Source: Escherichia coli
GTDB taxonomy: Bacteria > Pseudomonadota > Gammaproteobacteria > Enterobacterales > Enterobacteriaceae
Direction: 5' to 3' (one strand)
DNA length: 64,000 bases
NCBI RefSeq assembly: GCF_030013595.1
Contig: NZ_CP122768.1
Shown: positions 1 through 64,000 of the stretch, in pieces
How the letters are laid out: each line of letters starts with the position of its first letter
Numbering within the stretch: the first letter of the stretch is position 1
Made by a program: the position numbers and the translations under genes
Notes under the pieces: model-generated
The model's database searches: none
Told to the model about the DNA's origin: nothing
The model's input: only the letters and a program-made list of their open reading frames with translations

Positions 1-1
1 A

Positions 2-142
2 CAGCCAGAGAAAGTCGAATTCATGTGGGATGATTATCATCGCCAGCAGCTTGAAGAGATTGCTGAAGAGGATGATGAGGACTGGGATGACGACTGGGAC
101 GAAGACGACGAAGAAGGCGTTGAGTTCATTTACAAGCGTTAA
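2..142 (+). CDS. obgE: GTPase ObgE/CgtA, C-terminal fragment (5' end lies outside the window)
   Basis: Frame open from the window edge, translating ...[46 protein letters not shown], stop at 140-142; the acidic tail matches the ObgE C-terminus. Absent from the ORF track because the ORF is truncated. Confidence 0.8.
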
Positions 143-147
143 TCAGC

Positions 148-176
148 AAAACCCCGGCCATGTGCCGGGGTTTCTC
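148..176. terminator. Hairpin between convergent obgE and dacB (ccccggc-catgt-gccgggg plus T run)
   Basis: GC-rich inverted repeat at 152-170 flanked by A/T runs, sitting between two convergent stop codons. Confidence 0.55.
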
Positions 177-182
177 TTTAGA

Positions 183-1616
183 CTAATTATTCTGATAAAT
201 ATCTTTATACAAACGGCTTTCAAAACGCACTAACGGAATACGGCGATTACGCTGATCCGCCGGTTCTACTGCATAGCCAGAAAGATATTGCACAAACGCC
301 ATTCGTTGCCCGCTCGCTGTGGTAATGAATCCCGCCAGGTTATATACCCCCTGCAACGAACCGGTTTTCGCTGATACTTTTCCATCCACGCCCGCCTGAT
401 GCAGACCTGCACGGTACTGCAAAGAGCCGTCATAGCCCGCCAGCGGCAGCATAGAGATAAAGTTAAGTTCATTGTCGTGTTGGGCTATGTATTGCAGCAC
501 CTGCATCATGGTGGCGGGGGCAATCAGGTTATGCCGCGAAAGCCCTGAACCATCGGCAATAATGGTGTTACCAATATCGACAACGGCTTGCTGGCGCAGG
601 ATCTGACGCACGGCGTCCGACCCGGCCCGCCATGTTCCAGGCACATTGAAGCGCGCATGGCCGATCATGCGGAAAACCGTATCGGCAATCATGTTGTCCG
701 ACTTTTTCAGCATAATCTTAAGCAGATCGTGCAGCGGGGCCGACTGTTTACTGGCAACTACCGTTCCAGGTTCGTTAACCTGAGTCTGGCGCAGCAGTGT
801 TCCACTCCAGGTGATACCCGCCTGTTTTAACTCATCTTTCAGAATTGCCCCGGCATAGCTGGCTCCATCCTGCACGGCAAAAGCCAACGGGAGCGGCTCA
901 GAACGTTGCGGCAGGCATCCCGTCAGCGTAAAGCGGTTCAGGTCGCCTGGTACGACATCCAGTTCGCAGTATTGCGCTTCGGCAGAACCACGGGGGAGGG
1001 TGCGTACCTGGCTGAACATCGTAACGGGGTAATAAGATGCCACGCGTATAAAAGCCATATCACCAGGTTTTGGGGCACTGTAGAGCGAGACGGAGAAACA
1101 GTTGCGGTCAACTATGGCGGCGGCAGGCGGAGCGCTAAAGCATTGTGTCATGTCATTCCATGGCCAGCCGGGGGCTTTATCGTGGCTGGCGAAAATGGAG
1201 GTATCTATCAACACATTGCCATCGATTTGGTTGACGCCAGATTTTTTCAAAGTCGCGACCATATTGCGAATATCCTGACGTTTTAACGTCGGATCGGCAC
1301 CAAATCGCGCCACTAAGTCACCCTTAAGTACGCCGTTTTCCACATTACCTTTGGTTTCAAGCGTCGTGGTAAAACGAAAATCGGGGCCGAGTTGAATCAA
1401 CGCCGCTAGCGCTGTAATCACTTTCTGCGTACTGGCGGGCAGCGCCATCTGCTGACTGTGGTAATCAATAGCGGGGGCCGACGCGCCGACTTTTTGCACC
1501 ATCAGGGCAAGGTTGGCACCAGCGGGGAGTTGAGTAATATACTCATCAACATTTGCGGCCTGAACACTGAACGCTATACAGCTGGTCAATCCGATGATAA
1601 ATCTGGAAAATCGCAT
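183..1616 (-). CDS. dacB: D-alanyl-D-alanine carboxypeptidase/endopeptidase, PBP4
   Basis: 477-aa ORF; translation recognised as E. coli DacB (signal peptide MRFSRFIIGLTSCIAFSVQA, STQK motif). Confidence 0.95.
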   Translation of the reverse strand: MRFSRFIIGLTSCIAFSVQAANVDEYITQLPAGANLALMVQKVGASAPAIDYHSQQMALPASTQKVITALAALIQLGPDFRFTTTLETKGNVENGVLKGDLVARFGADPTLKRQDIRNMVATLKKSGVNQIDGNVLIDTSIFASHDKAPGWPWNDMTQCFSAPPAAAIVDRNCFSVSLYSAPKPGDMAFIRVASYYPVTMFSQVRTLPRGSAEAQYCELDVVPGDLNRFTLTGCLPQRSEPLPLAFAVQDGASYAGAILKDELKQAGITWSGTLLRQTQVNEPGTVVASKQSAPLHDLLKIMLKKSDNMIADTVFRMIGHARFNVPGTWRAGSDAVRQILRQQAVVDIGNTIIADGSGLSRHNLIAPATMMQVLQYIAQHDNELNFISMLPLAGYDGSLQYRAGLHQAGVDGKVSAKTGSLQGVYNLAGFITTASGQRMAFVQYLSGYAVEPADQRNRRIPLVRFESRLYKDIYQNN

Positions 1617-1863
1617 AATCTCGCGCTAACAACCTGGAATCGAGCCGTCATACTACGGCGCAACGCCCTATAAAGTAAACGATGACCCTTCGGGAACTTC
1701 AGGGTAAAATGACTATCAAAATGTGAATTGTAGCTGACCTGGGACCTGTACCCGGGTCGGTATTTTTTTGCTTCTGGTCCCGGTGAGGAGTTATGCCGGG
1801 CAGGCCGAACAGCCGGGGTGGGTGAAGACTTGCCCCATCAGGAATATTCAAGAGGTATAACAA

Positions 1864-2340
<477 letters not shown>

Positions 2341-2384
2341 GAATTACCCAATACTCAAGATGTTGATGTATTGTAAAGAAAGGA

Positions 2385-2407
2385 AAAAGGCCGCTATGCG
2401 GCCTTTT
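2385..2407. terminator. Bidirectional rho-independent terminator between greA and yhbY
   Basis: aaaaggccgc-tat-gcggcctttt, a perfect hairpin with A run upstream and T run downstream. Confidence 0.6.
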
Positions 2408-2495
2408 ATCAACGAACAGAGCGTGGCATTTTGCTCTCCTGCCTGCGGAAAACCCCTCGTTTTACACAGCAAATGTGTGTAACTTTAGGATAATC

Positions 2496-2789
2496 TTAGC
2501 GTGGCAGCGAGATTTTACGTTCTTTAGTTGGGCGATAAAGCACCAGCGTTTTACCGATGACCTGTACATTACAGGCGCCGGTTTCGCGCACGATAGCTTC
2601 CACGATCAAGGTTTTAGTTTCGCGATCTTCGGTGGCGATTTTCACCTTGATGAGTTCATGGTGCTCTAACGCTTGTTCAATCTCGGCCAGCACCCCTTCG
2701 GTCAAACCATTACTGCCAAGCAGAACAACTGGCTTGAGCGGATGTGCCAGACCTTTCAGGTGCTGTTTTTGTTTAGTACTCAGATTCAT
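2496..2789 (-). CDS. yhbY: CRS1/YhbY-type RNA-binding protein (ribosome assembly)
   Basis: 97-aa ORF matching E. coli YhbY. Confidence 0.9.
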   Translation of the reverse strand: MNLSTKQKQHLKGLAHPLKPVVLLGSNGLTEGVLAEIEQALEHHELIKVKIATEDRETKTLIVEAIVRETGACNVQVIGKTLVLYRPTKERKISLPR

Positions 2790-2914
2790 CGTATTTTTTG
2801 CTTACGTTGGGATTGAAAACGGGTCATTCTACCGCCATCTCCCATATATCACCAAATAGGCGCGTAAAAATTTACGCAATTGGTTACGATGAGTTATCCC
2901 CATGGGAAAGTTAA

Positions 2915-3544
2915 ATGACAGGTAAGAAGCGTTCTGCCAGCTCCAGCCGCTGGCTTCAGGAACACTTTAGCGATAAATATGTTCAACAGGCACAGAAAAA
3001 GGGGTTACGTTCCCGTGCCTGGTTTAAACTTGATGAAATACAGCAAAGTGACAAACTCTTTAAACCGGGAATGACGGTTGTCGACCTTGGTGCTGCTCCG
3101 GGTGGTTGGTCACAATATGTGGTCACCCAAATTGGCGGCAAAGGCCGCATCATCGCTTGCGATCTTTTACCTATGGATCCTATCGTTGGTGTGGACTTTC
3201 TTCAGGGCGATTTTCGTGATGAACTGGTGATGAAAGCACTGCTGGAGCGCGTTGGCGACAGCAAAGTCCAGGTTGTCATGTCCGATATGGCACCAAACAT
3301 GAGTGGAACACCGGCGGTGGATATCCCCCGTGCCATGTATCTGGTGGAACTGGCGCTAGAAATGTGTCGTGATGTATTAGCGCCAGGTGGCAGTTTTGTA
3401 GTGAAGGTGTTCCAGGGCGAAGGTTTCGATGAGTATCTAAGGGAAATTCGCTCCCTGTTTACGAAGGTCAAAGTTCGTAAGCCGGACTCTTCTCGTGCAC
3501 GTTCGCGGGAAGTGTATATTGTAGCGACCGGGCGTAAACCCTAA
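2915..3544 (+). CDS. rlmE: 23S rRNA U2552 2'-O-methyltransferase (FtsJ/RrmJ)
   Basis: 209-aa ORF, SAM-binding motif [13 protein letters not shown]; directly upstream of ftsH as in the heat-shock operon. Confidence 0.95.
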
Positions 3545-3643
3545 CCGGGAGATTTCAGACGAAAGTTTGAAAGATGCTGGATATAGAGTATCCTGACGCT
3601 GTTTTTAACACAGTTGTAATAAGAGGTTAATCCCTTGAGTGAC

Positions 3644-5578
3644 ATGGCGAAAAACCTAATACTCTGGCTGGTCATTGCCGTTGTGCTGATGTCAGTATTC
3701 CAGAGCTTTGGGCCCAGCGAGTCTAATGGCCGTAAGGTGGATTACTCTACCTTCCTACAAGAGGTCAATAACGACCAGGTTCGTGAAGCGCGTATCAACG
3801 GACGTGAAATCAACGTTACCAAGAAAGATAGTAACCGTTATACCACTTACATTCCGGTTCAGGATCCGAAATTACTGGATAACCTGTTGACCAAGAACGT
3901 CAAGGTTGTCGGTGAACCGCCTGAAGAACCAAGCCTGCTGGCTTCTATCTTCATCTCCTGGTTCCCGATGCTGTTGCTGATTGGTGTCTGGATCTTCTTC
4001 ATGCGTCAAATGCAGGGCGGCGGTGGCAAAGGTGCCATGTCGTTTGGTAAGAGCAAAGCGCGCATGCTGACGGAAGATCAGATCAAAACGACCTTTGCTG
4101 ACGTTGCGGGCTGCGACGAAGCAAAAGAAGAAGTTGCTGAACTGGTTGAGTATCTGCGCGAGCCGAGCCGCTTCCAGAAACTCGGCGGTAAGATCCCGAA
4201 AGGCGTCCTGATGGTCGGTCCTCCGGGTACCGGTAAAACGCTGCTGGCGAAAGCGATTGCAGGCGAAGCAAAAGTTCCGTTCTTTACTATCTCCGGTTCT
4301 GACTTCGTCGAAATGTTCGTCGGTGTGGGTGCATCCCGTGTTCGTGATATGTTCGAACAGGCGAAGAAAGCGGCACCGTGTATCATCTTTATCGATGAAA
4401 TCGACGCCGTAGGCCGCCAGCGTGGCGCAGGCCTGGGCGGTGGTCACGATGAACGTGAACAGACTCTGAACCAGATGCTGGTTGAGATGGATGGCTTCGA
4501 AGGTAACGAAGGTATCATCGTTATCGCCGCGACTAACCGTCCGGACGTTCTTGACCCGGCGCTGCTGCGTCCTGGCCGTTTCGACCGTCAGGTTGTGGTT
4601 GGCTTGCCAGATGTTCGCGGTCGTGAGCAGATCCTGAAAGTTCACATGCGTCGCGTACCATTGGCACCCGATATCGACGCGGCAATCATTGCCCGTGGTA
4701 CTCCTGGTTTCTCCGGTGCTGACCTGGCGAACCTGGTGAACGAAGCGGCACTGTTCGCTGCTCGTGGCAACAAACGCGTTGTGTCGATGGTTGAGTTCGA
4801 GAAAGCGAAAGACAAAATCATGATGGGTGCGGAACGTCGCTCCATGGTGATGACGGAAGCGCAGAAAGAATCGACGGCTTACCACGAAGCGGGTCACGCG
4901 ATTATCGGTCGCCTGGTGCCGGAACACGATCCGGTGCACAAAGTGACGATTATCCCACGCGGTCGTGCGCTGGGTGTAACTTTCTTCTTGCCTGAGGGCG
5001 ACGCAATCAGCGCCAGCCGTCAGAAACTGGAAAGCCAGATTTCTACGCTGTACGGTGGTCGTCTGGCAGAAGAGATCATCTACGGGCCGGAACATGTTTC
5101 TACCGGTGCGTCCAACGATATTAAAGTTGCGACCAACCTGGCACGTAACATGGTGACTCAGTGGGGCTTCTCTGAGAAATTGGGTCCACTGCTGTACGCG
5201 GAAGAAGAAGGTGAAGTGTTCCTCGGCCGTAGCGTAGCGAAAGCGAAACATATGTCTGATGAAACTGCACGTATCATCGACCAGGAAGTGAAAGCACTGA
5301 TTGAGCGTAACTATAATCGTGCGCGTCAGCTTCTGACCGACAATATGGATATTCTGCATGCGATGAAAGATGCTCTCATGAAATATGAGACTATCGACGC
5401 ACCGCAGATTGATGACCTGATGGCACGTCGCGATGTACGTCCGCCAGCGGGCTGGGAAGAACCAGGCGCTTCTAACAATTCTGGCGACAATGGTAGTCCA
5501 AAGGCTCCACGTCCGGTTGATGAACCGCGTACGCCGAACCCGGGTAACACCATGTCAGAGCAGTTAGGCGACAAGTAA
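3644..5578 (+). CDS. ftsH: ATP-dependent zinc metalloprotease FtsH (HflB)
   Basis: AAA+ Walker [14 protein letters not shown] zinc motif; start placed at the ATG giving MAKNLILW (644 aa) rather than the TTG 9 nt upstream used by the ORF track. Confidence 0.95.
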
Positions 5579-5609
5579 GTTACCGCATCAGATGACTGTA
5601 TTTGTACCG

Positions 5610-5640
5610 AAAACCCCGGGGCGTGCTCCGGGGTTTTTTC
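5610..5640 (+). terminator. Hairpin plus T tract downstream of ftsH
   Basis: aaaccccggggcgtgctccggggtttttt immediately after the ftsH stop. Confidence 0.55.
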
Positions 5641-5667
5641 TTATCAATTCATACCAGGGATAACACC

Positions 5668-6516
5668 ATGAAACTCTTTGCCCAGGGCACTTCACTGGAC
5701 CTTAGCCATCCTCACGTAATGGGGATCCTCAACGTCACGCCTGATTCCTTTTCGGATGGTGGCACGCATAACTCGCTGATAGATGCGGTGAAACATGCGA
5801 ATCTGATGATCAACGCTGGCGCGACGATCATTGACGTTGGTGGCGAGTCCACGCGCCCAGGAGCGGCGGAAGTTAGCGTTGAAGAAGAGTTGCAACGTGT
5901 TATTCCTGTGATTGAGGCAATTGCTCAACGCTTCGAAGTCTGGATCTCGGTCGATACATCCAAACCAGAAGTCATCCGTGAGTCAGCGAAAGTTGGCGCT
6001 CACATTATTAACGATATCCGCTCCCTTTCCGAACCAGGGGCTCTGGAGGCAGCTGCAGAAACCGGTTTACCGGTTTGTCTGATGCATATGCAGGGAAATC
6101 CAAAGACCATGCAGGAAGCCCCGAAGTATGACGATGTCTTTGCGGAAGTGAATCGCTATTTTATTGAGCAAATAGCACGTTGCGAGCAGGCGGGTATCGC
6201 AAAAGAGAAATTGTTGCTCGACCCCGGATTCGGTTTCGGTAAAAATCTCTCCCATAACTATTCATTACTGGCGCGCCTGGCTGAATTTCACCATTTCAAC
6301 CTGCCGCTGTTGGTGGGTATGTCACGAAAATCGATGATTGGGCAGCTGCTGAACGTGGGGCCGTCCGAGCGTCTGAGCGGTAGTCTGGCTTGTGCGGTCA
6401 TTGCCGCTATGCAAGGCGCGCATATCATTCGTGTTCATGACGTCAAAGAAACCGTAGAAGCGATGCGGGTGGTGGAAGCCACTCTGTCTGCAAAGGAAAA
6501 CAAACGCTATGAGTAA
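5668..6516 (+). CDS. folP: Dihydropteroate synthase
   Basis: Start moved to the internal ATG giving [12 protein letters not shown] (282 aa); the ORF-track start at 5602 lies inside the ftsH terminator. Confidence 0.93.
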
Positions 6517-7846
6517 TCGTAAATATTTCGGTACCGATGGGATTCGTGGTCGTGTAGGGGATGCGCCGATCACCCCTGATTTTGTGCTTAAGCTGGGTTG
6601 GGCCGCGGGTAAAGTGCTGGCGCGCCACGGCTCCCGTAAGATCATCATTGGTAAAGACACGCGTATTTCTGGCTATATGCTGGAGTCAGCACTGGAAGCT
6701 GGTCTAGCGGCTGCGGGCCTTTCCGCACTCTTCACTGGTCCGATGCCAACACCGGCCGTGGCTTATCTGACGCGTACCTTCCGCGCAGAGGCCGGCATTG
6801 TGATTTCTGCATCGCATAACCCGTTCTATGATAACGGCATTAAATTCTTCTCTATCGACGGCACCAAACTGCCGGATGCAGTTGAAGAAGCCATCGAAGC
6901 GGAAATGGAAAAAGAGATCAGCTGCGTTGATTCGGCAGAACTGGGTAAAGCCAGCCGTATCGTTGATGCTGCGGGTCGCTATATCGAGTTTTGCAAAGCC
7001 ACGTTCCCAAACGAACTTAGCCTTAGTGAACTGAAGATTGTGGTGGATTGTGCAAACGGTGCGACTTATCACATCGCGCCGAACGTGCTGCGTGAACTGG
7101 GAGCGAACGTTATCGCTATCGGTTGTGAGCCGAACGGTGTAAACATCAATGCCGAAGTGGGGGCTACCGACGTTCGCGCTCTCCAGGCTCGTGTGCTGGC
7201 TGAAAAAGCGGATCTCGGTATTGCCTTCGACGGCGACGGCGATCGCGTGATTATGGTTGACCATGAAGGCAATAAAGTCGATGGCGATCAGATCATGTAT
7301 ATCATCGCGCGTGAAGGTCTTCGTCAGGGCCAGCTGCGTGGTGGCGCTGTGGGAACATTGATGAGCAACATGGGGCTTGAGCTGGCGCTGAAACAGTTAG
7401 GAATTCCATTTGCGCGCGCGAAAGTGGGTGACCGCTACGTACTGGAAAAAATGCAGGAGAAAGGCTGGCGTATCGGTGCAGAGAATTCCGGTCATGTGAT
7501 CCTGCTGGATAAAACCACTACCGGTGACGGCATCGTTGCTGGCTTGCAGGTGCTGGCGGCGATGGCACGTAACCATATGAGCCTGCACGACCTTTGCAGC
7601 GGCATGAAAATGTTCCCGCAGATTCTGGTTAACGTGCGTTACACCGCAGGTAGCGGCGATCCGCTTGAGCATGAGTCAGTTAAAGCCGTGACCGCAGAGG
7701 TTGAAGCTGCGCTGGGCAACCGTGGACGCGTTTTGCTGCGTAAATCTGGCACCGAGCCGTTAATTCGCGTGATGGTAGAAGGTGAAGACGAAGCGCAGGT
7801 AACTGAATTTGCACACCGTATCGCCGATGCAGTAAAAGCCGTTTAA
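6509..7846 (+). CDS. glmM: Phosphoglucosamine mutase
   Basis: 445-aa ORF; active-site region SASHNP; overlaps the folP stop by 8 nt. Confidence 0.95.
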
Positions 7847-7865
7847 AGCGTTAGATAACTGGCTA

Positions 7866-7892
7866 AAAAGGCGGCGATTGTCGCCTTTTTTC
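7866..7892 (+). terminator. Hairpin plus T tract after glmM
   Basis: aaaggcggcga-ttg-tcgccttttttct. Confidence 0.55.
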
Positions 7893-8073
7893 TCGGCGAA
7901 CACATCGGTTTTGCTGTTTTTTTCCGCAGTTGATACAATGCGATAAAATTGCCCTTGCGAAGGTCATTCGCTTTGGTTAGTATTCACACCCGCTTCAGTG
8001 GGAAAGATTAAAAACTCCCGCTTTATTGGTTGAAGCATTGGTACGCGGCAACTCCGCAAGGAACAGGTTGATT

Positions 8074-8406
8074 ATGTACGAAGCTCTTTTAGTAGTTTTC
8101 CTTATTGTGGCAATTGGCCTTGTTGGTCTGATCATGCTGCAGCAAGGTAAAGGCGCTGATATGGGAGCCTCCTTCGGAGCAGGCGCTTCCGCTACGCTGT
8201 TTGGTTCAAGTGGTTCTGGTAACTTCATGACCCGCATGACGGCGCTGCTGGCAACGTTATTCTTCATCATCAGTCTGGTGCTGGGTAACATCAATAGCAA
8301 TAAAACCAATAAAGGTAGCGAATGGGAAAACCTGAGTGCGCCGGCGAAAACCGAACAAACTCAGCCAGCTGCTCCGGCTAAGCCGACCAGCGATATCCCG
8401 AACTAA
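8074..8406 (+). CDS. secG: Preprotein translocase subunit SecG
   Basis: Start placed at the ATG giving MYEALLVVFLIVAIGLVGLIMLQQGKG (110 aa); glycine-rich membrane protein. Confidence 0.93.
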   Translation: MYEALLVVFLIVAIGLVGLIMLQQGKGADMGASFGAGASATLFGSSGSGNFMTRMTALLATLFFIISLVLGNINSNKTNKGSEWENLSAPAKTEQTQPAAPAKPTSDIPN

Positions 8407-8420
8407 AAAGTAGTATCCGT

Positions 8421-8507
8421 GCCGAGGTGGTGGAATTGGTAGACACGCTACCTTGAGGTGGTAGTGCCCAATAGGGCTTACGGGTTCAAGTCCCGTCCTC
8501 GGTACCA
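8421..8507 (+). tRNA. leuU: tRNA-Leu (anticodon GAG)
   Basis: gccgaggtggtggaattggtagacacgctaccttGAGgtggtag...gttcaagtcccgtcctcggtacca: long-variable-arm class II tRNA with CCA end, 14 nt downstream of secG. Confidence 0.93.
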
Positions 8508-8516
8508 AATTCCAGA

Positions 8517-8546
8517 AAAGAGACGCTGAAAAGCGTCTTTTTTCGT
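8517..8546 (+). terminator. Rho-independent terminator after tRNA-Leu
   Basis: aaaagagacgct-gaaa-agcgtctttttt. Confidence 0.6.
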
Positions 8547-8965
8547 TTTGGTCCTGGTCTGAGGAATGGTTGTCAGGTATCTGTATCTCGTCCAGTTGCT
8601 TTACTCGTAGCTGGTACTTTGAAACGATGGTGCCGGTACGCCTTAGTTATAAACTTTTCCCTTCTGCTGACATAATTGGCACTTTATTGTGTCAACTCCA
8701 GTTCCGGTACGAATACGGATATGTTTACTTCTCGATAAACCATCCTGCTCCTGTCAGTATAACTACTGATGGCTACGTTCTGCGTAATGTTTAGAGACGC
8801 ATTGATAATGTTATTTAATTACTGAGAACGCAATGGCCGCATCATTTAAAAAGAAAAAACTAACAGTGTTTCGTTCTGATATGGATCAGAGTTGAAAAAC
8901 ATGTCTGATATAAAATTGAACATTGTTGATAATTGTTTATATTGGTTGTGAACTTGGATTTCTGG

Positions 8966-10591
8966 ATGACAGTATTCAACAAATTTGTTAGAAGTTTTAA
9001 ATCTCATTGGTTGTTGTATCTTTGTGTTATTGTTTTTGGTATTACGAACTTAGTCGCCTCTTCCGGAGCGCATATGGTTCAGCGATTGCTGTTCTTCGTT
9101 CTGACCATCCTGGTTGTTAAACGTATATCATCCCTTCCGCTTCGCCTGCTTGTTGCCGCACCATTTGTGTTACTGACAGCGGCAGACATGAGTATTAGCC
9201 TCTATTCATGGTGTACCTTTGGTACAACTTTCAATGATGGATTTGCGATTAGCGTGCTGCAGAGTGATCCGGATGAAGTTGTCAAAATGCTGGGGATGTA
9301 TATCCCTTATCTATGTGCTTTTGCCTTTTTATCCCTTCTTTTTTTGGCAGTAATAATAAAATATGATGTTTCCTTGCCGACGAAAAAAGTGACAGGAATA
9401 TTATTGCTGATTGTCATTTCGGGCAGTTTATTTTCCGCTTGTCAATTTGCTTATAAAGATGCAAAAAATAAAAAAGCGTTCAGTCCATATATACTAGCGT
9501 CGCGATTTGCTACCTATACGCCGTTTTTCAATCTCAATTATTTTGCTTTAGCAGCGAAAGAGCATCAAAGATTACTCTCAATTGCAAACACGGTGCCATA
9601 TTTTCAATTATCAGTCAGGGATACAGGTATTGATACCTACGTGTTGATTGTGGGGGAGTCTGTACGTGTCGACAATATGTCTTTGTATGGATACACACGC
9701 TCTACGACACCGCAAGTCGAAGCACAAAGAAAACAGATCAAACTGTTTAATCAAGCAATAAGCGGTGCACCTTACACTGCGCTGTCGGTTCCCCTTTCTT
9801 TAACTGCTGATTCTGTTTTGAGTCATGACATTCATAATTACCCGGACAACATTATTAATATGGCTAATCAAGCAGGATTTCAGACTTTCTGGCTAAGCTC
9901 GCAATCCGCTTTTCGGCAGAATGGTACAGCAGTTACCAGTATCGCCATGCGCGCCATGGAAACAGTCTATGTCAGAGGATTTGATGAATTGTTGTTGCCG
10001 CATTTATCGCAAGCGTTACAGCAAAAGACGCAGCAAAAGAAACTGATTGTTCTTCATTTAAATGGAAGCCATGAACCGGCTTGTAGCGCCTATCCGCAAT
10101 CCAGCGCCGTGTTTCAACCGCAGGACGATCAGGATGCCTGCTATGACAACTCCATTCATTACACAGATAGTTTGCTAGGTCAGATTTTTGAATTATTAAA
10201 AGATCGCCGCGCCTCGGTCATGTATTTTGCCGACCACGGCCTGGAACGCGACCCTACGAAGAAGAACGTCTATTTTCATGGAGGCAGGGAGGCCAGCCAG
10301 CAGGCATATCATGTCCCGATGTTTATCTGGTATAGCCCCGTTCTTGGGGATGGCGTTGATCGTACAACGGAAAACGATATCTTTTCCACTGCGTACAATA
10401 ATTACCTTATTAATGCGTGGATGGGGGTAACAAAGCCGGAACAGCCGAAAACGCTGGAGGAAGTGATTGCACACTATAAAGGAGACTCACGGGTTGTGGA
10501 TGCAAACCATGATGTTTTCGATTATGTGATGCTCAGAAAGGAGTTTACAGAGGATAAGCAAGGTAACCCCACCCCTGAAGGGCAGGGTTGA
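8966..10591 (+). CDS. yhbX: Inner-membrane sulfatase-superfamily protein, phosphoethanolamine-transferase-like (EptA/EptB/OpgE paralogue family)
   Basis: Hydrophobic N-terminal segments followed by a soluble domain; start placed at MTVFNKF (541 aa) from recalled YhbX; AT-rich codon usage. Confidence 0.85.
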   Translation: MTVFNKFVRSFKSHWLLYLCVIVFGITNLVASSGAHMVQRLLFFVLTILVVKRISSLPLRLLVAAPFVLLTAADMSISLYSWCTFGTTFNDGFAISVLQSDPDEVVKMLGMYIPYLCAFAFLSLLFLAVIIKYDVSLPTKKVTGILLLIVISGSLFSACQFAYKDAKNKKAFSPYILASRFATYTPFFNLNYFALAAKEHQRLLSIANTVPYFQLSVRDTGIDTYVLIVGESVRVDNMSLYGYTRSTTPQVEAQRKQIKLFNQAISGAPYTALSVPLSLTADSVLSHDIHNYPDNIINMANQAGFQTFWLSSQSAFRQNGTAVTSIAMRAMETVYVRGFDELLLPHLSQALQQKTQQKKLIVLHLNGSHEPACSAYPQSSAVFQPQDDQDACYDNSIHYTDSLLGQIFELLKDRRASVMYFADHGLERDPTKKNVYFHGGREASQQAYHVPMFIWYSPVLGDGVDRTTENDIFSTAYNNYLINAWMGVTKPEQPKTLEEVIAHYKGDSRVVDANHDVFDYVMLRKEFTEDKQGNPTPEGQG

Positions 10592-10598
10592 TGTCGAA

Positions 10599-11957
<1,359 letters not shown>

Positions 11958-11992
11958 TTAATTAACTGATGATGAGCCTGGATTTCCGCTCT

Positions 11993-12032
11993 CACTGAAT
12001 TTTTATGCAAAATAAATGAGTTTTCATTTAAT
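11993..12032 (-). promoter_or_regulatory. Tandem ARG-box-like ArgR operator upstream of argG
   Basis: cACTGAATtTTTATgCAaa followed by aaTGAgtTTTcATTtaat, two adjacent 18-bp units resembling the TNTGAAT-(A/T)4-ATTCANW ARG box, 50-90 bp upstream of the argG start. Confidence 0.5.
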
Positions 12033-12289
12033 CATCTTTTATCGGAGACAGGAAGAGTTTAGTGTGTTTTTTGTAAAATAATGCGCTTAAGGGAGAGCAG
12101 GAGAAGGCAAAAGTATTCAACAAATGAAAGTGAACCGGATATTCATTCACGTGATTAGCAATAAACGTTGACAAAATGTGGCATGGATCACTATAATGCC
12201 TGCAGATTTTACGTCCCGTCTCGGTACACCAAATCCCAGCAGTATTTGCATTTTTTACCCAAAACGAGTAGAATTTGCCACGTTTCAGG

Positions 12290-12366
<77 letters not shown>

Positions 12367-12487
12367 CTTTCCCTTAGAGTCCTTTTTCAAATATACTGTG
12401 AAGACTTCGGCCTTCGTAGTGGGATTTGAAAAAATCCTTCTGGAAAGTGCTCCAGACCGCAGTTGCGGTTATAGGGTTCAGTTATAT

Positions 12488-12515
12488 AAAGCCCCGATTT
12501 ATCGGGGTTTTTTGT
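12488..12515 (+). terminator. Partial terminator between metY and rimP
   Basis: aaagccccgatttatcggggtttttt. Confidence 0.55.
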
Positions 12516-12572
12516 TATCTGACTACAGAATAACTGGGCTTTAGGCCCTTTTTTTATGTCTTGGGGGTGGGC

Positions 12573-13025
12573 TTGTCCACATTAGAGCAAAAATTAACAG
12601 AGATGATTACTGCGCCAGTTGAGGCCCTGGGTTTTGAACTGGTTGGCATCGAATTTATTCGCGGTCGCACATCCACACTGCGCATCTATATTGATAGTGA
12701 AGATGGCATCAATGTTGATGATTGTGCTGATGTGAGCCACCAGGTAAGTGCTGTGCTGGATGTTGAAGATCCCATCACCGTTGCTTATAACCTGGAAGTC
12801 TCCTCACCGGGTCTCGATCGCCCACTGTTCACGGCTGAACACTACGCCCGTTTCGTCGGAGAAGAGGTGACTCTGGTTCTCCGCATGGCGGTACAAAACC
12901 GTCGTAAATGGCAGGGCGTTATCAAAGCGGTAGACGGTGAAATGATCACAGTTACCGTCGAAGGTAAAGATGAAGTGTTCGCGCTGAGTAATATCCAGAA
13001 GGCGAACCTGGTTCCCCACTTTTAA
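12573..13025 (+). CDS. rimP: Ribosome maturation factor RimP
   Basis: Start placed at the TTG giving (M)[11 protein letters not shown] (150 aa); first gene of the nusA-infB operon. Confidence 0.88.
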
Positions 13026-13052
13026 TAGTCTGGATGAGGTGAAAAGCCCGCG

Positions 13053-14540
<1,488 letters not shown>

Positions 14541-14564
14541 TAAACTGTAGCAGGAAGGAACAGC

Positions 14565-17237
14565 ATGACAGATGTAACGATTAAAACGCTGGCCGCAGAG
14601 CGACAGACCTCCGTGGAACGCCTGGTACAGCAATTTGCTGATGCAGGTATCCGGAAGTCTGCTGACGACTCTGTGTCCGCACAAGAGAAACAGACTTTGA
14701 TTGACCACCTGAATCAGAAAAATTCAGGCCCGGACAAATTGACGCTGCAACGTAAAACACGCAGCACCCTTAACATTCCTGGTACCGGTGGAAAAAGCAA
14801 ATCGGTACAAATCGAAGTCCGCAAGAAACGCACCTTTGTGAAACGCGATCCGCAAGAGGCTGAACGCCTTGCTGCGGAAGAGCAAGCGCAGCGTGAAGCG
14901 GAAGAGCAAGCCCGTCGTGAGGCAGAAGAATCGGCCAAACGTGAGGCGCAACAAAAAGCTGAACGTGAGGCCGCAGAACAAGCTAAGCGTGAAGCTGCTG
15001 AACAAGCGAAACGTGAAGCTGCGGAAAAAGACAAAGTGAGCAATCAACAAGACGATATGACTAAAAACGCCCAGGCTGAAAAAGCCCGCCGTGAGCAGGA
15101 AGCTGCAGAGCTCAAGCGTAAAGCCGAAGAAGAAGCGCGTCGTAAACTCGAAGAAGAAGCACGTCGCGTTGCTGAAGAAGCACGTCGTATGGCGGAAGAA
15201 AACAAATGGACTGATAACGCGGAACCGACTGAAGATTCCAGCGATTATCACGTCACTACTTCTCAACATGCTCGCCAGGCAGAAGACGAAAGCGATCGTG
15301 AAGTCGAAGGCGGCCGTGGCCGTGGTCGTAACGCGAAAGCTGCGCGTCCGAAGAAAGGCAACAAACACGCTGAATCAAAAGCTGATCGTGAAGAAGCACG
15401 CGCAGCAGTACGTGGCGGTAAAGGCGGAAAACGTAAAGGTTCTTCGCTGCAGCAAGGCTTCCAGAAGCCTGTTCAGGCCGTTAACCGTGACGTTGTGATC
15501 GGCGAAACCATCACCGTTGGCGAACTGGCGAACAAGATGGCGGTTAAAGGCTCTCAGGTCATCAAAGCGATGATGAAACTGGGCGCAATGGCAACCATCA
15601 ACCAGGTTATCGATCAGGAAACCGCACAGCTGGTTGCCGAAGAGATGGGCCACAAAGTTATCCTGCGTCGTGAAAACGAGCTGGAAGAAGCGGTAATGAG
15701 CGACCGTGACACGGGTGCAGCGGCTGAACCGCGCGCGCCGGTTGTGACCATCATGGGTCACGTTGACCACGGTAAAACCTCTCTGCTGGACTACATTCGT
15801 TCAACGAAAGTGGCCTCTGGCGAAGCGGGCGGCATTACCCAGCACATTGGTGCATACCACGTTGAAACTGAAAACGGCATGATCACCTTCCTGGACACCC
15901 CGGGGCACGCCGCGTTTACTTCAATGCGTGCTCGTGGTGCGCAGGCAACGGACATCGTAGTCCTGGTTGTTGCTGCCGACGACGGCGTCATGCCGCAGAC
16001 CATCGAAGCAATCCAGCACGCGAAAGCGGCGCAGGTTCCGGTGGTCGTTGCAGTGAACAAGATCGATAAACCAGAAGCCGATCCGGATCGCGTTAAGAAC
16101 GAACTCTCCCAGTACGGCATCCTGCCGGAAGAGTGGGGCGGTGAAAGCCAGTTCGTACATGTGTCTGCGAAAGCGGGTACTGGTATCGATGAGCTGCTGG
16201 ACGCTATCCTGCTGCAGGCGGAAGTTCTGGAACTGAAAGCGGTACGTAAAGGCATGGCGAGCGGTGCGGTTATCGAATCCTTCCTCGATAAAGGTCGTGG
16301 TCCGGTTGCTACCGTTCTGGTACGTGAAGGTACTCTGCACAAGGGCGATATCGTTTTGTGTGGCTTCGAATACGGTCGTGTTCGTGCGATGCGTAACGAA
16401 CTGGGTCAGGAAGTGCTGGAAGCGGGTCCGTCCATTCCGGTGGAAATCCTCGGCCTGTCCGGCGTTCCGGCTGCGGGTGATGAAGTTACCGTTGTACGTG
16501 ACGAGAAGAAAGCGCGTGAAGTTGCACTCTATCGTCAGGGTAAATTCCGCGAAGTTAAACTGGCGCGTCAGCAGAAATCTAAACTCGAGAACATGTTCGC
16601 CAACATGACCGAAGGCGAAGTTCACGAAGTGAATATCGTCCTGAAGGCAGACGTACAGGGTTCTGTGGAAGCTATCTCCGACTCCTTGCTGAAACTGTCT
16701 ACTGACGAAGTTAAAGTGAAGATCATCGGTTCTGGCGTAGGTGGCATCACCGAAACCGACGCTACCCTGGCTGCGGCGTCCAACGCCATCCTGGTTGGCT
16801 TCAACGTACGTGCTGATGCCTCTGCACGTAAAGTGATTGAAGCGGAAAGCCTGGATCTGCGTTACTACTCCGTCATCTATAACCTGATCGACGAAGTGAA
16901 AGCGGCAATGAGCGGTATGCTGTCTCCGGAACTGAAACAGCAGATTATCGGTCTGGCGGAAGTTCGTGACGTGTTCAAATCGCCGAAATTTGGTGCCATC
17001 GCAGGCTGTATGGTTACCGAAGGTGTGGTTAAACGTCACAACCCGATCCGCGTTCTGCGCGACAACGTGGTTATCTACGAAGGCGAGCTGGAGTCCCTGC
17101 GCCGCTTCAAAGATGACGTTAACGAAGTCCGTAACGGTATGGAATGTGGTATCGGCGTTAAGAACTACAACGACGTCCGCACTGGCGATGTGATCGAAGT
17201 ATTCGAAATCATCGAAATCCAACGTACCATCGCTTAA
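14565..17237 (+). CDS. infB: Translation initiation factor IF-2
   Basis: 890-aa ORF; G-domain motifs GHVDHGKTS and DTPGH; charged repetitive N-terminal region. Confidence 0.95.
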
Positions 17238-17249
17238 GGTTTTTAGGGT

Positions 17250-17330
17250 TCCATGCGGGATAAGGCGTTTACGCCGCATCCGGCATGGATTGCCTGATGC
17301 GACGCTGGCGCGTCTTATCAGGCCAACGTG
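17250..17330. repeat. REP/BIME-type palindromic units between infB and rbfA
   Basis: gcgggataaggcgtttacgccgcatccggca ... tgcctgatgcgacgctggcgcgtcttatcaggcc; characteristic GCCGGATG/CTTATCAGGCC REP signature. Confidence 0.5.
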
Positions 17331-17400
17331 AACAGCCCTTCCACCTGAAATTAATTTTAAAAAGGGGCTAACAGCCCCTTTTTTGTCAGGAGAATTTATT

Positions 17401-17802
17401 ATGGCGAAAGAATTTGGTCGCCCGCAGCGTGTAGCGCAGGAAATGCAAAAAGAGATCGCTCTCATCCTGCAGCGTGAAATTAAAGATCCTCGTCTGGGCA
17501 TGATGACCACCGTTTCCGGTGTCGAAATGTCTCGCGACCTGGCGTATGCCAAAGTATATGTAACGTTCCTCAACGACAAAGATGAAGATGCGGTTAAAGC
17601 GGGCATCAAAGCGTTGCAGGAAGCTTCTGGTTTCATCCGCAGCCTGCTGGGTAAAGCGATGCGCTTGCGTATCGTGCCGGAACTGACCTTCTTCTACGAC
17701 AACTCGCTGGTTGAAGGGATGCGTATGTCAAACCTGGTGACCAGCGTGGTCAAACATGACGAAGAACGTCGTGTTAACCCGGACGACAGCAAGGAGGACT
17801 AA
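17401..17802 (+). CDS. rbfA: Ribosome-binding factor A
   Basis: Start placed at [20 protein letters not shown] (133 aa); its stop overlaps the truB ATG by 1 nt. Confidence 0.93.
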
Positions 17803-18746
17803 TGAGTCGTCCTCGTCGTCGCGGTCGCGACATTAACGGCGTTTTGTTGCTGGATAAACCGCAGGGTATGTCCAGCAACGATGCGCTGCAAAAAGTGAAA
17901 CGGATTTATAACGCCAACCGTGCCGGGCATACCGGTGCGCTGGACCCGCTGGCAACTGGCATGTTGCCAATTTGCCTCGGGGAAGCGACGAAGTTTTCCC
18001 AGTATCTGCTGGACTCCGACAAACGCTATCGGGTGATTGCGCGTCTTGGACAGCGTACCGATACGTCTGACGCCGATGGACAAATCGTTGAAGAACGTCC
18101 GGTAACCTTTAGCGCAGAGCAACTGGCGGCGGCGCTGGATACTTTCCGTGGCGATATCGAACAGATCCCTTCGATGTATTCAGCACTGAAATACCAGGGC
18201 AAAAAACTGTACGAATATGCGCGTCAGGGCATTGAAGTACCGCGTGAAGCGCGCCCGATTACCGTTTATGAATTGCTGTTTATTCGCCACGAAGGCAATG
18301 AGCTGGAGCTGGAAATTCACTGCTCAAAAGGCACTTATATCCGCACCATCATTGATGACCTGGGTGAAAAACTCGGTTGTGGCGCGCATGTTATTTACCT
18401 GCGTCGTCTGGCGGTAAGTAAATATCCGGTTGAACGGATGGTGACCCTGGAACATCTGCGTGAACTGGTTGAACAAGCCGAACAGCAGGATATTCCAGCC
18501 GCGGAGTTACTTGATCCATTACTGATGCCAATGGACAGTCCAGCTTCGGACTACCCGGTGGTGAATCTTCCGTTAACGTCTTCTGTTTACTTCAAAAATG
18601 GTAACCCGGTTCGTACATCCGGTGCGCCGCTGGAAGGACTGGTTCGCGTTACAGAAGGTGAGAACGGCAAGTTTATCGGTATGGGCGAAATTGACGATGA
18701 AGGCCGCGTCGCGCCTCGTCGCCTGGTGGTTGAATACCCGGCGTAA
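17802..18746 (+). CDS. truB: tRNA pseudouridine-55 synthase
   Basis: 314-aa ORF; catalytic-Asp region [11 protein letters not shown]. Confidence 0.95.
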
Positions 18747-18798
18747 TGTTAACCGTCTTGCGATAACAGGTCGCTACGAGTAGAATACTGCCGCTTAA

Positions 18799-19164
<366 letters not shown>

Positions 19165-19180
19165 TTCTTGCGAGTTTCAG

Positions 19181-19208
19181 AAAAGGGGGCCTGAGTGGCC
19201 CCTTTTTT
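19181..19208 (+). terminator. rpsO terminator
   Basis: aaaagggggcc-tgagt-ggcccctttttt. Confidence 0.65.
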
Positions 19209-19211
19209 CAA

Positions 19212-19410
19212 GCTGACGGCAGCAATTCACTGGAAACTAATGTATTGTTGCTATGAATGATCTTCCGTTGCAGAGGTTCGCGCGGCTAATGAGAGGCTTT
19301 ACCCACATTGGGCTGGGTTAGGGTTGTCATTAGTCGCGAGGATGCGCAGAAGATCGGGTATTAACACCAGTGCCGTAAGGTACTGTCTAAGAAAGAGAAA
19401 GGATATTACA
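19212..19410 (+). promoter_or_regulatory. pnp promoter and 5' leader (autoregulatory, RNase III-processed region expected here)
   Basis: 199-nt untranslated region between the rpsO terminator and the pnp start; the function is from established knowledge of the rpsO-pnp locus, the processing site itself was not mapped. Confidence 0.4.
19215..19390 (-). ncRNA. sraG: Possible SraG/PsrO-type antisense sRNA opposite the pnp leader
   Basis: Location only; an sRNA divergent from pnp is described at this locus in K-12, but I could not verify its sequence or ends. Confidence 0.25.
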
Positions 19411-21546
19411 TTGCTTAATCCGATCGTTCGTAAATTCCAGTACGGCCAACACACCGTGACTCTGGAAACCGGCATGATGGCTCGTCAGGCTACTGCCGCT
19501 GTTATGGTTAGCATGGATGACACCGCGGTATTCGTTACCGTTGTTGGCCAGAAAAAAGCCAAACCAGGTCAGGACTTCTTCCCACTGACCGTTAACTATC
19601 AGGAGCGTACCTACGCTGCTGGTCGTATCCCGGGTAGCTTCTTCCGTCGTGAAGGCCGCCCAAGCGAAGGCGAAACCCTGATCGCGCGTCTGATTGACCG
19701 CCCGATTCGCCCGCTGTTCCCGGAAGGCTTCGTCAACGAAGTTCAGGTTATCGCCACCGTGGTTTCTGTTAACCCGCAGGTTAACCCGGATATCGTCGCG
19801 ATGATTGGTGCTTCCGCAGCACTGTCTCTGTCTGGTATTCCGTTCAATGGTCCGATTGGTGCTGCCCGCGTAGGTTACATCAATGACCAGTATGTACTGA
19901 ACCCGACTCAGGACGAGCTGAAAGAGAGCAAACTGGATCTGGTTGTTGCGGGTACTGAAGCCGCTGTACTGATGGTTGAATCTGAAGCTGAACTGCTGAG
20001 CGAAGACCAGATGCTGGGCGCAGTAGTGTTCGGTCATGAACAACAGCAGGTTGTTATTCAGAACATCAATGAACTGGTGAAAGAAGCCGGTAAACCGCGT
20101 TGGGACTGGCAGCCGGAGCCGGTAAACGAAGCGCTGAACGCGCGCGTTGCTGCACTGGCTGAAGCTCGTCTGAGCGATGCTTACCGCATCACCGACAAAC
20201 AAGACCGTTATGCGCAGGTTGATGTCATCAAATCTGAAACCATCGCGACGCTGCTTGCTGAAGATGAAACCCTGGACGAAAACGAACTGGGTGAAATTCT
20301 GCACGCTATCGAGAAAAACGTTGTTCGTAGCCGCGTACTGGCAGGCGAACCGCGTATCGACGGTCGTGAAAAAGATATGATTCGTGGTCTGGATGTGCGT
20401 ACTGGCGTGCTGCCGCGTACTCACGGTTCTGCGCTGTTCACCCGTGGTGAAACGCAGGCACTGGTTACTGCAACGCTGGGTACCGCTCGTGACGCACAGG
20501 TTCTTGATGAACTGATGGGCGAACGTACCGACACCTTCCTGTTCCACTACAACTTCCCTCCGTACTCCGTAGGCGAAACCGGCATGGTCGGTTCTCCGAA
20601 ACGTCGTGAAATTGGCCACGGTCGTCTGGCGAAGCGCGGCGTGCTGGCAGTCATGCCGGATATGGACAAATTCCCGTACACCGTACGTGTGGTGTCTGAA
20701 ATCACCGAATCCAACGGTTCCTCTTCTATGGCTTCCGTGTGCGGCGCGTCTCTGGCGCTGATGGACGCAGGTGTGCCAATCAAAGCTGCCGTTGCGGGTA
20801 TCGCAATGGGTCTGGTGAAAGAAGGCGACAACTACGTTGTACTGTCTGACATTTTGGGCGACGAAGATCACCTGGGCGATATGGACTTCAAAGTTGCAGG
20901 TTCCCGCGACGGTATCTCTGCACTGCAGATGGATATCAAAATTGAAGGTATCACCAAAGAGATCATGCAGGTTGCGCTGAACCAGGCTAAAGGTGCGCGT
21001 CTGCATATCCTGGGCGTAATGGAACAGGCGATCAACGCGCCGCGTGGCGATATCTCTGAGTTCGCACCGCGTATCCATACCATCAAGATCAACCCGGACA
21101 AGATCAAAGACGTTATCGGTAAAGGCGGTTCTGTTATCCGTGCTCTGACCGAAGAAACTGGCACCACCATCGAAATCGAAGATGACGGTACTGTGAAAAT
21201 CGCAGCGACCGACGGCGAGAAAGCGAAACATGCTATTCGTCGTATCGAAGAGATCACTGCAGAAATCGAAGTGGGCCGCGTCTACAATGGTAAAGTGACC
21301 CGTATCGTTGACTTTGGCGCATTTGTTGCCATCGGCGGCGGTAAAGAAGGTCTGGTACACATCTCTCAGATCGCTGACAAACGCGTTGAGAAAGTGACCG
21401 ATTACCTGCAGATGGGTCAGGAAGTACCGGTGAAAGTTCTGGAAGTTGATCGCCAGGGCCGTATCCGTCTGAGCATTAAAGAAGCGACTGAGCAGTCTCA
21501 ACCTGCTGCAGCACCGGAAGCTCCGGCTGCTGAACAGGGCGAGTAA
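19411..21546 (+). CDS. pnp: Polynucleotide phosphorylase
   Basis: Start placed at the TTG giving (M)[20 protein letters not shown] (711 aa); RNase PH, KH and S1 domains recognisable. Confidence 0.93.
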
Positions 21547-21557
21547 GGTTGCCATTT

Positions 21558-21584
21558 GCCCTCCGCTGCGGCGGGGGGCTTTTA
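21558..21584 (+). terminator. Hairpin after pnp
   Basis: ccctccgc-tgcg-gcggggggcttt; a weaker T tract follows. Confidence 0.4.
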
Positions 21585-21654
21585 ACCGGGCAGGACGCCT
21601 TGTTAGCAACCGGGAACAGGACGTTCATTCAACCGTGGTCTTCGGGAGTGGGAA

Positions 21655-22539
21655 ATGAAGCCTTTTTTGCGCTGGTGTTTCGTTGCGACAGCACTTACGC
21701 TTGCAGGATGCAGTAATACTTCCTTGCGTAAAAGTGAAGTCCTCGCGGTACCATTGCAACCGACTTTACAGCAGGAAGTGATTCTGGCACGTATGGAACA
21801 AATCCTTGCCAGTCGGGCTTTAACCGATGACGAACGCGCACAGCTTTTATATGAGCGCGGAGTGTTGTATGATAGTCTCGGTCTGAGGGCATTAGCGCGT
21901 AACGATTTTTCGCAAGCGCTGGCAATCCGACCGGATATGCCTGAAGTATTCAATTACTTAGGCATATATTTAACGCAGGCAGGCAATTTTGATGCTGCCT
22001 ATGAAGCGTTTGATTCTGTACTTGAGCTTGATCCAACTTACAACTACGCGCACTTGAATCGCGGGATCGCATTATATTACGGCGGTCGTGACAAGTTAGC
22101 GCAAGATGATCTGCTGGCGTTTTATCAAGACGATCCCAATGATCCTTTCCGTAGTCTGTGGCTTTATCTCGCCGAGCAGAAGCTCGATGAGAAGCAGGCT
22201 AAAGAAGTGTTGAAACAGCACTTCGAAAAATCGGATAAGGAACAGTGGGGATGGAACATTGTCGAGTTCTACCTGGGCAACATTAGCGAACAAACGTTAA
22301 TGGAAAGGCTCAAGGCGGACGCAACGGATAACACCTCGCTCGCTGAGCATCTCAGTGAAACCAACTTCTATTTAGGTAAGTACTACCTAAGTCTGGGGGA
22401 TTTGGACAGCGCCACGGCACTGTTCAAACTGGCGGTTGCCAACAACGTTCATAACTTTGTTGAGCACCGATACGCATTGTTGGAATTATCGCTCCTGGGC
22501 CAGGACCAAGATGACCTGGCAGAATCGGACCAGCAATAG
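21655..22539 (+). CDS. nlpI: Lipoprotein NlpI (TPR repeats)
   Basis: 294-aa ORF with lipobox LTLAGC and TPR-like repeats. Confidence 0.93.
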
Positions 22540-22645
22540 CTGACGTACACATCAGCCCGTAATCTTTTTTGATTGCCATCACCTTAACGGGTGAGGGCGT
22601 TGTTGTTCGTTAATACACCTACTTTGAGCCGGTTCACACTTTTCA

Positions 22646-22726
22646 ATGAAAATTGCTGATCAATTTCATGATGAGTTATGTAGACTGGCCGCCATTAATT
22701 TTGAGGCACACGTACTACATGGCTGA
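22646..22726 (+). CDS. yrbN: 26-codon small ORF in the deaD leader, overlapping the deaD start (YrbN-like)
   Basis: atg aaa att gct gat ... cat ggc tga = [26 protein letters not shown]; matches my recollection of the 26-aa K-12 small protein YrbN; below the ORF-track length cutoff. Confidence 0.45.
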
Positions 22727-24608
22727 ATTCGAAACCACTTTTGCAGATCTGGGCCTGAAGGCTCCTATCCTTGAAGCCCTTAACGATCTGGGTTACGAAA
22801 AACCATCTCCAATTCAGGCAGAGTGTATTCCACATCTGCTGAATGGCCGCGACGTCCTGGGTATGGCCCAGACGGGGAGCGGAAAAACTGCAGCATTCTC
22901 TTTACCTCTGCTGCAGAATCTTGATCCTGAGCTGAAAGCACCACAGATTCTGGTGTTGGCACCGACCCGCGAACTGGCGGTACAGGTTGCTGAGGCAATG
23001 ACGGATTTCTCTAAACACATGCGCGGCGTAAACGTGGTTGCCCTGTACGGCGGCCAGCGTTATGACGTGCAATTACGCGCCCTGCGTCAGGGGCCGCAGA
23101 TCGTTGTCGGTACTCCGGGCCGTCTGCTGGATCACCTGAAACGTGGCACTCTGGACCTTTCTAAACTGAGCGGTCTGGTTCTGGATGAAGCTGACGAAAT
23201 GCTGCGCATGGGCTTCATCGAAGACGTTGAAACTATTATGGCGCAGATCCCGGAAGGTCATCAGACCGCTCTGTTCTCTGCAACCATGCCGGAAGCGATT
23301 CGTCGCATAACCCGCCGCTTTATGAAAGAGCCGCAGGAAGTGCGCATTCAGTCCAGCGTGACTACCCGTCCTGACATCAGCCAGAGCTACTGGACCGTCT
23401 GGGGTATGCGTAAAAACGAAGCACTGGTACGTTTCCTGGAAGCGGAAGATTTTGATGCGGCGATTATCTTCGTTCGTACCAAAAACGCGACTCTGGAAGT
23501 GGCTGAAGCTCTTGAGCGTAACGGCTACAACAGCGCCGCGCTGAACGGTGACATGAACCAGGCGCTGCGTGAACAGACTCTGGAACGCCTGAAAGACGGT
23601 CGTCTGGACATCCTGATTGCGACCGACGTTGCGGCCCGTGGCCTGGACGTTGAGCGTATCAGCCTGGTGGTTAACTACGATATCCCGATGGATTCTGAGT
23701 CTTACGTTCACCGTATCGGTCGTACCGGTCGTGCGGGTCGTGCTGGCCGCGCGCTGCTGTTCGTTGAGAACCGCGAGCGTCGTCTGCTGCGCAACATTGA
23801 ACGTACTATGAAGCTGACTATTCCGGAAGTAGAACTGCCGAACGCAGAACTGCTGGGCAAACGCCGTCTGGAAAAATTCGCCGCTAAAGTACAGCAGCAG
23901 CTGGAAAGCAGCGATCTGGATCAATACCGCGCACTGCTGAGCAAAATTCAGCCGACGGCAGAAGGTGAAGAGCTGGATCTCGAAACTCTGGCCGCCGCAC
24001 TGCTGAAAATGGCACAGGGTGAACGTACTCTGATTGTTCCGCCAGATGCGCCGATGCGTCCGAAACGTGAATTCCGTGACCGTGATGACCGTGGTCCGCG
24101 CGATCGTAACGACCGTGGCCCGCGTGGTGACCGTGAAGATCGTCCGCGTCGTGAACGTCGTGATGTTGGCGATATGCAGCTGTACCGCATTGAAGTGGGC
24201 CGCGATGATGGTGTTGAAGTTCGTCATATCGTTGGCGCGATTGCTAACGAAGGTGACATCAGCAGCCGTTACATCGGTAACATCAAGCTGTTTGCTTCTC
24301 ACTCCACCATCGAACTGCCGAAAGGTATGCCGGGTGAAGTACTGCAACACTTTACGCGCACTCGCATTCTCAACAAGCCGATGAACATGCAGTTACTGGG
24401 CGATGCACAGCCGCATACTGGCGGTGAGCGTCGTGGCGGTGGTCGTGGTTTCAGTGGCGAACGTCGTGAAGGCGGTCGTAACTTCAGCGGTGAACGCCGT
24501 GAAGGTGGTCGTGGTGATGGTCGTCGTTTTAGCGGCGAACGTCGTGAAGGCCGCGCTCCGCGTCGTGATGACTCTACCGGTCGTCGTCGTTTCGGTGGTG
24601 ATGCGTAA
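22719..24608 (+). CDS. deaD: Cold-shock DEAD-box RNA helicase DeaD (CsdA)
   Basis: Start placed at [13 protein letters not shown] (629 aa); motifs [28 protein letters not shown] repeats in the C-terminal tail. Confidence 0.93.
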
Positions 24609-24651
24609 TCATCGCTGAACAGCGAACACAATCTGTAAAATAATATATACA

Positions 24652-24681
24652 GCCCCGATTTTTACCATCGGGGCTTTTTTG
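24652..24681 (+). terminator. deaD terminator
   Basis: agccccgat-ttttacc-atcggggctttttt. Confidence 0.6.
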
Positions 24682-24685
24682 TGCA

Positions 24686-25392
24686 CAGAAAACCCCCAGC
24701 TAGGCTGGGGGTTCCGGAAAGCTTTCAGCTTTGAGCCAGTTATTAAAACCCCTTTTGATTTGTTAAAACACCTTGCGGTCTGGCAACTGCAAGTGTCAAA
24801 CAAGAAATCAAAAGGGGGTCCCAATGGGGGACGAAAAGAGCTTAGCGCACACCCGCTGGAACTGTAAATATCACATAGTTTTTGCGCCGAAATACCGAAG
24901 ACTGGCGTTTTACGGAGAGAAGCGTAGGGCGATAGGCAGTATTTTGAGAAAGCTGTGTGAGTGGAAAAGCGTACGGATTCTGGAAGCAGAGTGCTGCGCA
25001 GATCATATCCATATGCTTGTGGAAATCCCACCCAAAATGAGCGTATCCGGCTTTATGGGATATCTGAAAGGGAAAAGCAGTCTGATGCTTTACGAGCAGT
25101 TTGGGGATTTGAAATTCAAATACAGAAACAGGGAGTTCTGGTGCCGAGGGTACTATGTCGATACGGTGGGTAAGAACACGGCGAAGATACAGGACTACAT
25201 AAAGCACCAGCTTGAAGAGGATAAAATGGGGGAGCAGTTATCGATTCCATATCCGGGCAGCCCGTTTACGGGCCGTAAGTAACGAAGTTGAATGCAAATG
25301 TCAGATCGTATGCGCCTGTTAGGGCGCGGCTGGTAACAGAGCCTTACAGGCGCATTTGAAAAACCTCCGGCTATGCCGGAGGATATTTATTC
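24686..25392 (+). mobile_element. IS200 insertion sequence (IS200/IS605 family), about 0.7 kb, boundaries approximate
   Basis: Contains an intact 152-aa TnpA nearly identical to my recollection of Salmonella IS200 TnpA; a perfect hairpin ccccagc-tag-gctgggg (24694-24712) and a second stem ccccttttgatt...aatcaaaagggg that would sequester the tnpA RBS are the IS200 left-end hallmarks; no terminal inverted repeats, as expected for this family. Confidence 0.8.
24824..25282 (+). CDS. tnpA: IS200 transposase TnpA (HUH Y1 single-strand transposase)
   Basis: MGDEKSLAHTRWNCKYHIVFAPKYRR...HIHMLVEIPP...: HxH (HUH) motif and catalytic Tyr region; 152 aa. Confidence 0.9.
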   Translation: MGDEKSLAHTRWNCKYHIVFAPKYRRLAFYGEKRRAIGSILRKLCEWKSVRILEAECCADHIHMLVEIPPKMSVSGFMGYLKGKSSLMLYEQFGDLKFKYRNREFWCRGYYVDTVGKNTAKIQDYIKHQLEEDKMGEQLSIPYPGSPFTGRK

Positions 25393-25400
25393 CTGTCTTT

Positions 25401-25423
25401 TGTACTCATGTACTGGTACAGTG
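25401..25423 (+). promoter_or_regulatory. TrpR-operator-like element at the mtr promoter
   Basis: tGTACTcatGTACTGGTACAGtg; repeated GTAC half-sites resemble the CTAG/GTAC-based TrpR operator, about 50-70 bp upstream of the mtr ATG; mtr is a known TrpR/TyrR target. Confidence 0.4.
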
Positions 25424-25472
25424 CAATGCATAACAACGCAGTCGCACTATTTTTCACTGGAGAGAAGCCCTC

Positions 25473-37956: not shown

Positions 37957-38820
37957 ATGAAACAACACCAATCGGCGGATAATTCTCAGGGCCAGCTTTA
38001 CATTGTACCGACGCCAATCGGCAATCTGGCGGATATCACCCAGCGTGCGTTGGAGGTATTACAGGCCGTTGATCTGATTGCCGCCGAGGATACGCGTCAC
38101 ACCGGTTTATTGCTGCAACATTTTGGGATTAATGCTCGGTTGTTTGCGCTGCACGACCATAACGAACAACAAAAAGCCGAAACGCTGCTGGCGAAGCTGC
38201 AAGAGGGGCAAAACATTGCGCTGGTTTCCGATGCCGGAACGCCTCTAATTAACGATCCTGGCTACCATCTGGTGCGTACCTGCCGTGAAGCGGGGATTCG
38301 CGTGGTGCCGCTACCCGGGCCGTGTGCTGCTATCACTGCGTTAAGCGCCGCGGGTTTACCATCCGATCGTTTTTGTTATGAAGGCTTTTTACCTGCCAAA
38401 TCAAAAGGCCGCCGTGATGCGCTAAAAGCCATTGAAGCGGAGCCGCGCACGCTGATTTTTTATGAATCTACCCACCGTCTGTTAGATAGCCTGGAAGATA
38501 TCGTAGCGGTATTAGGCGAATCCCGCTATGTCGTTCTGGCGCGTGAGCTGACCAAAACCTGGGAAACCATTCACGGCGCGCCCGTTGGCGAGCTGCTGGC
38601 GTGGGTCAAAGAAGATGAAAACCGTCGCAAAGGCGAAATGGTACTGATTGTCGAAGGCCATAAAGCACAGGAAGAAGACTTACCCGCTGATGCCCTGCGC
38701 ACGCTGGCGCTGTTGCAGGCAGAACTGCCACTGAAAAAAGCGGCGGCGCTGGCAGCAGAAATTCACGGCGTGAAGAAAAATGCGCTGTATAAGTATGCAC
38801 TGGAGCAGCAGGGAGAGTGA
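37957..38820 (+). CDS. rsmI: 16S rRNA C1402 2'-O-methyltransferase
   Basis: 287-aa ORF matching E. coli RsmI; divergent from lpoA. Confidence 0.93.
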
Positions 38821-38869
38821 TTACAGGCGTCGCAGCAGGAATAGCGTTGCAACGCCTGTAGCAGGCGAG

Positions 38870-39637
38870 TTAACGACGACACATCTCATCAATCATGCAT
38901 GTGAAATAGTTATGCAGCCATAAAAATGAAGCCGGGATAGCGGTAGAGACTTTAGCCGTGAGAAAACGTTCTGTCGCATCCTGCTTTCCTTCGCCAGTCA
39001 CCAGTAACAAAACTTCGCGGGCATTGAGAATATCCTTCAGGCCTAAGGTGATCCCACGAGTCACGGGACGGCCCGCGGTTTTTAACATCTCATGTTGCTG
39101 TGTTCTGGCATCAAGTTGACTGATATGGCAGGCCGGTTGCAGGTTTTCTCCCGGTTCGTTCAGCCCAAGATGACCGTTTTTCCCCAATCCGAGAACGCAT
39201 AAATCCAGACCGCCTTTGCGCGCAATCAGGTTCGTTACCCGTTCGCACTCTGTCTCATTTATCTCTTCGGAGCGAAAGCTGATGAGCTGGTCTTCACGTA
39301 GCCCCAGCGGCTGCACGATATGCTGTTGCAGGAAAGTTTCGCAGGTACCAGGCATCGTTAATGGCAGATCCACCCATTCGTCGAGCTTCACGAAGGTGAG
39401 CTGGCTGACATCAACCTGCTGCTGGTGGATTTTTTCTACCAGATAATGATACGTCAGTAATGGCGTGGCTCCGGTCGCCAGGCAAATCACGGCATCCGGT
39501 TTGCTACGGATCACGGCCAATAAATATTCGCTGGCACGTTCACTTAACGCCGTATAGTTTTCAACTTGTTGAAGGGTTTGCACAGGATGAAATTCCTTAA
39601 GTAAAGAGGCACCGCCAGACGCAGTGCCTCGTTCCAT
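38870..39637 (-). CDS. agaI: Galactosamine-6-phosphate deaminase/isomerase (NagB-like)
   Basis: 255-aa ORF, last gene of the aga cluster; start not independently verified. Confidence 0.85.
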   Translation of the reverse strand: MERGTASGGASLLKEFHPVQTLQQVENYTALSERASEYLLAVIRSKPDAVICLATGATPLLTYHYLVEKIHQQQVDVSQLTFVKLDEWVDLPLTMPGTCETFLQQHIVQPLGLREDQLISFRSEEINETECERVTNLIARKGGLDLCVLGLGKNGHLGLNEPGENLQPACHISQLDARTQQHEMLKTAGRPVTRGITLGLKDILNAREVLLLVTGEGKQDATERFLTAKVSTAIPASFLWLHNYFTCMIDEMCRR

Positions 39638-40429
39638 TTACAAAATGCCGAATGCGGAACAAACAATAGAGAGCACAAAAGTCACGCCGATTAACAGCAC
39701 CGGATGCGCTTTTTTCACCCGCAGGAAGTAATACATCAGCAGGGTGTAGGCCATCGGTAAAATATTCGGGAAGACTTTATCGAAGAAATCCTGCTGCAGC
39801 GCGACGCTGTGGGTACTGTCGATGGCAAACGATGTCACCACGTTAATATGCACATACGAAGCGATCAGTCCGCCGATTACCGTGATCCCGAGGATGGTTG
39901 CCGAACGAGCAATCATCTGCGAGTTCTCTCGCACTTTATCGATCGCCTTCACGCCGACTGAATAACCGACGTGGGTCCAGCCGACGCGCAGGAAGAAGAT
40001 AAGCAGGTAAACGGCGAAAAATAGAATCGGCCCCAGCAAGTTTCCCTGGCTGGCAAATGATGAGCAAATTCCCGCCATAATCGGCAATAAGGTAAACCAG
40101 AAAATCGCATCGCCAATCCCGGCGATTGGGCCAAACAGTGCCACTTTGAGGCCTTTAATGGTGTCGCGGTTTTCTCCTTTTTCTTCCATCGAAATTAATA
40201 ACCCCATCAGGAATCCGACCAGATTCGGGTGGGTATTAATAAATTCGAGGTTATCTTTCATCGCCGCGCTTAGGCCCGGTTTGTCGTCCTTATAAATCTT
40301 TTTCAGGATCGGCAACATCGCCCAGGTAAAACCGCCCGCCTGCATCCTTTCGTAGTTAAAGCTCGCTTGCAGCAGTGACGAACGAAAGCCCAGACGGGTG
40401 ATATCTTTTTTACTGATTTCAGATCCCAT
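39638..40429 (-). CDS. agaD: PTS galactosamine-specific EIID component
   Basis: Start placed at MGSEISKKDITRLGF (263 aa); overlaps the agaC stop, consistent with translational coupling. Confidence 0.88.
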   Translation of the reverse strand: MGSEISKKDITRLGFRSSLLQASFNYERMQAGGFTWAMLPILKKIYKDDKPGLSAAMKDNLEFINTHPNLVGFLMGLLISMEEKGENRDTIKGLKVALFGPIAGIGDAIFWFTLLPIMAGICSSFASQGNLLGPILFFAVYLLIFFLRVGWTHVGYSVGVKAIDKVRENSQMIARSATILGITVIGGLIASYVHINVVTSFAIDSTHSVALQQDFFDKVFPNILPMAYTLLMYYFLRVKKAHPVLLIGVTFVLSIVCSAFGIL

Positions 40430-41222
40430 TGCTGTAGTCCTCTTCTTCATTTTTACTGGCAACGGGCTGCGGTTGCGCTTGCTGCCGGGATTTCGCATTG
40501 AAAAACTCATACACCGCAAAGCCTGCGCCCAGTACGGCAACCGGCAACAGGTTGCTGACCTGGATGTAGCAAACAAACAGGAAACCGGCGATCAGGTAAG
40601 GGATATATTGCGCTTTGAACATTACGCGCAGCAGCAAGCCAAAACCAACGGCAGGCAGAATACCGCCAGCCACTTCAAAGCCGTGGGTCAGCCAGGCGGG
40701 CATCGCTTTCACCAGCGCCTGCATCGCCCCTTGTGCCAGGTAAGTACAGAGGAAAGCAATCACCGCATACGCTGAAGCAACGATGAGCATCGTTGTCCAG
40801 TTAAGTCGGGAAAACGCTGCCGTATCCGCTTCTTTCGCGCATTTATCGGCTTTGGTCATAAATAATGAGAAAGCAGAATAGAAGAACAGAATGACATACT
40901 GCATTAACAAACTAAACGGCAGGCCAAGACCAATTGCTGTTTTGGCATCAACGCCCGTAGACCATGCAATGACGGTGGTCATCAGACCCGCCATAATCGG
41001 GTTGGGCGGCTGAACACCACCTGCAGGGGTTAATCCGGCGAAAGCCAACTCTGTCAGACCACCGGTAATTAAGCCAGTCTGAATATCACCGAGAATAGCG
41101 CCAGTTAGGGTACAAACGATTATCGGGCGGAATAAAAATAAGGCTTCCAGCCAAAAATCAATCCCCAGAACGAAAACTAACGCCGCCAGGGATAATCCCT
41201 GAAGTAGGGTTATTTCATGCAT
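40419..41222 (-). CDS. agaC: PTS galactosamine-specific EIIC component
   Basis: 267-aa membrane ORF of the mannose-family IIC type. Confidence 0.9.
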   Translation of the reverse strand: MHEITLLQGLSLAALVFVLGIDFWLEALFLFRPIIVCTLTGAILGDIQTGLITGGLTELAFAGLTPAGGVQPPNPIMAGLMTTVIAWSTGVDAKTAIGLGLPFSLLMQYVILFFYSAFSLFMTKADKCAKEADTAAFSRLNWTTMLIVASAYAVIAFLCTYLAQGAMQALVKAMPAWLTHGFEVAGGILPAVGFGLLLRVMFKAQYIPYLIAGFLFVCYIQVSNLLPVAVLGAGFAVYEFFNAKSRQQAQPQPVASKNEEEDYSNGI

Positions 41223-41260
41223 TTTTATTACCTCAAACCAATATTAAGGCGATTTTAGAT

Positions 41261-41737
41261 TTAGTCAGGGATTTGTTCTTTTTGATCGCCAGGGACGTCC
41301 TGAATGAAAACATTCACGCCACGTTGTTTAATAAAACGTAAGTCCGTGAGATCCTGGTCATCGACATAAACTTTACTGCTGATTTGCTTTTTCCCTTCCG
41401 AGAAATGCATATTGCCGACGTTGACATCTTTCAGGTCAATGCCACCTTCTACCAATTTACGTACCGTTTGTGGCGTGCGGCAAATCAGGAAGATCTTCTG
41501 ATGCGGTGCAGCTTTGCCGATGACGTTAATGGTTTTTTCGATAGTAAAGAAACGAATGCCAAAGCCGTAGGTTTCCGCGGTAATACCCATTAATTTCTGT
41601 TGAATATCATCGTTAGCGACAACATCATCCACGACTACCAGCAGATTTGCACCGATGGTGGATGTCCAGGTCACGCCAACCTGACCGTGAACCAGACGGT
41701 TATCAATACGGGTTAAGAGAATATTTGGACTGCTCAT
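41261..41737 (-). CDS. agaB: PTS galactosamine-specific EIIB component
   Basis: 158-aa ORF with the mannose-family IIB phospho-His region (LLTRIDNRLVHGQV). Confidence 0.9.
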   Translation of the reverse strand: MSSPNILLTRIDNRLVHGQVGVTWTSTIGANLLVVVDDVVANDDIQQKLMGITAETYGFGIRFFTIEKTINVIGKAAPHQKIFLICRTPQTVRKLVEGGIDLKDVNVGNMHFSEGKKQISSKVYVDDQDLTDLRFIKQRGVNVFIQDVPGDQKEQIPD

Positions 41738-41903
41738 TGTGTAATCCTCACCATAAAGTTGAATAATATAATTTTTTTAAATATATTATTGTTGCGGTAT
41801 TGTACTGATGTATTTATTAAGGTTTAGTTATCTCCTTTACCATTAAGGCACTCCCCGATATTAATCGGGAAGTACATTGGGATAAATCATAAAAAACTAA
41901 TGA

Positions 41904-42776
<873 letters not shown>

Positions 42777-43931
42777 TTATGCCTGCCACGGATGAATGAT
42801 TACGCCTTGCACCACGCGGTTAACGGTGCCGCTGGCTGATGGGGTATCCGGCGTATTGCCCATGTGCAGCGACTGCATCAGTGCAAACGTCTGGGCGTAC
42901 ATCAGGAAGCAAAATGCCTGCTCAACGTCGATAAAGTGACGGGACGGCGGCAGGATGATATGTGGACCGGCGGTAATAACGTCGTTGCTTTCCGCGGCGA
43001 TAGCGATTACGCGTATCGCCTGGTTATCGCGGCGAAGTTCAGCCAGCAGATCAAGATCATACTGACGGGTGTAAGGGTGGCTGGAGACAAATACCACCAC
43101 CAGCGTTTCGTTATCGACCAGCGATTTCGGGCCATGACGGAATCCGGTCGGGGAATCATAAAAGGCCGCCAGTTTACCCGCCGTCAGTTCCAGCACTTTC
43201 AGCGCCGACTCGCGTGCTGCGCCCTGTAAGCCACCGCTGCCGAGATAAACGATCCGTTTCCACGGTGCGTAACCAAACACACCTTCGCTGAAATCGCCCA
43301 GTGAGGTCAGGATCGCCTGGCAACGTTCCGCCACGTCGCGGAAGCTCTGGCTGTTGATCGTCTCAGGTGCGAAAACCGCGAGGCAGCTGGCCATCATGGT
43401 GGTAATGCTGCTGGTCATCGCAAAGCCGCGATCGTGCGTTTCTGCGGGCATCAGCAGGGCAAACGCGTTGTCGCTGTTGATCGCATTTTGGTAAAGAGCG
43501 CCCGCTTCGTTGCAGGTGATCGGCAGGTGATAGCACTCGGGTACAAATTGATTTGCCAGTTCCACGGCGGCGACGCTTTCCGGGCTGTTGCCGGATCGAC
43601 CGAAGGAGATCAACAGCAGTGGATGAGCTGGATTCAGGTAGTCCATCGGATTGGTGACCAGATCGGTGGTCGGTACGGCGCTGAAGTTTTTACCTGTATG
43701 GCTGGCGAGCCACGGCGCGATGATGTCACCGATAAATGCCGAGGTTCCGGCTCCGGTCAGGATTACCCGCAGATTCTCTTTGCGCAGTAACGGTTCAAGG
43801 AAGTTATTGAGCGCGGGACGTAGCGCGTCGATGTTGGTGAGTGAACGGATCCATGCGCGAGGCTGATGGCGGATCTCTTCTTCAGTCCATGTACCGGTTG
43901 CGGCAGCAGCAGGGGTGTAATTTTCTGGCAT
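42777..43931 (-). CDS. agaS: SIS-domain sugar isomerase/deaminase AgaS
   Basis: 384-aa ORF with tandem SIS domains. Confidence 0.9.
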   Translation of the reverse strand: MPENYTPAAAATGTWTEEEIRHQPRAWIRSLTNIDALRPALNNFLEPLLRKENLRVILTGAGTSAFIGDIIAPWLASHTGKNFSAVPTTDLVTNPMDYLNPAHPLLLISFGRSGNSPESVAAVELANQFVPECYHLPITCNEAGALYQNAINSDNAFALLMPAETHDRGFAMTSSITTMMASCLAVFAPETINSQSFRDVAERCQAILTSLGDFSEGVFGYAPWKRIVYLGSGGLQGAARESALKVLELTAGKLAAFYDSPTGFRHGPKSLVDNETLVVVFVSSHPYTRQYDLDLLAELRRDNQAIRVIAIAAESNDVITAGPHIILPPSRHFIDVEQAFCFLMYAQTFALMQSLHMGNTPDTPSASGTVNRVVQGVIIHPWQA

Positions 43932-44120
43932 AACTCAATCCTTAGTCTGATGAACTTGACGTCGGGCGTTGTCGCTTTCGCTTACCTTTCGTTTCATTTC
44001 ACTTGGTGATGTCTTTCGTTGATTAAAATCTATAGAAAAGAAACTGAAAGTTCAATGGAGAAAAAAGAAATAAAACGAAATTTGTGATCGTTGAAAGAAA
44101 AGACAAGGGAAGATTAAAGA
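43932..44120 (-). promoter_or_regulatory. agaS promoter region with repeated CTTTCG/CGAAAG motifs (candidate AgaR operator)
   Basis: ctttcgcttacctttcgtttcatttcac, ctttcgttgatt, aaacgaaatttg, gttgaaagaaaag; the same motif family recurs in the agaR-kbaZ intergenic region. Confidence 0.5.
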
Positions 44121-44142
44121 ATTGCATGATGACGTTGCTATG

Positions 44143-44212
44143 TGCACCGATTGCCGGATGCGGCGTACCGTAGGTCGCATAAGACGCGTCAGCGTCGCAT
44201 CCGACACCGCTG
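44143..44212. repeat. REP-like palindromic element between agaA and agaS
   Basis: gccggatgcggcgtaccgtaggtcgcataagacgcgtcagcgtcgcatccgac. Confidence 0.45.
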
Positions 44213-44281
44213 CACAGATCAAAAAGAAAGAAAAAGAAAGGCCTTACGGGGGAAGTGAAGGCCCAATAAAGGAGCAAACCA

Positions 44282-45415
44282 TCAAAACGAAGCTAATTGA
44301 CCCTGAATCCAGATTTGTTGCACATGCAGCCCGCTATCCAGCGCAACGACGCTGGCGCGTTTGCCCGGTTTAAGCGATCCCAGAACATCATCAACACCCA
44401 GCATACGCGCCGGATGCAGCGACGCCATATGGATGGCTTCCGCAGGCGTTACGTCCGTCAACTCGACCATATTGCGCACTGCCGCATCAACAGACAGCGT
44501 ACTGCCCGCCAGTCCACCGGACGCGGTACGGACAACGCCACCGTGCATCTGCACTTCTTCGCCACATAACGTATAGCGACCATCCGGCATCCCGGCTGCC
44601 TGCATCGCGTCGGTGATCAGCACGATTCTCTCTTTCGCACAGCAACAACACAGCGACATCGCCGCCGGATGCACATGATGACCATCGGCTATCAGTTCCA
44701 GCCAGGCGCGCTTGTCCGTTAATCCCGCGCCAACCATTCCCGGTTCGCGGTGATGTAAACCTGTCATCCCGTTATAGCAATGCACCAGGCCGTCGGCACC
44801 AGCGTCAAACGCGGCACGGGTTTGTTGCCAGGTCGCCGCGCTATGCCCCAGTATCACCCGTACGTTTTGCTGTTTAAGATGGCGGATGGCCTGCAATGCC
44901 CCTTCTTTTTCCGGTGCCAGCGCTACCACGCGCAAGGTGTGCTGAGAAACGGCAATCAATTGATCCAGCTCGGCAATTTCCAGCTCGCGAAACAGCTCCG
45001 GCGGATGCGCGCCTTTATTCTGCGGCGTGAAGTACGGTCCTTCGAGATAACTCCCCAGCACTTGCGCACCAGGTCCGCCGCGTTGGCAACGTTGAGCAAT
45101 ACGTTTCAGCGCCGCATGAATGGTATTAAGCGGCGCGGTTACGGTGGTCGGTAACCAACTGCCGACACCTTCGCGTGCTTTGTGCATTGCCAGCTTGTCG
45201 AGCACATCCGGCGCGTCATCCATTACATCAACGCCCGCACCACCATGTACATGGGTGTCGATGTAAGCGGGGCAGAGCAGTTCCGCATCGCGTTCAGTCA
45301 CGCCCACTGGAATCGGTTCGATTGCTGAGATTACACCGTCAGCAATACGCAACTGATGGTCATCGAGCCATCCCTCTTCAGTCAGCAGCCTTCTGGCGCG
45401 CAGAACGTGTGTCAT
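44282..45415 (-). CDS. agaA: N-acetylgalactosamine-6-phosphate deacetylase, full length
   Basis: Start placed at MTHVLRARRLL (377 aa); NagA-like metal-binding motifs; uninterrupted frame. Confidence 0.9.
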   Translation of the reverse strand: MTHVLRARRLLTEEGWLDDHQLRIADGVISAIEPIPVGVTERDAELLCPAYIDTHVHGGAGVDVMDDAPDVLDKLAMHKAREGVGSWLPTTVTAPLNTIHAALKRIAQRCQRGGPGAQVLGSYLEGPYFTPQNKGAHPPELFRELEIAELDQLIAVSQHTLRVVALAPEKEGALQAIRHLKQQNVRVILGHSAATWQQTRAAFDAGADGLVHCYNGMTGLHHREPGMVGAGLTDKRAWLELIADGHHVHPAAMSLCCCCAKERIVLITDAMQAAGMPDGRYTLCGEEVQMHGGVVRTASGGLAGSTLSVDAAVRNMVELTDVTPAEAIHMASLHPARMLGVDDVLGSLKPGKRASVVALDSGLHVQQIWIQGQLASF

Positions 45416-45846
45416 ATTCCTTCCTCGACCGGACATTCTTCATGGCAGCGGCCTAACTCGTCCACCAAACTGGTCAGCCCACGGTGTCCACACTCCAGCG
45501 CCTGCACACGGAACTCTTCACCGCTTAACCCTTCGCGCTCCAGCACCATCTCCAGTAGCAGTTGCAAATTGGTGCCGGTGATCACTTCACAGCCCGGTTT
45601 TTGCATCGCCAGCGTTGAAGCTACGCGAAACGGCGTGCCGCCCAGCAAATCCGTCAGAAAAACAATGCCGTCTTCACAATCGAGTTGGGCGATGGCCTCT
45701 TCAAGCTGCGATGTAAGCTGCGCGGTGCTTGAGGTTTCGGGAAAATCGATGGCAATAAACTGCGATTGCTCGCCGAGGATTTGCTTCATTGCTTTTTCCA
45801 TGCCACTGGCAAATCCGCCATGCCCTGTCAAAATAATACTTAACAT
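45412..45846 (-). CDS. agaF: PTS N-acetylgalactosamine-specific EIIA component
   Basis: 144-aa mannose-family IIA ORF, overlapping the agaA start by 4 nt. Confidence 0.9.
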   Translation of the reverse strand: MLSIILTGHGGFASGMEKAMKQILGEQSQFIAIDFPETSSTAQLTSQLEEAIAQLDCEDGIVFLTDLLGGTPFRVASTLAMQKPGCEVITGTNLQLLLEMVLEREGLSGEEFRVQALECGHRGLTSLVDELGRCHEECPVEEGI

Positions 45847-45863
45847 CTAATACCTCATTGTAT

Positions 45864-46748
45864 TTAAAGGAAATGACAGAATTTACCGACGATGCCGAGT
45901 ACCACGGTAACTGCAATCAGGCGCAGCGGACTCCAGCCGCGGCGTACCAGCCAGAACATGGTCAGGGTGTAGACCAGCGGTAAGAAGGCAGGCATCAGTT
46001 TGTCGATAACATCAGCCTGTAACTTAACCACTGCGTCGCCAGCGGTGATTTCCAGCGTGGTGCTTAAACGAACATAGGTTGCCACCAGCGCGCCGATTAC
46101 CGTCATCCCAACGATTGACGCAGCATGGCCGACTTTTTTGGTATTCGCTTTAATGAGTGGAATCGCCGCCACGCCCATGCGGTAAGCATAATGCGCCAGA
46201 CCAAAACGCAGCCCCAGGTGTACCACGTTGAACAGAACAATAAATACGACTGCGCCAAGAATGGAGCCTTGTAATGCCAGACTGGCACCAATCCCGCCAC
46301 AAATCGGCAGTAGCGTTAGCCAGAACATCGCATCGCCAATCCCGCCAAGCGGCGCACCGACGGCAATTTTGGTGCTCTGAATACTGTTAACGTCCTGCTT
46401 AGAACGCTCCATCGCAAGGATAATGCCGATAACAAACGTCACCAGAAACGGATGGGTATTGAAGAAACCCATATGCCCCTTCATGGCGCGCGCCAGGTCG
46501 CGTTTATTAGTGTGGATCTTTTTCAGAGCAGGCAGCAGACCGTACAACCAGCCGGAAGCCTGCATACGTTCGTAGTTAAAAGACGCTTGTAACAGCATGG
46601 AACGCCAGGCGACGCGGTTGATATCTTTTTTTGTCAGCTCCGCGCCAATACTCTGATCTTCATACACGTTTTCATTGACGCCTGTCAGCAGTGTTTCTTC
46701 GTTTTCACTGACGTTCGGCAGGGTGGTTTGATTAGATGCCATCTTCAA
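45864..46748 (-). CDS. agaE: PTS N-acetylgalactosamine-specific EIID component
   Basis: 294-aa ORF, paralogue of agaD. Confidence 0.9.
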   Translation of the reverse strand: MKMASNQTTLPNVSENEETLLTGVNENVYEDQSIGAELTKKDINRVAWRSMLLQASFNYERMQASGWLYGLLPALKKIHTNKRDLARAMKGHMGFFNTHPFLVTFVIGIILAMERSKQDVNSIQSTKIAVGAPLGGIGDAMFWLTLLPICGGIGASLALQGSILGAVVFIVLFNVVHLGLRFGLAHYAYRMGVAAIPLIKANTKKVGHAASIVGMTVIGALVATYVRLSTTLEITAGDAVVKLQADVIDKLMPAFLPLVYTLTMFWLVRRGWSPLRLIAVTVVLGIVGKFCHFL

Positions 46749-47511
46749 ATTCCTCTTTCTGTGCCGCAGGTTGAGTCGGTTCAGGAGATTTACGCAGCAG
46801 GTCGATCAGCGCCATCGCCAGCGCGGCGGCAGCAATAGCCAGCACCGGTAACTTGAGCCAGGCTGCGGCAACAAAGCCCAGGATGAAGTAGGGGATGTAG
46901 ACGTTTTTCATCATGATTTTCAGCAGCACGGCAAAACCGATTGCTGGCATGATGCCGCCCGCGACGCCGAGGCCGTCGATTAATCGTTGCGGCAGGACAT
47001 CAATGATGGTTTTGGCATGTTCTGCGCCGAAGTAGATAGGCAGGAAAGCGCAGAGAAAATAGAAAGTGCCGAGTGCCAACAGTGCCAGATAGTTCACGCG
47101 TTCAATGCCGCGTGTATCGGCGTTCTCCGCCATCCGGTCGCAGCGGGACATTACGCCAGACATCACCGAGAACAGGAAGGTAATCCCCATCTGTACTGCG
47201 ACAGCGAAAGGTACGGCGACACCGACCGCGACATCGGGTTTCACGCCAGTAGTAATGGCAAACGCCGTGCCGACGATAGTACCGATAATCACGTTAGGCG
47301 GCTGTGCGCCCGCCAGCGGGGCCAGCCCCATCCACACCAGTTCCAGCGTACCGCCGGTTAAAATACCGGTATGCAGATCGCCAAGTACCAGCCCGACTAA
47401 CGGGCCGAGGACCACCGGGCGGTGCATATGGGTTAAGCCGTTAAACATATCCAGGCCAGCGATAAAGGCGATAATGCCCAACGCGAATGCCTGCAACAGA
47501 CTGATTTCCAT
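46732..47511 (-). CDS. agaW: PTS N-acetylgalactosamine-specific EIIC component, full length
   Basis: 259-aa membrane ORF, paralogue of agaC, uninterrupted. Confidence 0.9.
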   Translation of the reverse strand: MEISLLQAFALGIIAFIAGLDMFNGLTHMHRPVVLGPLVGLVLGDLHTGILTGGTLELVWMGLAPLAGAQPPNVIIGTIVGTAFAITTGVKPDVAVGVAVPFAVAVQMGITFLFSVMSGVMSRCDRMAENADTRGIERVNYLALLALGTFYFLCAFLPIYFGAEHAKTIIDVLPQRLIDGLGVAGGIMPAIGFAVLLKIMMKNVYIPYFILGFVAAAWLKLPVLAIAAAALAMALIDLLRKSPEPTQPAAQKEEFEDGI

Positions 47512-47521
47512 GATGAATCCC

Positions 47522-47995
47522 TCAAAGTAATTTAAAGAGGTCCACAGCAGGCTCTGTCGGGACGCCCTGAACGAAGCATTCCACCCCAGCGGCTTTCAGG
47601 TCGTTAAATGCTGCGATATCGCCCGCATCCACAGAAACCGTTTTGGCGATTTGTTGCTTGCCATTGGCGTAGTGCATATTGCCAACGTTAATGCGATTCA
47701 CCGGAACGCCACCTTTCACCAGCGTCAGGAAATCGGCAGGTGTTTTACAAACCAGCAGGATTTTCTGTCGATCGGCGGCGCGATGAATGTTGTCGATGAC
47801 TTTTTGCAGCGTCCAGAAACGTACGGCGATCCCTTCTGCCAGTACCATTTCCATCAGGTTTTGTTGTACCGGATCTTCGGCAACCTCATCGTTGGCTACC
47901 AGCACCAGATTTGCCCCCGCAAATCCGACCCACTGAACGCCGACCTGACCGTGAATCAAGCGTTCATCAATCCGGCTTAAAACAATATTTGGCAT
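47522..47995 (-). CDS. agaV: PTS N-acetylgalactosamine-specific EIIB component
   Basis: Start placed at MPNIVLSRIDERLIHGQ (157 aa). Confidence 0.9.
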   Translation of the reverse strand: MPNIVLSRIDERLIHGQVGVQWVGFAGANLVLVANDEVAEDPVQQNLMEMVLAEGIAVRFWTLQKVIDNIHRAADRQKILLVCKTPADFLTLVKGGVPVNRINVGNMHYANGKQQIAKTVSVDAGDIAAFNDLKAAGVECFVQGVPTEPAVDLFKLL

Positions 47996-48017
47996 AGCGT
48001 GTTCCTCTTTGTTTTGC

Positions 48018-49298
48018 TTATTGGCCTTCACAGGCTGTGTGGTACTGCGCCAGGATGTCCTGAATATGGTTGATAATGAGTTCCCGTGGCGTCGGTTGCA
48101 GCTCGCCGGAGCGAACTTTCACGTACTGCAGCGGCAGATACTGACTGATCAGCGGTAGCGGAATTGGTGAATCCGCCAGATTACGAACCAGATGAGCGAA
48201 AGCGTCATCAATCTGGCTGTCTGGCCAGTAATAGCGCACGCGATCTGAGTAGCTATAACCACGCGCCAGACGACGCGCGTTGCCGTCACCGTGGTAGTGG
48301 CTTTGCCAGTATTCCGGGCGGTCGAGCATCACGTTTTCCAGCACCTGACGCAGACCAGAACAGGCTTTTGCTGGCACCAGTTCTTCTTCAATCGCTGCCA
48401 GAGAGAACAGAGCTTCACGCAGGGCGAAGGTCAGCGCCGGGCCAACTTTCAGAATGGCAAAGTGGTCAATCACCAGCTGGCGCAGCGATTGCGGCGTTTG
48501 ATAATCGGTAGAGTGCGCTTCGAAAATCAGCGTTTCGTAGTTTTCGACCATCTGGCTTAAGGCGGTCGCTTTAGCTGGCTGATAATCAATAACGTTGGTG
48601 TGATCGAATTCGACGCCGGGTTGTACCACCAGAGCAATGATGCGTGGCCAGATGGCACTCAGACCTTGCTTTTCAAAGGCGTGACGATGGGCTTCCAGCG
48701 TGGCACGGGCGGCATCCGGCGTGGTGACCGCCAGCTCGCTTAAGGTTTCATGCGCGCCGCCAGGTACCGGTACTTCGGTCCCAATGACATACACGAGATC
48801 GGCTTCGCCAAAGTGTTCACGACAGGTTTCTTCCGCCACTTTCGCCAGACGTGCGGCGCGTTCAGCCACGATGTCATCAGTTAAGGGAACCGGATCGTCC
48901 TGACAGGACATGCTGCAATCAAGGTGAATTTTTTTGAATCCTGCCGCCACGTAGCTTTTAATCAAATCATCGGCATTGGCCATTGCCTGAGCGGCAGGCA
49001 GGCTTTGCCAGCGGTTTGGACCCAGATGGTCGCCACCCAGAATCAACGCATCCTGTGGGAAATTCAACGAGTCGGCGAGCTGACAAACAAAGCCGCGAAA
49101 ATCGGCGGGCGTCATTCCGGTATAACCGCCGAACTGGTCCACCTGATTGGAGGTTGCTTCAATCAGTAACGGCGTTTGGTTTGCACTGGCGTAGCGGATT
49201 GCAGCTTCCAGCACCAGCGGATGTGCGGAACAAACGGCATAAATCCCATTTGTTTTGCCCTCTTTGTGCTGTCTCACCATTTCTGTCAGATGTTTCAC
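48018..49298 (-). CDS. kbaZ: Tagatose-bisphosphate aldolase non-catalytic subunit KbaZ
   Basis: 426-aa ORF of the GatZ/KbaZ family. Confidence 0.92.

Positions 49299-64000: not shown

Follow-up and report, generated by a model that had tools for sequence, protein, structure and literature searches.

The orphan YhbX of Escherichia coli, a phosphoethanolamine-transferase-like protein encoded on a swappable cassette between leuU and argG

Described relatives of YhbX and of its genomic setting

E. coli encodes five full-length membrane phosphoethanolamine transferases of the YhbX type, four of which have assigned targets with a bearing on resistance to polymyxin and antimicrobial peptides, on the charge of the outer membrane and on osmoadaptation, while YhbX is the orphan. 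Among the four, OpgE (YbiP), which decorates the periplasmic glucans (OPGs), is the best and reciprocal E. coli paralogue of YhbX (29% identity over the catalytic domain) and shares with it the length class, the combination of a membrane domain with PF00884 and a stand-alone gene. On the other hand, the two proteins fall into separate clades, most of the membrane domain is without detectable similarity, and opgE is a core-genome gene with 48% GC, unlike yhbX. OpgE alone accounts for the phosphoethanolamine on K-12 OPGs (PMC3818809). EptC (CptA/YijP), whose target is phosphorylated heptose I of the LPS core, is the sole paralogue that aligns nearly over the full length (residues 18-457) and resembles YhbX in its periplasmic domain (TM-score 0.73-0.77), yet the identity is 24%, the clades are separate and the cut-off of the CptA subfamily is not reached. 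EptA/LptA (N. meningitidis, 5FGN) and MCR-1 (9NWW) display the same full-length fold with five helices and a bridging helix as well as an identical catalytic set (E/T/H/D-H/H), but share only 18-21% identity with YhbX, and eptA is linked to basRS/pmrAB whereas yhbX is not.

Outside E. coli, PMI3040 of Proteus mirabilis and its relatives in Providencia, Buttiauxella, Mixta and Microvirgula belong to the YhbX clade (35-46% identity over the full length) and are likewise monocistronic. Unlike yhbX, these genes occupy differing chromosomal locations, none of them adjoining leuU. For PMI3040, its authors stated that no hypothesis on function was possible (PMC4013655). With regard to the genomic setting, the closest counterparts are the tRNA-linked E. 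coli islands at pheV, pheU, selC and leuX, which like the yhbX islet are AT-rich cargo adjoining a tRNA gene and which carry YhbX-like or YjgX transferases. Among the integration sites analysed in one study, such genes were noted at pheU, pheV and selC (PMC6174562), 455 genomes have a 65%-identical paralogue (yhbX2) in integrase-bearing tRNA-Phe islands, with a further occurrence on one plasmid, and K-12 yjgX, whose product is 30% identical to YhbX, lies in the leuX island adjoining intB. By contrast with the tRNA-Phe paralogue island, the yhbX islet lacks both an integrase and an att repeat, and its boundary lies past the tRNA terminator.

A bounded cassette between leuU and argG

We analysed a 64-kb window (64,000 nucleotides of E. 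coli contig NZ_CP122768.1) in which the leuU-argG interval is organised as follows.

8421-8507, + strand: leuU, tRNA-Leu(GAG) (ARAGORN; Rfam tRNA model, 52.8 bits), the conserved left anchor
8515-8544, T-run to 8549, + strand: strong intrinsic terminator of secG-leuU with a 13-bp stem (terminator scan)
8550-8965, + strand: AT-rich leader and promoter region of yhbX, GC about 0.385
8905-8943, + strand: two overlapping candidate sigma-70-like promoters, each matching at 9/12 positions, 23-33 nt 5' of the ATG
8966-10591, + strand: yhbX coding sequence, 541 aa (ORF list; RefSeq annotation)
10592-10598, no strand: 7-nt gap between the yhbX and argG stop codons (TGTCGAA), terminator-free
10599-11942, - strand: argG, the convergent neighbour and right anchor of the locus

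A tRNA-Leu annotation is present at leuU in all E. coli matches, and the ATG at 8966 is the RefSeq start of yhbX. Since the segment begins at 8548, 41 nt past the leuU 3' end, and the ATG lies at 8966, the leader measures 418 nt. This agrees with a previous reading of the sequence alone (the sequence-only reading), which had described an AT-rich leader of some 420 bp plus gene directly 3' of a tRNA gene and 7 bp between the converging stop codons; the count is exactly 7 nt. The GC content is 0.385 for the leader, 0.432 for yhbX (GC3 0.43) and 0.423 for 8548-10591 overall, compared to 0.5085 for the window and 0.50-0.54 (GC3 0.50-0.58) for the genes flanking the segment, and equal AT-richness occurs in just 5.2% of the 2044-nt windows across the 64 kb. 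Membrane-protein composition was rejected as the cause of the low GC content, as the eptA, eptB, eptC and opgE paralogues have 0.48-0.50 GC.

What is new here is that the segment 8550-10597 is a sharply bounded, swappable cassette. The yhbX cassette is present in 5165 of 5426 complete E. coli genomes, while 237 genomes carry an unrelated helix-turn-helix gene (GC 0.37) between identical breakpoints at 8550 and 10597. Base-by-base comparison with this alternative allele (L002) placed the left breakpoint at 8549|8550, 42 nt beyond the tRNA end and 3' of the terminator, because the DNA common to both alleles stops at the last base of the terminator; the right breakpoint was placed at 10597|10598 by the same comparison. 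The gene yhbX is replaced in 4.4% of genomes and disrupted by IS elements in some, and a full-length yhbX ORF is kept in about 95% of the 5426. In an anti-phage defence library YhbX had no match, and the protein of the alternative cassette matched nothing beyond helix-turn-helix entries, and these weakly.

No YhbX homologue follows leuU in 116 other Enterobacterales species among the matches listed, a sample made up of species other than the sister Escherichia (E. albertii, E. fergusonii and E. marmotae), and this distribution relative to the leuU locus had been proposed as a check by the sequence-only reading. In 69 of these 116 loci rimP lies about 350 nt after leuU, with metY about 59 nt past leuU in the three of them that were checked, and in five other loci the argG end lies 149-351 nt beyond leuU. 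Atypical composition and variable presence among strains and species are features that the segment shares with integrase-mediated tRNA-gene islands. We also encountered a seemingly intermediate, 74%-identical homologue (P0157, locus L124), which proved to be an artefact: of the 1456 differences that separate it from the window, 1360 are C-to-T, and its source is therefore a bisulfite-converted E. coli assembly.

The sequence-only reading had called the position a classical integration context while seeing neither an integrase nor a direct repeat. The latter observation was confirmed, since the ORF list contains no integrase-sized ORF within 8548-10591 (the leuU-argG interval holds yhbX and short spurious ORFs only), direct or inverted repeats above chance size are absent from the segment, and the final 24 nt of leuU do not recur in the 64-kb window with up to 3 mismatches allowed. 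As for the integration context, foreign composition and tRNA adjacency hold, but there is no insertion into the tRNA, as the foreign DNA starts after the leuU terminator. Integrase-type insertion at the tRNA was rejected on the same grounds: no integrase, no att repeat and a boundary 3' of the terminator. In the scenario that we propose, a 2.05-kb islet (8550-10597) would have been acquired horizontally without mobility genes, and in the E. coli lineage it would have taken the place of a short ancestral leuU-argG spacer together with the terminator of argG. Its entry was probably through homologous recombination in the conserved flanks and not by integrase action at the tRNA. The two-cassette structure at leuU-argG is a clean natural case of integrase-free cassette exchange, and that the old leuU-metY junction has been invaded repeatedly reinforces this.

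The predicted enzyme and its acceptor

YhbX matches PF00884 (residues 224-466, E 4.1e-56; Pfam), and its best match among PDB sequences is EptC (5zzu, 5e-24), followed by NmEptA (4e-23) and with MCR-1 also among the matches (HMMER). Hydropathy analysis revealed five hydrophobic segments that obey the positive-inside rule, with a K/R-rich, cytoplasmic N-terminus and a conserved E104 in an acidic periplasmic loop, and an AlphaFold2 model (pLDDT 94, pTM 0.92) placed helices at residues 2-31, 34-52, 57-85, 102-131 and 140-169. Pfam PF08019 (EptA_B_N) does not detect the YhbX membrane domain at E<=0.01. In Foldseek comparisons the best full-length matches were EptA (5FGN, TM-score 0.62 over 557 columns) and MCR-1 (9NWW, 0.64 over 553 columns), with target TM-scores of 0.71-0.77 against experimental structures of the EptC, EptA and MCR-1/-2 catalytic domains. 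These results bear out the proposal that YhbX is a membrane-anchored, phosphoethanolamine-transferase-like member of the sulfatase superfamily, with the following parts.

8966-9475, + strand: N-terminal membrane domain with five transmembrane helices (hydropathy, AlphaFold2, fold match)
9635-10363, + strand: periplasmic catalytic domain, aa 224-466, sulfatase/alkaline-phosphatase fold (Pfam PF00884)
9776-9778, + strand: codon of Thr271, the predicted catalytic nucleophile (alignment to NmEptA T280; codon checked)
9656, 10070, 10232-10237 and 10277, + strand: active-site codons of E231, H369, D423 with H424, and H438, respectively (checked)

E231, T271, D423, H424, H369 and H438 of YhbX align with E240, T280, D452, H453, H383 and H465 of NmEptA. 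All except H438 are invariant with E. coli EptA, EptB, EptC and OpgE, and in a set of 82 members of the family E231 and H369 never vary while T271, D423, H424 and H438 are conserved in at least 90%. Loss of the catalytic Thr or of metal-binding residues had been named as what would speak against an enzyme of this family; because the Thr and the metal ligands are intact, all six residues being in place, this objection fails. Judging by these sequence features, YhbX is apparently a working enzyme of the envelope-modifying type. By analogy, we infer a mechanism like that of EptA and MCR-1: with a cytoplasmic N-terminus, five inner-membrane helices and then a periplasmic catalytic domain, YhbX would load Thr271, which sits at a zinc site (E231, D423 and H424, with H369 and H438), with phosphoethanolamine drawn from phosphatidylethanolamine and then hand this group to an acceptor on the periplasmic side.

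Ranked by score, the E. coli paralogues of YhbX are OpgE (124 bits), EptC (110), EptB (99) and EptA (83), and YhbX in turn is the best paralogue match of both OpgE and EptC. A neighbour-joining tree set the YhbX clade apart from EptA, EptB, EptC and OpgE. The designation of YhbX as an EptA-family paralogue thus stands at the superfamily level but not below it, as EptA is the most distant of the E. coli paralogues and OpgE and EptC are the nearest. NCBIfam scores were 142 versus a cut-off of 404 for CptA, 94-123 versus 561-660 for EptA, 103 versus 493 for EptB and 31-71 bits versus 1075-1250 for all MCR models; as all lie far below cut-off, YhbX is orthologous to no characterised enzyme. Outside E. 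coli, identity to the closest named relatives does not exceed 46% (48% for a single 429-aa sequence), and these lie at unrelated loci. The gene neighbourhoods of four relatives correspond to four unrelated contexts with nothing in common, and context is therefore no pointer to the acceptor.

In the literature, yhbX (b3173) appears in strain-construction uses, lists and screens only, with neither a substrate nor phosphoethanolamine transfer reported, so that the claim of no assigned substrate holds for the searchable literature. Its product is named 'putative hydrolase YhbX' in MG1655 RefSeq and likewise 'putative hydrolase' in EcoCyc, and yhbX is in sum a known E. coli gene, ordinary in kind. 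As a whole explanation, we consider it fairly probable that yhbX resides on an imported islet and encodes a live phosphoethanolamine transferase that acts on an envelope glycan and not on lipid A or periplasmic glucans. We place the acceptor most likely among the sugars or sugar-phosphates of such a glycan, for example at a position in the LPS core or on a further conserved glycoconjugate; lipid A phosphates and periplasmic glucans are probably not the target. The order of the paralogues, with OpgE and EptC first, and the separate clade support a glycan over lipid A.

As far as is known, lipid A phosphoethanolamine in K-12 depends on eptA. YhbX is unlikely to be a cryptic, silent lipid A phosphoethanolamine transferase of the EptA/MCR type that would confer polymyxin resistance if expressed: although its fold, topology and catalytic residues are those of EptA and MCR-1, its top-scoring NCBIfam model is a generic lipid A transferase domain (155.6 bits) and its gene, like mcr genes, sits on island-type DNA, EptA scores lowest of the four E. 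coli paralogues, YhbX reaches 40-155 bits versus cut-offs of 500-1250 in every lipid A transferase model, and its clade is apart from EptA and EptB. To our knowledge, every known phosphoethanolamine group of K-12 LPS is already assigned to EptA, EptB or EptC, a point against our main reading, and that no glycan acceptor would be left unassigned there favours a different proposal, namely that YhbX modifies a protein, transfers another head group or acts only as a phosphodiesterase. Enzymes sharing the YhbX fold do such things, as Campylobacter EptC modifies FlgG and Neisseria PptA modifies pilin, and LtaS-type transferases and true sulfatases also appear in the Foldseek list, at lower scores. 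The top structure and sequence matches, however, are all phosphoethanolamine transferases with the same five-helix domain, and YhbX has the conserved Thr271 in place of the formylglycine/Cys-Ser motif that sulfatases use in lieu of Thr, which makes this proposal improbable too.

The reciprocal best match with OpgE and the JGI label 'glucan phosphoethanolaminetransferase' on members of the clade would suit a second OPG phosphoethanolamine transferase, redundant with OpgE or serving other conditions. We regard this as quite improbable, given the low identity to OpgE in the catalytic domain, the separate clades and the finding that K-12 opgE mutants which keep yhbX carry no phosphoethanolamine (+123 Da) species on their OPGs (PMC3818809). 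As the glucans of these mutants lack phosphoethanolamine, YhbX may be silent under laboratory conditions, or its target may be a molecule that has so far escaped examination. That yhbX is a decaying island relic with no current function, and the AT-rich segment tolerated junk, is very doubtful. The gene has neither operon partners nor an assigned phenotype, it is replaced or IS-disrupted in the genomes noted above, a transposon knockout surfaced in an indirect screen only (PMC4551910), and selection is about tenfold more relaxed than on its neighbours (dN/dS 0.12 versus 0.01 for glmM and argG, with the yhbX value computed on six genomes). Nevertheless, this dN/dS is far below 1, yhbX is intact in 6/6 diverse strains and full-length in some 95% of all genomes, its catalytic residues are all in place, and the leader is about threefold less diverse (pairwise diversity 0.017) than yhbX synonymous sites (0.055; 6 strains). 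Returning to YhbX as a live transferase, a catalytically complete protein under purifying selection in about 95% of strains, with clade members on islands and a plasmid, merits the small effort of envelope mass spectrometry and may represent a reservoir of surface-modifying activity.

The yhbX leader and the convergence with argG

Expression of yhbX is probably low and conditional. The two promoter candidates came from a consensus scan that returned no more of them than expected from shuffled sequence. High-affinity H-NS motifs occur in the segment about as often as expected (4 matches versus about 3), so that it is the AT content which would suggest H-NS silencing. A structured or small RNA in the leader found no support (no Rfam match; fold z-score -1.5, equalled by 8/100 shuffles), a Pfam search with a 74-aa leader ORF gave no match, and descent of the leader from the small membrane-protein gene found 5' of the paralogue yhbX2 was rejected since there is no protein or DNA similarity.

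A scan for intrinsic terminators detected none on the + strand from 8550 to 12488 and none on the - strand from the argG stop to 8538. The argG terminator is retained in the alternative helix-turn-helix allele and in other genera and is missing in the yhbX allele, so that the 7-bp convergence arises because the cassette displaced it; the new insertion beside leuU has thus rewired the 3' end of a housekeeping gene. With convergent genes, a 7-nt gap and no terminator between them, yhbX-argG has the arrangement of a convergent excludon, and read-through from argG would reach yhbX, whose promoter region is AT-rich. In a study of 58 MG1655 transcriptomes, argG-yhbX was listed as a convergent excludon, the call being made in no fewer than 50% of them, and overlap of the two transcripts was reported from RNA-seq (PMC12288877).

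We think it rather unlikely that YhbX and its island relatives form a distinct mobile class of surface-decorating enzymes with yhbX being on only when argG is repressed. They would then add phosphoethanolamine to an acceptor so far unrecognised in E. coli, for instance enterobacterial common antigen, an envelope protein or a minor position of the LPS core, and loss of the argG terminator would therefore entail antisense (excludon) coupling of arginine status to envelope charge. In the spacer between yhbX and leuU, a peak has been reported by genomic SELEX (PMC5493296).

Exchangeable DNA between leuU and argG

The window has the gene order of the E. coli chromosome (ftsH-folP-glmM-secG-leuU, yhbX, argG, metY-rimP-nusA), and is 98.3% identical to K-12 derivatives, while a pig isolate matches it at 100% over the query.

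Features of the leuU-argG interval
8421-8507: leuU, tRNA-Leu(GAG)
ending at 8549: terminator 3' of leuU, 13-bp stem and T-run
8966 (ATG)-10591: yhbX, 541 aa, start identical to the RefSeq start
L002:2650-3819 (E. coli O91:H21), opposite strand to yhbX: helix-turn-helix (HTH)-allele cassette, corresponding to window 8550-10597

The sequence-only reading described an AT-rich leader and gene 3' of a tRNA-Leu gene, with no visible integrase or direct repeat and with 7 bp separating the yhbX and argG stop codons. This observation is confirmed in full and its interpretation is sound. The GC content of the leader (418 nt, counted from 8548) is 0.385 and that of yhbX is 0.432 (0.43 at third codon positions), versus 0.5085 for the window and 0.50-0.54 for the neighbouring genes (0.50-0.58 at third codon positions), and just 5.2% of equal-length windows across the 64 kb match the AT-richness of the segment. 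Because K-12 eptA, eptB, eptC and opgE have a GC content of 0.48-0.50, the low value of yhbX is not due to membrane-protein composition. The ORF list contained no integrase-sized ORF in the segment, no repeats of meaningful size were found there, the last 24 nt of leuU had no second copy anywhere in the 64-kb window when up to 3 mismatches were allowed, and the two stop codons lie exactly 7 nt apart.

The flanks were matched in 5425 of 5426 complete E. coli genomes and the yhbX segment was present in 5165, while some genomes without it carry another gene at the site. Base-by-base comparison with the O91:H21 locus L002 revealed identity with the window up to 8549, through the leuU terminator, then unrelated DNA, with identity resuming at 10598, 4 nt beyond the argG stop. 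The alternative filling (1.17 kb, 37% GC) encodes a 317-aa protein whose sole recognisable feature is an N-terminal HTH, and occurs in 237/5426 genomes (4.4%), always between leuU and argG. As the L002 breakpoints flank the segment and the HTH allele always occupies the same place, the segment is, to within a few bases, a natural swappable cassette at 8550-10597. In one genome the HTH cassette is split by IS1. A contig labelled 'MAG: Collinsella sp.' (L097) is contamination by E. coli DNA that carries the HTH allele, and the 'plasmid' records NZ_OL790696.1, NZ_CP134663.1, NZ_CP141089.1 and NZ_MG591698.1 consist of entire E. coli chromosomes or of a 354-kb chromosomal fragment with ftsH-infB.

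Elsewhere in the window, its most AT-rich stretch (57600-61400; yhaB, yhaC, tdcR and tdcA, beside rnpB; GC down to 0.31) is covered to at least 80% in only 4311/5426 genomes and is another variable, probably foreign segment. Closer to the cassette, a perfect (12/12) sigma-70 consensus promoter lies 5' of metY at 12168-12197, and a rimP leader (Rfam RF01770, 102 bits) lies 3' of metY at 12455-12555.

History of the leuU junction and of the argG terminator

The distribution of yhbX relative to leuU, a check proposed with the sequence-only reading, was followed by scanning for the leuU 3' half, which returned at least 120 loci, at least 116 of which come from non-E. coli species. While yhbX occupies this position in E. 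coli, no YhbX homologue lies 3' of leuU in any of the 116 non-E. coli loci listed. Among the loci listed, rimP lies ~350 nt 3' of leuU in at least 69, and metY follows leuU after 58-59 nt in Photorhabdus, Pantoea and Buttiauxella (L004, L013, L112). The arrangement secG-leuU-metY-rimP thus appears to be old, with leuU and metY adjacent ahead of rimP-nusA-infB in most Enterobacterales. In Enterobacter, Kosakonia and Citrobacter, argG lies between the two tRNA genes and ends 149-351 nt from leuU; argG itself is apparently an insertion between leuU and metY in these genera and in Raoultella, Pluralibacter and E. coli (loci L006, L039, L101).

Other genera hold unrelated cargo of their own 3' of leuU: Raoultella and Pluralibacter, for example, have genes for lipoproteins and outer-membrane proteins, Intestinirhabdus has fimbrial-type genes and Brenneria has an IS200-like gene. 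This argues that the leuU flank is a repeatedly invaded junction and yhbX its E. coli-lineage occupant. No integrase was recognised among these cargo ORFs, as judged by N-terminal sequences only. The cargo (L109, L056, L094, L099, L100, L107, L060) mostly encodes surface proteins and includes a 1151-aa secreted-type protein. Since the breakpoint lies beyond both tRNA and terminator and there is no att repeat, we infer that the cassette was more likely exchanged via the conserved flanks than inserted by an integrase.

A GC-rich hairpin with a T-run stands beside the argG stop in the spacers of Kosakonia and Citrobacter and in partial Salmonella sequence. The HTH allele retains such a hairpin (AAAAAAAGGCCGCATTTGCGGCCTTT), whereas the yhbX allele does not. 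The arrival of yhbX therefore probably removed the argG terminator, which would explain the 7-nt convergence of the two genes. Neither the + strand over 8550-12488 nor the - strand between the argG stop and the leuU hairpin matched an intrinsic terminator, and a 2025 study (PMC12288877) counts argG-yhbX among the convergent excludons present in 50% or more of 58 MG1655 transcriptomes, making antisense interference of argG on yhbX plausible.

Constraint on yhbX and its mobile relatives

In six diverse strains the yhbX ORF is intact in all, and its dN/dS of 0.12 indicates purifying selection, roughly tenfold weaker than that acting on glmM and argG (0.01). Together with the low divergence of the leader (0.017 per site), this is consistent with a gene that is functional and a control region under constraint, although six genomes are few. 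Synonymous divergence of yhbX (8966-10591) is 0.055, versus 0.13 for glmM (6509-7846) and 0.10 for argG (10599-11942); this value, about half that of the flanks in six genomes, might reflect a more recent common ancestor of the cassette. Neither an Rfam match nor a significant RNA structure was found in the leader. Two weak sigma-70-like candidates lie 23-33 nt 5' of the yhbX ATG, a number not above chance, and a low genomic SELEX peak is listed in the yhbX-leuU spacer (PMC5493296).

A tblastn search against plasmids retrieved a gene 64% identical to YhbX on E. coli plasmid pRHB40-C01_2 (L125:438-2099; GC 0.44), with homology to yhbX limited to the coding region. Full-length chromosomal copies of this gene (92-100% nucleotide identity) occur in 455/5426 E. 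coli genomes, and a remnant of ~100 nt in ~1450 more; the proteins are 553-557 aa long and 64-65% identical to YhbX. Strain 746 carries an intact copy (L142:9001-10674) amid an integrase fragment, IS elements and restriction genes, while ST131 has a remnant (L143:5898-6128) beside a tyrosine recombinase in a tRNA-Phe-adjacent island. The pheU, pheV and selC integration sites analysed in PMC6174562 contain 'YjgX or YhbX' transferases. From these locations the YhbX clade appears to be genuinely mobile cargo, which supports a foreign origin of the leuU-adjacent copy. A conserved gene for a 65-aa membrane protein lies directly 5' of the island paralogue. K-12 yjgX, a pseudogene in the leuX island next to intB (L144:6406-10792), is just 30% identical to YhbX, and K-12 eptB also neighbours a tRNA gene, ending 91 nt from tRNA-Pro proK (L134:2617-4476).

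Among 1.84 billion representatives YhbX has 7484 relatives, just 121 of them at E≤1e-30. The nearest named ones come from Buttiauxella (46% identity), Mixta (45%), the Neisseriales genus Microvirgula (42-43%), Providencia (36%) and Proteus (35%, PMI3040 group). The genes are monocistronic in four unrelated neighbourhoods, and gene context is therefore uninformative on the acceptor. An apparent diverged homologue (P0157, encoded on L124) was rejected because 1360/1456 differences are C-to-T, revealing a bisulfite-converted E. coli library; this Logan assembly (SRR3359616), once assembled and gene-called, yields spurious 65-80%-identity 'homologues' in protein collections.

The YhbX protein and its possible acceptor

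The long-annotated gene yhbX encodes an orphan member of a well-known enzyme family and sits on a small, apparently imported cassette. The additions made here are incremental: exact cassette boundaries and the alternative allele, the layered leuU-metY junction history with the probable argG terminator loss, and the island-borne paralogue with a clade placement closer to OpgE and EptC. In BLASTP among the five K-12 paralogues, YhbX matched OpgE best (124 bits), followed by EptC (110, nearly full length), EptB (99) and EptA (83), and YhbX was the best paralogue match of both OpgE and EptC. These scores place YhbX probably nearer to OpgE and EptC; in an unbootstrapped neighbour-joining tree it forms its own clade, apart from those of OpgE, EptC and EptA/EptB.

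Pfam recognised only a sulfatase domain (residues 224-466, E 4e-56). All NCBIfam phosphoethanolamine-transferase models matched, always far under their curated cut-offs (CptA 142 versus 404; EptA 94-123 versus 561-660; MCR 31-71 versus at least 1075), so that YhbX is unlikely to be an orthologue of any characterised enzyme. Among solved structures, the sequence matched E. coli EptC best (5e-24), with full-length N. meningitidis EptA next (4e-23). Hydropathy indicated five membrane segments, with K and R enriched at the N-terminus and a first periplasmic loop that is acidic, and the helices of an AlphaFold2 model built from an 82-sequence alignment (pLDDT 94, pTM 0.92) agree. The best structural matches of the model were MCR-1 (9NWW, TM 0.64) and full-length EptA (5FGN, 0.62), with 0.73-0.77 for the EptC periplasmic domain. 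The earlier description as a membrane-anchored, phosphoethanolamine-transferase-like member of the sulfatase superfamily therefore holds.

Loss of the catalytic threonine or metal-binding residues would have spoken against this assignment. All six are in place: E231, T271, H369, D423, H424 and H438 align with EptA E240, T280, H383, D452, H453 and H465, the nucleophile and metal ligands. Five of the six are invariant versus E. coli EptA, EptB, EptC and OpgE, and across the 82 sequences E231 and H369 never vary and each of the others is kept in at least 90%. Fold, topology and catalytic residues are thus shown at the level of sequence and model.

The substrate is unassigned, as the sequence-only reading stated: the searchable literature gives no function for YhbX, which in MG1655 RefSeq is still named 'putative hydrolase', and a 2014 study noted that it had no established function and that none could be proposed for its relative in Proteus (PMC4013655). 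By analogy with the family, YhbX would take phosphoethanolamine from phosphatidylethanolamine via a covalent Thr271 intermediate. As opgE mutants that retain yhbX lose all phosphoethanolamine from their periplasmic glucans (PMC3818809), these glucans are disfavoured as the target in laboratory conditions. Our reasoned guess is that a conditionally expressed YhbX might hand phosphoethanolamine to some glycan at the periplasmic face, rather than to the lipid A phosphates or to OPGs. A yhbX transposon insertion, like hldE, increased a pspA-lacZ readout and is one of five hits discounted by the authors as envelope-permeability effects or because the rpoN locus was restored (PMC4551910); the remaining mentions of yhbX are strain-construction sites, lists and screens.

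Follow-up and report, generated by a model that had tools for sequence, protein, structure and literature searches.

Look-alike terminator hairpins in the metY-rimP leader and downstream of deaD in Escherichia coli

The two hairpins and their surroundings

The 64,000-nucleotide stretch of Escherichia coli DNA analysed here, referred to as the window, carries the gene order argG (negative strand), metY, rimP, nusA, infB, rbfA, truB, rpsO, pnp, nlpI, deaD, IS200 and mtr (Table 1). Two hairpins of similar sequence are located 12 kb apart on the same strand, at opposite ends of a co-transcribed cluster of cold-shock and ribosome-biogenesis genes: site 1 in the leader between metY and rimP, and site 2 downstream of deaD. 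Of 5,426 E. coli genomes, 5,421 contain the metY region, many with 100% identity. Five further Rfam matches, from the greA leader to RNase P RNA, are all expected for this region of E. coli.

Table 1. Positions of genes, RNA elements and hairpins in the window.
Feature	Position	Strand	Basis or remark
greA leader	1647-1768		Rfam, above threshold
metY, initiator tRNA-Met (CAT), upstream of site 1	12290..12366	+	ARAGORN; Rfam tRNA
Gammaproteobacterial rimP leader RF01770, two-hairpin attenuator containing site 1	12455..12555	+	Rfam; PMC2965389
Conserved GGGUU, candidate antiterminator	12474..12478	+	fold of 12452-12500
Site 1, terminator t1 of the metY-rimP leader, aaaGCCCCGATTTATCGGGGttttttgt	12488..12515	+	fold, T-run, orthologues
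Terminator t2 of the rimP leader, GGGCU..GGCCC + U7	12536..12555	+	fold; immediately ahead of the rimP ribosome-binding site
rimP ORF, first gene of rimP-nusA-infB	12561..13025	+	ORF list; annotation of identical E. coli DNA
naRNA4	17254-17324		Rfam, above threshold
S15 leader	18837-18951		Rfam, above threshold
SraG	19181-19352	-	Rfam, above threshold
deaD, DEAD-box RNA helicase	22719..24608	+	ORF list; annotation; homologues
Site 2, predicted deaD intrinsic terminator	24650..24680	+	fold, T-run; present in IS-free K-12; orthologues
IS200 (IS200C-type) insertion, ~711 bp	24681..25391	+	empty-site alignment with K-12; IS200C transposase annotated in FDAARGOS_448; RF01405
IS200 left-end hairpin, CCCCCAGC-uag-GCUGGGGG	24690..24713	+	sequence; PMC4513863
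IS200 tnpA, 152 codons	24824..25282	+	ORF list; annotation of homologous copy
mtr, tryptophan permease, downstream of site 2, now set apart by IS200	25473..26717	+	ORF list; annotation
RNase P RNA	57620-57995		Rfam, above threshold

Both hairpins resemble canonical E. coli Rho-independent terminators: their stems are GC-rich and 8-10 pairs long, their loops measure 4-7 nt, the U-run counts six or more and the folding energy is about -15 kcal/mol. The hairpin caller assigns them 9-10 pairs, with 5-6 GC pairs. The stem of site 1 spans 12489/12490-12509/12511 around the 4-nt loop UUUA and is followed by a T-run of six to seven that extends to 12513. It folds with -15.0 kcal/mol (z = -4.6), a value equalled by 0 of 200 shuffles, and is terminator-like according to the caller. 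The hairpin lies on the positive strand, 122 nt past metY and 46 nt ahead of rimP. It differs from canonical intrinsic terminators in being a 5'-leader attenuator rather than an operon's end.

Site 1 is already known as t1 of the rimP leader, an attenuator that is both curated as RF01770 and published. The window matches RF01770 with 102 bits against a gathering score of 47, over model positions 1-102 of 102, and the element sits directly upstream of rimP-nusA-infB. Naville and Gautheret (PMC2965389) described a ubiquitous rimP-leader terminator with a conserved GGGc..gCCC stem, ahead of which several Gammaproteobacteria have another terminator, of the inverse motif CCCg..cGGG, together with a potential antiterminator; they also remarked that t1 and t2 are each other's inverse. 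The GGGc..gCCC motif corresponds to t2 of the window and the upstream CCCg..cGGG hairpin to site 1, for which no difference from the published leader was found. Brandi et al. (2019; PMC6511841) include t1 and t2, located upstream of rimP, in their list of the operon's terminators.

A conserved GGGUU lies upstream of the site 1 stem and, in the fold of the region, can pair with AGCCC (12490-12494) of the 5' arm. This pairing can form before the 3' arm has been transcribed, making GGGUU a candidate antiterminator, a function we infer. Csp antitermination at the metY-rpsO terminators was reportedly described by Bae and colleagues in 2000.

Orthologues of site 1 were collected with a relaxed motif, GCCCCGATN{2,10}ATCGGGGYTTTT, searched in one genome per species and yielding at least 120 loci. 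The matches listed do not include the E. coli representative genome and serve here for orthologues and convergence, not for counts per genome. Among the matches listed, 12 lie between an upstream tRNA-fMet and a downstream rimP and are thus true orthologues. They belong to Citrobacter, Enterobacter, Superficieibacter, Klebsiella sp., four genomes of Aeromonas and one gammaproteobacterial MAG, reaching a depth at which RimP is 62-66% identical (Aeromonas and the MAG). All 12 retain AGCCCCGAT..ATCGGGG[TC]TTTTTGTTAT[CG]TG and the upstream AGGGT, the latter being invariant in 13/13 orthologues, Aeromonas included. RF01770 scores are 99 bits in Citrobacter and Klebsiella sp. and 58 bits in Aeromonas and the gammaproteobacterial MAG. 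Stem, loop and tail of site 1 are invariant in eight enteric species, as is the spacer within enterics, and stem and tail are retained in Aeromonas. The sequence-level constraint on the metY-rimP leader is unusually strong for a terminator region. The leader (12367-12560) is conserved far past its two hairpins, in AGGGT, the TGTTAT tail, CTGGGCT..GCCCTTTTTTT and a GG.GG ribosome-binding site, and the TGTTAT[CG]TG form of the tail is conserved out to Aeromonas.

Site 2 is the string caGCCCCGATTTTTACCATCGGGGCttttttgt (24650-24682), which begins 42 nt past the deaD stop codon on the positive strand. Its stem pairs 24651-24659 with 24667-24675 around the 7-nt loop UUUUACC and is followed by a T-run at 24675-24680, which is T6 in the window and T7 at the IS-free K-12 site. 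The hairpin folds with -15.6 kcal/mol (z = -4.0; 0/200 shuffles as good) and is again terminator-like according to the caller. Position and stem of the deaD-mtr hairpin are retained in K-12, E. albertii, Salmonella, two Citrobacter and an Enterobacter MAG, while the loops (TTTTACC, TCTAACA, CGTCACA, CTCAACA, CTTAACA and ATTTATT) differ in 7/7 orthologues. The stem itself is GCCCCGGT..ATCGGGGT in Enterobacter sp. Ag1 and is closed by a G.U pair in E. albertii. A search with DeaD homologues, which returned almost only E. coli and Salmonella, added one Salmonella locus. The rpsO and pnp-nlpI terminators of the same species likewise retain the stem with a drifting loop, and the stem of t3, before rbfA, has been rebuilt between the species compared. 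Site 2 thus evolves like the rpsO and pnp-nlpI terminators, pointing to ordinary structural constraint.

With the rimP leader, site 2 has the stem sequence alone in common. It lacks the second hairpin, the conserved flanks, the rimP context, the conserved GGGUU and the TGTTATCTG tail, and its fold includes no upstream element able to sequester the 5' arm. Searched against RF01770 in 201 nt, site 2 reaches 18.8 bits (E = 0.63), below the gathering score and level with about 29 other terminator-bearing families, for a total of some 30 equally weak matches. A literature search found no report on termination at the deaD terminator. Site 2 is predicted, from structure, T-tract, position and orthologues, to be an ordinary end-of-gene terminator.

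The earlier note on this DNA had called the hairpins the terminators of metY-rimP and of deaD, a reading with which structure, T-tract, position and orthologues agree at both sites, and RF01770, PMC6511841 and PMC2965389 also at site 1. It placed site 1 at exactly 12488-12515, as found here, and site 2 at 24652-24681, which is off by 2 and 1 nt.

The bases immediately following the site 2 T-run belong to a 711-bp IS200 element that is absent from K-12 and most E. coli. The insertion directly follows the deaD hairpin's T-run; without it, K-12 reads GGGGCTTTTTT|TCTGTC at the empty site. The element is like IS200 in length, in its left-end terminator hairpin, in its STnc490/art200 region (Rfam STnc490, RF01405, matches at 24691-24814) and in its tnpA. 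Ellis et al. (2015; PMC4513863) place the IS200 left-end hairpin at nt 12-34 of the element, where it serves as the element's own terminator against incoming transcription, and from this position IS200 nt 1 is 24681. An IS at this place between deaD and mtr is present in 16/5,426 complete E. coli genomes with a best match of 97% identity, suggesting that the insertion is old or independent. The possibility that the deaD hairpin is itself part of IS200 was rejected, as both IS-free K-12 and other genera have the hairpin.

Likeness of the hairpins and frequency of the stem

Common to both sites are AGCCCCGAT, ATCGGGG and T6, amounting to 8-9 bp of identical stem, and within E. coli the two share an 11-nt identical run, AGCCCCGATTT. 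They differ in the loop, which is UUUA (4 nt) in site 1 and UUUUACC (7 nt) in site 2, and in the closing pair, which is G.U in site 1 and G-C in site 2. A strict pattern, GCCCCGAT..ATCGGGGC, matches site 2 only, missing site 1 because of its G.U closing pair and very short loop. Part of the remaining resemblance is secondary. Both the TTT by which the match continues into the loop and the ATATA upstream are confined to E. coli, being absent from the Salmonella, Citrobacter, E. albertii and Enterobacter orthologues. The GT after the site 2 T-tract ('ttttttgt') is not chromosomal; it represents IS200 nt 1-2, as the K-12 empty site and the 711-bp insertion in the alignment indicate. IS200 is no part of the hairpin pair and contributes only this GT, which makes the tails look alike. 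The description of the two as near-identical hairpins therefore stands for the stem and T6, and falls short in that the loops and closing pair differ and the GT comes from IS200. The string ancestrally common to both sites is, as judged from the orthologues, about 9 nt, AGCCCCGAT.

Further copies were sought by a direct count over 664 kb, comprising the window and 600 kb from elsewhere on the chromosome of K-12. Hairpins of the type CCCCGA..TCGGGG are limited to sites 1 and 2 in the window and number 0 in the 600 kb of K-12. The octamer GCCCCGAT is not enriched, occurring 4 times in the window against 2.3 expected and 15 times on both strands of the 600 kb against about 18 expected (1.2e6/4^8). 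Flanks of 60 nt on each side align no better than shuffles (P = 0.53 and 0.86), with anchored identities of 17/60 and 15/60.

BLAST of the short hairpins (28 Gb), which detects only matches of at least about 19 nt and is blind to stem-only copies with other loops, revealed no additional near-identical copies of either hairpin in 5,426 complete E. coli genomes. The 56-nt query for site 2 matches one place per genome in 5,425 genomes. The 47-nt query for site 1 matches a median of two places per genome, the extra place inspected being the rpmG terminator, which lies upstream of mutM and matches over 19 nt (GGGGTTTTTTGTTATCTG). This terminator, cctcGCCCCGGCGGGGTTTTTTGTTATCTGc, in the rpmG-mutM intergenic region, shares the 19-nt run with site 1, where the run covers the 3' half and the tail (12504-12522). 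CCCCGCttcgGCGGGGTTTTTTGTTTTCTG is the terminator that follows the argX-hisR-leuT-proM tRNA cluster. The sequence past the T-run, GTT[AT]TCTG, might act on termination as downstream DNA. Neither mobility nor presence-absence polymorphism was seen, as both sites occupy a fixed locus in at least 5,421/5,426 E. coli and are also found in other genera. In Citrobacter werkmanii and one Enterobacter MAG, only the two orthologous sites are present among the motif matches listed.

Families in which many terminators of one genome derive from a single inverted oligomer are known, including the inverted DUS/USS terminators of Neisseria and Haemophilus and the REP/BIME elements of enterobacteria. Here, in contrast to these, there are two copies and not hundreds, the octamer is not enriched and the 600 kb of K-12 holds no further hairpins. 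The earlier note had suggested a small dispersed repeat family, to be refuted if just two copies with unrelated flanks existed; this is what was found within the 664 kb and by BLAST of the 5,426 genomes, and the suggestion does not hold.

The stem recurs widely outside E. coli. A random-sequence estimate for the relaxed motif at that size is about 10 loci, against at least 120 listed. Of 120 matches listed, 12 are the rimP leaders and 4 are deaD-mtr orthologues, leaving about 104 at unrelated loci of Bacteroidota, Vibrio, Pseudomonas, Shewanella, Clostridia, Planctomycetes, cyanobacteria and others; each of these loci has A-tract/T-tract flanks of the terminator type. Even the exact 22-mer core of site 1, GCCCCGATTTATCGGGG[CT]TTTT, is found in Thiomicrorhabdus, Methylophaga, Bacteroidales, Zhongshania, Melioribacter, Chitinophaga, Vibrio and a Methylococcales MAG, at loci with unrelated flanks and no RimP coding sequence nearby. 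A stem of the AGCCCCGAT type is evidently a frequent solution for a strong terminator.

Pair statistics were computed for 148 distinct terminator-like hairpins in the window and the 600 kb of K-12 (19 of them in the window), giving 10,866 pairs; a stricter terminator caller, which returned 41 sites, was relaxed for these counts. Sites 1 and 2 are the most similar non-paralogous pair of the 10,866, with 8 nt in common in the arms and 11 nt if the loop and a 2-nt flank are counted too. One other unrelated pair (1/10,865) has a common 8-mer arm, the rho and rplI terminators of K-12, indicating that such coincidences do occur. These two terminators have the arm AAAACGCC and similar TTTTGCTTT tails. 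Four other pairs have 10-mers in common, and true paralogues, the rrn terminators, are far off at 14 and 17. Under a first-order Markov null fitted to real arms, an 8-mer has a per-pair probability of 1.5e-4, and the empirical frequency is about 1e-4. From these, about 0.005-0.03 pairs are expected in the window (9 strict or 19 relaxed terminators) and roughly 20-75 8-mer-arm pairs per genome, given 500-1,000 terminators. The match is unusual for a single window (about 2%) and expected in a whole-genome scan. The earlier claim that the likeness exceeds what two independent terminators would give is accordingly correct for one window and lost at whole-genome scale. The likeness is also inflated by the IS200 bases and the E. 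coli-specific loop bases.

Origin of the common stem

The most probable reading, to which we assign a probability of about 0.86, is that these are two independent Rho-independent terminators, each inherited vertically, whose same C-rich/G-rich stem arose by convergence or chance. Site 1 lies in a deeply conserved attenuator and site 2 appears to be an ordinary gene-end terminator, which argues that their likeness is of this kind. Strong terminators use a small pool of C-rich/G-rich stems, so that identical 8-9-mers are expected tens of times per genome, and they recur across phyla. The coincidence that the earlier note had offered as one option is borne out by the unrelated flanks, the lack of further copies in the sequences searched and the null frequencies. 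Against chance can be counted the low number of pairs expected in one window, the location of both sites on one strand at the ends of a single gene cluster, and that both stems have been called invariant across Escherichia, Salmonella and Citrobacter.

In this reading, t1 stops part of the transcripts from the metY promoters, and read-through past t1, possibly aided by GGGUU sequestering the 5' arm, enters rimP-nusA-infB. The deaD terminator may insulate the mtr promoter from deaD transcription. Termination in vivo at t1 and t2 is taken from the literature, and at the deaD terminator we infer it. Part of the extra similarity is secondary, in the IS200-derived GT and in a loop TTT that arose in E. 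coli only. The biological weight of the resemblance is small, site 1 being a known attenuator and site 2 a routine terminator, and the case serves chiefly for calibration. Bases contributed by a neighbouring mobile element such as IS200 can raise the likeness of two sites above its ancestral level.

It is highly improbable, in our view, that the deaD stem was copied or converted from the older t1, 12 kb away, in the ancestor of Escherichia, Salmonella, Citrobacter and Enterobacter. Site 1 is indeed the older of the two, being found in Aeromonas too while site 2 is documented only in the enteric clade, and the sites are close, on the same strand and matched with a window-level chance of about 0.02. 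No homology extends beyond the 9-bp arms, however, and the ancestral loops are unrelated (TTTA against 7-mers of the [CTA][TG]T[CAT]A[CT][AT] type); the same stem also arose independently at about 100 unrelated loci among the matches listed. An identity of 9 bp is far too short for homologous gene conversion. A 9-bp stem holds too little information to speak firmly against ancient copying.

We also regard as doubtful in the extreme that the AGCCCCGAU/AUCGGGG stem is under selection because one sequence-specific factor in termination or antitermination, such as NusA or a Csp-type chaperone, reads both sites, tuning entry into rimP-nusA-infB and exit from deaD together. The sites flank the cold-shock genes nusA, infB, rbfA, pnp and deaD. 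Such an arrangement, in the operon described in PMC6511841, would fit a common regulator, and PMC2965389 argued that the conserved stems of the rimP leader serve as motifs for protein recognition, NusA being the best candidate and likely regulator. The invariance of the site 1 stem, loop and tail over large distances is consistent with this, as is a site 2 stem that is invariant in six species with a drifting loop. The rpsO and pnp-nlpI terminators, however, also keep the stem and drift in the loop, a pattern explained by structural constraint only, and base changes in the site 2 stem are tolerated in Enterobacter sp. Ag1 and E. albertii. Site 2 moreover has neither GGGUU nor the tail nor a second hairpin and fails RF01770, and the stem is common among terminators of unrelated phyla. 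If true, a shared factor would offer a tangible way into protein recognition of the rimP-leader stem, which has long been proposed and is unproven.

That the hairpins are copies of a small dispersed repeat, mobile or spread by recombination like REP or uptake-sequence terminators, is effectively refuted: the 8-9 bp identical stem, the 11-nt run in E. coli and the first rank, paralogues aside, among 10,866 pairs speak for it, but no other copy exists in the window or the 600 kb of K-12, nor a near-identical one in the 5,426 E. coli genomes. The octamer shows no enrichment, and the flanks are unrelated, each site being fixed at its own locus with its own conserved flanks.

Other terminators of the cluster and IS200 insertion sites

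Other terminators in the cluster use the same G4C/GC4 blocks in the opposite arm order (17363-17379, 19186-19202 and 12536-12548). Stems of this opposite order include AGGGGCU/AGCCCCU in t3 before rbfA, GGGGCC/GGCCCC in the rpsO terminator and GGGCU/GGCCC in t2.

IS200 lies between the deaD terminator and the control region of mtr, which is conserved (TTGTACTCATGTACTGGTACAGTGCA, ~25400-25425) and which we take to be a TrpR/TyrR operator region. At the right junction of the element, position 25392 is C in the window and T in K-12 and FDAARGOS_448 (..ATATTTATT|C/T CTGTC), and T-runs at both ends of the IS leave the cleavage positions ambiguous by a few bases. The left end of IS200C (GTGCACAGAAAACCCCCAGC...) abuts a GC-rich hairpin and T-run at 4/4 independent sites inspected, with tnpA co-oriented with the terminated gene: downstream of deaD in the window, near hypT in O104:H4, in strain EC5654, and at plaP-sbcB in strain d1-7. 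This tendency is already known, a preprint (10.1101/2025.07.22.666184) having reported an over-representation of terminator-like sequences just upstream of ISs, most strongly for IS200/IS605.

Follow-up and report, generated by a model that had tools for sequence, protein, structure and literature searches.

The infB locus and its repeat arrays

In the window analysed here, i.e. the whole stretch of 64,000 nucleotides of Escherichia coli DNA, the plus-strand ORF at positions 14565–17237 specifies a protein of 890 amino acids followed by a stop codon, as seen in the ORF list and the translation. Pfam searches identified the GTPase core and the IF2-specific C-terminal domains in this product (PF00009, GTP_EFTU, E = 2.1e-39; PF11987, IF-2, E = 1.9e-43), with further matches to PF22042 and PF03144 and a called EF-G_D2 domain. 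Two stretches of IF2_N (PF04760) were also found, and these sub-domains, together with IF2_assoc (PF08364), confirm an N-terminus of the enterobacterial type. PDB entry 1nd9 (N1 domain) aligns to IF2 residues 2–50, and full-length E. coli IF2 is also present in the PDB. The nusA–infB operon order is seen in the window: an ORF of 495 amino acids lies at 13053–14540, 24 nt upstream of infB, and RefSeq labels it nusA at E. coli loci of identical sequence. The allele is an ordinary one, showing 100% identity over 701 nt to the annotated infB of several E. coli strains and 99.3% identity to K-12 infB. The first-pass annotation had placed a tandem charged tract in the N-terminal region of infB, a placement borne out by the translation, the Pfam domains, and the 100% DNA identity. 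This tract is the already known charged N-terminal linker of E. coli IF2; the published region and that in the window agree in gene, coordinates, and start codons, and nothing differs between them. The features of the gene and of the tract are as follows.

14565–17237, plus strand: infB CDS (IF2-alpha, 890 amino acids), from the ORF, Pfam, and RefSeq, which assigns matching E. coli DNA of 100% identity to infB.
14730–14846, plus strand: conserved IF2_assoc region, residues 56–94, directly upstream of the repeats (PF08364, E = 2.3e-17).
14850–14873, plus strand: degenerate leading unit PQEAERLA, residues 96–103, at the predicted helix start; it shares 12 of 24 nt with the unit that follows.
14874–15035, plus strand: array 1, residues 104–157, with 6.5 imperfect 24-nt/8-amino acid units A[A/E]EQAKRE (Tandem Repeats Finder, lag-8 periodicity).
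14970–15017, plus strand: hot spot of copy-number variation, two identical AAEQAKRE units, residues 136–151; 20 of 24 nt identical.
15081–15203, plus strand: array 2, residues 173–213, opening domain II with EEARRxxE units of 8 or 7 residues (Tandem Repeats Finder, lags 7 and 8).

The DNA words quoted for the repeats in the first-pass annotation all recur in the tract: GAAGAGCAAGC is located at 14877 and 14901, CGTGAGGC at 14916, 14940, and 14964, and GAACAAGC at 14976 and 15000. The motif CGTGA[AG]GC occurs six times from 14892 to 15012 at an exact spacing of 24 nt, compared with four times in the remainder of the 64-kb window. Tandem Repeats Finder reported 24-nt periods at 14874–14929 and 14937–15030 and 24/21-nt periods at 15117–15200; the units are thus head-to-tail direct repeats whose periods (24 and 21 nt) are multiples of three. 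At the protein level, residues 96–157 gave 34 lag-8 self-matches of 54 possible, whereas composition-preserving shuffles gave 10.7 ± 2.8 (z = 8.4), and none of 5,000 shuffles reached the observed score; at lag 16, z was 6.6. Array 1 alone showed stronger lag-8 periodicity (z = 9.1), and array 2 (residues 173–214) showed z values of 3.9 at lag 7 and 3.1 at lag 8. Since shuffles never match the observed periodicity, these are true periodic repeats rather than a product of biased composition only.

The tract is, as had been claimed for it, rich in E, A, R, and K (E+A+R+K+Q account for 94% of residues 96–157), and its units are imperfect, with nucleotide identities of 64–77%. Both facts would suit a reading in which the tract is simply low-complexity sequence of biased composition, with repeats that are apparent and a length that is effectively fixed, as would a spread sample of E. 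coli records in which all 59 complete matches were equal in length. However, the lag-8 and lag-16 matches unattained by shuffles, the exact 24-nt motif spacing, and the ∼60 records that vary in length by whole units (see below) leave this reading with next to no probability. The periodicity against shuffles, the whole-unit alleles, and the breakpoint analysis together refute it.

What keeps the repeats was examined at synonymous sites. At positions where units share a residue, the same codon was used in 51 of 108 comparisons, where the codon usage of the whole gene predicts 55.5, i.e. an identical-codon fraction of 0.47 vs 0.51 expected at random. Units thus agree in synonymous codon choice no more than chance predicts, and conservation of the repeats is confined to the protein level; we show here that they are maintained by protein-level selection, not by DNA homogenization. 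High DNA identity between units, as from recent duplication or homogenization, was not found in the allele of the window, which retains only exact direct repeats of 5–14 nt at spacings of 24 or 21 nt. The longest of these, the 14-nt repeat GAAGAAGCACGTCG, lies in array 2 with a spacing of 21 nt. As a separate observation, infB of a Pantoea symbiont contains 3.5 perfect copies (100% identical) of a 48-nt double unit.

Internal starts and antisense ORFs

Domain I of IF2 comprises residues 1–157 and domain II residues 158–290, and the isoforms IF2-alpha, -beta, and -gamma, produced from in-frame starts, have been described, including the production of the shorter beta and gamma proteins from GTG158 and ATG165 (PMC12297416, PMC10486304). 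Domain I closes with array 1 and domain II opens with array 2, and a short, A-rich, unstructured segment containing both start codons sits between them. The first-pass annotation had missed these two starts (15036 and 15057), both of which lie inside the stretch it described.

15021–15047, plus strand: initiation region, codons 153–161 (GCG GAA AAA GAC AAA GTG AGC AAT CAA), under synonymous constraint.
15036–15038, plus strand: GTG codon 158, the in-frame IF2-beta start (sequence; PMC12297416, PMC10486304).
15057–15059, plus strand: ATG codon 165, the in-frame IF2-gamma start, seven codons past GTG158 (sequence).

Since the internal starts are located between the arrays, array 1 is confined to the long isoform IF2-alpha, of whose specific region it is the C-terminal part; array 2 is common to all isoforms. 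The initiation region overlaps the final unit of array 1, and its synonymous sites are nearly invariant: mean synonymous codon entropy among 38 species was 0.21 in codons 150–158, 0.57 in codons 96–149, and 0.77 in codons 159–185. The IF2-beta GTG is kept in 69 of 69 Enterobacterales species, across which the 18 nt upstream of it, including a conserved GCGGAAAAAGAYAAA, are also conserved. Conservation at the nucleotide level is likewise noted for GCG-GAA at codons 112–113 and 153–154. A Met codon is present 6–8 codons past the GTG in most Enterobacteriaceae and is absent in some genera, e.g. Edwardsiella, Hafnia, and Ewingella. Of 574 windows of 45 nt across 14480–16200, those centred at 15042–15063 are the least structured, so that synonymous constraint and low mRNA structure, the signature of an internal start, coincide here. 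Strong Shine–Dalgarno pairing before GTG158 is absent (–3.5 kcal/mol, a value equalled or bettered at 29% of in-frame positions), and a same-strand search near infB for a complement of the conserved GAAGCGGAAGAG motif found none.

Two ORFs run antisense to the tract.

14724–15368, minus strand: spurious antisense ORF of 214 amino acids in the codon-aligned antisense frame, bounded by TCA54 and TCA271; no Pfam match.
14714–15043, minus strand: spurious antisense ORF of 109 amino acids in a second antisense frame, attributable to tract composition; no Pfam match.

The view that the repeats create these ORFs holds only for the shorter one, whose frame contains one stop in 119 tract codons vs 19 in the other 675 codons. 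The 214-amino acid ORF reflects codon usage, not the repeats: infB contains just four TTA, CTA, or TCA codons in 890, two of which (codons 54 and 271) bound this ORF, and the same antisense frame gives longer ORFs where there are no repeats (489 amino acids over nusA and 571 over the rest of infB). Only the 109-amino acid ORF owes its openness mainly to the composition of the tract. No Pfam family was found in either product, and the antisense ORFs at 14714–15368 should stay unannotated.

Length alleles of the tract

In total, about 26 records with variant array 1 and 34 with variant array 2 were identified among 5,425 E. coli records. This census used blastn identity bands and counted records below 95% identity as variant, a line under which every indel of 18–24 nt fell in a local simulation; ∼8 of the 26 array-1 records were counted by this threshold alone. 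In-frame array changes are thus carried by ∼60 of the 5,425 records (∼1% of complete-genome records), a frequency inflated by a clonal set of 29 records (Esc strains and CNR20191027) and by two records of the same strain H32, and reduced to ∼0.6% after clones are collapsed. About 99% of E. coli genomes share one infB tract length. The tract had been called prone to in-frame expansion or contraction, with identical repeat number in all strains named as the finding that would speak against slippage; repeat number proved not to be identical in all strains, but ‘prone’ is an overstatement, applicable only in a relative sense because the tract is stable in ∼99% of genomes.

The 16 sequenced alleles show changes of –96, –48, –24, –21, +21, +24, and +48 nt, all in whole units and in frame, with gains or losses of one to four units on several haplotypes. 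The corresponding CDSs are 2577, 2625, 2649, 2652, 2694, 2697, and 2721 nt long (normal length, 2673 nt) and encode IF2 proteins of 858, 874, 882, 883, 897, 898, and 906 amino acids beside the normal 890. Strains carrying them include N68, STEC2018-553, SY033, OkiPb01695, H32, and CMZE046, and the internal starts GTG158 and ATG165 are intact in all length alleles. The AAEQAKRE unit pair at the hot spot is present in one, two, three, or four copies among E. coli strains. In array 2, the natural alleles are –24, –21, and +21 nt, i.e. –8 amino acids in the Esc/CNR20191027 clone, –7 in H32, AR_0149, and AH21H025, and +7 in CMZE046.

Breakpoints, located by a mismatch-tolerant scan, lie within direct repeats of 5–18 nt in the 14 of 16 alleles that fit a single event; in each of the other two, SY033 and M15, 24 nt were duplicated at two separate places. 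Three microhomology blocks, CGTGA, GAACAAGC, and CGTGAAGCTGC, each served both a deletion and a duplication, and the occurrence of –24 and +24 changes through these three different blocks, on different SNP haplotypes, indicates that the events recurred independently. Strains thus differ in copy number by whole units, the changes breaking within the repeats, and the surviving short repeats would permit occasional slippage during replication, or deletion and duplication mediated by microhomology.

Assemblies readily go wrong in repeats, and obvious frameshifts are present in the infB repeat region of Enterobacter sp. EA-1, which might suggest that the differences in length reflect errors in sequencing or assembling long-read genomes. 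We regard this as very improbable: in all 16 alleles the length difference is an exact multiple of 21 or 24 nt that preserves both reading frame and repeat register, and the 14 single-event alleles break within direct repeats. Moreover, WP_000133053.1 (+8 amino acids) appears in the annotation of strains from three sources, namely Canada, the UAE, and a CSF collection, and WP_276332224.1 is present in two Korean isolates, so that each recurs in separate isolates, and mutations of the same kind have been obtained in the laboratory and Sanger-sequenced (PMC4371806). The length of infB is thus not strictly invariant in E. coli, which matters for typing schemes and for quality control that flags length deviations as errors.

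The outcome depended on the way of searching. The spread sample mentioned above, drawn from a 701-nt megablast at a step of ∼92 records, gave 59 of 59 complete matches of normal length and hid the rare variants, which rank at the bottom; such sparse sampling of ranked records would alone have wrongly implied that there is no polymorphism. A first query with probes for predicted deletion and duplication junctions matched 4,606 genomes, because SNPs stretch the microhomologies past the 28-nt seed and alignments extend across similar neighbouring probes; the first real variants surfaced there. The final junction-probe search, filtered against five wild-type alleles, returned 195 records; this figure is not a census, and at least five of the records inspected (2018-18.25PC, HNSQ2209, IBS28, ECP19-598, and OW968111) are normal-length SNP alleles.

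Across species, a DNA-pattern scan of species genomes, with a pattern for the end of IF2_assoc that closes with [F/Y]VKR, picked up infB in 113 genomic stretches from Enterobacterales and Vibrio. On the scale in which array 1 is 62 or 70 residues long, 37 species have 62 residues, 15 have 70, and the remainder have 64, 65, 69, 71, or 72; array 1 thus varies between genera mostly by one unit (62 vs 70 residues).

A putative helical spacer and comparison with known systems

An AlphaFold2 model of a fragment, computed from a single sequence, shows one helix over fragment residues 20–141, which correspond to IF2 residues 96–217, with block means of pLDDT mostly above 90.

14850–15215, plus strand: predicted single continuous alpha-helix, residues 96–217, covering both arrays and the linker between them (AlphaFold2, charge pattern).

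Since the run used a single sequence, this long, uninterrupted predicted helix is weak evidence. The charge pattern points in the same direction: within residues 96–217 there are 38 pairs of opposite charge at i,i+4 where 16.7 ± 3.2 are expected (z = 6.7), no like-charge i,i+4 pairs where 16.5 are expected, and an excess of opposite charges at i,i+3 (z = 2.9). The segment is 53% charged and 7% hydrophobic and has the features of an ER/K sequence, namely abundant E, K, and R, pairing of opposite charges (i,i+4 and i,i+3), and a scarcity of hydrophobic residues. The charge pattern and the model together suggest that the tract is a helical spacer of the ER/K type. The acid–base alternation at i,i+4 would make the segment of ∼120 residues largely helical and a flexible spacer, which would hold the N1 sub-domain, where NusA binds, apart from the core that binds the ribosome, and each whole-unit change would shift its length by ∼1.2 nm while preserving the alternation in the array.

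The literature describes the region in other terms. The linker after N1, which binds NusA, is called ‘flexible’ (PMC12297416), and a preprint reports that the N-terminal IDR of IF2 drives cold-induced phase separation and that an AlphaFold3 model of the region has very low confidence (PMC11838494). These reports favour a disordered polyampholyte that serves multivalent, RNA-dependent cold condensation, in which repeat number counts only through charge and length. We consider this possible, though clearly the less probable reading: acid–base order at i,i+4, the complete lack of like-charge pairs, and a helix with pLDDT above 90 are unexpected for a random polyampholyte, and the same preprint notes some alpha-helical content, both predicted and spectroscopic (PMC11838494). 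Because ER/K helices are dynamic, the helical and disordered views are not exclusive. A coiled coil dimerizing IF2-alpha would also account for a long predicted helix, and array 2 has some 7-residue periodicity; it is nevertheless extremely improbable, since the dominant period is 8, not 7, array 1 is 2% hydrophobic and array 2 is 10% hydrophobic, and periodicity and composition analysis found no heptad a/d pattern of hydrophobic residues in either array.

Taken together, the locus is very probably best explained as the known IF2 linker, with repeats kept at the protein level, rare slippage, and a putative helical spacer. Published work already covers the gene, its charged linker, and both internal starts, and has shown that strains with in-frame indels in the tract are viable; the discovery value of the charged-linker finding is accordingly small. 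A further idea, that unit number in both arrays is a functional length dial rather than neutral noise, with array 1 as a tether and array 2 providing standing variants, appears to us rather doubtful. If it were true, the reach of an ER/K tether from N1 to ribosome-bound IF2-alpha would be determined by array 1 in steps of ∼1.2 nm, and the 62/70 genus classes and the one- to four-copy E. coli alleles would tune early transcription–translation coupling or the alpha : beta ratio; the –8, –7, and +7 amino acid alleles of array 2 would then be associated with altered cold-specific ribosome biogenesis or condensates and with intrinsic lamotrigine insensitivity.

Among known systems, the predicted helix is best compared with the ER/K (SAH) segments of myosin VI/X, caldesmon, INCENP, and the CAF-1 KER (PMC4183817, PMC4571873, PMC10335832, PMC5347031). 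Like these, the IF2 tract is more than 50% charged, alternates E with R/K at i,i+4, is almost without hydrophobic residues, and would form a long helix between two functional domains. Unlike them, it is bacterial, contains 24% A and 10% Q, and has a period of 8 residues rather than the designed 7-residue AEEEXXX units; moreover, its helix is here a predicted one, in a region called flexible or disordered in the literature. No description of IF2 as a charged single alpha-helix was found in the literature searched.

Simple-sequence contingency loci resemble the infB tract in that the copy number of repeats within a CDS shifts by slippage between direct repeats. The tract differs from them in its units of 21–24 nt, which are imperfect and synonymously scrambled, and in its changes, which are rare (∼1%) and always in frame. 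The short perfect repeats, frame or promoter shifts, and on/off states of a phase-variable locus were not found, all changes being multiples of three and of unit length. It is accordingly quite unlikely that infB is a contingency locus, i.e. that repeat number is frequently changed and selected to tune IF2 for cold, drug tolerance, or isoform ratio. Such a role would agree with the recurrent, independent +24 and –24 events at one unit pair, with the fixation of one array-2 deletion in the 29-record clone, and with the resemblance of array-2 indels to lamotrigine-resistance alleles that abolish drug binding at no growth cost at 15°C (PMC4371806, PMC10486304). However, the variants make up just ∼1% of records, or ∼0.6% with clones collapsed, no association with host or source was evident among the variant records seen, and imperfect, scrambled 24-nt units contrast directly with the short, perfect repeats found in phase-variable genes; since all length changes are in frame, there is no on/off switching.

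The closest published counterparts of the natural alleles are those selected with lamotrigine. All 20 of 20 spontaneous lamotrigine suppressors carry changes in IF2 domain II, where in-frame deletions of three classes and a single short duplication were seen, and the suppressors of Stokes et al. (2014) grow like the wild type at 15°C (PMC4371806); resistance deletions of 8 amino acids and of 17 amino acids (the latter being residues 176–192) have also been reported in this domain (PMC10486304). No published counterpart was found for the array-1 (domain I) variants. The natural domain II indel alleles are ready-made strains for studying the role of the linker in cold adaptation, NusA coupling, and condensates. 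The lamotrigine alleles were selected in the laboratory, whereas the natural ones come from natural and clinical isolates without known exposure to lamotrigine; likened by array and kind of indel rather than by exact published breakpoints, both are viable in-frame indels in the repeat tract of domain II.

The infB gene and its two repeat arrays

The charged repeats described in the first-pass annotation are real and correctly located, and were for the most part correctly read; they occupy infB codons 103-212. The charged tract of translation initiation factor IF2 is already known biology, and our additions are modest, i.e. a count of unit-number alleles in the population and the finding that these recur at defined microhomologies.

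14565-17237, + strand, infB ORF, 890-aa product
14874-15035, + strand, array 1, residues 104-157
15081-15203, + strand, array 2, residues 173-213

The product of the infB ORF contains the Pfam domains IF-2, GTP_EFTU, EF-G_D2, and IF2_N (two stretches), with IF2_assoc at residues 56-94. A 701-nt segment around the tract shows 100% identity to the annotated infB of several E. coli chromosomes, and nusA is located 24 nt upstream of infB; the window therefore represents the E. coli nusA-infB operon. Among 5,426 complete genomes of E. coli, 5,425 contained a match to the segment and one contained none. Some genomes contain up to five separate matches, one match is plasmid-borne, and record 2015C-4498 begins within infB, which splits the gene across the record origin.

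Array 1 reads in eights as AEEQAQRE, AEEQARRE, AEESAKRE, AQQKAERE, AAEQAKRE, AAEQAKRE, and AAEKDK, directly preceded by a degenerate unit, PQEAERLA. All the DNA words quoted in the first-pass annotation are found in the tract, and CGTGA[AG]GC occurs six times at a spacing of exactly 24 nt. Tandem Repeats Finder and a repeat finder gave a period of 24 nt for array 1 and periods of 24 and 21 nt for the second array (15117-15200). In 5,000 composition-preserving shuffles, the lag-8 self-matches of array 1 (34/54) exceeded the expected 10.7 +/- 2.8 (z = 8.4) and those at lag 16 were likewise in excess (z = 6.6), which confirms the claimed repeats as a periodicity beyond low complexity; array 2 (residues 173-214) also shows a genuine, though weaker, signal (lag 7, z = 3.9; lag 8, z = 3.1). 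Identical codons were used at 51 of 108 same-residue positions between units, compared with 55.5 predicted from the codon usage of infB itself. This is the random level, and DNA-level homogenisation is thus absent; the periodicity is maintained through selection on the protein. All that is left for mispairing is short exact repeats at unit spacing, the longest being 14 nt (GCGGAAGAGCAAGC at lag 24 and GAAGAAGCACGTCG at lag 21), followed by repeats of 12, 11, and 10 nt.

Length variants in E. coli and their origin

Comparing tract length across E. coli infB alleles, as the first-pass annotation had proposed, gave a divided answer: no length change was seen in a spread sample of records, which is blind to rare alleles, whereas the blastn census found 26 (array 1) and 34 (array 2) of 5,425 records below 95% identity. 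In a simulation covering all in-frame indels of 12-48 nt, run with blastn and two short queries, those of 18-24 nt all fell below this value. Variant records were named by a junction-probe search, and 16 variant and nine normal-length loci were fetched; 18 of the 26 array-1 records were named, and the array-2 records (29 + 4 + 1) are exactly the 34 of the census. Annotated infB lengths were 2577, 2625, 2649, 2652, 2694, 2697, and 2721 nt, compared with the normal 2673. After collapsing one clone and a duplicate assembly, ~31 variant records (~0.6%) remain.

Variant infB alleles in E. coli records
Array 1, one AAEQAKRE copy: E19025/RMDEC364, EC130/bR_120_Kylling, E5, 2824
Array 1, three copies: 02B17CRGN002, O157 Al Ain/WS4437A-1, N10/N25/DETEC-S565/23CRST038
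Array 1, four copies: OkiPb01695
Array 1, added REAEEQAQ unit and a third unit copy: SY033, M15
16-aa loss: STEC2018-553
32-aa loss: N68
Array 2, -8 aa: 28 'Esc' strains and CNR20191027 (a single clone, the largest array-2 group)
Array 2, -7 aa: H32 (one strain, two assemblies), AR_0149, AH21H025
Array 2, +7 aa: CMZE046

Three array-1 variants, N10 and N25 (+24 nt) and N68 (-96 nt), come from one cerebrospinal-fluid isolate series.

In the 16 aligned alleles, all changes are in-frame and comprise whole units, leaving the linker and internal starts untouched. A single event with breakpoints within a 5-18 nt direct repeat fits 14 of them; SY033 and M15 have no single-event fit, each carrying two separate 24-nt duplications. 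Within the AAEQAKRE pair, a deletion and also a duplication can be traced to each of the blocks CGTGA, GAACAAGC, and CGTGAAGCTGC, and the SNP haplotypes involved differ; the events are therefore recurrent. Such a pattern is typical of replication slippage or of microhomology-mediated recombination, and on this basis we infer the mechanism. Artefactual length variation is unlikely, as the changes are exact unit multiples, WP_000133053.1 and WP_276332224.1 are each annotated in unrelated strains, and lab-selected, Sanger-sequenced mutations of the same class exist (PMC4371806). In that study, all 20 spontaneous lamotrigine suppressors mapped to IF2 domain II, being either in-frame deletions, of three classes, or a short duplication, and grew normally at 15 C (PMC4371806); the loss of 8 aa and the loss of residues 176-192 from IF2 have also been reported (PMC10486304).

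Internal starts, related genera, and antisense ORFs

15036-15038, + strand, GTG codon 158, IF2-beta start
15057-15059, + strand, ATG codon 165, IF2-gamma start, seven codons past GTG158

These published in-frame starts (PMC12297416, PMC10486304) lie between the arrays and were not noticed in the first-pass annotation. GTG158 directly follows the last array-1 unit; therefore, only IF2-alpha contains array 1, the last unit of which overlaps the initiation region of IF2-beta. Domain II, which begins with array 2, is common to all isoforms. We located infB in 80 genomes using a DNA pattern for a conserved peptide ending in [F/Y]VKR, and compared the starts in the 69 Enterobacterales species in which both landmarks were locatable. 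The valine codon is GTG in 69/69, and the 18 nt upstream are nearly fixed (GCNGCGGAAAAAGAYAAA). In 38 species of equal array length, synonymous codon entropy falls to 0.21 at codons 150-158, with values of 0.57 on the upstream side and 0.77 on the downstream side. Shine-Dalgarno pairing is weak, the least structured 45-nt windows (574 scanned, 14480-16200) are centred at 15042-15063, and initiation seems to rely on this open, A-rich region.

Synonymous-site conservation at codons 111-114 and at 15024-15029 is unaccounted for by protein sequence. GAAGCGGAAGA (14895-14905, codons 111-114) is kept in ~70/73 Enterobacterales/Vibrio loci; Ala112 is GCG in 70/73, though GCG makes up only 28% of array Ala codons, and codons 109-114 show no variation across 38 species. 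The initiation region of IF2-beta contains a second GCGGAA (15024-15029). The first GCGGAA-containing motif is not followed by an in-frame start, and a search near infB found no complementary sequence on the same strand.

In 37 species, array 1 spans 62 residues from VKR to KVSNQ, and in 15 species it spans 70, one unit more; lengths of 64, 65, 69, 71, and 72 occur in Yersiniaceae-, Hafniaceae-, and Pectobacteriaceae-like genera. Five Vibrio loci (L051, L068, L074, L084, and L090) encode a similar AKREAEE-type 8-residue array after the conserved peptide, and the charged repeat linker thus extends beyond Enterobacteriaceae; the KVSNQ landmark was not found in them. In Pantoea sp. Nvir, a symbiont of the stink bug Nezara viridula, array 1 consists of a double unit of 48 nt (16 aa), REAVEKVKRETEEKAK, in 3.5 identical copies (locus L040, 1318-1487), which indicates recent tandem amplification; the KVSNQ/GTG landmark is not recognisable there. 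In Enterobacter sp. EA-1 (L089, CP025776.1), frame breaks in the linker/array-2 region (codons ~165-260) are followed by stop codons, probably reflecting assembly indel errors in an essential gene rather than a pseudogene.

13239-14708, - strand, antisense ORF, 489 aa, opposite nusA, codon-aligned
14714-15043, - strand, antisense ORF, 109 aa, in a different frame from the next
14724-15368, - strand, antisense ORF, frame the reverse complement of infB codons
15921-17636, - strand, antisense ORF, 571 aa, opposite the 3' part of infB and beyond, codon-aligned

Stops in a codon-aligned antisense frame arise only from sense TTA, CTA, and TCA. These number four among the 890 codons of infB, and ORF 14724-15368 spans TCA54 to TCA271. 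The claim that the tract generates the minus-strand ORFs at 14714-15368 therefore fails for this ORF, whose lack of stops reflects codon usage in highly expressed genes rather than the repeats. It holds for the 109-aa ORF, whose frame has one stop in 119 tract codons versus 19 in 675 others, so that tract composition matters. Neither ORF matched a Pfam family. The 489- and 571-aa ORFs are long because TTA, CTA, and TCA are nearly absent from these two highly expressed genes, and an ORF-based gene caller could mistake both for genes.

Charge pattern and possible role of the tract

Charged residues make up 53% of residues 96-217, and hydrophobic residues 7%. The segment contains 38 opposite-charge i,i+4 pairs (16.7 +/- 3.2 expected, z = 6.7) and no like-charge pairs at this spacing (16.5 expected). 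Two i,i+4 steps fit into one 8-residue period, so that the alternation of E and R forms a ladder running from unit to unit; whole-unit indels preserve this acid-base alternation inside the array. A single-sequence AlphaFold2 run predicted that residues 96-217 form one helix, most block pLDDT means being >90. A coiled coil was ruled out because a heptad core is absent. The segment following the NusA-binding N1 sub-domain has been termed a flexible linker (PMC12297416), and a disordered polyampholyte is a serious rival to a helical tract, given the report of cold-induced condensates driven by a disordered, partly helical region (PMC11838494). On the predicted structure, the tract is best read as a putative dynamic helical spacer: its charge and helix pattern is that of ER/K single alpha-helices, which serve as spacers (PMC4183817, PMC5347031).

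Follow-up and report, generated by a model that had tools for sequence, protein, structure and literature searches.

The long open frame on the minus strand opposite pnp is a passive shadow ORF left by codon bias and encodes no protein, a reading to which we assign a probability of about 0.96. The window, i.e., the whole stretch of 64,000 nucleotides that was analyzed, is a part of the Escherichia coli chromosome reaching from cgtA to tdcD, and its pnp region is 100% identical to that of strain HCP5S3_I2 (NZ_CM149870.1). The gene and the frame opposite to it are located as follows:

19411..21546, plus strand: pnp coding sequence, polynucleotide phosphorylase (PNPase), 711 aa, TTG start (RefSeq annotation; NCBIfam TIGR03591 equivalog, 1092 bits)

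19390..21624, minus strand: shadow frame, 745 codons long, which shares its triplet register with pnp and is judged non-coding

As to the mechanism, pnp is a strongly codon-biased and highly expressed gene from which translational selection has purged nearly all non-optimal codons, including TTA, CTA, and TCA; with these three codons missing, the complementary frame is left without stops. The chain from bias through the absence of the mirror codons to the open frame was shown directly from the sequence and a calibration set of genes. Full openness in this strain is roughly a one-in-five outcome for the bias and the leucine and serine content of pnp.

The stop-free minus-strand stretch is bounded, in its own reading direction, by TGA (21625-21627) and TAG (19387-19389), and the annotated pnp CDS lies within it over its entire length (100%). 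When the ORF is called mechanically from the first TTG, it spans 19387..21609 and has 740 aa, which recovers exactly the open frame described in the original prediction. The statement made there that the antisense and sense ORFs have the same length (2,223 nt each) is misleading, since the real pnp CDS is 2,136 nt long. The match is a coincidence: in the ORF track, the sense ORF was opened at an in-frame TTG (19324) that lies 87 nt upstream of the true pnp start at 19411; measured from stop to stop, the sense frame has 761 codons and the antisense frame 745. The antisense triplets coincide exactly with the pnp codons (identical triplet phase), which is the codon-aligned register expected of a shadow ORF. 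Because of this register, an antisense TAA, TAG, or TGA can arise only from a sense TTA or CTA (Leu) or TCA (Ser), the stop-mirror codons. Stops number 21 and 38 in the other two antisense frames of pnp and 29 and 47 in its two alternative sense frames.

None of the 83 leucine and serine codons of pnp (52 Leu, 31 Ser) is TTA, CTA, or TCA. CTG accounts for 47 of the 52 Leu codons, and serine is encoded by TCT, TCC, and AGC only. The Fop value of pnp, computed with Leu and Ser left aside, is 0.85. In total, 16 codons are missing from the gene (TGT, GGA, GGG, ATA, CTA, CTC, TTA, CCC, AGA, AGG, CGA, CGG, AGT, TCA, TCG, and ACA); all of them are non-optimal, and 13 of the 16 would give no antisense stop. 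Among the Leu and Ser codons, CTC, TCG, and AGT, which mirror no stop, are missing as completely as the three that do. Since the 13 non-mirror rare codons have been lost as well, the pattern indicates a general purge rather than a specific avoidance of antisense stops. Such a loss of rare codons is the signature of general translational selection; it is established that rare codons are avoided since their cognate tRNAs are scarce.

The calibration set comprised 159 annotated E. coli genes, namely 54 genes of the window together with those of the ribosomal-protein/str and rpoBC regions of K-12. The window genes from yhaC to tdcC were omitted, since small indels relative to the reference strain blocked coordinate-offset mapping. 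Across this set, the stop-mirror frequency dropped steadily as Fop rose: stop-mirror codons made up 22% of Leu and 15% of Ser codons at Fop below 0.5 and only 1.7% and 2.2%, respectively, in the 26 genes with Fop of 0.8 and above. The probability that pnp is fully open was 0.20 under the pooled rates of the high-bias class, 0.21 when pnp codons were resampled from all genes with Fop >= 0.8, 0.24 when the resampling was confined to long high-bias genes, and 0.20 by beta-binomial prediction. It was about 1e-5 under average codon usage (0 of 5000 resamplings) and about 1e-13 under base composition. High-bias genes predict 1.4-1.6 mirror codons in pnp, against 0 observed (P about 0.2), so that the bias of the gene (Fop 0.85; P 0.20-0.24) explains their absence. 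Codon bias had already been proposed as the likeliest cause in the original prediction, and the register, the 13 other missing codons, and the openness of about 21% of the high-bias resamplings all bear this out. The right null model for such frames is provided by genes of similar bias, through their codon usage in the same-triplet register.

When stop-mirror frequency was regressed on Fop with a logistic model, P was 0.03, but this fit was set aside as poorly calibrated at the high end. It over-predicts mirror codons in every high-bias long gene but infB: 8.7 were expected in rpoB vs. 1 observed, and for rpoC, rpoB, fusA, tufA, tufB, and infB together, about 26 were predicted vs. 11 observed. 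For this reason, the class-pooled rates, resampling, and the beta-binomial prediction were relied on instead.

These counts also bear on the idea that the avoidance of antisense stops was itself selected, through the harm of spurious translation, premature termination, or as a relic of an ancient RNY-type code, with no functional protein involved. Large published surveys do find long antiparallel ORFs in excess of what simple models predict (bioRxiv 10.1101/724807; PMC3454372). However, the non-mirror rare codons of pnp are depleted just as completely, the mirror count fits the high-bias expectation, and a stop-creating allele segregates within the species at about 30%, which together make selected stop avoidance extremely improbable.

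Long antisense frames were noted in the original prediction opposite ftsH, nusA, infB, deaD, and argG as well; all of them are present in the same-triplet register, with 560, 494, 590, 439, and 378 codons, respectively. In K-12, rpoB, rpoC, and fusA face antisense open frames of 1002, 846, and 539 codons, respectively, and the antisense frame is open over the full length of tufA, tufB, and many ribosomal protein genes. The register opposite rpoB, rpoC, fusA, and tufA/B is again the same-triplet one. Since these K-12 frames are longer than or comparable to that of pnp, the latter is not exceptional. The description of the pnp case as unusually complete is thus right insofar as no other long gene of the window is fully open, but longer runs exist in K-12 rpoB and rpoC. 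Nor is the completeness a property of the species; it is strain-specific, since K-12 pnp has an antisense stop.

The reading opposed to the shadow ORF is that of a genuine antisense overlapping protein of about 720-740 aa, translated from ATG 21555 or TTG 21609. It draws on the fully open 745-codon frame, on the presence of ATG 21555 with a Shine-Dalgarno-like GGAGGG near the 5' end of the frame, and on long antisense overlapping genes claimed elsewhere, such as olg1/olg2 of Pseudomonas aeruginosa (PMC8850804). Variation within E. coli speaks against it, including that at a single leucine codon:

20134..20136, plus strand: codon 242 of pnp (Leu), which reads CTG in this strain and CTA in K-12; CTA corresponds to TAG in the antisense frame

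The alleles of codon 242 were counted by megablast with 44-mers in which the SNP was placed so that only the matching allele seeds. CTA was found in 1,629 of 5,425 E. coli genomes (about 30%, including K-12 MG1655) and CTG in 3,795; O157:H7 is among the carriers of CTG. A full-length antisense protein that the cell needs cannot be reconciled with a frame-breaking allele of this frequency, which even the standard laboratory strain K-12 carries. Among nine pnp alleles, 132 codons are polymorphic; the variation is synonymous for PNPase at 128 of them and changes the enzyme at 4, whereas the antisense amino acid is altered at 119 of the 132. Because this common CTG/CTA polymorphism breaks the frame in K-12 at no cost to PNPase, pnp makes a clean worked example of a shadow ORF.

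The frame is not maintained across related species either. Eighty pnp loci were retrieved across Gammaproteobacteria and 77 were analyzed; the antisense frame is broken in 71 of the 77 orthologues, with 1-56 stops each (the overall range of stop-mirror counts is 0-56). It is fully open only in the orthologues of E. albertii, Citrobacter werkmanii, Pseudescherichia vulneris, and Escherichia sp. ESNIH1. Among the closest relatives at the level of genera, it is intact in 4 of 13, as it is in most E. coli. Taken by itself, an intact frame in close relatives would be expected under shared codon bias and may also be compatible with weak selection. Other Enterobacteriaceae have 1-2 antisense stops, and the number rises to 3-15 in Serratia, Yersinia, Pantoea, and Erwinia and to 20-56 in low-GC3 Vibrio, Haemophilus, Gilliamella, and insect symbionts. 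In two Aeromonas species of high GC3, the only antisense stop is at codon 7. Over all orthologues, the stop-mirror count is correlated with GC3 (Spearman -0.88), which argues that openness follows codon usage and not the descent of a gene. The integrity across strains and related species that would mark a genuine overlapping gene was therefore not observed.

Selection was compared using nine close relatives for dN/dS and identities and 11 for the control genes. The dN/dS of pnp was 0.018-0.076 in the sense frame and 2.1-4.0 in the antisense frame, and the antisense translation was 67-75% identical between genera vs. 93-97% for PNPase. The median antisense omega of pnp was 3.0, compared with 1.9-2.8 for flanking control genes; as it does not lie below the controls, the open frame is no more protected than frames filled with stops. 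The median dS of pnp (0.50) is close to those of infB (0.44) and deaD (0.51), two genes of similar bias. A sliding-window scan of 37 Enterobacterales sequences detected no local synonymous constraint in pnp, the most constrained 25-codon window having a permutation P of 0.54. The synonymous-constraint check proposed with the original prediction thus revealed no excess, either gene-wide or local, and supports its view of the frame as an artefact. Both the lack of purifying selection and the tracking of GC3 agree with a shadow ORF, and the purifying selection or excess constraint of a genuine overlapping gene was not found. The K-12 stop codon together with antisense dN/dS of 2-4 makes a conserved antisense protein untenable.

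Signals for antisense expression were sought around and within the frame. A consensus scan of 18800-22800 revealed no minus-strand promoter-like site. The first in-frame antisense start, TTG 21609, has no Shine-Dalgarno-like sequence. The only in-frame antisense ATG preceded by a Shine-Dalgarno-like motif is ATG 21555, where GGAGGG is found at suitable spacing with a duplex energy of -10 kcal/mol. This motif overlaps an element of the sense strand:

21558..21583, plus strand: GC-rich terminator-like hairpin with a T-run, just after the pnp stop; 9-bp stem whose complement supplies GGAGGG

GGAGGG is complementary to the hairpin's 5' arm, and in the predicted fold of an antisense RNA it would be base-paired in the mirror hairpin. 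The stem is kept across genera via compensatory changes, while Enterobacter, Pseudescherichia, Kluyvera, and Pluralibacter have lost ATG 21555. Consequently, ATG 21555 was rejected as a real initiation site, given that its motif is the complement of a co-varying terminator stem, that several genera lack the ATG, and that the minus strand upstream of it has no promoter-like site. No NCBIfam family matched the antisense translation, and all its Pfam matches were well below the curated cut-offs. K-12 curated annotation has no antisense feature within pnp.

Considering the segregating TAG, the frame broken in most other genera, the antisense dN/dS as high as or above that of the control genes, the lack of synonymous constraint, of a family match, and of a promoter-like site, the origin of the motif in the pnp terminator, and the absence of the frame from the PIRT-seq and EHEC overlapping-gene candidates searched, a genuine full-length protein is hardly credible. 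If coding, the frame would rank among the largest bacterial overlapping genes, and the evidence rules this out for practical purposes. Given the strong Shine-Dalgarno-like motif, translation from ATG 21555 would be physically possible on an antisense transcript, should there be one. It is conceivable, though very unlikely, that in the lineages with an intact frame (about 70% of genomes) read-through antisense transcripts are translated at a low level from this ATG into a non-conserved proto-protein of about 720 aa; if so, it would be raw material for de novo gene birth and not a functional gene.

A further possibility is that pnp harbors a small antisense ORF, or else an RNA that is structured or antisense, and that the long frame around it is incidental. 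Pervasive antisense transcription and small antisense ORFs have been reported in E. coli (bioRxiv 10.1101/2020.11.18.388249), and in-frame antisense ATGs other than 21555 occur at 21231, 21078, 21006, and 20037. Against this, the scan of the 37 Enterobacterales sequences revealed no region of reduced synonymous variation, and Rfam returned nothing inside pnp on either strand. Moreover, Shine-Dalgarno energies were weak (0.1 to -3.2 kcal/mol vs. a real-gene median of -5.8 kcal/mol) for the internal start candidates (ATG, GTG, or TTG) checked over the first 200 codons, a stretch that contains 21231 and 21078. A short element of this kind is accordingly regarded as highly improbable, and the shadow of codon bias remains the preferred reading.

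The shadow frame of pnp exemplifies a phenomenon that has been on record since the 1990s. Using a codon-usage model, Mir et al. (2012; PMC3454372) showed that very highly expressed E. coli genes give rise to long ORFs specifically in frame -1, with reference to Silke (1997) and Merino et al. (1994). As these frame -1 shadow ORFs are presented in PMC3454372, they share the register, the cause, and the organism with the pnp frame. Nothing essential differs between them; the pnp frame is notable only for spanning the whole 711-codon CDS in this strain. Moshensky and Alexeevski (2019; bioRxiv 10.1101/724807) obtained Ka/Ks values without negative selection on long antiparallel ORFs, including those opposite dnaK, which had once been annotated as 'NAD-specific glutamate dehydrogenase' (Pfam PF10712). 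Like the latter, the pnp frame exceeds 1,800 nt and lies opposite a conserved, highly expressed housekeeping gene, with constraint on the sense gene only. The dnaK antiparallel ORFs differ in that they recur in 282 genomes and were reported as 'slightly resisting' synonymous change, whereas the pnp frame shows no such resistance and has no curated family.

The pnp frame is also embedded antisense in an annotated gene, as are the EHEC candidates (PMC9927249) and P. aeruginosa olg1/olg2 (PMC8850804). The EHEC candidates and olg1/olg2 are reported to be backed by RNA-seq and ribosome profiling, and olg1/olg2 also by evidence of purifying selection. The pnp frame showed neither purifying selection, nor conservation, nor a promoter-like site when these were tested. 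No report of a pnp-antisense product was found in the literature searched. The gene pnp does not appear in the 18 supplements of the EHEC overlapping-gene study, and the PIRT-seq tables list for pnp only a sense-strand, out-of-frame candidate of 22 aa and no antisense one; the missing antisense entry in published supplements is weak negative evidence. The length of an antisense frame alone is no ground for overlapping-gene candidacy opposite highly expressed genes such as pnp, rpoB, rpoC, fusA, tufA/B, infB, or ftsH.

The only curated antisense-strand feature near pnp is a small RNA gene:

19181..19352, minus strand: SraG small RNA (Rfam RF00082, 162 bits), upstream of the pnp CDS

In the K-12 annotation, sraG begins 15 nt upstream of the pnp start codon and is directed away from pnp. 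It lies outside the shadow ORF, save for 7 nt at the 3' end of the frame according to the same annotation.

Synonymous divergence was unusually low in nlpI, with a median dS of 0.31 vs. 0.50 for pnp, the polynucleotide phosphorylase (PNPase) gene, and 1.34 for truB. Across 35 Enterobacterales, 56 of the 285 nlpI columns had zero synonymous diversity, the corresponding shares being 3% for pnp and 0% for truB. The constraint peaked at codons 1-20, 101-120, 141-160, and 221-260. This low divergence was seen despite weak codon bias (Fop, calculated on amino acids other than Leu and Ser, of 0.51; 11 TTA codons). The gene and the signal found within it were located as follows:

21655..22539, nlpI
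21846..21873 (+), promoter-like site within nlpI, from the consensus promoter scan

The latter was the sole promoter-like match of the region. Its -10 box, TATGAT (21868-21873), is directly upstream of position 21881, which lies 838 nt 5' of the deaD start. The deaD transcription start site (TSS) and -10 box have been mapped experimentally (PMC7430678), and both the -10 box of the window and position 21881 agree with them; most of nlpI therefore also serves as the autoregulatory 5' UTR of deaD. This double role plausibly explains the synonymous constraint on nlpI, which is a real dual-use sequence, in contrast to the stop-free antisense frame of pnp.

The following RNA elements and small ORF were located in and around pnp:

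18837..18951 (+), S15 leader (Rfam RF00114) upstream of rpsO
19181..19352 (-), SraG sRNA (Rfam RF00082, 162 bits), antisense to the pnp 5' leader
21230..21298 (+), 22-aa out-of-frame ORF inside pnp, candidate CDS110 of the PIRT-seq list
21558..21583 (+), hairpin just 3' of the pnp stop codon

As annotated in K-12, sraG begins 15 nt 5' of the start codon of pnp and hence shares its initial ~7 nt with the 3' end of the antisense frame; this overlap is incidental. Candidate CDS110 was reported as a sense-strand ORF in an E. coli PIRT-seq screen (PMC12350097, supplementary file 5), and its first 28 nt were found unchanged in the window. The structure of the hairpin is kept across Enterobacteriaceae through compensatory stem changes, as revealed by comparison with the orthologous pnp loci L005-L044 (for example, stem pairs GCCCTCCGC/GCGGAGGGC vs. 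AGCTCTCCATG/CATGGAGAGCT). A T-run of just 4 nt caused this hairpin to be overlooked by the consensus terminator scan.

The pnp allele of the window is a minority one: among the 5,425 complete genomes of E. coli, only 53 reach at least 99% identity to it over the CDS, and 100% identity was observed in only two records. The encoded PNPase differs from that of K-12 by three residues. Comparison with the otherwise near-identical NZ_CM149870.1 (strain HCP5S3_I2), the closest match in the collection, revealed an additional segment in the window:

24681..25385, insertion of ~705 bp between deaD and mtr
24773..25282, ORF of an IS200-type Y1 transposase (Pfam PF01797, E = 1e-36)

The insert is an IS200 copy, which sets the two genomes apart.

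Follow-up and report, generated by a model that had tools for sequence, protein, structure and literature searches.

yrbN, a small reading frame across the deaD start: a predicted masking hairpin and a candidate element for translational coupling

Introduction

The gene for the DEAD-box RNA helicase DeaD (CsdA) of Escherichia coli begins inside another reading frame: a 26-codon frame occupies the end of its long 5' leader and stops a few bases beyond the helicase start codon. Does this frame encode a protein with a task of its own, does it serve the start of the helicase gene, or does it merely lie on an RNA element that matters for other reasons? The earlier note on this DNA had proposed that translation of the frame could be coupled to deaD initiation and that the arrangement is relevant to cold-shock control. 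Here, we follow up that proposal computationally within the window, by which we mean the whole 64,000-nt stretch of E. coli DNA that was analyzed, and across the Enterobacterales.

Results

The Frame Is the Known Gene yrbN

The sequence and the RefSeq annotation agree with the anatomy given in the earlier note, a 26-codon frame in the deaD leader that ends at 22726 and overlaps, out of frame, the deaD ATG at 22719. RefSeq places yrbN at positions 2747–2827 of the locus, corresponding to 22646–22726 of the window, and starts deaD at locus position 2820, corresponding to 22719; the deaD ATG lies in a different frame from yrbN, and the 8 nt common to both genes are ATGGCTGA (Table 1). Read codon by codon on the plus strand, the frame is ATG AAA ATT GCT GAT CAA TTT CAT GAT GAG TTA TGT AGA, followed by CTG GCC GCC ATT AAT TTT GAG GCA CAC GTA CTA CAT GGC TGA. 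It is the known small gene yrbN and not a new one: an exact look-up finds the peptide under the name YrbN in NCBI and UniRef, the NCBIfam equivalog model NF033440 (small_YrbN) matches it from position 1 to 26 of 26 (76.3 bits, E 9.4e-22, cut-off 33), and in sequence, length and position upstream of and overlapping deaD it is identical to yrbN of E. coli K-12 (3307853–3307933). Pfam gave no match for the peptide.

The discovery of yrbN is credited to Hemm et al. 2008 by a later preprint (bioRxiv 10.1101/2021.03.08.434349), which had also already put forward the 8-nt overlap with deaD and a possible role as leader peptide; the same preprint cites Hemm 2008 for the epitope-tag evidence of YrbN synthesis. 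The gene has thus been annotated since 2008, and the frame itself adds nothing new. It had been called invisible, which holds for a length-filtered track of open reading frames only, as the public annotation carries yrbN. In the literature, we came across neither a description of a hairpin at the deaD start nor a test of coupling between yrbN and deaD, and what the present analysis adds is a structural model, together with the caution that the conserved residues of YrbN largely mirror constraints on the RNA.

Table 1. Coordinates, in the window, of the features discussed in the text
Feature	Position	Strand	Basis or remark
deaD promoter: -10 box TATGAT (21868-21873) and main TSS (~21881, -838)	21868..21881	+	inside nlpI; PMC7430678
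Near-invariant block TTTGAGCCGGTTCACACTTTTCAATGAAAAT	22623..22653	+	helix A 5' strand and SD-less A/U-rich yrbN start
Helix A (predicted), 5' strand GCCGGUUCACA	22628..22638	+	RNAalifold; 8-18 nt upstream of yrbN AUG
yrbN CDS	22646..22726	+	26 codons plus TGA; RefSeq WP_010723222.1, NCBIfam NF033440
Hairpin B (predicted), 5' arm AGUUAUGUAGACUGGCC	22674..22690	+	yrbN codons 10-16; near-invariant including third positions
Near-invariant block GTTATGTAGACTGGCCGCC	22675-22693	+	alignment
Helix A (predicted), 3' strand UGUAGACUGGC	22679..22689	+	RNAalifold; overlaps hairpin B 5' arm
Invariant GAGGCAC	22703-22709	+	alignment; followed by invariant TACATG at deaD start
deaD Shine-Dalgarno (SD) GAGG	22703..22706	+	within invariant GAGGCAC; 12 nt upstream of ATG
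Hairpin B (predicted), 3' arm GGCACACGUACUACAUGGCU	22705..22724	+	last two SD G, spacer, deaD AUG, codon 2
8-nt stop/start overlap ATGGCTGA	22719..22726	+	yrbN TGA 22724-22726, deaD ATG 22719-22721
deaD (csdA) CDS, DEAD-box RNA helicase	22719..24608	+	RefSeq; DeaD N-terminus conserved across loci

The gene order around the frame is pnp-nlpI-yrbN-deaD-mtr, and RefSeq has yrbN downstream of nlpI and on the same strand as deaD. A stretch of 501 nt around yrbN is found at an identity of at least 99% in 5,424 of 5,426 complete E. coli genomes. Between deaD and mtr, the window holds an open reading frame for an IS200-type Y1 transposase (24773–25282, plus strand; PF01797, 126 bits), which is missing from strain N3, where mtr follows 153 nt after deaD. 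The deaD frame itself stays open upstream of the accepted ATG (22653–22718, plus strand), with in-frame ATGs at 22668 and 22671 and a 651-aa version started by TTG among the open reading frames; RefSeq starts the gene at 22719, and given this open frame, a gene caller could over-extend DeaD into yrbN.

Conservation across Enterobacterales

We collected 80 deaD loci from different Enterobacterales species, ranging from Escherichia to Morganella, Providencia, Xenorhabdus, Erwinia and Sodalis, of which 79 had enough sequence upstream of deaD to be usable. The yrbN ATG was present and the frame open in all 79, at the same position upstream of deaD, which bears out the expectation that the small frame would be conserved in other enterobacteria. 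The overlap is a different matter: it is common but not universal. The 8-nt form occurs in 43 of the 79 loci and, in addition, in two loci (L046 and L052) that read CATGACTGA, while 20 others have an 11-nt overlap (ATGACTACTGA). In the remaining form, seen at 14 loci from Pantoea, Erwinia, Mixta and Rosenbergiella, from Dickeya, and from Sodalis/Acerihabitans, a short frame of 18–19 codons ends before the deaD ATG, between -16 and -11, at or just before the deaD Shine-Dalgarno (SD) sequence. What holds throughout is the neighborhood of the stop codon, which falls between -16 and +11 relative to the deaD ATG in 79/79 loci, never before codon 18 and never before the end of the 5' arm of the hairpin described below (hairpin B).

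At the base of the order and in outgroups, the pattern reaches its limits. In Plesiomonas, a basal member of the Enterobacterales represented by a MAG (L082, around 1225–1330), the core motif is kept and the frame is only 10 codons long, cut by a TAA inside the core. Neither the yrbN frame nor the hairpin is found at two loci that share the pnp-nlpI-deaD synteny and have about 70% DeaD identity, and in Psychromonas, the gene context of deaD differs and no homologous hairpin B was found. As hairpin B was not predicted in Plesiomonas either, these outgroups define the range of the structure rather than prove it. A separate observation comes from the secondary endosymbiont of Trabutina mannipara (298-kb genome; L086, 1440–1503), which has lost nlpI and kept deaD: only 78 nt separate pnp from deaD, and they contain a decayed yrbN core and an SD relic, TAGGACTGGTATCCATTAAAATGAGACAC, and no open reading frame.

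The initiation signals of the two genes differ. The deaD SD can form a duplex of -5.6 kcal/mol with the anti-SD, and its spacing to the start codon is 9–12 nt across genera. Upstream of yrbN, we found no usable SD, the best candidate being a split duplex of -3.9 kcal/mol far upstream. A second small frame with a GTG start (22591–22659, plus strand) overlaps the yrbN start, and loci of Pantoea, Erwinia, Izhakiella and Rosenbergiella carry equivalents started by ATG (M[RK]A[FL]LFV..LSRFTLFDEND). This frame probably arises as a by-product of the invariance of the nucleotide block. The same block contains, by eye, a sigma-70-like promoter (TTGAGC-N18-GAAAAT), which we rejected: no start appears at this place in published TSS maps, and downstream of -838 promoter activity was looked for in the preprint and not found (bioRxiv 10.1101/2021.03.08.434349).

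Peptide and Nucleotide Constraint

If the frame is kept, is the peptide kept as well? Within the variable segment, codons 3–10, the yrbN frame is free of stops in all 39 distinct sequences, whereas stops interrupt the other two frames in 24/39 and 29/39; judged by composition, the chance of the yrbN frame staying open is about 0.55 per sequence. Selection on the residues is far less evident. The Nei-Gojobori pN/pS of the variable codons is 0.66 in the yrbN frame and 0.81 and 0.92 in the shifted frames, while the adjacent deaD codons, used as a control, give 0.13 and, when shifted, 2.8 and 3.2. Residues 3–8 of YrbN vary freely, and the C-terminal 7–8 residues have been lost in three lineages.

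The conserved part of the peptide behaves in another manner. In codons 10–16, encoding E-L-C-R-L-A-A, the third position is at least 95% conserved in six of the seven codons, whereas among deaD codons for invariant residues, only 7.2% have a third position conserved to that degree (43 genera; mean 0.70). We found no constraint at the amino-acid level and no arrest motif in YrbN that could be separated from constraint on the RNA, the conserved residues sitting on synonymously frozen nucleotides. The comparative evidence thus indicates that the yrbN frame is kept translatable, that its peptide hardly matters and that the constraint on its core acts on the nucleotides. YrbN resembles a ramp for the delivery of ribosomes more than it does a small protein with a function of its own.

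These numbers weigh on the idea that YrbN is a small protein acting in trans, for example as a partner or modulator of DeaD or the degradosome, and that the overlap merely reflects compact packing of the operon. The gene is named, modeled and conserved across the Enterobacterales, it was co-regulated with the helicase gene in RNA-seq of Erwinia amylovora, and small proteins beside DEAD-box genes exist elsewhere, such as ynaL next to dbpA (PMC6001520). Yet, a pN/pS so near the shifted-frame values and the freedom of residues 3–8 are hard to reconcile with such a function, the last 7–8 residues were removed independently in Erwiniaceae, Dickeya and Sodalis/Acerihabitans, and the only strongly conserved residues are encoded by synonymously frozen nucleotides; add the lack of a Pfam match and the loss of the frame from a reduced endosymbiont genome that retains deaD, and a trans-acting YrbN appears very unlikely.

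Some conservation at the start of the frame may likewise have its origin in the RNA. The yrbN start AUGAAAAU (22646–22669 region) is the reverse complement of AUUUUCAU in codons 6–8. In folds of Serratia and Pantoea, an A/U-rich hairpin (GAAAAU/AUUUUC) is predicted over the yrbN AUG, and it is absent in Morganella; such a hairpin could be the reason why Phe7 is conserved without selection on the peptide.

A Predicted Hairpin over the deaD Start

The yrbN core (22674–22690) is complementary to the deaD initiation region (22705–22724), and the two are predicted to form a hairpin of about 50 nt, hairpin B. It was the minimum free energy (MFE) structure in all 34 distinct sequences folded (mean dG -18.0 kcal/mol, mean z -2.9). 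Against dinucleotide shuffles, the z-scores were -3.8 for E. coli, -4.1 for Serratia, -3.2 for Pantoea and -3.7 for Dickeya, with 0 of 200 shuffles as stable; in Morganella, folded in a longer context of 79 nt, the sequence was no more stable than its shuffles (z -0.47). Taken as a whole, the 192-nt region did not exceed its shuffles in stability either (z -0.52), and the hairpin B segment alone stands out. RNAalifold on a restricted alignment recovers the hairpin, and 95.5% of the alignment cells form standard pairs in it, compared with 10–53% in controls slid by 1–3 columns, a measure that is inflated as the structure was derived from the same sequences.

With both arms frozen, hairpin B offers little covariation. 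A two-sided change, from U-A/U.G to G.U, is seen at one pair: in Sodalis and Acerihabitans, TTA in yrbN has become GTA alongside the change of deaD codon 2 to TCT. Since both arms are near-invariant, another sequence-specific constraint, such as a site for a protein, an sRNA or an RNase, is possible.

The predicted consequence for deaD is severe. Folded within 180 nt, hairpin B has a mean probability of 0.72; when a mask the size of a ribosome covers the yrbN start, this rises to 0.98 and the deaD AUG is left with an unpaired probability of 0.02. Opening the region from -15 to +5 would cost 17.6 kcal/mol at deaD, the highest value of 39 annotated genes in 40 kb, for which the median is about 6, and in that comparison, the unpaired probability of the deaD start codon is 0.00. 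The yrbN start, lying in an A/U-rich stretch, is by the same calculation ordinary and accessible at 5.1 kcal/mol. According to these models, then, the initiation site of deaD is sequestered by pairing with the interior of yrbN. Second among the 39 genes is truB at 15.3 kcal/mol, whose ATG overlaps the rbfA stop (L087, 15002–15403 and 15403–16347), and the folding model makes coupling by unmasking, with the same signature as in yrbN-deaD, likely for rbfA-truB too.

Predicted Helix A and Its Balance with Hairpin B

On the wide alignment, RNAalifold proposed a different pairing, helix A, of GCCGGUU.CAC (22628–22638) with GUA.GACUGGC (22679–22689). The changes within it are mostly one-sided and preserve the pairs, with G.U becoming A-U in four genera and U.G becoming U-A in Providencia; in a few sequences, a pair is broken. 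As helix A and hairpin B share the yrbN core, they are mutually exclusive, and in E. coli, their predicted energies are nearly equal (-18.7 vs. -19.2 kcal/mol). The region could therefore toggle between the two states, the role of helix A being one that we infer from folding. Plesiomonas has two additional helix A pairs (A.C to C-G and G.G to G-C), with a predicted energy of -16.5 against -13.2 kcal/mol. Helix A may thus predate the yrbN frame or exist independently of it.

Could such a balance sense temperature? The predicted occupancies of A and B barely shift from 10 to 42 C, hairpin B reaching -32 kcal/mol at 10 C, and with probabilities so near-constant, a thermosensor finds no support in thermodynamics alone. 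A search of the folds and the leader alignment revealed no intrinsic terminator or antiterminator pair after the yrbN frame, and Rfam 15 gave only chance-level matches over the deaD leader (21800–22900; E 0.8–8.6, far below the gathering scores).

The strength of the nucleotide constraint raises the possibility that an RNA element acting in cis (helix A, hairpin B or a site for a protein, an sRNA or an RNase) alone controls the translation, stability or Rho access of deaD, with the yrbN frame a passenger whose translation is irrelevant or incidental. Much of the evidence would fit: the synonymous sites frozen in codons 10–16; the mapping of the conserved residues to RNA features, E-A to the SD, H-G/D to the deaD start and E-L-C-R-L-A-A to the helix arms; the F-H codons, which may pair with AUGAAA as read from single folds; the lack of an SD upstream of yrbN; the retention and extension of helix A in Plesiomonas though the frame is broken there; and the fact that no part of the peptide bears signs of strong selection at the amino-acid level. 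A passenger, on the other hand, would hardly keep an invariant ATG and a frame open in 79/79 loci where the other frames gather stops freely, nor extend, in every lineage of the 79 loci, to the end of the hairpin B 5' arm or beyond; moreover, curated databases treat the product as a real protein, and footprints on the frame are quantifiable (PMC10746267). We regard a purely RNA-based explanation as unlikely, though it has to be taken seriously.

The deaD Transcript and Its Regulation

About 90% of deaD expression comes from the main TSS at -838 (Ojha and Jain 2020, PMC7430678). With this start, yrbN spans positions +766 to +846 of the deaD mRNA, at the 3' end of an 838-nt leader. DeaD regulates its own gene through mRNA stability and Rho-dependent termination, and the in vitro Rho termination products, 400–900 nt long, span the position of yrbN; the gene goes unmentioned in that study (PMC7430678). 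[quoted passage not shown] The construct retains the last 100 nt of the UTR and with it all of yrbN, which starts at -73. As the feedback was lost although yrbN was intact, yrbN is not its carrier and the determinants lie upstream, between -820 and -101; for translation of deaD, the final 100 nt of the UTR suffice. The proposed relevance of the frame to cold-shock control is not upheld by these data, the predicted structures being near-constant from 10 to 42 C and the autoregulatory determinants lying further upstream.

In the yrbN frame, codon 13 is AGA in 42 of 43 genera, and AGA is a rare arginine codon in E. coli. One may ask if yrbN works like the sensory leader peptides tnaC, mgtL and speFL, in that pausing or occupancy by ribosomes gates Rho termination at the deaD start; this would underlie cold induction or the autoregulation of DeaD and is compatible with coupling. 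The codon speaks for it, as does the exposure of the leader to Rho over a range that includes yrbN (PMC7430678), and a 2025 review lists cold-induced Rho antitermination at deaD with the 'exact mechanism undetermined' (PMC12360218). The idea sits badly, however, with the loss of autoregulation in a construct that has all of yrbN (PMC7430678), with the lack of a conserved arrest-type peptide motif separable from RNA constraint, and with an A/B balance predicted to be almost independent of temperature and followed by no terminator/antiterminator pair; we judge it quite unlikely.

Ribosome profiling of E. coli K-12 lists yrbN as a 'previously known sORF' with quantifiable footprints (PMC10746267 Table S8). 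At pH 5.8 against 7.6, the footprints changed significantly and in parallel with the mRNA, the log2 fold change being 1.83 for footprints and 1.81 for RNA and that of translation efficiency -0.09 (PMC10746267); footprints over the 3' end of yrbN could belong to ribosomes that are starting on deaD. There is no mention of yrbN in the Salmonella small-protein census or the RiboReport supplements. A panel labeled 'yrbN_PAIR_0' in the Figure 2 legend of VanOrsdel 2018 (PMC6001520), for a small protein that accumulates after cold shock, was considered as evidence for YrbN and set aside: the text assigns the panel to YnfR, which adjoins another cold-shock gene and not deaD, and the confusing label should not be cited as cold induction of YrbN.

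Two further elements lie upstream of yrbN in the leader. Directly after the nlpI stop codon, at 22541–22551, is TGACGTACACA, which we take to resemble the 'cold box' TGACGTACAGA described in the leaders of cspA, cspB and csdA; an old primer-extension start at -173 (~22546), left unconfirmed by later studies, falls at the same place. The 9-mer TGACGTACA is found at that position in 6–7 of the 80 loci, only close relatives of E. coli, and we rejected the motif as part of the yrbN module, to which it is unrelated. Further downstream, at 22579–22594, a small hairpin UCACC/GGUGA is followed by a U-rich tail to about 22612. Across genera, it has undergone genuine compensatory changes (A-U to G-C, n = 7; C-G to U-A, n = 9) and is followed by GGGCUUUUUUGUUCGUU in most of them; by its predicted form, it looks like an intrinsic terminator or attenuator inside the deaD 5' UTR.

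Discussion

We lean, by a modest degree of confidence, toward yrbN being a cis-acting, translated upstream frame that couples ribosomes into deaD by melting hairpin B. When yrbN is untranslated, the deaD SD and AUG would be locked in the hairpin (about -19 kcal/mol at 37 C). Ribosomes would start at the accessible, A/U-rich yrbN AUG, unwind codons 10–16, that is, the 5' arm, during elongation, and terminate on or beside the deaD start, the E. coli TGA lying 5 nt past the ATG and the stops of the short variants at or just before the SD. The deaD initiation site would thereby be left single-stranded and open to either re-initiation or fresh binding of a 30S subunit.

Coupling of this kind would account at one stroke for the invariant ATG and open frame, the indifference to the peptide and the frozen synonymous sites, as well as for the short variants always stopping after the 5' arm and close to the SD. 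From the folding models we infer that translation of yrbN is either required for deaD translation or stimulates it; helix A would free the deaD start without translation, and coupling thus need not be obligatory. The suggestion in the earlier note that translation of the leader peptide may be coupled to deaD initiation has, in this form, gained support in silico, from the position of the stop codon, the conserved hairpin and the highest opening cost among the genes compared. Its anatomy was right; it was not novel, a leader role having appeared in the 2021 preprint, and the overlap that it rested on is not universal.

A more ambitious version, which we think rather unlikely, would make the last ~100 nt of the deaD leader a bistable device specific to the Enterobacterales, in which helix A closes yrbN and opens the deaD start, hairpin B has the opposite effect, and a peptide-agnostic upstream frame sets the loading of ribosomes. 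Untranslated RNA being a substrate for Rho and RNases, such a device might supply the proximal step that accounts of cold-induced antitermination and of DeaD feedback lack, and DeaD or CspA may remodel the A/B equilibrium.

Whatever the mechanism, the comparative analysis is a warning against inferring the function of a small protein from sequence conservation alone. Coupling by unmasking offers a concrete hypothesis for how translation of a major cold-shock helicase could start from a heavily occluded site, and it supplies a candidate for a proximal element in the control of deaD by Rho and temperature.

Coupling by the unmasking of a sequestered start operates between the coat and replicase genes of the RNA phage MS2 and between rpmI and rplT in the infC operon of E. 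coli. Like those pairs, yrbN and deaD overlap at stop and start on the same strand, the deaD SD and AUG are predicted to be buried against the strand of the upstream frame, and the deaD start is unusually costly to open. Unlike them, yrbN is a 26-codon frame without an SD in a long 5' UTR, and as its product is hardly selected, its behavior would be that of a device dedicated to coupling and not that of a gene for a protein; its start also has a competing helix, the predicted helix A, that may act as a switch. With tnaC-tnaA, mgtL-mgtA and toiL-topAI (PMC12360218, PMC12121999), yrbN-deaD shares a short frame in a long leader ahead of a gene under Rho-dependent attenuation. It differs from them in having no evident motif for sensing a ligand or a stall, in the location of the Rho and feedback determinants of deaD upstream of yrbN (PMC7430678), and in that yrbN abuts the main start instead of lying well upstream of a rut site. 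Finally, the 5' UTR thermosensor of cspA (Giuliodori 2010) provides a precedent for the start of a cold-shock gene proposed to switch between occluded and accessible RNA; the deaD leader departs from it in matching no Rfam family, including any cspA-type model, in a predicted A/B equilibrium that is not sensitive to temperature, and in making an open reading frame part of the device.

Follow-up and report, generated by a model that had tools for sequence, protein, structure and literature searches.

The tail examined here lies in a region that is already catalogued: it is the DeaD_C region (PF12343) of the Enterobacterales DeaD/CsdA proteins, from which it does not differ in kind, and as such it is an ordinary feature of one of the best-studied bacterial helicases. 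Residues 1-445 of CsdA reportedly complement cold sensitivity in part. The C-terminal domain of CsdA is locally very basic and has been proposed as the seat of ATP-independent annealing (PMC3590231), and the protein forms condensates in vitro in an RNA-dependent manner (PMC12796366). A summary of Xu et al. 2017 (PMC11850223) names the RNA-binding domain as the main RNA anchor of CsdA, giving Kd values of about 1 uM (isolated RNA-binding domain), 28 uM (dimeric core) and 0.07 uM (full-length CsdA), and it reports that a construct without the tail keeps its ATPase and unwinding activity.

Human DDX21 (Gu-alpha) is laid out like DeaD, with a DEAD-box core, a Hera-type dimerisation domain, an RRM-like domain and a short basic tail of F-x-G-x-R repeats, and by this analogy it is probably the closest functional counterpart of the DeaD tail. 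Its own tail consists of four F/PRGQR repeats after GUCT, and when that tail is deleted RNA affinity drops at least 10-fold and unwinding to about 15% (PMC7721647). The likeness is one of layout, and the units differ in sequence and length, with FRGQR pentamers in DDX21 as opposed to units of about 11 residues in DeaD, the tail of which also contains many acidic residues.

Eukaryotic RGG/RG boxes, such as those of FUS, nucleolin and fibrillarin, resemble the DeaD tail in being disordered, rich in arginine and glycine, and located beside RNA-binding folds; non-specific RNA binding, annealing and condensate formation have been linked to them, and arginine methylation is typical of them. Compared with these boxes, the DeaD tail has one RGG, a single di-RG motif and about 18% acidic residues. 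Pseudomonas RhlE1/RhlE2 and RhlB type II share with DeaD a basic disordered C-terminal extension, which according to PMC11260450 and the bioRxiv RhlB paper modulates RNA binding and phase separation. These extensions, however, have different sequences that lack the DeaD unit, and they are not preceded by the dimerisation and RRM-like domains found ahead of the DeaD tail.

The deaD gene and its C-terminal tail

The window, by which we mean the whole stretch of Escherichia coli DNA that was analysed (64,000 nucleotides), contains the E. coli rpsO-pnp-nlpI-deaD-mtr region. ORFs for pnp, nlpI and mtr flank deaD, and the RefSeq annotation at matching loci agrees with a pnp-nlpI-deaD-mtr neighbourhood. 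The deaD product is an exact match to the UniProt protein DEAD_ECO57, which is recorded on at least 1000 contigs, and it scores 1397.6 bits against the NCBIfam equivalog NF008642 (cut-off 989), with residues 1-629 covered. Its Pfam domains are arranged in the order DEAD (aa 30-196), Helicase_C (232-340), DeaD_dimer (374-443), DbpA (489-558) and DeaD_C (568-629). Specifically, the two RecA-like helicase domains are present (PF00270, 177 bits; PF00271, 111.8 bits), and they are followed by the Hera-type dimerisation domain (PF25399, 64.7 bits) and then by DbpA. The window ORF belongs to the DeaD/CsdA subfamily of DEAD-box RNA helicases, all three marks of membership being present. A preliminary description of this DNA, made from the letters alone, had located tandem repeats at the C-terminus of DeaD, and the ORF list, Pfam and NCBIfam agree with this placement, positions 24400-24600 corresponding to the 3' end of deaD (Table 1).

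Table 1. Features of deaD and of its repeat tail, in positions of the window.
Feature	Position	Strand	Evidence and remarks
deaD (csdA) CDS	22719..24608	+	629 aa plus stop; ATP-dependent cold-shock DEAD-box RNA helicase; ORF list, profiles, equivalog
DbpA/RRM-like RNA-binding domain, aa 489-558	24183..24392	+	PF03880, 73.6 bits; PDB 5B88; AlphaFold2; directly upstream of the tail
R/G/E-rich C-terminal tail, predicted disordered, aa 568-629	24420..24605	+	PF12343, composition, AlphaFold2; no PDB coverage
U0, degenerate unit	24417..24449	+	In-frame reading; contains a 15-nt near-tandem pair, 24419-24433 / 24434-24448
U1	24450..24482	+	In-frame reading; REGG at 24465-24476 is the segment doubled in the +12 nt allele
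18-nt exact direct repeat GGCGAACGTCGTGAAGGC, copy 1, in U1	24456..24473	+	Longest run common to U1 and U3
U2	24483..24527	+	45 nt rather than 33, owing to a GDGRR spacer
U3	24528..24560	+	In-frame reading
18-nt exact direct repeat GGCGAACGTCGTGAAGGC, copy 2, in U3	24534..24551	+	78 nt downstream of copy 1
Terminal segment	24561..24605	+	Ends in a truncated unit start, RRRFGGD, 24583-24601 (repeat search)
Strong intrinsic terminator of deaD	24651..24680	+	9-bp G+C-rich stem, then a T run; conserved in K-12

The tail matches PF12343, which Pfam names 'DeaD helicase C-terminal disordered region', with 45.7 bits (cut-off 23.3) and over profile positions 1-62 of 62. Its 62 residues include 19 R, 19 G, 7 E and 4 D, for a net charge of +8. 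When AlphaFold2 was given an alignment of 46 sequences covering the RNA-binding domain and the tail, aa 563-629 obtained a pLDDT of about 41 and no secondary structure, and the RRM-like domain obtained a pLDDT of 73-90 with a beta-alpha-beta fold. The PDB entries on DeaD cover aa 6-210 (5GJU), 218-445 (5GI4) and 481-564 (5B88), and none of these reaches the tail, which the model predicts to be intrinsically disordered.

The preliminary description had also spoken of an arginine/glycine-rich, low-complexity tail of the RGG type. Its first part holds, with R and G together accounting for 38 of the 62 residues and with the low pLDDT just given, but the reference to RGG needs correction: the tail contains one RGG tripeptide and one di-RG motif (RGGGRG), 11 of its residues are acidic, and a regular-expression search of the tail for tri-RGG, di-RGG and tri-RG gave zero matches. 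In the definition reportedly set out by Thandapani et al. in 2013, an RGG/RG box is a tri-RGG, di-RGG, tri-RG or di-RG motif with spacers of 0-4 residues. Assignment of the DeaD tail to the canonical RGG boxes was rejected, since that class requires at least two RGG with 0-4-residue spacers and a single RGG is present. Because of the 11 acidic residues and the single RGG, the tail is a weaker polycation than the classical RGG boxes, and 'R/G/E-rich mixed-charge tail' is a more accurate label for it than 'RGG', which is loose.

Anatomy of the repeat

Tandem Repeats Finder reported an array at 24421-24515 with a period of 33, 2.9 copies, 74% matches and a score of 113. Read in the deaD frame, the tail contains three F-S-G-E-R-R-E-G units (U1, U2 and U3 in Table 1), the starts of which are spaced by 33 and then by 45 nt. 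These copies are exact in the window allele, where Ser replaces the Gly found in K-12 at the second position of U1 (FGG). What had been described as three near-identical units of about 33 nt is therefore right as regards the number of units and their near-identical peptide, but not as regards the DNA, which is 73-87% identical between units (26/30 for U1/U2, 24/30 for U1/U3 and 22/30 for U2/U3 over a 30-nt core), nor as regards a uniform period. A repeat search also found a copy in the U3 region, at 24508-24551, with 89% identity to 24430-24473. The near-tandem pair inside U0 marks the place where GGERR is duplicated in the natural +15 nt allele, and the terminal segment is kept in every natural deletion allele seen.

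U1 and U2 differ at four nucleotides, and all four differences are synonymous. The longest exact run is at most 8 nt both in U1/U2 and in U2/U3. The tail repeat exceeds chance and is not a by-product of composition: a 10-residue repeated peptide was observed, a length reached in none of 5,000 codon shuffles (maximum 8), and the 18-nt exact DNA repeat was equalled in 26 of the 5,000 (0.5%). Moreover, self-identity was raised at lags of 33 (z = 3.1), 45 (z = 2.6) and 78 nt (z = 4.5), and in the same shuffle test of the tail no excess was seen at lags of 27, 30, 36 or 39 nt.

Length alleles in E. coli and tails in other genera

It had been suggested that the copy number may vary between strains, and that the repeat count should be compared with that of other deaD alleles. 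We made this comparison in 5,426 complete E. coli genomes, inspecting outliers and using constructed allele sequences as queries, and saw in-frame alleles of +12, +15, -33, -78 and -132 nt. With a 381-nt query the locus was recovered from all but one of the genomes (5,425), nearly always with identical length. The canonical 629 aa is encoded by about 96% of the 5,426, length variants amount in total to about 3.7%, and whole-unit changes to about 0.4%. The natural allelic series of DeaD comprises proteins of 634, 633, 629, 618, 603 and 585 aa, with whole-unit copy numbers of 3, 2, 1 and 0. Since the alleles do vary in length, the prediction of variation between strains stands, at low frequency. 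The tail is an in-frame variable-number tandem repeat in a coding region, some of its alleles being whole units apart.

The +12 nt allele (633 aa), in which REGG is duplicated, is carried by about 164 genomes, among them E. coli 042 and JNE12-007, and the +15 nt allele (634 aa), in which GGERR is duplicated in U0, was directly seen in eight genomes and is inferred for about 14, strain 98202 being one example. Both counts derive partly from identity-band arithmetic, with at most three genomes unclassified. Specifically, a canonical 160-nt query placed 178 genomes in the 90-95% identity band, and the +12 allele, used as the query, gave 185 genomes at 95% identity or more (the 164, plus 21 alleles of the -78 type with partial coverage) and 13 in the 80-90% band. 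With the +15 allele as the query, canonical alleles align as two perfect overlapping pieces and tie with it at the top of the ranking, so the +15 count rests on the band arithmetic (178 minus 164, and the 13 genomes in the 80-90% band) together with the eight genomes directly seen. A reading of the 13-14 genomes in the low-identity band as a divergent lineage was rejected, full-gene searches showing every allele at 95% identity or more; the +15 nt allele accounts better for these genomes.

The -33 nt allele (618 aa) is a U1/U2 recombinant with two units that occurs in one complete genome, K56-43-un, and its protein is also known from draft genomes, on 4 contigs. The -78 nt allele (603 aa), a U1/U3 recombinant with one unit, is present in 21 complete genomes, and the 603-aa protein is found on 687 contigs, Shigella boydii included; the deletion is fixed in a clinical lineage of 15 genomes. 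The -132 nt allele (585 aa), in which GGERR is joined to DDSTG and zero units are left, was found in one genome, strain FXCREC035. All the length variants found are in frame, the complete genomes examined having yielded not a single frameshift. Among the 5,426 complete genomes, constructed alleles of +78, +33 and -45 nt had zero matches, and no gain of a whole unit was found. Because natural alleles with one unit (the 21 complete genomes) and with zero units exist, the repeats are dispensable for viability.

Salmonella DeaD has 629 aa and three units, as in the window. For the other genera the comparison was based on fragments of at most 270 aa, obtained by searching proteins with the RNA-binding domain and tail together; the many that were frameshifted into a V-rich frame were excluded. 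In a Klebsiella fragment GERREG occurs four times and APRRDD is duplicated, fragments from Yersinia pestis, Serratia and Ewingella have F(N/S)GERREG once or twice, and those from Hafnia, Proteus and Testudinibacter (Pasteurellaceae) have tails rich in R, G, D and K that lack the unit. Across Enterobacterales there are 0-4 GERRE units, and the tail extends 39-90 aa past the conserved ...MQLLGDA motif. The composition of the tail is conserved and the exact layout of its repeats is particular to each lineage, a common situation in disordered tails. The synonymous nature of the U1/U2 differences and the identical layout and length in Salmonella suggest that the unit peptide is under purifying selection.

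Origin of the alleles, role of the tail and competing explanations

Direct repeats flank every length variant. Four carriers of the -78 allele that were compared lie 15-44 SNPs apart over 2.4 kb, as far from one another as from the full-length window allele, and the SNPs that they carry within about 120 nt of the junction, on both sides, are not the same. The allele is present on at least four haplotypes, and the alleles closest to that of 1403KP and to that of the SCEC020001 group (15 genomes) are of full length rather than of the -78 type. These patterns suggest that the deletion has arisen repeatedly, by slippage or unequal exchange, and has then been inherited stably, the latter because an identical -78 allele is shared across the 15-genome lineage. 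We infer that the 18-nt repeat pair of U1 and U3 is the probable substrate of this deletion: -78 is the commonest whole-unit deletion and U1/U3 hold the longest exact repeat, and the single occurrence of -33 and the lack of -45 among the genomes correspond to the short exact runs in U1/U2 and U2/U3.

In the account that we favour, old in-frame duplications of a unit of about 11 codons would have built the tail, leaving three good units, a degenerate one upstream and a truncated one at the end, and the DNA of the units would then have drifted at synonymous sites with the peptide kept. The direct repeats would permit occasional replication slippage or unequal recombination, giving rise to the rare +12, +15, -33, -78 and -132 nt alleles, and the change from three units to one would have occurred through the 18-nt U1/U3 repeat on several genetic backgrounds. 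As regards function, composition and literature make a non-specific electrostatic RNA tether beside the RNA-binding domain the most likely role of the tail. A flexible tail adjoining the folded RRM-like domain would raise the local affinity for RNA, would favour ATP-independent strand annealing and would supply multivalency for RNA-dependent condensation, with specific work left to the helicase core, the dimerisation domain and the RNA-binding domain. We favour this combination of tether and multivalency because of the CsdA literature and the DDX21 analogue, and we regard the account as a whole (a repeat-built disordered tail, slippage-derived alleles and a role as an RNA tether) as highly probable.

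Two alternatives carry real weight, although we consider both of them unlikely. One is that the repeats are neutral low-complexity filler, in which selection acts on no more than a rough R/G-rich composition, or does not act at all, and the units are kept by inertia. The existence of alleles with two, one and zero units in otherwise normal isolates fits this idea, as do the number of contigs with the 603-aa form, Shigella boydii among them, the fast turnover of the tail between genera in both unit number and length, and the catalytic activity of the tail-less construct in the summary of Xu et al. 2017. Neutral filler would not, however, readily account for every U1/U2 difference being synonymous, for the identity of the three-unit layout and length in Salmonella, or for the canonical length being kept by about 96% of E. 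coli despite slippage-prone repeats, and frameshifting variants did not turn up in the complete genomes examined. The other alternative, to which we give much the same low probability, is that the tail serves mainly in protein interaction or autoregulation, docking for example on RNase E, on ribosomal particles or on DeaD's own RNA-binding domain. Here the AlphaFold2 model is unfavourable, since the tail is not confidently packed against the RNA-binding domain in it (pLDDT about 41), and the comparable tail of DDX21 is a key element of RNA affinity (PMC7721647); the same study, on the other hand, proposes that the basic DDX21 tail packs on the acidic face of GUCT and stabilises the protein, and the mixed-charge ERRE pattern of DeaD would fit protein contacts.

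The remaining explanations concern the repeat as DNA. Length alleles exist and the -78 deletion recurs, as would be expected of a contingency (hypermutable) locus in which frequent changes of copy number tune or switch DeaD. We nevertheless hold this to be very improbable, given that the units, at 33-45 nt, are long and share only 73-87% identity, with 18 nt as the longest exact repeat, that whole-unit variants make up about 0.4% of genomes and a single length about 96%, and that 15 genomes of one lineage share an identical -78 allele and no whole-unit expansions were found. On/off switching is absent because every length change is in frame. The contingency or phase-variable class was rejected on the long and diverged units, the in-frame variants, the one dominant length and the lack of unit gains. 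It is barely conceivable, in turn, that the periodicity stems from a non-coding element, of DNA or RNA, that overlaps deaD at its 3' end, be it a regulatory structure, an antisense gene or the remnant of a repeat element. The window does contain a minus-strand ORF of 110 codons at 24299-24631 and one of 71 codons in another plus frame at 24403-24618, but their products are monotonous strings, rich in P, S and R on the minus strand and in V on the plus strand, of the kind that a GC-rich codon repeat casts as its shadow. In addition, the spacings of 33, 45 and 78 nt and all the natural indels are multiples of 3, the units differ from one another synonymously when read in the frame of deaD, the peptide is maintained from genus to genus as the DNA drifts, and an Rfam scan of 18000-30000 at the gathering threshold had zero matches inside the repeat. 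Both a non-coding RNA element and an antisense gene were rejected, on the multiples of 3, the synonymous drift and the empty Rfam result in the repeat.

Returning to the RNA tether, it is conceivable, though a long shot, that the number of units acts as a natural tuning knob for RNA annealing or condensate formation, and that the recurrent -78 deletion is adaptive and not neutral slippage. If this were true, the deletion could suit host-restricted lineages of warm niches that no longer need the cold-shock function.

What this work adds is a census of the in-frame length alleles that occur naturally, which is convenient but unsurprising; the tail itself has little import beyond annotation. The census does offer a small and clean case in which the frequency of deletions tracks the length of the exact direct repeats. 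Moreover, the natural alleles are ready-made deletion and duplication constructs, already vetted by evolution, with which the part played by the tail in annealing, in cold ribosome assembly and in condensates may be addressed.

Genomes sharing the shortened DeaD tail

The 78-nt in-frame deletion that reduces the FSGERREG-type repeat in the C-terminal tail of the RNA helicase DeaD from three units to one was found in 15 complete genomes (loci L006 and H231-H245) whose deaD alleles are identical or almost identical, with 99.9-100% identity over 1.9 kb. Since this allele was carried by isolates from several countries that were mostly of human clinical origin, with one from a dog and one from a cat, the results suggest that these genomes represent a successful clonal lineage with a one-unit DeaD tail.

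Insertion sequence and RNA elements around deaD

An IS200 copy lies between deaD and mtr and contains a match to STnc490, the 5' Hfq-binding RNA of IS200, and a Y1 transposase gene; in K-12 there is no IS200 at this position and the deaD-mtr spacer is 153 nt. The element stops about 1 nt short of CTGTCTTTTGTACTC...GTACTGGTACAGT, a conserved stretch on the upstream side of mtr, and therefore the insertion might affect mtr regulation. Two RNAs detected in the rpsO-pnp region, the ribosomal S15 leader and SraG, are expected as normal E. coli features.

Features in and around deaD
Feature	Position	Strand	Details
Ribosomal S15 leader	18837-18951	+	Rfam, 117.6 bits; rpsO-pnp region
SraG sRNA	19181-19352	-	Rfam, 162.2 bits; rpsO-pnp region
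DeaD linker low-complexity stretch	about 24040-24110 (aa 441-478)		between dimerisation domain and RNA-binding domain
IS200 copy	24681-25392	+	~712 nt; between deaD terminator and mtr promoter/operator region
STnc490	24691-24814		within IS200; Rfam match, 146 bits
Y1 transposase gene	24824-25282		within IS200; PF01797

Start site and linker of DeaD

RefSeq annotates DeaD as the 629-aa form, and the small gene yrbN overlaps the deaD start by 8 nt. Starting at an in-frame upstream TTG would lengthen the ORF to 651 aa by adding 22653-22718, and a 650-aa DeaD is annotated in some database entries (e.g. P0125).

The linker is a second low-complexity stretch, R/D/P-rich with the internal repeat DRGPRDRN / DRGPRGDRE; here Tandem Repeats Finder detected a weak period-9 array (24040-24063), and database fragments indicate that the stretch varies from genus to genus.

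Frame switches in public DeaD fragments

Many public DeaD C-terminal fragments shift, inside the tail repeat, into the V-rich alternative frame, a second plus-strand frame across this region (P0006, P0008, P0009, P0020, P0035, P0051, P0053, P0057, P0060, P0062, P0063 and P0067). These switches probably reflect indel errors of sequencing or assembly in a GC-rich repeat rather than real pseudogenes, and such fragments are a warning for automated allele calling at the deaD tail locus.

Follow-up and report, generated by a model that had tools for sequence, protein, structure and literature searches.

The deaD-mtr intergenic region of an Escherichia coli genome (RefSeq assembly GCF_030013595.1, contig NZ_CP122768.1) raises a question of regulation: when an insertion sequence comes to lie between the activator sites and the core promoter of the tryptophan permease gene mtr, which regulators does mtr still answer to? 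We analysed a 64,000-nucleotide stretch of this contig (hereafter the window), in which the gene order is that of the E. coli nlpI-deaD-mtr-yhbW locus. Its deaD-mtr intergenic region measures 864 bp, compared with 153 bp in K-12 MG1655, and the excess is exactly one element (864 = 153 + 711). A complete IS200 separates the TyrR boxes from the mtr core promoter; the T-run of the deaD terminator precedes it and the -35 hexamer follows (Table 1). The original prediction for this DNA had named a TyrR-box-like 18-mer, the deaD terminator, an IS200 and a GTAC-repeat element here, and all four are present where it placed them. We sought regulatory features for the deaD-mtr region in the MG1655 RefSeq record and found none annotated, and our full-text literature search returned no report of an IS200 insertion at deaD/mtr.

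The inserted element and the promoter beside it

Alignment to the empty sites of K-12 and HCP5S3_I2 set the ends of IS200 to the nucleotide, and the same boundaries were found in aligned copies at other loci; in E. coli, many copies share 100% identity across exactly 711 bp. The empty site of HCP5S3_I2, in which GGGGCTTTTTT is joined directly to CCTGTC, is identical to the flanks in the window, and the insertion is therefore seamless, without a target-site duplication and without terminal inverted repeats. The element carries the features of the IS200 group, namely a Y1 TnpA, subterminal hairpins at both ends and a structured 5'UTR, and the other ORFs inside it, all of which overlap tnpA or an IS end, have no known match. 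With the Salmonella and E. coli IS200 (IS200/IS605 family) it shares a lone 152-aa Y1 transposase, the left-end terminator hairpin, the STnc490/5'UTR structure, the paired subterminal hairpins and the lack of both inverted repeats and duplication, and it differs from the Salmonella element in length (711 vs. 707 bp). This copy is complete and apparently transposition-competent.

Table 1. Positions in the window of the genes, regulatory sites and IS200 components at the deaD-mtr locus
Feature	Position	Strand	Evidence
deaD (DEAD-box RNA helicase), CDS	22719..24608	+	ORF; start as annotated by RefSeq in HCP5S3_I2, whose region is 99.97% identical
Candidate weak (distal) TyrR box CGTAATCATCGCTGAACA, overlapping the deaD stop codon	24604..24621	.	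8/12, with G2 and C17; top match upstream of the strong box
Predicted strong (proximal) TyrR box TGTAAAATAATATATACA	24634..24651	.	Consensus match 11/12, position, conservation
deaD intrinsic terminator, 9-bp stem and T6 run; IS200 target	24651..24680	+	Hairpin 24651-24675; DNA fold -9.7 kcal/mol, z = -5.05
IS200, 711 bp, co-oriented with deaD and mtr	24681..25391	+	Empty-site alignments, shared ends, identical copies
IS200 left-end hairpin	24691..24713	+	Fold -11.7 kcal/mol, z = -4.0
tnpA 5'UTR / STnc490 (art200) region	24691..24814	+	Rfam RF01405, 146.4 bits, E = 1.5e-31, full length
tnpA, 152-aa Y1 (HUH) transposase, intact	24824..25282	+	Pfam Y1_Tnp PF01797, E = 9.1e-37, model positions 2-121 of 121
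IS-borne TyrR-box-like 18-mer TGGTAACAGAGCCTTACA	25331..25348	.	9/12 (3 mismatches), with G2 and C17
IS200 right-end hairpin CCTCCGGCTATGCCGGAGG with ATATTTATT tail; terminator-like on both strands	25364..25391	+	Fold -10 kcal/mol, z = -3.7
Putative mtr -35 hexamer CTGTCT, weak, activator-dependent type	25393..25398	+	18-bp spacer to TACAGT (permissive scan)
TrpR operator GTACTCATGTACTGGTAC	25402..25419	.	GTACT-containing palindrome over promoter spacer and -10; core GTACTnnnGTACTGGTAC in 71/71 loci
mtr -10 hexamer TACAGT	25417..25422	+	TACAGT or TACAAT at the matching position in other listed loci
mtr, tryptophan permease, 414 aa, intact	25473..26717	+	ORF; annotated mtr in HCP5S3_I2

The insertion places two extra terminator-like hairpins between deaD and mtr. 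Nucleotides 12-34 of IS200, which match the left-end hairpin, have been described as a terminator that works in both directions and stops transcription coming in from outside (PMC4513863), and at the right end the hairpin proper folds from 25364 to 25382. The Rfam STnc490 match at 24691-24814 falls on the tnpA-sense strand, whereas published work (PMC4513863) has art200/STnc490 running antisense to the 5'UTR of tnpA; the mismatch may stem from the strand that was chosen for the Rfam seed. Rfam matches to Ysr202, SpF11 and anti-hemB were discarded, as their scores lay far under the gathering thresholds.

The mtr core promoter begins almost at once: the -35 hexamer starts 2 bp and GTACTCATGTACTGGTAC 11 bp past the right end of IS200, and the -35, the operator, the -10 and the 5'UTR are all intact next to the element, just as had been proposed for the TrpR operator and the core promoter. 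Transcription of mtr would start near 25429-25430. The order and the sequences of the regulatory elements are those of K-12, with nearly identical flanks and an intact operator and core promoter; what sets the window apart is the 711-bp IS that separates the boxes from the -35. At two positions the region also differs from K-12 by a point change (T to C at 25392 and G to A at 25408), and IS-free relatives have both. The change at 25392 is ruled out as a consequence of the insertion, since the IS-free sister genome HCP5S3_I2 has it as well. The operator change at 25408 is common to about 220 E. coli genomes, SMS-3-5 and ST648 strains among them, and falls at the operator position that is most variable between genera; we therefore ruled out that it is a compensatory mutation, as these approximately 220 genomes are IS-free.

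TyrR boxes upstream of the insertion and their conservation

Whether the insertion matters for mtr depends on whether the upstream 18-mer is indeed a TyrR box that acts on this promoter. TGTAAAATAATATATACA matches the consensus TGTAAA-N6-TTTACA (with G2 and C17) at 11 of 12 positions, and the 64-kb window contains no other site with at most two mismatches. Note that at least one such site arose in 93 of 100 shuffles, so the count is not significant, and the argument for the box is carried by its position and its conservation. As to position, PMC4374768 describes a promoter-proximal strong TyrR box at mtr, its centre 42 bp ahead of the -35, and a weak box farther upstream; when the IS is subtracted from the window, the distance from the centre of the 18-mer (24642.5) to the centre of CTGTCT, our putative -35, is exactly 42.0 bp. 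As to the weak box, the best candidate upstream of the strong one is CGTAATCATCGCTGAACA, which is separated from it by a 12-bp gap. This gap would equal the published "8 bp" provided that the boxes had been counted as 22-mers; taken literally, a gap of 8 bp leads to an 18-mer that matches at just 2 of 12 positions, which we rejected. No positional conservation of the weak box was found across genera in the Enterobacteriaceae mtr loci compared. A full-text literature search for the 18-mer TGTAAAATAATATATACA itself returned no match.

To examine conservation, we collected mtr loci from 80 species and analysed 71 of them. Of the 71 Enterobacteriaceae species, 68 have a box of one type (YGTAAAGTAAnAnATACA), with at most three mismatches, whose start precedes the first GTACT of the TrpR operator by 56-58 bp. 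This spacing persists although the lengths of the 5'UTR differ; in the window, the corresponding distance is 768 bp (57 + 711). The predicted box of the window is directly followed by the deaD terminator hairpin, and in the genera examined this hairpin and its T-run always lie between the box and the -35. Across Enterobacteriaceae, the deaD terminator is thus embedded within the mtr regulatory region, with the TyrR box on one side of it and the -35 on the other. The loci of Cedecea neteri, Enterobacter sp. Cy-643 and Shimwellia keep the terminator and the TrpR operator, and have no TyrR-box-like sequence where the box is conserved elsewhere (5-7 mismatches).

Together, a secondary description of the mapping and this conservation support the identification of TGTAAAATAATATATACA as one of the TyrR boxes that activate mtr. 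The original prediction had hinged on this identity, and the published 42-bp position, the placement of both boxes upstream and the conservation across genera all speak for it. Compared with the K-12 mtr TyrR boxes, the strong box and the candidate weak box of the window both lie upstream of the insertion, so the objection that they might instead map downstream of 25392, still adjacent to the promoter, falls away. The displacement had been estimated at about 0.7 kb, and the box-to-promoter distance in the window is indeed 753 bp.

Predicted consequence for mtr regulation

We reasoned that the arrangement would affect the two regulators of mtr unequally. IS200 inserted without duplication directly 3' of the deaD terminator T-run, its usual kind of target, and thereby shifted both TyrR boxes; the strong one had stood about 42 bp from the -35 and now lies 753 bp upstream of it. 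At mtr, TyrR works by class I activation, touching the alpha C-terminal domain of RNA polymerase from a well-placed upstream box; Phe/Tyr activation would be expected to be lost, and basal transcription and repression by TrpR and tryptophan would be kept. Published work on TyrR points the same way, in that TyrR activates only from a strong box suitably placed ahead of the -35, by way of the alpha C-terminal domain (PMC7142922, PMC4374768), and the outcome depends on the position of the box (PMC6524683). Class I geometry asks for a site that the alpha C-terminal domain can reach, on the correct helical face upstream of the -35. Because a strong box 753 bp from the -35 does not have this geometry, loss of Phe/Tyr activation is the likely result, a prediction drawn from box distance and TyrR mechanism. 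As a whole, the reading that an IS200 next to the terminator T-run displaces the boxes, ends Phe/Tyr activation of mtr and spares TrpR repression has in our estimate a probability of about 0.75. Since TyrR is reported to activate mtr by a small factor (about 1.7-2.8 fold; PMC4374768), the effect on mtr expression may be modest.

A neutral insertion is the first alternative to be weighed: IS200 might have been drawn to the T-run and left mtr expression unchanged, be it that TyrR is a minor input, that looping bridges the distance, or that the 18-mer at 25331-25348 within the IS stands in for the native box. Such neutrality would suit the strong targeting bias (9 of 9 IS200 copies adjoin a T-run), a published activation of merely about 2-3 fold, and a right end that restores a hairpin and an A/T-rich tail beside the -35, resembling the native context. 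However, the spacing between box and operator, constant to within 1 bp across genera, argues that position matters, and we know of no TyrR activation across about 750 bp without an architectural protein, which weighs against action over such a distance here. The IS-borne 18-mer also enters on this side of the balance, as a 9/12 TyrR-like site whose centre lies 56 bp from that of the -35. Yet this is 14 bp (~1.3 helical turns) beyond the native box distance and hence out of register with it, and sites with three mismatches occur at chance frequency (24 found vs. 25.4 expected). Moreover, weak boxes are bound only alongside a strong box, by tyrosine-bound hexameric TyrR (PMC6524683), and TyrR binding to them needs tyrosine (PMC7142922), a dependence that further disfavours rescue by a site of this kind. 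TGGTAACAGAGCCTTACA is therefore probably a chance match, and we consider a regulatory-neutral insertion unlikely. Every copy of this IS200 carries the same 18-mer.

The original prediction had added that any outward transcription from IS200 would read into mtr, and this part fared poorly. On such an account, transcripts running on from tnpA, or starting at an outward promoter in the right end, would take the place of the native control of mtr and raise or de-regulate its expression, as the co-orientation of tnpA and mtr would permit; a TTGAAA-17-GAGGAT match (25356-25384, 8/12) with a good -35 would place a start near the IS end. Against this, a stricter scan (at least 9/12) returned no promoter-like site in the right part of the IS, the candidate -10 sits inside the GC-rich right-end hairpin, and this hairpin with its ATATTTATT tail is terminator-like. 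In addition, the promoter of tnpA has little intrinsic strength, and it was through a polar insertion that IS200 was first recognised (PMC4513863); neither fits an element that drives its downstream neighbour. With a terminator-like right end, a weak tnpA promoter and a single 8/12 match, we hold IS200-driven mtr expression to be quite improbable, and it is at most conceivable that the weak IS-internal promoter-like match, or TGGTAACAGAGCCTTACA, acts as a compensating element. A further promoter-like match at 24616-24644 was set aside as being at chance level (1 found vs. 1.3 expected).

Returning to the predicted loss of TyrR input, the event is clearly defined yet of an ordinary type, the disruption of a promoter by an IS, and a new instance without a new mechanism. 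IS1 and IS5 insertions upstream of bgl or flhDC alter promoter control by moving regulatory sites away or bringing new ones in. The mtr insertion is alike in that a mobile element in an intergenic region changes which regulators act; it differs in that the predicted change is the loss of an activator input, not relief of silencing or the gain of an outward promoter. If the prediction is true, this strain and a clade of 16 genomes described below carry a natural mtr allele that answers to tryptophan (through TrpR) and not to Phe/Tyr (through TyrR), and the near-isogenic, IS-free HCP5S3_I2 and LCP30S3_I5 would provide a clean natural test of the position dependence of TyrR.

History of the insertion and choice of the site

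The window and HCP5S3_I2, an isolate from pig faeces in the UK, differ by 15 SNPs in 49.3 kb, with IS200 as the sole indel; from 17349 to 27874 there are zero differences besides IS200, and the 7.6 kb from 25392, mtr included, are 100.0% identical. The empty site is present in two near-identical pig isolates, HCP5S3_I2 and LCP30S3_I5 (99.97% identity to the window strain, with window positions 1-50058 compared), and since such close sister genomes have it, the insertion in the window can be taken to be recent, as judged from these alignments. The lineage is otherwise rare: every other complete genome has 98.8% identity or less over 25392-33000.

The same junction has been used elsewhere. Sixteen of 5426 complete genomes (e.g. 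FDAARGOS_448, KY 1497, Survcare321 and PEC1020) carry a 711-bp element, IS200C, at the identical nucleotide (after the sixth T of the terminator) and in the same orientation. The IS200 of the window differs from IS200C at 27 of 711 positions (3.8%), with four amino-acid changes in TnpA, and in the flanks 20 of 1500 and 47 of 1490 positions distinguish the two lineages. Over the 10 kb downstream, the IS200C lineage is essentially identical to many IS-free genomes. The differing IS alleles and flanks, together with the IS-free relatives of each lineage, point to two independent IS200 insertions at deaD-mtr. An ancient insertion followed by repeated precise loss was rejected as less parsimonious, given that each lineage has near-identical IS-free relatives and that the IS alleles are 3.8% apart.

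Such recurrence could reflect selection, if decoupling the uptake of tryptophan and indole from Phe/Tyr signalling were advantageous and two lineages had fixed IS200 there for that reason. The independence of the two events, in IS allele and in flanks alike, and the near-identical IS-free relatives of each IS-bearing lineage are what this account would expect. Yet the T-run specificity of the element suffices for reuse of the site, merely 16 of the 5426 complete genomes carry the IS200C insertion, and no phenotype is known, so positive selection seems to us improbable. Similarly slim is the chance that convergent regulatory evolution by a normally near-dormant IS is at work, in which loss of the TyrR input to tryptophan and indole uptake would be adaptive in some gut niches.

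Target choice by T-run is the simplest explanation of site reuse, and a likely one. We compared IS200 copies at eight loci (deaD, amtB, purL, ybiJ, fdnI, fadR, sseA and emrB), and in all nine copies the left end adjoins a T-run (TTTT, TTATT or TTGTT) belonging to the intrinsic terminator of an upstream, co-oriented gene. This pattern agrees with the rule for the family, by which the left end inserts 3' of a short, element-specific target (PMC5027513). The T-run preference means that IS200 can damage a downstream promoter wherever the terminator of the upstream gene sits in a regulatory region. The right end of IS200 is itself a hairpin followed by ATATTTATT, and hence mimics the target of the element. 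A-runs lie 5' of both IS200 hairpins, and these could, by analogy with IS608, serve as guide sequences.

Follow-up and report, generated by a model that had tools for sequence, protein, structure and literature searches.

The question raised by the deaD-mtr intergenic region of this Escherichia coli strain is what the extra DNA between the two genes is, how and when it came to lie there, and what it does to the control of mtr. Throughout, the window is the whole 64-kb (64,000-nucleotide) stretch of DNA that was analyzed. We put at about 85% the probability that the region holds a complete, apparently functional IS200 that was inserted recently at the end of the deaD terminator and that has parted the TyrR sites from the mtr promoter. 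A first-pass annotation of the window had already proposed an intact IS200 that arrived as one insertion of about 0.7 kb between the deaD terminator and mtr, and the open reading frame, profile matches and alignment with empty sites all agree with that proposal.

The junctions come from an alignment of the window with three other sequences: the empty site of K-12, a genome that has an IS in this same position, and an IS copy from elsewhere. Comparison with the empty sites gives a 711-bp IS200 at 24681-25391 (+), ±2 nt; since TT stands at both junctions, 24679-25389 and 24680-25390 would serve equally well as frames. The extent first proposed, 24686-25392, does contain the IS200, but its left end was drawn 5-6 nt too far inside and its right end 1-2 nt too far out. 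Alignment with the K-12 deaD-mtr region fixed the junctions and showed the block to be absent from K-12. The distance from the deaD stop to the mtr ATG, previously given as 865 bp against roughly 170 bp in K-12, is 864 against 153 bp, a difference of exactly 711 bp, so that both distances needed correction while the single insertion of about 0.7 kb is borne out. The insert starts directly after the terminator T-run and its right end reads ...GGAGGATATTTATT. Removal of 24681-25391 leaves GGGGCTTTTTT joined to CCTGTC, which is the empty site of strain HCP5S3_I2, and the window without the IS200 has 1 mismatch to that strain in 4801 bp of flank. Neither target duplication nor deletion was found at the junctions in comparison with the K-12 and HCP5S3_I2 empty sites. 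The ends are also set by where 13 independent E. coli copies cease to be alike; they read GTGCAC... and ...TTTATT and are not inverted repeats. The sole long sense ORF in the 711-bp insert is tnpA, with no tnpB or other passenger gene. The feature is a known element, belonging to the IS200 group of the IS200/IS605 family, at a new position.

The transposase gene tnpA (24824-25282, +) is an uninterrupted ORF for a 152-aa Y1 HUH transposase, as had been read from the sequence at the outset and as the ORF list, Pfam and NCBIfam all support. Its product matches the Pfam family Y1_Tnp ("Transposase IS200 like") with an E-value of 9e-37 and the NCBIfam equivalog NF033573 (transpos_IS200) at 144 bits, with a cut-off of 55. 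The HUH motif is DHIH at aa 60-63 (HIH at aa 61-63), and the tyrosine motif RGYYVDTVG starts at aa 108 (RGYYV, aa 108-112). The protein aligns with the solved Y1 transposases 2ec2, 2f4f, IS608 TnpA 2a6m and ISDra2 TnpA 2xm3, with DHIH and R(G/S)Y(Y/F)V conserved; in 2ec2 the counterparts of DHIH and RGYYV are DHIH and RSYFV. On this reading of the gene and of the end structures below, the copy is complete and apparently functional.

Both stem-loops that had been quoted from the left end were recovered by hairpin search and RNA folding. The outer one is a perfect hairpin, AACCCCCAGC-TAG-GCTGGGGGTT (24691-24713, +), with a 10-bp stem at -18.7 kcal/mol and a z-score of -3.45, such that 2 of 200 dinucleotide-preserving shuffles fold as well. 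The inner one sequesters the Shine-Dalgarno sequence (SD) between 16-nt arms that are 94% complementary, CCCCTTTTGATTTGTT at 24749-24764 and AAGAAATCAAAAGGGG at 24802-24817 (+). The minimum free energy structure of 24749-24817 pairs the SD AAAAGGGG with CCCCUUUU, at a z-score of -4.6 with no shuffle as good. The Rfam model STnc490, representing the IS200 5' region, matches over its full length (1-124) at 24691-24814 with 146 bits against a gathering score of 56. In Salmonella IS200, a bidirectional terminator occupies nt 12-34, an SD-sequestering stem-loop nt 69-138, and a 90-nt antisense RNA, art200, lies opposite the 5'UTR (Ellis et al. 2015, PMC4513863; Ellis et al. 2017, PMC5435999). The hairpin at 24691-24713 corresponds to nt 12-34 of the Salmonella element (PMC4513863), and the predicted art200 antisense sRNA would lie at 24743-24832 (-), coordinates obtained by homology in a region that hardly differs from the Rfam consensus, which was made from Salmonella. 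Several other Rfam matches were sub-threshold and were rejected, namely Ysr202 (26.9 bits against a gathering score of 315), SpF11 and anti-hemB, as was an antisense STnc490 match of 21 bits due to the palindromic hairpin.

The right end carries an internal hairpin at 25310-25355 (+) with 14-nt arms that are 93% complementary, followed at 25364-25391 (+) by a terminal hairpin, CCTCCGGC-TAT-GCCGGAGG (25364-25382), and a T-rich tail, ATATTTATT, which together are terminator-like on both strands. The right-end fold, which includes the 25310-25355 hairpin, reaches -44.7 kcal/mol with a z-score of -6.2 and no shuffle as good. This end does not vary among the 13 of 13 E. coli copies up to ...ATATTTATT, and the flanks beyond it are unrelated. 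GAAAA(A) stands immediately 5' of the left-end and right-end hairpins alike. In this copy, tnpA is predicted to stay repressed through the SD-sequestering stem-loop and the predicted art200, and the IS200 is predicted to be transcriptionally insulated by its left-end terminator hairpin and its terminator-like right-end hairpin.

Among described systems, the closest is IS200 of Salmonella enterica and E. coli (ISfinder isoforms IS200A-G). The element is of the same size class (711 against 707-711 bp), has the 152-aa tnpA only, and shares the terminator hairpin of the left end, the stem-loop that sequesters the SD, the art200 region, the right-end hairpins and the lack of inverted repeats and of target duplication. 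Nothing structural sets it apart from that system. Nucleotide identity is 96.2% to copies labeled "IS200C" by RefSeq/PGAP and 100% to copies annotated as "IS200/IS605 family transposase" WP_000502112.1. IS1541 of Yersinia pestis and Y. pseudotuberculosis shares the 19-mer of the left-end hairpin with this element, has a right end that is nearly the same, ...CCTCCGGCTATGCCGGAGGATATTTATT, and likewise sits directly after a host terminator hairpin and T-tract (loci L112-L138). It differs in the left terminal 12 nt (GTGCCCAGAAAA against GTGCACAGAAAA), in a much higher copy number and in forming head-to-tail tandem copies. IS608 of Helicobacter pylori and ISDra2 of Deinococcus radiodurans, the model elements for the mechanism of the family, encode homologous Y1 HUH TnpA proteins (with their solved structures, the E-values are 3e-19 and 5e-16). 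Like IS200, they have hairpins near their ends, insert without duplication on the 3' side of a short specific sequence, and have their top strand on the lagging-strand template. These two carry tnpB and target plain TTAC and TTGAT, whereas IS200 lacks tnpB and is found after a hairpin and T-tract. Group IIC (bacterial class C) introns are mobile elements reported by Robart, Seo and Zimmerly (2007) to insert just downstream of intrinsic terminator stem-loops, a "safe harbour" strategy. The analogy is one of niche only, setting a ribozyme with a reverse transcriptase against an HUH single-stranded DNA transposase.

Elsewhere the window is collinear by BLAST with K-12 positions 3,262,000-3,335,000 at 97-99% identity, and no mobile element is annotated in that K-12 counterpart region. 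The IS200 had been described as the only mobile element in a core-genome window, which agrees with our finding that no other insertion of IS size stands out against K-12; a search of the 64 kb for a second IS200 copy found none. The window lacks the yraHIJK fimbrial operon, unlike K-12, and has an agaW-agaA segment that is deleted in K-12. Other differences between the two are small and intergenic or repeat-associated.

The sequence that received the element is the intrinsic terminator of deaD. The deaD stop codon ends at 24608, and a terminator scan identified AGCCCCGAT-TTTTACC-ATCGGGGCT TTTTT at 24651-24680 (+), with a 9-bp GC-rich stem (6 GC pairs), a 7-nt loop and a T6 tract; the RNA fold has -15.5 kcal/mol and a z-score of -4.5. 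The same terminator stands in the K-12 and HCP5S3_I2 empty sites. There are six terminator T residues here against seven in K-12, the seventh being a C in the window lineage even at the empty site. The IS200 adjoins the last T, with its top strand co-oriented with deaD, and from the sequence deaD keeps its predicted terminator.

The consequences for mtr are of a different kind. The element had been placed immediately upstream of the mtr operator/promoter. This is correct for the core promoter and the Trp operator, which lie downstream of it, but the IS in fact splits the control region and leaves the TyrR box on its upstream side. That strong TyrR box, TGTAAAATAATATATACA (24634-24651, +), matches 17 of 18 positions of TGTAAA-N6-TTTACA and is the sole box with a single mismatch in the 64-kb window. 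The core promoter region of mtr spans 25394-25428 (+), as judged from the sequence and the known TrpR/TyrR control; the candidate -35 hexamers are TGTCTT (25394-25399, +) or TTGTAC (25400-25405, +), and the candidate -10 hexamers TACAGT (25418-25423, +) or TGCAAT (25423-25428, +). A palindrome that reads as a Trp operator, GTACTCATGTACTGGTAC, is at 25402-25419 (+). The core promoter and this palindrome start 3-10 nt past the IS200, and mtr itself (tryptophan permease, 25473-26717, +) is an intact ORF of 414 aa that is annotated as mtr in matching genomes. According to PMC4374768, and to the papers it cites, mtr is repressed by TrpR and activated by TyrR, the activation amounts to some 2-3 fold (Phe/Tyr) through the RNA polymerase alpha-CTD, and the strong TyrR box has its centre 42 bp upstream of the -35 (citing Sarsero & Pittard 1991), a weak box lying upstream of the strong one. 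The empty site agrees with this: there, about 40-45 bp separate the centre of the box from the candidate -35 downstream of it. The IS200 moves both boxes, strong and weak, 711 bp further from the promoter, so that the strong box keeps its sequence and is now about 750 bp from the candidate -35, outside the activating distance. TyrR/alpha-CTD activation of mtr has therefore probably been lost, as predicted from the spacing, and mtr is predicted to remain repressible by TrpR with its core promoter and Trp operator kept. A promoter scan of the IS200 right end found no outward-facing sigma-70-like promoter. A sequence within that right end, TGGTAACAGAGCCTTACA (25331-25348, 3 mismatches), was considered as a substitute TyrR site and rejected, as such sites occur at chance level (25 expected, 24 found) and this one does not stand at a suitable distance.

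The first-pass annotation had also described IS200 as uncommon in E. coli, which does not hold: of 5426 complete genomes, 2641 have IS200 sequence and 2063 have a copy that spans 80% or more of the element, and positive genomes have a median of 2 and a maximum of 35 IS200 places. Its value as a strain or lineage marker at this site did hold up. The IS is absent from the site in K-12 and in 5410 of the 5426 complete genomes, and the same 0.7 kb, far from being present in all E. coli, fills the deaD-mtr site in just 16, all with the IS200C variant. The variant in the window was found at deaD-mtr in none of the 5426. The 16 IS200C genomes are 99.7-100% identical to one another over 2.2 kb, 14 of them at 100%, and therefore represent one clonal lineage; relatives of this lineage with 99.9%-identical flanks have an empty site. 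Between IS200C and the window element 27 of 711 nt differ, 22 of these within tnpA with only 4 amino-acid changes, and the flanks of the IS200C lineage differ from those of the window at 5 of 230 nt. The window element is instead 100% identical to copies located at ybiJ/hcxB in strain N3 and at fdnI/yddM in FXCREC043. The complete genomes nearest to the window are HCP5S3_I2 and LCP30S3_I5, which are 100% identical to it over 10.7 kb of left flank. The deaD-mtr spacer of HCP5S3_I2, examined directly, is empty at 153 bp; for LCP30S3_I5 the genome search gave no junction-spanning match. The simplest reading of these comparisons is a recent de novo insertion on the branch of the window strain, independent of the IS200C event. 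IS200 would then have hit the same nucleotide twice independently, as two variants in two lineages.

The placement at deaD is one instance of a broader pattern. At 13 of 13 distinct E. coli sites read, the IS is co-oriented with the upstream gene, and at 12 of the 13 a GC-rich hairpin and T-run adjoins the first base of GTGCACAG...; eight of the 13 sites came from a search with the IS only, and are hence unbiased by flank similarity. In a wider survey, a single genome from each species was searched for the 19-mer of the left-end hairpin, which gave at least 120 loci. The matches listed include Yersinia pestis (IS1541), Vibrio, Brenneria, Dickeya, Edwardsiella, Budvicia and Pluralibacter, and also metagenome-assembled genomes of Oxalobacter, Mailhella/Desulfovibrio, Bacillota, Peptococcaceae, Elusimicrobia and Saccharibacteria. 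Left out of the flank statistics were loci with the same 19-mer in another repeat context that are not IS200 (Ruminococcus L101-L111, and L045, L047, L048, L079 and L088). Sublineages differ in the 12-13 nt that separate the hairpin from the IS end, and this difference shows where the IS truly ends. The sequences upstream of that point have no relation to one another, yet almost always form a hairpin with a T-tract. By a strict perfect-stem criterion, a hairpin and T-tract end exactly there at 78 of the 97 distinct IS-occupied sites among the matches listed (80%), against 4 of 457 random positions in the same loci (0.9%) and 373 of 4063 other ends of runs of at least five T (9.2%). The 19 sites that fail the perfect-stem test mostly have visibly imperfect hairpins, and 78 of 97 is to be taken as at least that many. 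In head-to-tail junctions of right end and left end in Y. pestis and Mailhella, the element's own right-end hairpin and T-rich tail are used as the site. That IS200-group elements sit exactly after intrinsic terminators almost everywhere examined is a well-supported, strong and general rule. Insertions of IS200 and IS1541 within genes are known (hisD984, inv), and the preference is not absolute. The terminator enrichment could owe something to selection against intragenic insertions. A 2025-26 preprint found terminator-like sequences upstream of ISs to be most enriched for IS200/IS605. An explicit prior statement of terminator targeting by IS200 or IS1541 was not found in the searchable literature, which does not prove novelty.

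Several other histories of the locus deserve consideration. The insertion could be old in this lineage, with the empty sites of its closest relatives arising by precise excision. Elements of the IS200/IS605 family do excise precisely and restore the donor site (PMC5027513), and the argument for a recent gain draws on only two near-identical relatives, probably one clone. An old insertion is difficult to reconcile with an IS that is 100% identical to copies elsewhere, and among the other genomes listed with 99.1-99.4%-identical flanks there is no filled site, all 16 filled sites belonging to the IS200C lineage. Excision and transposition of IS200 are, moreover, notoriously rare (PMC4513863). 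Loss by precise excision in the relatives is less parsimonious than recent gain, and we regard it as improbable. Another route would be import of the already filled site by homologous recombination, and another lineage does have an IS200 at exactly the same position. That lineage's IS200C, with its 27 nucleotide and 4 amino-acid differences and its 5 flank differences in 230 nt, does not resemble what is seen in the window, where the flanks show a single difference from the empty-site relative in 4801 positions. The window's variant was found at deaD-mtr in no complete genome, and an import of this kind appears very improbable. It is also conceivable that the copy is a dead relic, with no activity or regulatory consequence and of use as a neutral marker only. 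IS200 is strongly self-repressed and seldom moves (PMC4513863, PMC5435999), and the effect of TyrR on mtr is small, both of which would suit a relic. What makes a relic rather unlikely is that the ORF, the catalytic motifs and all the structures of both ends are intact and the same as in copies which have evidently reached 12-35 sites in a genome, that the site in the closest relative is empty, so that at least one movement was recent, and that the TyrR boxes are physically displaced.

A further alternative concerns the terminator association as such, which could reflect survivorship, with insertion occurring generally into T-rich DNA and harmless copies past gene ends persisting. Intragenic insertions would be expected to be purged, and the control of T-run ends includes intragenic runs, such that part of the 9-fold enrichment over that control could be selection. 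Survivorship would not readily account for the exact position at the last T of the tract, nor for an invariant orientation in which the IS top strand is the T-tract strand, nor for a pattern that returns at 80% or more of sites across hosts and IS sublineages that are unrelated, when only 0.9% of random positions show it. It would also leave aside the two apparently independent insertions at one nucleotide, and the head-to-tail junctions that use the element's own hairpin and T-rich tail. Because the position is exact, the orientation fixed and the same nucleotide recurs, mechanistic targeting is favored over survivorship alone, which we think unlikely.

Recent insertion by a targeted route can be described in terms of the family's single-strand "peel and paste" pathway, by which the IS200 may have moved. 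TnpA would excise the top strand as a circle and insert this circle into single-stranded DNA at the replication fork, on the 3' side of a short target. Across 1-40 kb the + strand has a GC skew of +0.03 to +0.07, and because this skew is positive, the IS top strand lies on the lagging-strand template, as expected for the family. In K-12, deaD and mtr are on the minus strand at 3.30 Mb, in the left replichore, with both genes co-directional with replication. The preferred target of IS200 would be a hairpin followed by a T-run, like its own right end (hairpin and ATATTTATT). In IS608, the 4 nt 5' of the hairpin foot are reported to choose the cleavage site through base pairing (Barabas et al. 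2008). By analogy with IS608, the GAAAA(A) 5' of both end hairpins is a likely guide that would pair with the T-rich cleavage sites. We suggest tentatively, at somewhat less than even odds, that transposases of the IS200 group recognize intrinsic terminators, that is a GC hairpin and T-tract in single-stranded DNA, as a structured target mimicking their own right end.

For this strain, the insertion provides a clean presence/absence marker, the window's variant occupying the site in 0 of 5426 complete genomes and another variant filling it in 16. It is also a natural experiment in which the TyrR boxes are cut off from an otherwise intact TrpR-controlled promoter, and predicts that tryptophan uptake would show no induction by Phe/Tyr. 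For annotation, pairs formed by a terminator and the IS200 left-end hairpin are open to misreading. If terminator recognition is true, it would account for the harmless "after-the-gene" niche of these elements and their persistence across phyla, for repeated insertions at the same nucleotide as at the deaD terminator, and for the occasional rewiring of downstream promoters or attenuators, such as mtr without its TyrR boxes and the disrupted pheL-pheA region in Yersinia. The exact post-terminator placement in E. coli, Yersinia, Vibrio and distant gut anaerobes bears on both the target choice and the harmlessness of the smallest autonomous IS.

Two substitutions relative to K-12 lie near the intact IS200 copy (24681-25391, plus strand) in the control region of mtr, namely a G>A change at 25408, within the Trp-operator-like palindrome, and a T>C change at 25392, the base following the T6 tract. 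Both are also present in HCP5S3_I2, the closest complete genome examined, in which the deaD-mtr site is empty, so they were not caused by the insertion. The right end of the element holds a weak TyrR-box-like sequence, TGGTAACAGAGCCTTACA (25331-25348), which has three mismatches, retains G-N14-C and is positioned approximately 55-60 bp upstream of the candidate mtr -35; statistically, this resemblance is at chance level. On the other side, the junction with the deaD terminator has newly created a 16-nt imperfect palindrome (GGGGCTTTTTTGTGCA / TGCACAGAAAACCCCC, 24670-24697), in which the 3' arm and T-tract of the terminator are complementary to the IS left terminus, AGAAAACCCCC.

Elsewhere in the window, the yraHIJK fimbrial operon of K-12 (approximately 5.5 kb, K-12 3286994-3292479) is absent, with about 100 bp in its place (38813-38913). 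The agaW-agaA interval (44840-47136) contains approximately 2.3 kb that K-12 is missing and, because agaW and agaA are pseudogenes in K-12 owing to the known deletion in that strain, the aga cluster looks intact here.

Loci with the 19-nt IS200 left-end hairpin, numbered with the prefix L in a scan of one genome per species, included several other arrangements of IS ends. In Yersinia pestis NCTC5923 (L113, L114, L116 and L130) and in a Mailhella massiliensis MAG (L092), the right end of one copy (...GGAGGATATTTATT) directly abuts the left end of another, and such head-to-tail junctions could be tandem copies or joins resembling circle junctions. A solo 43-nt perfect palindrome, GTCTATAGAAAACCCCCAGCTAGGCTGGGGGTTTTCTATAGAC, was found in Dickeya undicola (L090, in the vicinity of the minus-strand match at 699-717) and combines the IS left terminus and hairpin with an inverted copy of both; it is flanked by two convergent terminators, and tnpA is absent at this locus. 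The same hairpin was also embedded in other repeated flanking sequence, AATAAGCAT-hairpin-TATTTCTTTAAC, in the Ruminococcus MAG RUG14215 (L101-L111) and at L045 and L048, often at contig ends, and this is probably the end of another IS200/IS605-type element.

Among the matches listed (L019-L100), the exact hairpin was detected in very distant taxa, all represented by MAGs: Oxalobacter, Bacillota, Peptococcaceae, Mailhella/Desulfovibrio, Elusimicrobia and Saccharibacteria. The distance from hairpin to contig end among these matches was often approximately 90-110 nt, the pattern that assembly-breaking repeats are expected to leave. Occurrence in such distant taxa implies that the IS200 subgroup bearing this hairpin has spread widely by horizontal transfer.

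Follow-up and report, generated by a model that had tools for sequence, protein, structure and literature searches.

CTTTCG repeats in the agaA-agaS gap of an intact Escherichia coli aga/gam locus, read as a promoter-operator region under AgaR

Within the aga/gam cluster of Escherichia coli, the genes agaA and agaS are separated by a gap in which the hexamer CTTTCG recurs, and the locus raises the question of whether such repeats mark a promoter through which the repressor AgaR controls agaS and the genes behind it. A preliminary description of the window, by which we mean the whole 64-kb stretch of DNA that was analysed, had suggested exactly this: an internal AgaR-controlled promoter for agaS-kbaY-agaBCDI. 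We are highly confident that positions 43932-44120 serve as promoter and operator of Ps (agaS) in the aga/gam regulon and are subject to AgaR repression; the rest of the gap (44121-44281) consists of the agaA terminator and a REP/BIME element. The reading of the repeat cluster as the Ps promoter and AgaR operator is correct but already known, and in that sense ordinary.

The gap, its genes and the distribution of the repeats

The aga/gam cluster of the window is intact and lies on the minus strand. Its regulator gene agaR (49547-50356, plus strand) encodes a DeoR/GlpR-family repressor (NF040755 AgaR, 465.9 bits, cutoff 260) that is identical to AgaR of K-12 at 268 of 269 residues, and it lies in the same cluster, 5.6 kb from the agaS operators. 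On the minus strand, kbaZ (48018-49298) is the first gene of kbaZ-agaVWEFA; agaV, agaW, agaE and agaF are all present between it and agaA (44282-45436), which is full-length and labelled nagA by PGAP. The next gene, agaS (42777-43931, minus strand), encodes an AgaS-family sugar isomerase/deaminase (TIGR02815, 630.8 bits) and heads agaS-kbaY-agaBCDI, with kbaY, agaB, agaC and agaD downstream of it in that order on the same strand, and agaI at 38870-39637 (minus strand). The start codon of agaS occupies 43931-43929 and its Shine-Dalgarno sequence AAGGA 43939-43943, both on the minus strand, the latter within a CTAAGGA that is kept across genera. The agaA-agaS gap thus spans 43932-44281, and the 350 bp given for it in the preliminary description are exact.

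Several features of the surroundings may be recorded here in their own right. The stretch 44282-48031 has the intact, non-K-12 form of the aga cluster, with agaW, agaE, agaF and full-length agaA. Directly after agaI comes rsmI (yraL), 49 bp away across 38821-38869, and the yraHIJK fimbrial operon that is found at the agaI-rsmI junction in K-12 is absent here. An IS200C element of the IS200/IS605 family (705 bp, 24681-25385; tnpA at 24773-25282, plus strand) sits in the deaD-mtr intergenic region. Strain KE55 is without IS200C in deaD-mtr and is otherwise about 99% identical across the compared stretches; the 350-bp gap itself, used as a query, is 100% identical to KE55.

The CTTTCG copies in the gap begin at 43975, 43986 and 44013 on the plus strand. 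The 28-nt sequence CTTTCGCTTACCTTTCGTTTCATTTCAC quoted in the preliminary description is located at 43975-44002 (plus strand), and the further CTTTCG/CGAAA copies mentioned there are likewise present, as the third CTTTCG at 44013 and as a CGAAA-containing box at 44067-44080; the A-rich tract corresponds to 44000-44150, which is A-rich on the plus strand with a GC content of 0.29-0.35. Three CTTTCG copies on one strand within 50 nt occur at this place alone in the 64-kb window; when the window was simulated 400 times with a first-order Markov model, such a triple cluster arose in 5 simulations. The spaced form CTTTC-N6-CTTTC has two matches in 64 kb, at 43975 and, by agaR, at 49523-49538, against 0.14 expected.

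A stricter view of the same repeats is given by the 14-nt AgaR core TTTCRTTTYRTTTY, which we take to represent the published AgaR consensus (Ray & Larson 2004) and which was searched for in the 64-kb window with at most one mismatch. Eight matches were obtained where 0.78 were expected, and seven of them fall within the two aga regulatory gaps: at 43987 (plus) and 44067 (minus) in the agaS gap, and at 49334 (plus), 49374, 49418, 49508 and 49513 (all minus) in the agaR-kbaZ gap. Exact matches occupy 43987-44000 (plus) and 44067-44080 (minus). The looser pattern TTTC-N6-TTTC is distributed in the same way, with 7/8 of its matches in the window inside the two gaps. The agaR-kbaZ gap (49299-49546), which the preliminary description had called the first cluster of the same repeats, indeed carries the same 26-nt module, CTTTCG-N5-CTTTCGTTTCATTTC, the agaR-side copy lying at 49508-49538; the module is common to the agaS and agaR leaders and has a like orientation to the downstream gene in both. 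Because an identical module adjoins agaR, this consensus receives independent support. Searches of the literature text for the box sequences returned unrelated matches only, and PMC9189660 and the supplements of PMC11806353 yielded no AgaR site sequence.

Outside the aga gaps, a one-mismatch match to the AgaR core, GTTCATTTCATTTT, occurs at 60582-60595 (plus strand) in the tdcR-tdcA regulatory region, where it adjoins a CRP-like site with one mismatch at 60560-60575; this match is probably due to chance.

Conserved boxes around a predicted agaS promoter

The comparison set comprised 80 upstream regions, namely those of 79 Enterobacterales AgaS loci, with one genome per species, and that of the window. 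The taxa sampled were Escherichia, Citrobacter, Enterobacter, Klebsiella, Raoultella, Kluyvera, Salmonella diarizonae, Yersinia, Buttiauxella, Serratia, Cedecea, Mixta and others. In the 59 loci with a measurable gap, agaA lies directly upstream of agaS at a distance of 236-350 bp (427 bp in one); Escherichia loci have gaps of 343-350 bp, and nearly all other genera have shorter ones, of about 236-308 bp.

Two AgaR-type boxes dominate the comparison. Box 1, TTTCGTTTTATTTC (44067-44080, minus strand), is in the sense orientation, coincides with an exact match to the AgaR core and would occupy roughly -60 to -47 relative to the predicted start; it is nearly invariant and was found in 74 of the 80 upstream regions (73 loci and the window), about 150 nt before the agaS ATG. 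The Box 3 module is the copy of CTTTCG-N5-CTTTCGTTTCATTTC at 43975-44000 on the plus strand, antisense to agaS, and its core (43987-44000, about +21 to +34) is present in 79/80 upstream regions at about -70 from the ATG; inverted, and so read on the minus strand from 44000 to 43987, its consensus is GAAA[C/T]GAAACGAAAG. The distance between Box 1 and Box 3 is held at 79-81 nt in 71 of 74 genomes.

Between these boxes, a sequence of the form TTGnnn-17-TAnnnT is found in 78 of the 80 loci, with a spacer of 17 nt in 77. In the window it supplies a predicted -35 element, TTGAAC (44050-44055, minus strand; TTG in 78/80 loci, TTGA in 76/80), and a predicted -10 element, TAGATT (44027-44032, minus strand), whose TAnnnT form is kept in 78/80 and whose variants across the set are TAGATT (58), TAAATT (12) and TACATT (5). 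Box 2, CTTTCAGTTTCTTTTC (44035-44050, minus strand; -30 to -15), fills the spacer. It is a degenerate repeat of the AgaR type, and its counterpart in Yersinia, Buttiauxella, Trabulsiella and others is TTTCGTTTTCTTTT, which differs from the core by one mismatch. Both Box 2 and the T tract of the terminator described below align with the other AgaR boxes.

The CTTTCG hexamers themselves are conserved unevenly, and of the three only the copy at 43986 forms part of the deeply conserved core, those at 43975 and 44013 not being conserved in most other genera. The extra copy at 44013-44018 (plus strand, about +3 to +8) is invariant in 8 E. coli lineages, and the stretch that corresponds to it is variable in most other genera, a few of which have a CGAAAG- or CGAAG-like sequence there. 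The distal copy (43975-43980, plus strand, +41 to +46) is restricted to some E. coli lineages. On the other side of the promoter, the heptamer GATCACA (44083-44089, minus strand), which precedes Box 1 by 2-3 nt, is kept by most of 18 genera and may be either an extension of the operator or a CRP half-site centred near -70.5. The sequence between and flanking the conserved blocks is unconserved, and the blocks are therefore genuine footprints. The repeats between agaA and agaS are real and conserved, and they are not a product of chance.

From this arrangement, transcription of agaS is predicted to start near 44020 (+/-2) and to yield a leader roughly 89 nt long. We infer the precise hexamers and start site, which single boxes are occupied, and any cooperativity or looping that would link Box 1 with Box 3; the box-by-box assignment, together with the position of each box relative to +1, is likewise a prediction, made from conservation. 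A generic promoter and terminator scan of 43800-44400 returned no sigma-70 site and no terminator. The promoter was missed because TTGAAC-17-TAGATT matches the consensus hexamers at just 8 of 12 positions, the scan threshold being 9/12, and the agaA terminator escaped a simple scan because its stem is irregular and was not accepted; both were recovered through comparative analysis. Usable transcription-start data for agaS were not found in the literature searched. The abstract of Ray & Larson is said to place the AgaR sites "upstream from the start sites", a wording that, if accurate for Ps, would conflict with a Box 3 situated in the leader.

The placement of Box 3 in the transcribed leader, which follows from the predicted promoter, also gives some substance to the idea that this region acts in RNA, as a leader structure, a riboswitch or the target of an sRNA in the agaS 5' UTR. 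According to PMC6172242, the sRNA Tpke70 interacts weakly with agaS mRNA in vitro. Against a function in RNA, the predicted 89-nt leader folds no better than its shuffles (z = +0.32). At permissive thresholds, Rfam gave for the gap only a sub-threshold match to naRNA4 (22.5 bits, E 0.13), located in the REP part, and the promoter half matched none of its families. The element naRNA4 is REP-derived. Furthermore, the same module occurs before agaR, and it is used in both orientations, as is typical of DNA sites. We regard an RNA-level role as the least probable of the alternatives considered here, and a DNA operator remains our reading of Box 3.

The agaA terminator, read-through and the REP/BIME element

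Just after the agaA stop codon, a hairpin with a stem of 7+2 bp (44239-44264, minus strand) is followed by the T tract CCTTTCTTTTTCTTTCTTTTTGAT (44218-44241, minus strand), and the two form an intrinsic terminator for the kbaZ-agaVWEFA transcript. A hairpin and then a T tract, about 22 nt past the agaA stop, are present in 57 of 60 agaA-agaS gaps examined, and in 24 sequences the stem shows compensatory, double-sided changes at 9/9 consensus pairs. The E. coli version of this terminator is weak, at about -10 kcal/mol.

That weakness, which makes some read-through likely, is one of two observations in favour of a quite different arrangement, in which agaS would have no promoter of its own and would be transcribed by read-through from the kbaZ promoter, the repeats serving as an AgaR roadblock or as an AT-rich spacer; the other is the failure of the generic scan to find a strong sigma-70 promoter. 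However, such an arrangement would leave unexplained why the -35/-10 pair is kept in 78/80 genomes and why a covarying terminator is conserved upstream of it. It also accords poorly with the activity and inducibility of Ps-lacZ fusions (PMC3668189), and with the fact that Ps has been characterised in K-12 although the agaW-agaA deletion disrupts the upstream operon there. We consider dependence on read-through very improbable. In favour of the internal AgaR-controlled promoter, conserved operators bracket a conserved -35/-10 pair and a conserved terminator stands after agaA, and the same promoter is backed by published experiments in E. coli K-12 and C.

The T tract may have a second use. Its sequence fits TTTC-N6-TTTC (44226-44239), and a near-invariant CTTTCTTTTCCTTTC[G/C/T] directly 3' of the hairpin is found in 45 of the 60 gaps, where the stem sequences diverge. 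The retention of the TTTC-N6-TTTC register and this near invariance in spite of the diverged stems are the reasons for considering 44226-44241 as one more AgaR site, the fourth and a distal one ("Box 0"), perhaps a dual terminator and operator; we rate this as doubtful. Distances between Box 0 and Box 1 were measured as about 102 and about 159 nt and inferred as about 47 nt for the Enterobacter class, and the resulting steps of about 55-57 nt equal an integral number of turns only if the helix has about 11.2 bp per turn. Phasing of these two boxes along the helix was discarded as evidence, there being too few independent gap-length classes and too flexible a parameter.

The REP-like element noted in the preliminary description is also borne out. 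A REP/BIME palindrome, comprising REP cores and the inverted repeats I3 and I4, occupies 44135-44222 with no strand assigned; its REP consensus cores lie at 44153-44166 (plus) and 44192-44205 (minus), with 0-1 mismatch, and the palindrome folds as RNA at -44.7 kcal/mol (z = -3.8). It shares with the REP/BIME elements of E. coli the inverted REP cores, the extragenic position past the end of a gene and the strongly folding palindrome. Among the loci sampled, the REP/BIME of this gap is present in Escherichia sequences only. Two alleles are common in E. coli at the same total gap length, the block that distinguishes them (around 44125-44180) being about 55 nt long: that of the window is also found in E2348/69 and BS-01, the other in K-12, O157:H7, CAR, AVS0196 and E10, and relative to the K-12 allele that of the window has a truncated second REP. 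Inversion of one allele into the other was considered and set aside, the blocks not being reverse complements of one another (as judged by eye on the alignment). When the 350-bp gap is used as a query, 5307 of 5426 complete genomes carry a match covering most of it, with a median of 2 matching places per genome, and the identities fall into two bands, at 95% or more and at about 88-90%, because the REP/BIME has two alleles. Elsewhere in the window, a further BIME with two exact REP cores and a third, degenerate one lies between the infB and rbfA ORFs (17260-17325), and a clear terminator hairpin comes after it at about 17363-17385.

AgaR control of the agaS operon and its relatives

The closest known system is the same locus in E. 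coli K-12, whose Ps promoter and AgaR operators were reportedly described by Ray & Larson in 2004 (Mol Microbiol 51:813; cited in PMC3668189). The 189-nt segment 43932-44120 is 95.2% identical between the two, with 9 substitutions, none of which falls in Box 1, the -35 element, Box 2, the -10 element, the CTTTCG at 44013 or the core of Box 3. The differences are that the distal copy reads CTTTCA in K-12 and CTTTCG in the window (position 43980), that a different REP/BIME allele stands beside Ps, and that the upstream operon suffers a deletion in K-12, whereas the window is intact, with agaW, agaE, agaF and full-length agaA. Since the core elements are all identical, the published K-12 results transfer directly to the window. 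Secondary sources (PMC3668189, PMC4694137, PMC5018945) report that AgaR binds at agaS in K-12, and two AgaR-repressed operons are described in PMC10101011 and PMC4694137. N-acetylgalactosamine (Aga) induced Ps-lacZ 20-fold and Pz-lacZ 5-fold, GlcNAc did not induce Ps, and in E. coli C grown on glycerol, loss of agaR raised agaS 175-fold (PMC3668189).

Taken as a mechanism, the stem-loop and T tract would end the kbaZ-agaVWEFA transcript, and a sigma-70 promoter with its -35 TTGAAC at 44055-44050, a 17-nt spacer and its -10 TAGATT at 44032-44027 would begin a second one near 44020. This promoter is embedded in AgaR operators, which consist of TTTC repeats at spacings of 5 and 10-11 nt, and an AgaR oligomer would occupy boxes over the core promoter and on both sides of it. 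Bound in this manner, AgaR would keep RNA polymerase excluded from the agaS promoter or trapped at it, and growth on N-acetylgalactosamine or galactosamine would release AgaR and allow agaS-kbaY-agaBCDI to be transcribed.

The divergent agaR/kbaZ region (Pr, Pz; 49299-49546) offers a comparison within the same cluster. It has the same TTTC-repeat boxes, with five AgaR-core matches, and, like the agaS gap, a sense box upstream and an inverted box downstream; the boxes are spaced about 40 nt apart there and about 80 nt at agaS. It further differs in carrying a near-consensus CRP site on the kbaZ side, at 49399-49414, with 1 mismatch to TGTGA-N6-TCACA, whereas no CRP site at two or fewer mismatches was found in the agaS gap (43932-44281). 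The presence of such a site at the kbaZ promoter alone fits with Pz being the only one of the two promoters known to need cAMP-CRP; at two or fewer mismatches, a CRP-activated promoter was rejected for the agaS gap.

The CRP search also bears on the suggestion that some other regulator than AgaR, such as CRP, NagC or a nucleoid protein drawn by the AT-rich tract, is the main protein to bind the TTTC repeats, whose resemblance to the agaR-kbaZ region would then come from shared composition. The region is AT-rich, and the conserved GATCACA near Box 1 resembles a CRP half-site, both of which could be expected were this so. Nonetheless, besides the lack of a CRP site in the gap at that threshold, the confinement of the motif, within 64 kb, to the two aga regulatory regions argues against another regulator, as do the reported binding of AgaR at agaS and the lack of induction of Ps by GlcNAc. 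Another regulator as the principal occupant is thus highly unlikely, and AgaR remains the regulator to which we assign the boxes.

The further proposal that the promoter would allow a "Gam half" of the cluster to be regulated separately from the Aga half holds only weakly. The part of it that stands is structural, in that a terminator followed by a promoter splits the cluster into two transcription units. Detectable differences between the operons lie in promoter strength, in fold induction and in the CRP site, which is at the kbaZ promoter only. Separate regulation is weakened by the common repressor and the common inducing sugar, as well as by the roles of agaS and kbaY in both pathways. Indeed, agaS (deaminase) and kbaY (aldolase) are required for Aga as well as Gam utilization (PMC3668189), and because both sugars need them, "Gam half" is a misnomer.

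In a wider family setting, GlpR at glp and DeoR at deo are oligomeric repressors with several operators around a promoter, and in DeoR/GlpR-family control the inducer is a phosphorylated sugar or a pathway intermediate. The recognition sequence at Ps differs from those of the GlpR and DeoR systems, and cooperativity or looping at Ps is putative.

What the segment represents, the Ps promoter and AgaR operator of a textbook-level sugar regulon, has been characterised before, and the finding matters mainly for annotation. The cross-species footprint makes the architecture clear: inverted boxes lie about 80 bp apart round a promoter, with a covarying terminator upstream. If Box 0 were a true site, it could cooperate with Box 1 by looping, or AgaR occupancy could be tied to termination and read-through; the T tract would then be a small, neat dual-use terminator and operator joining two adjacent operons.
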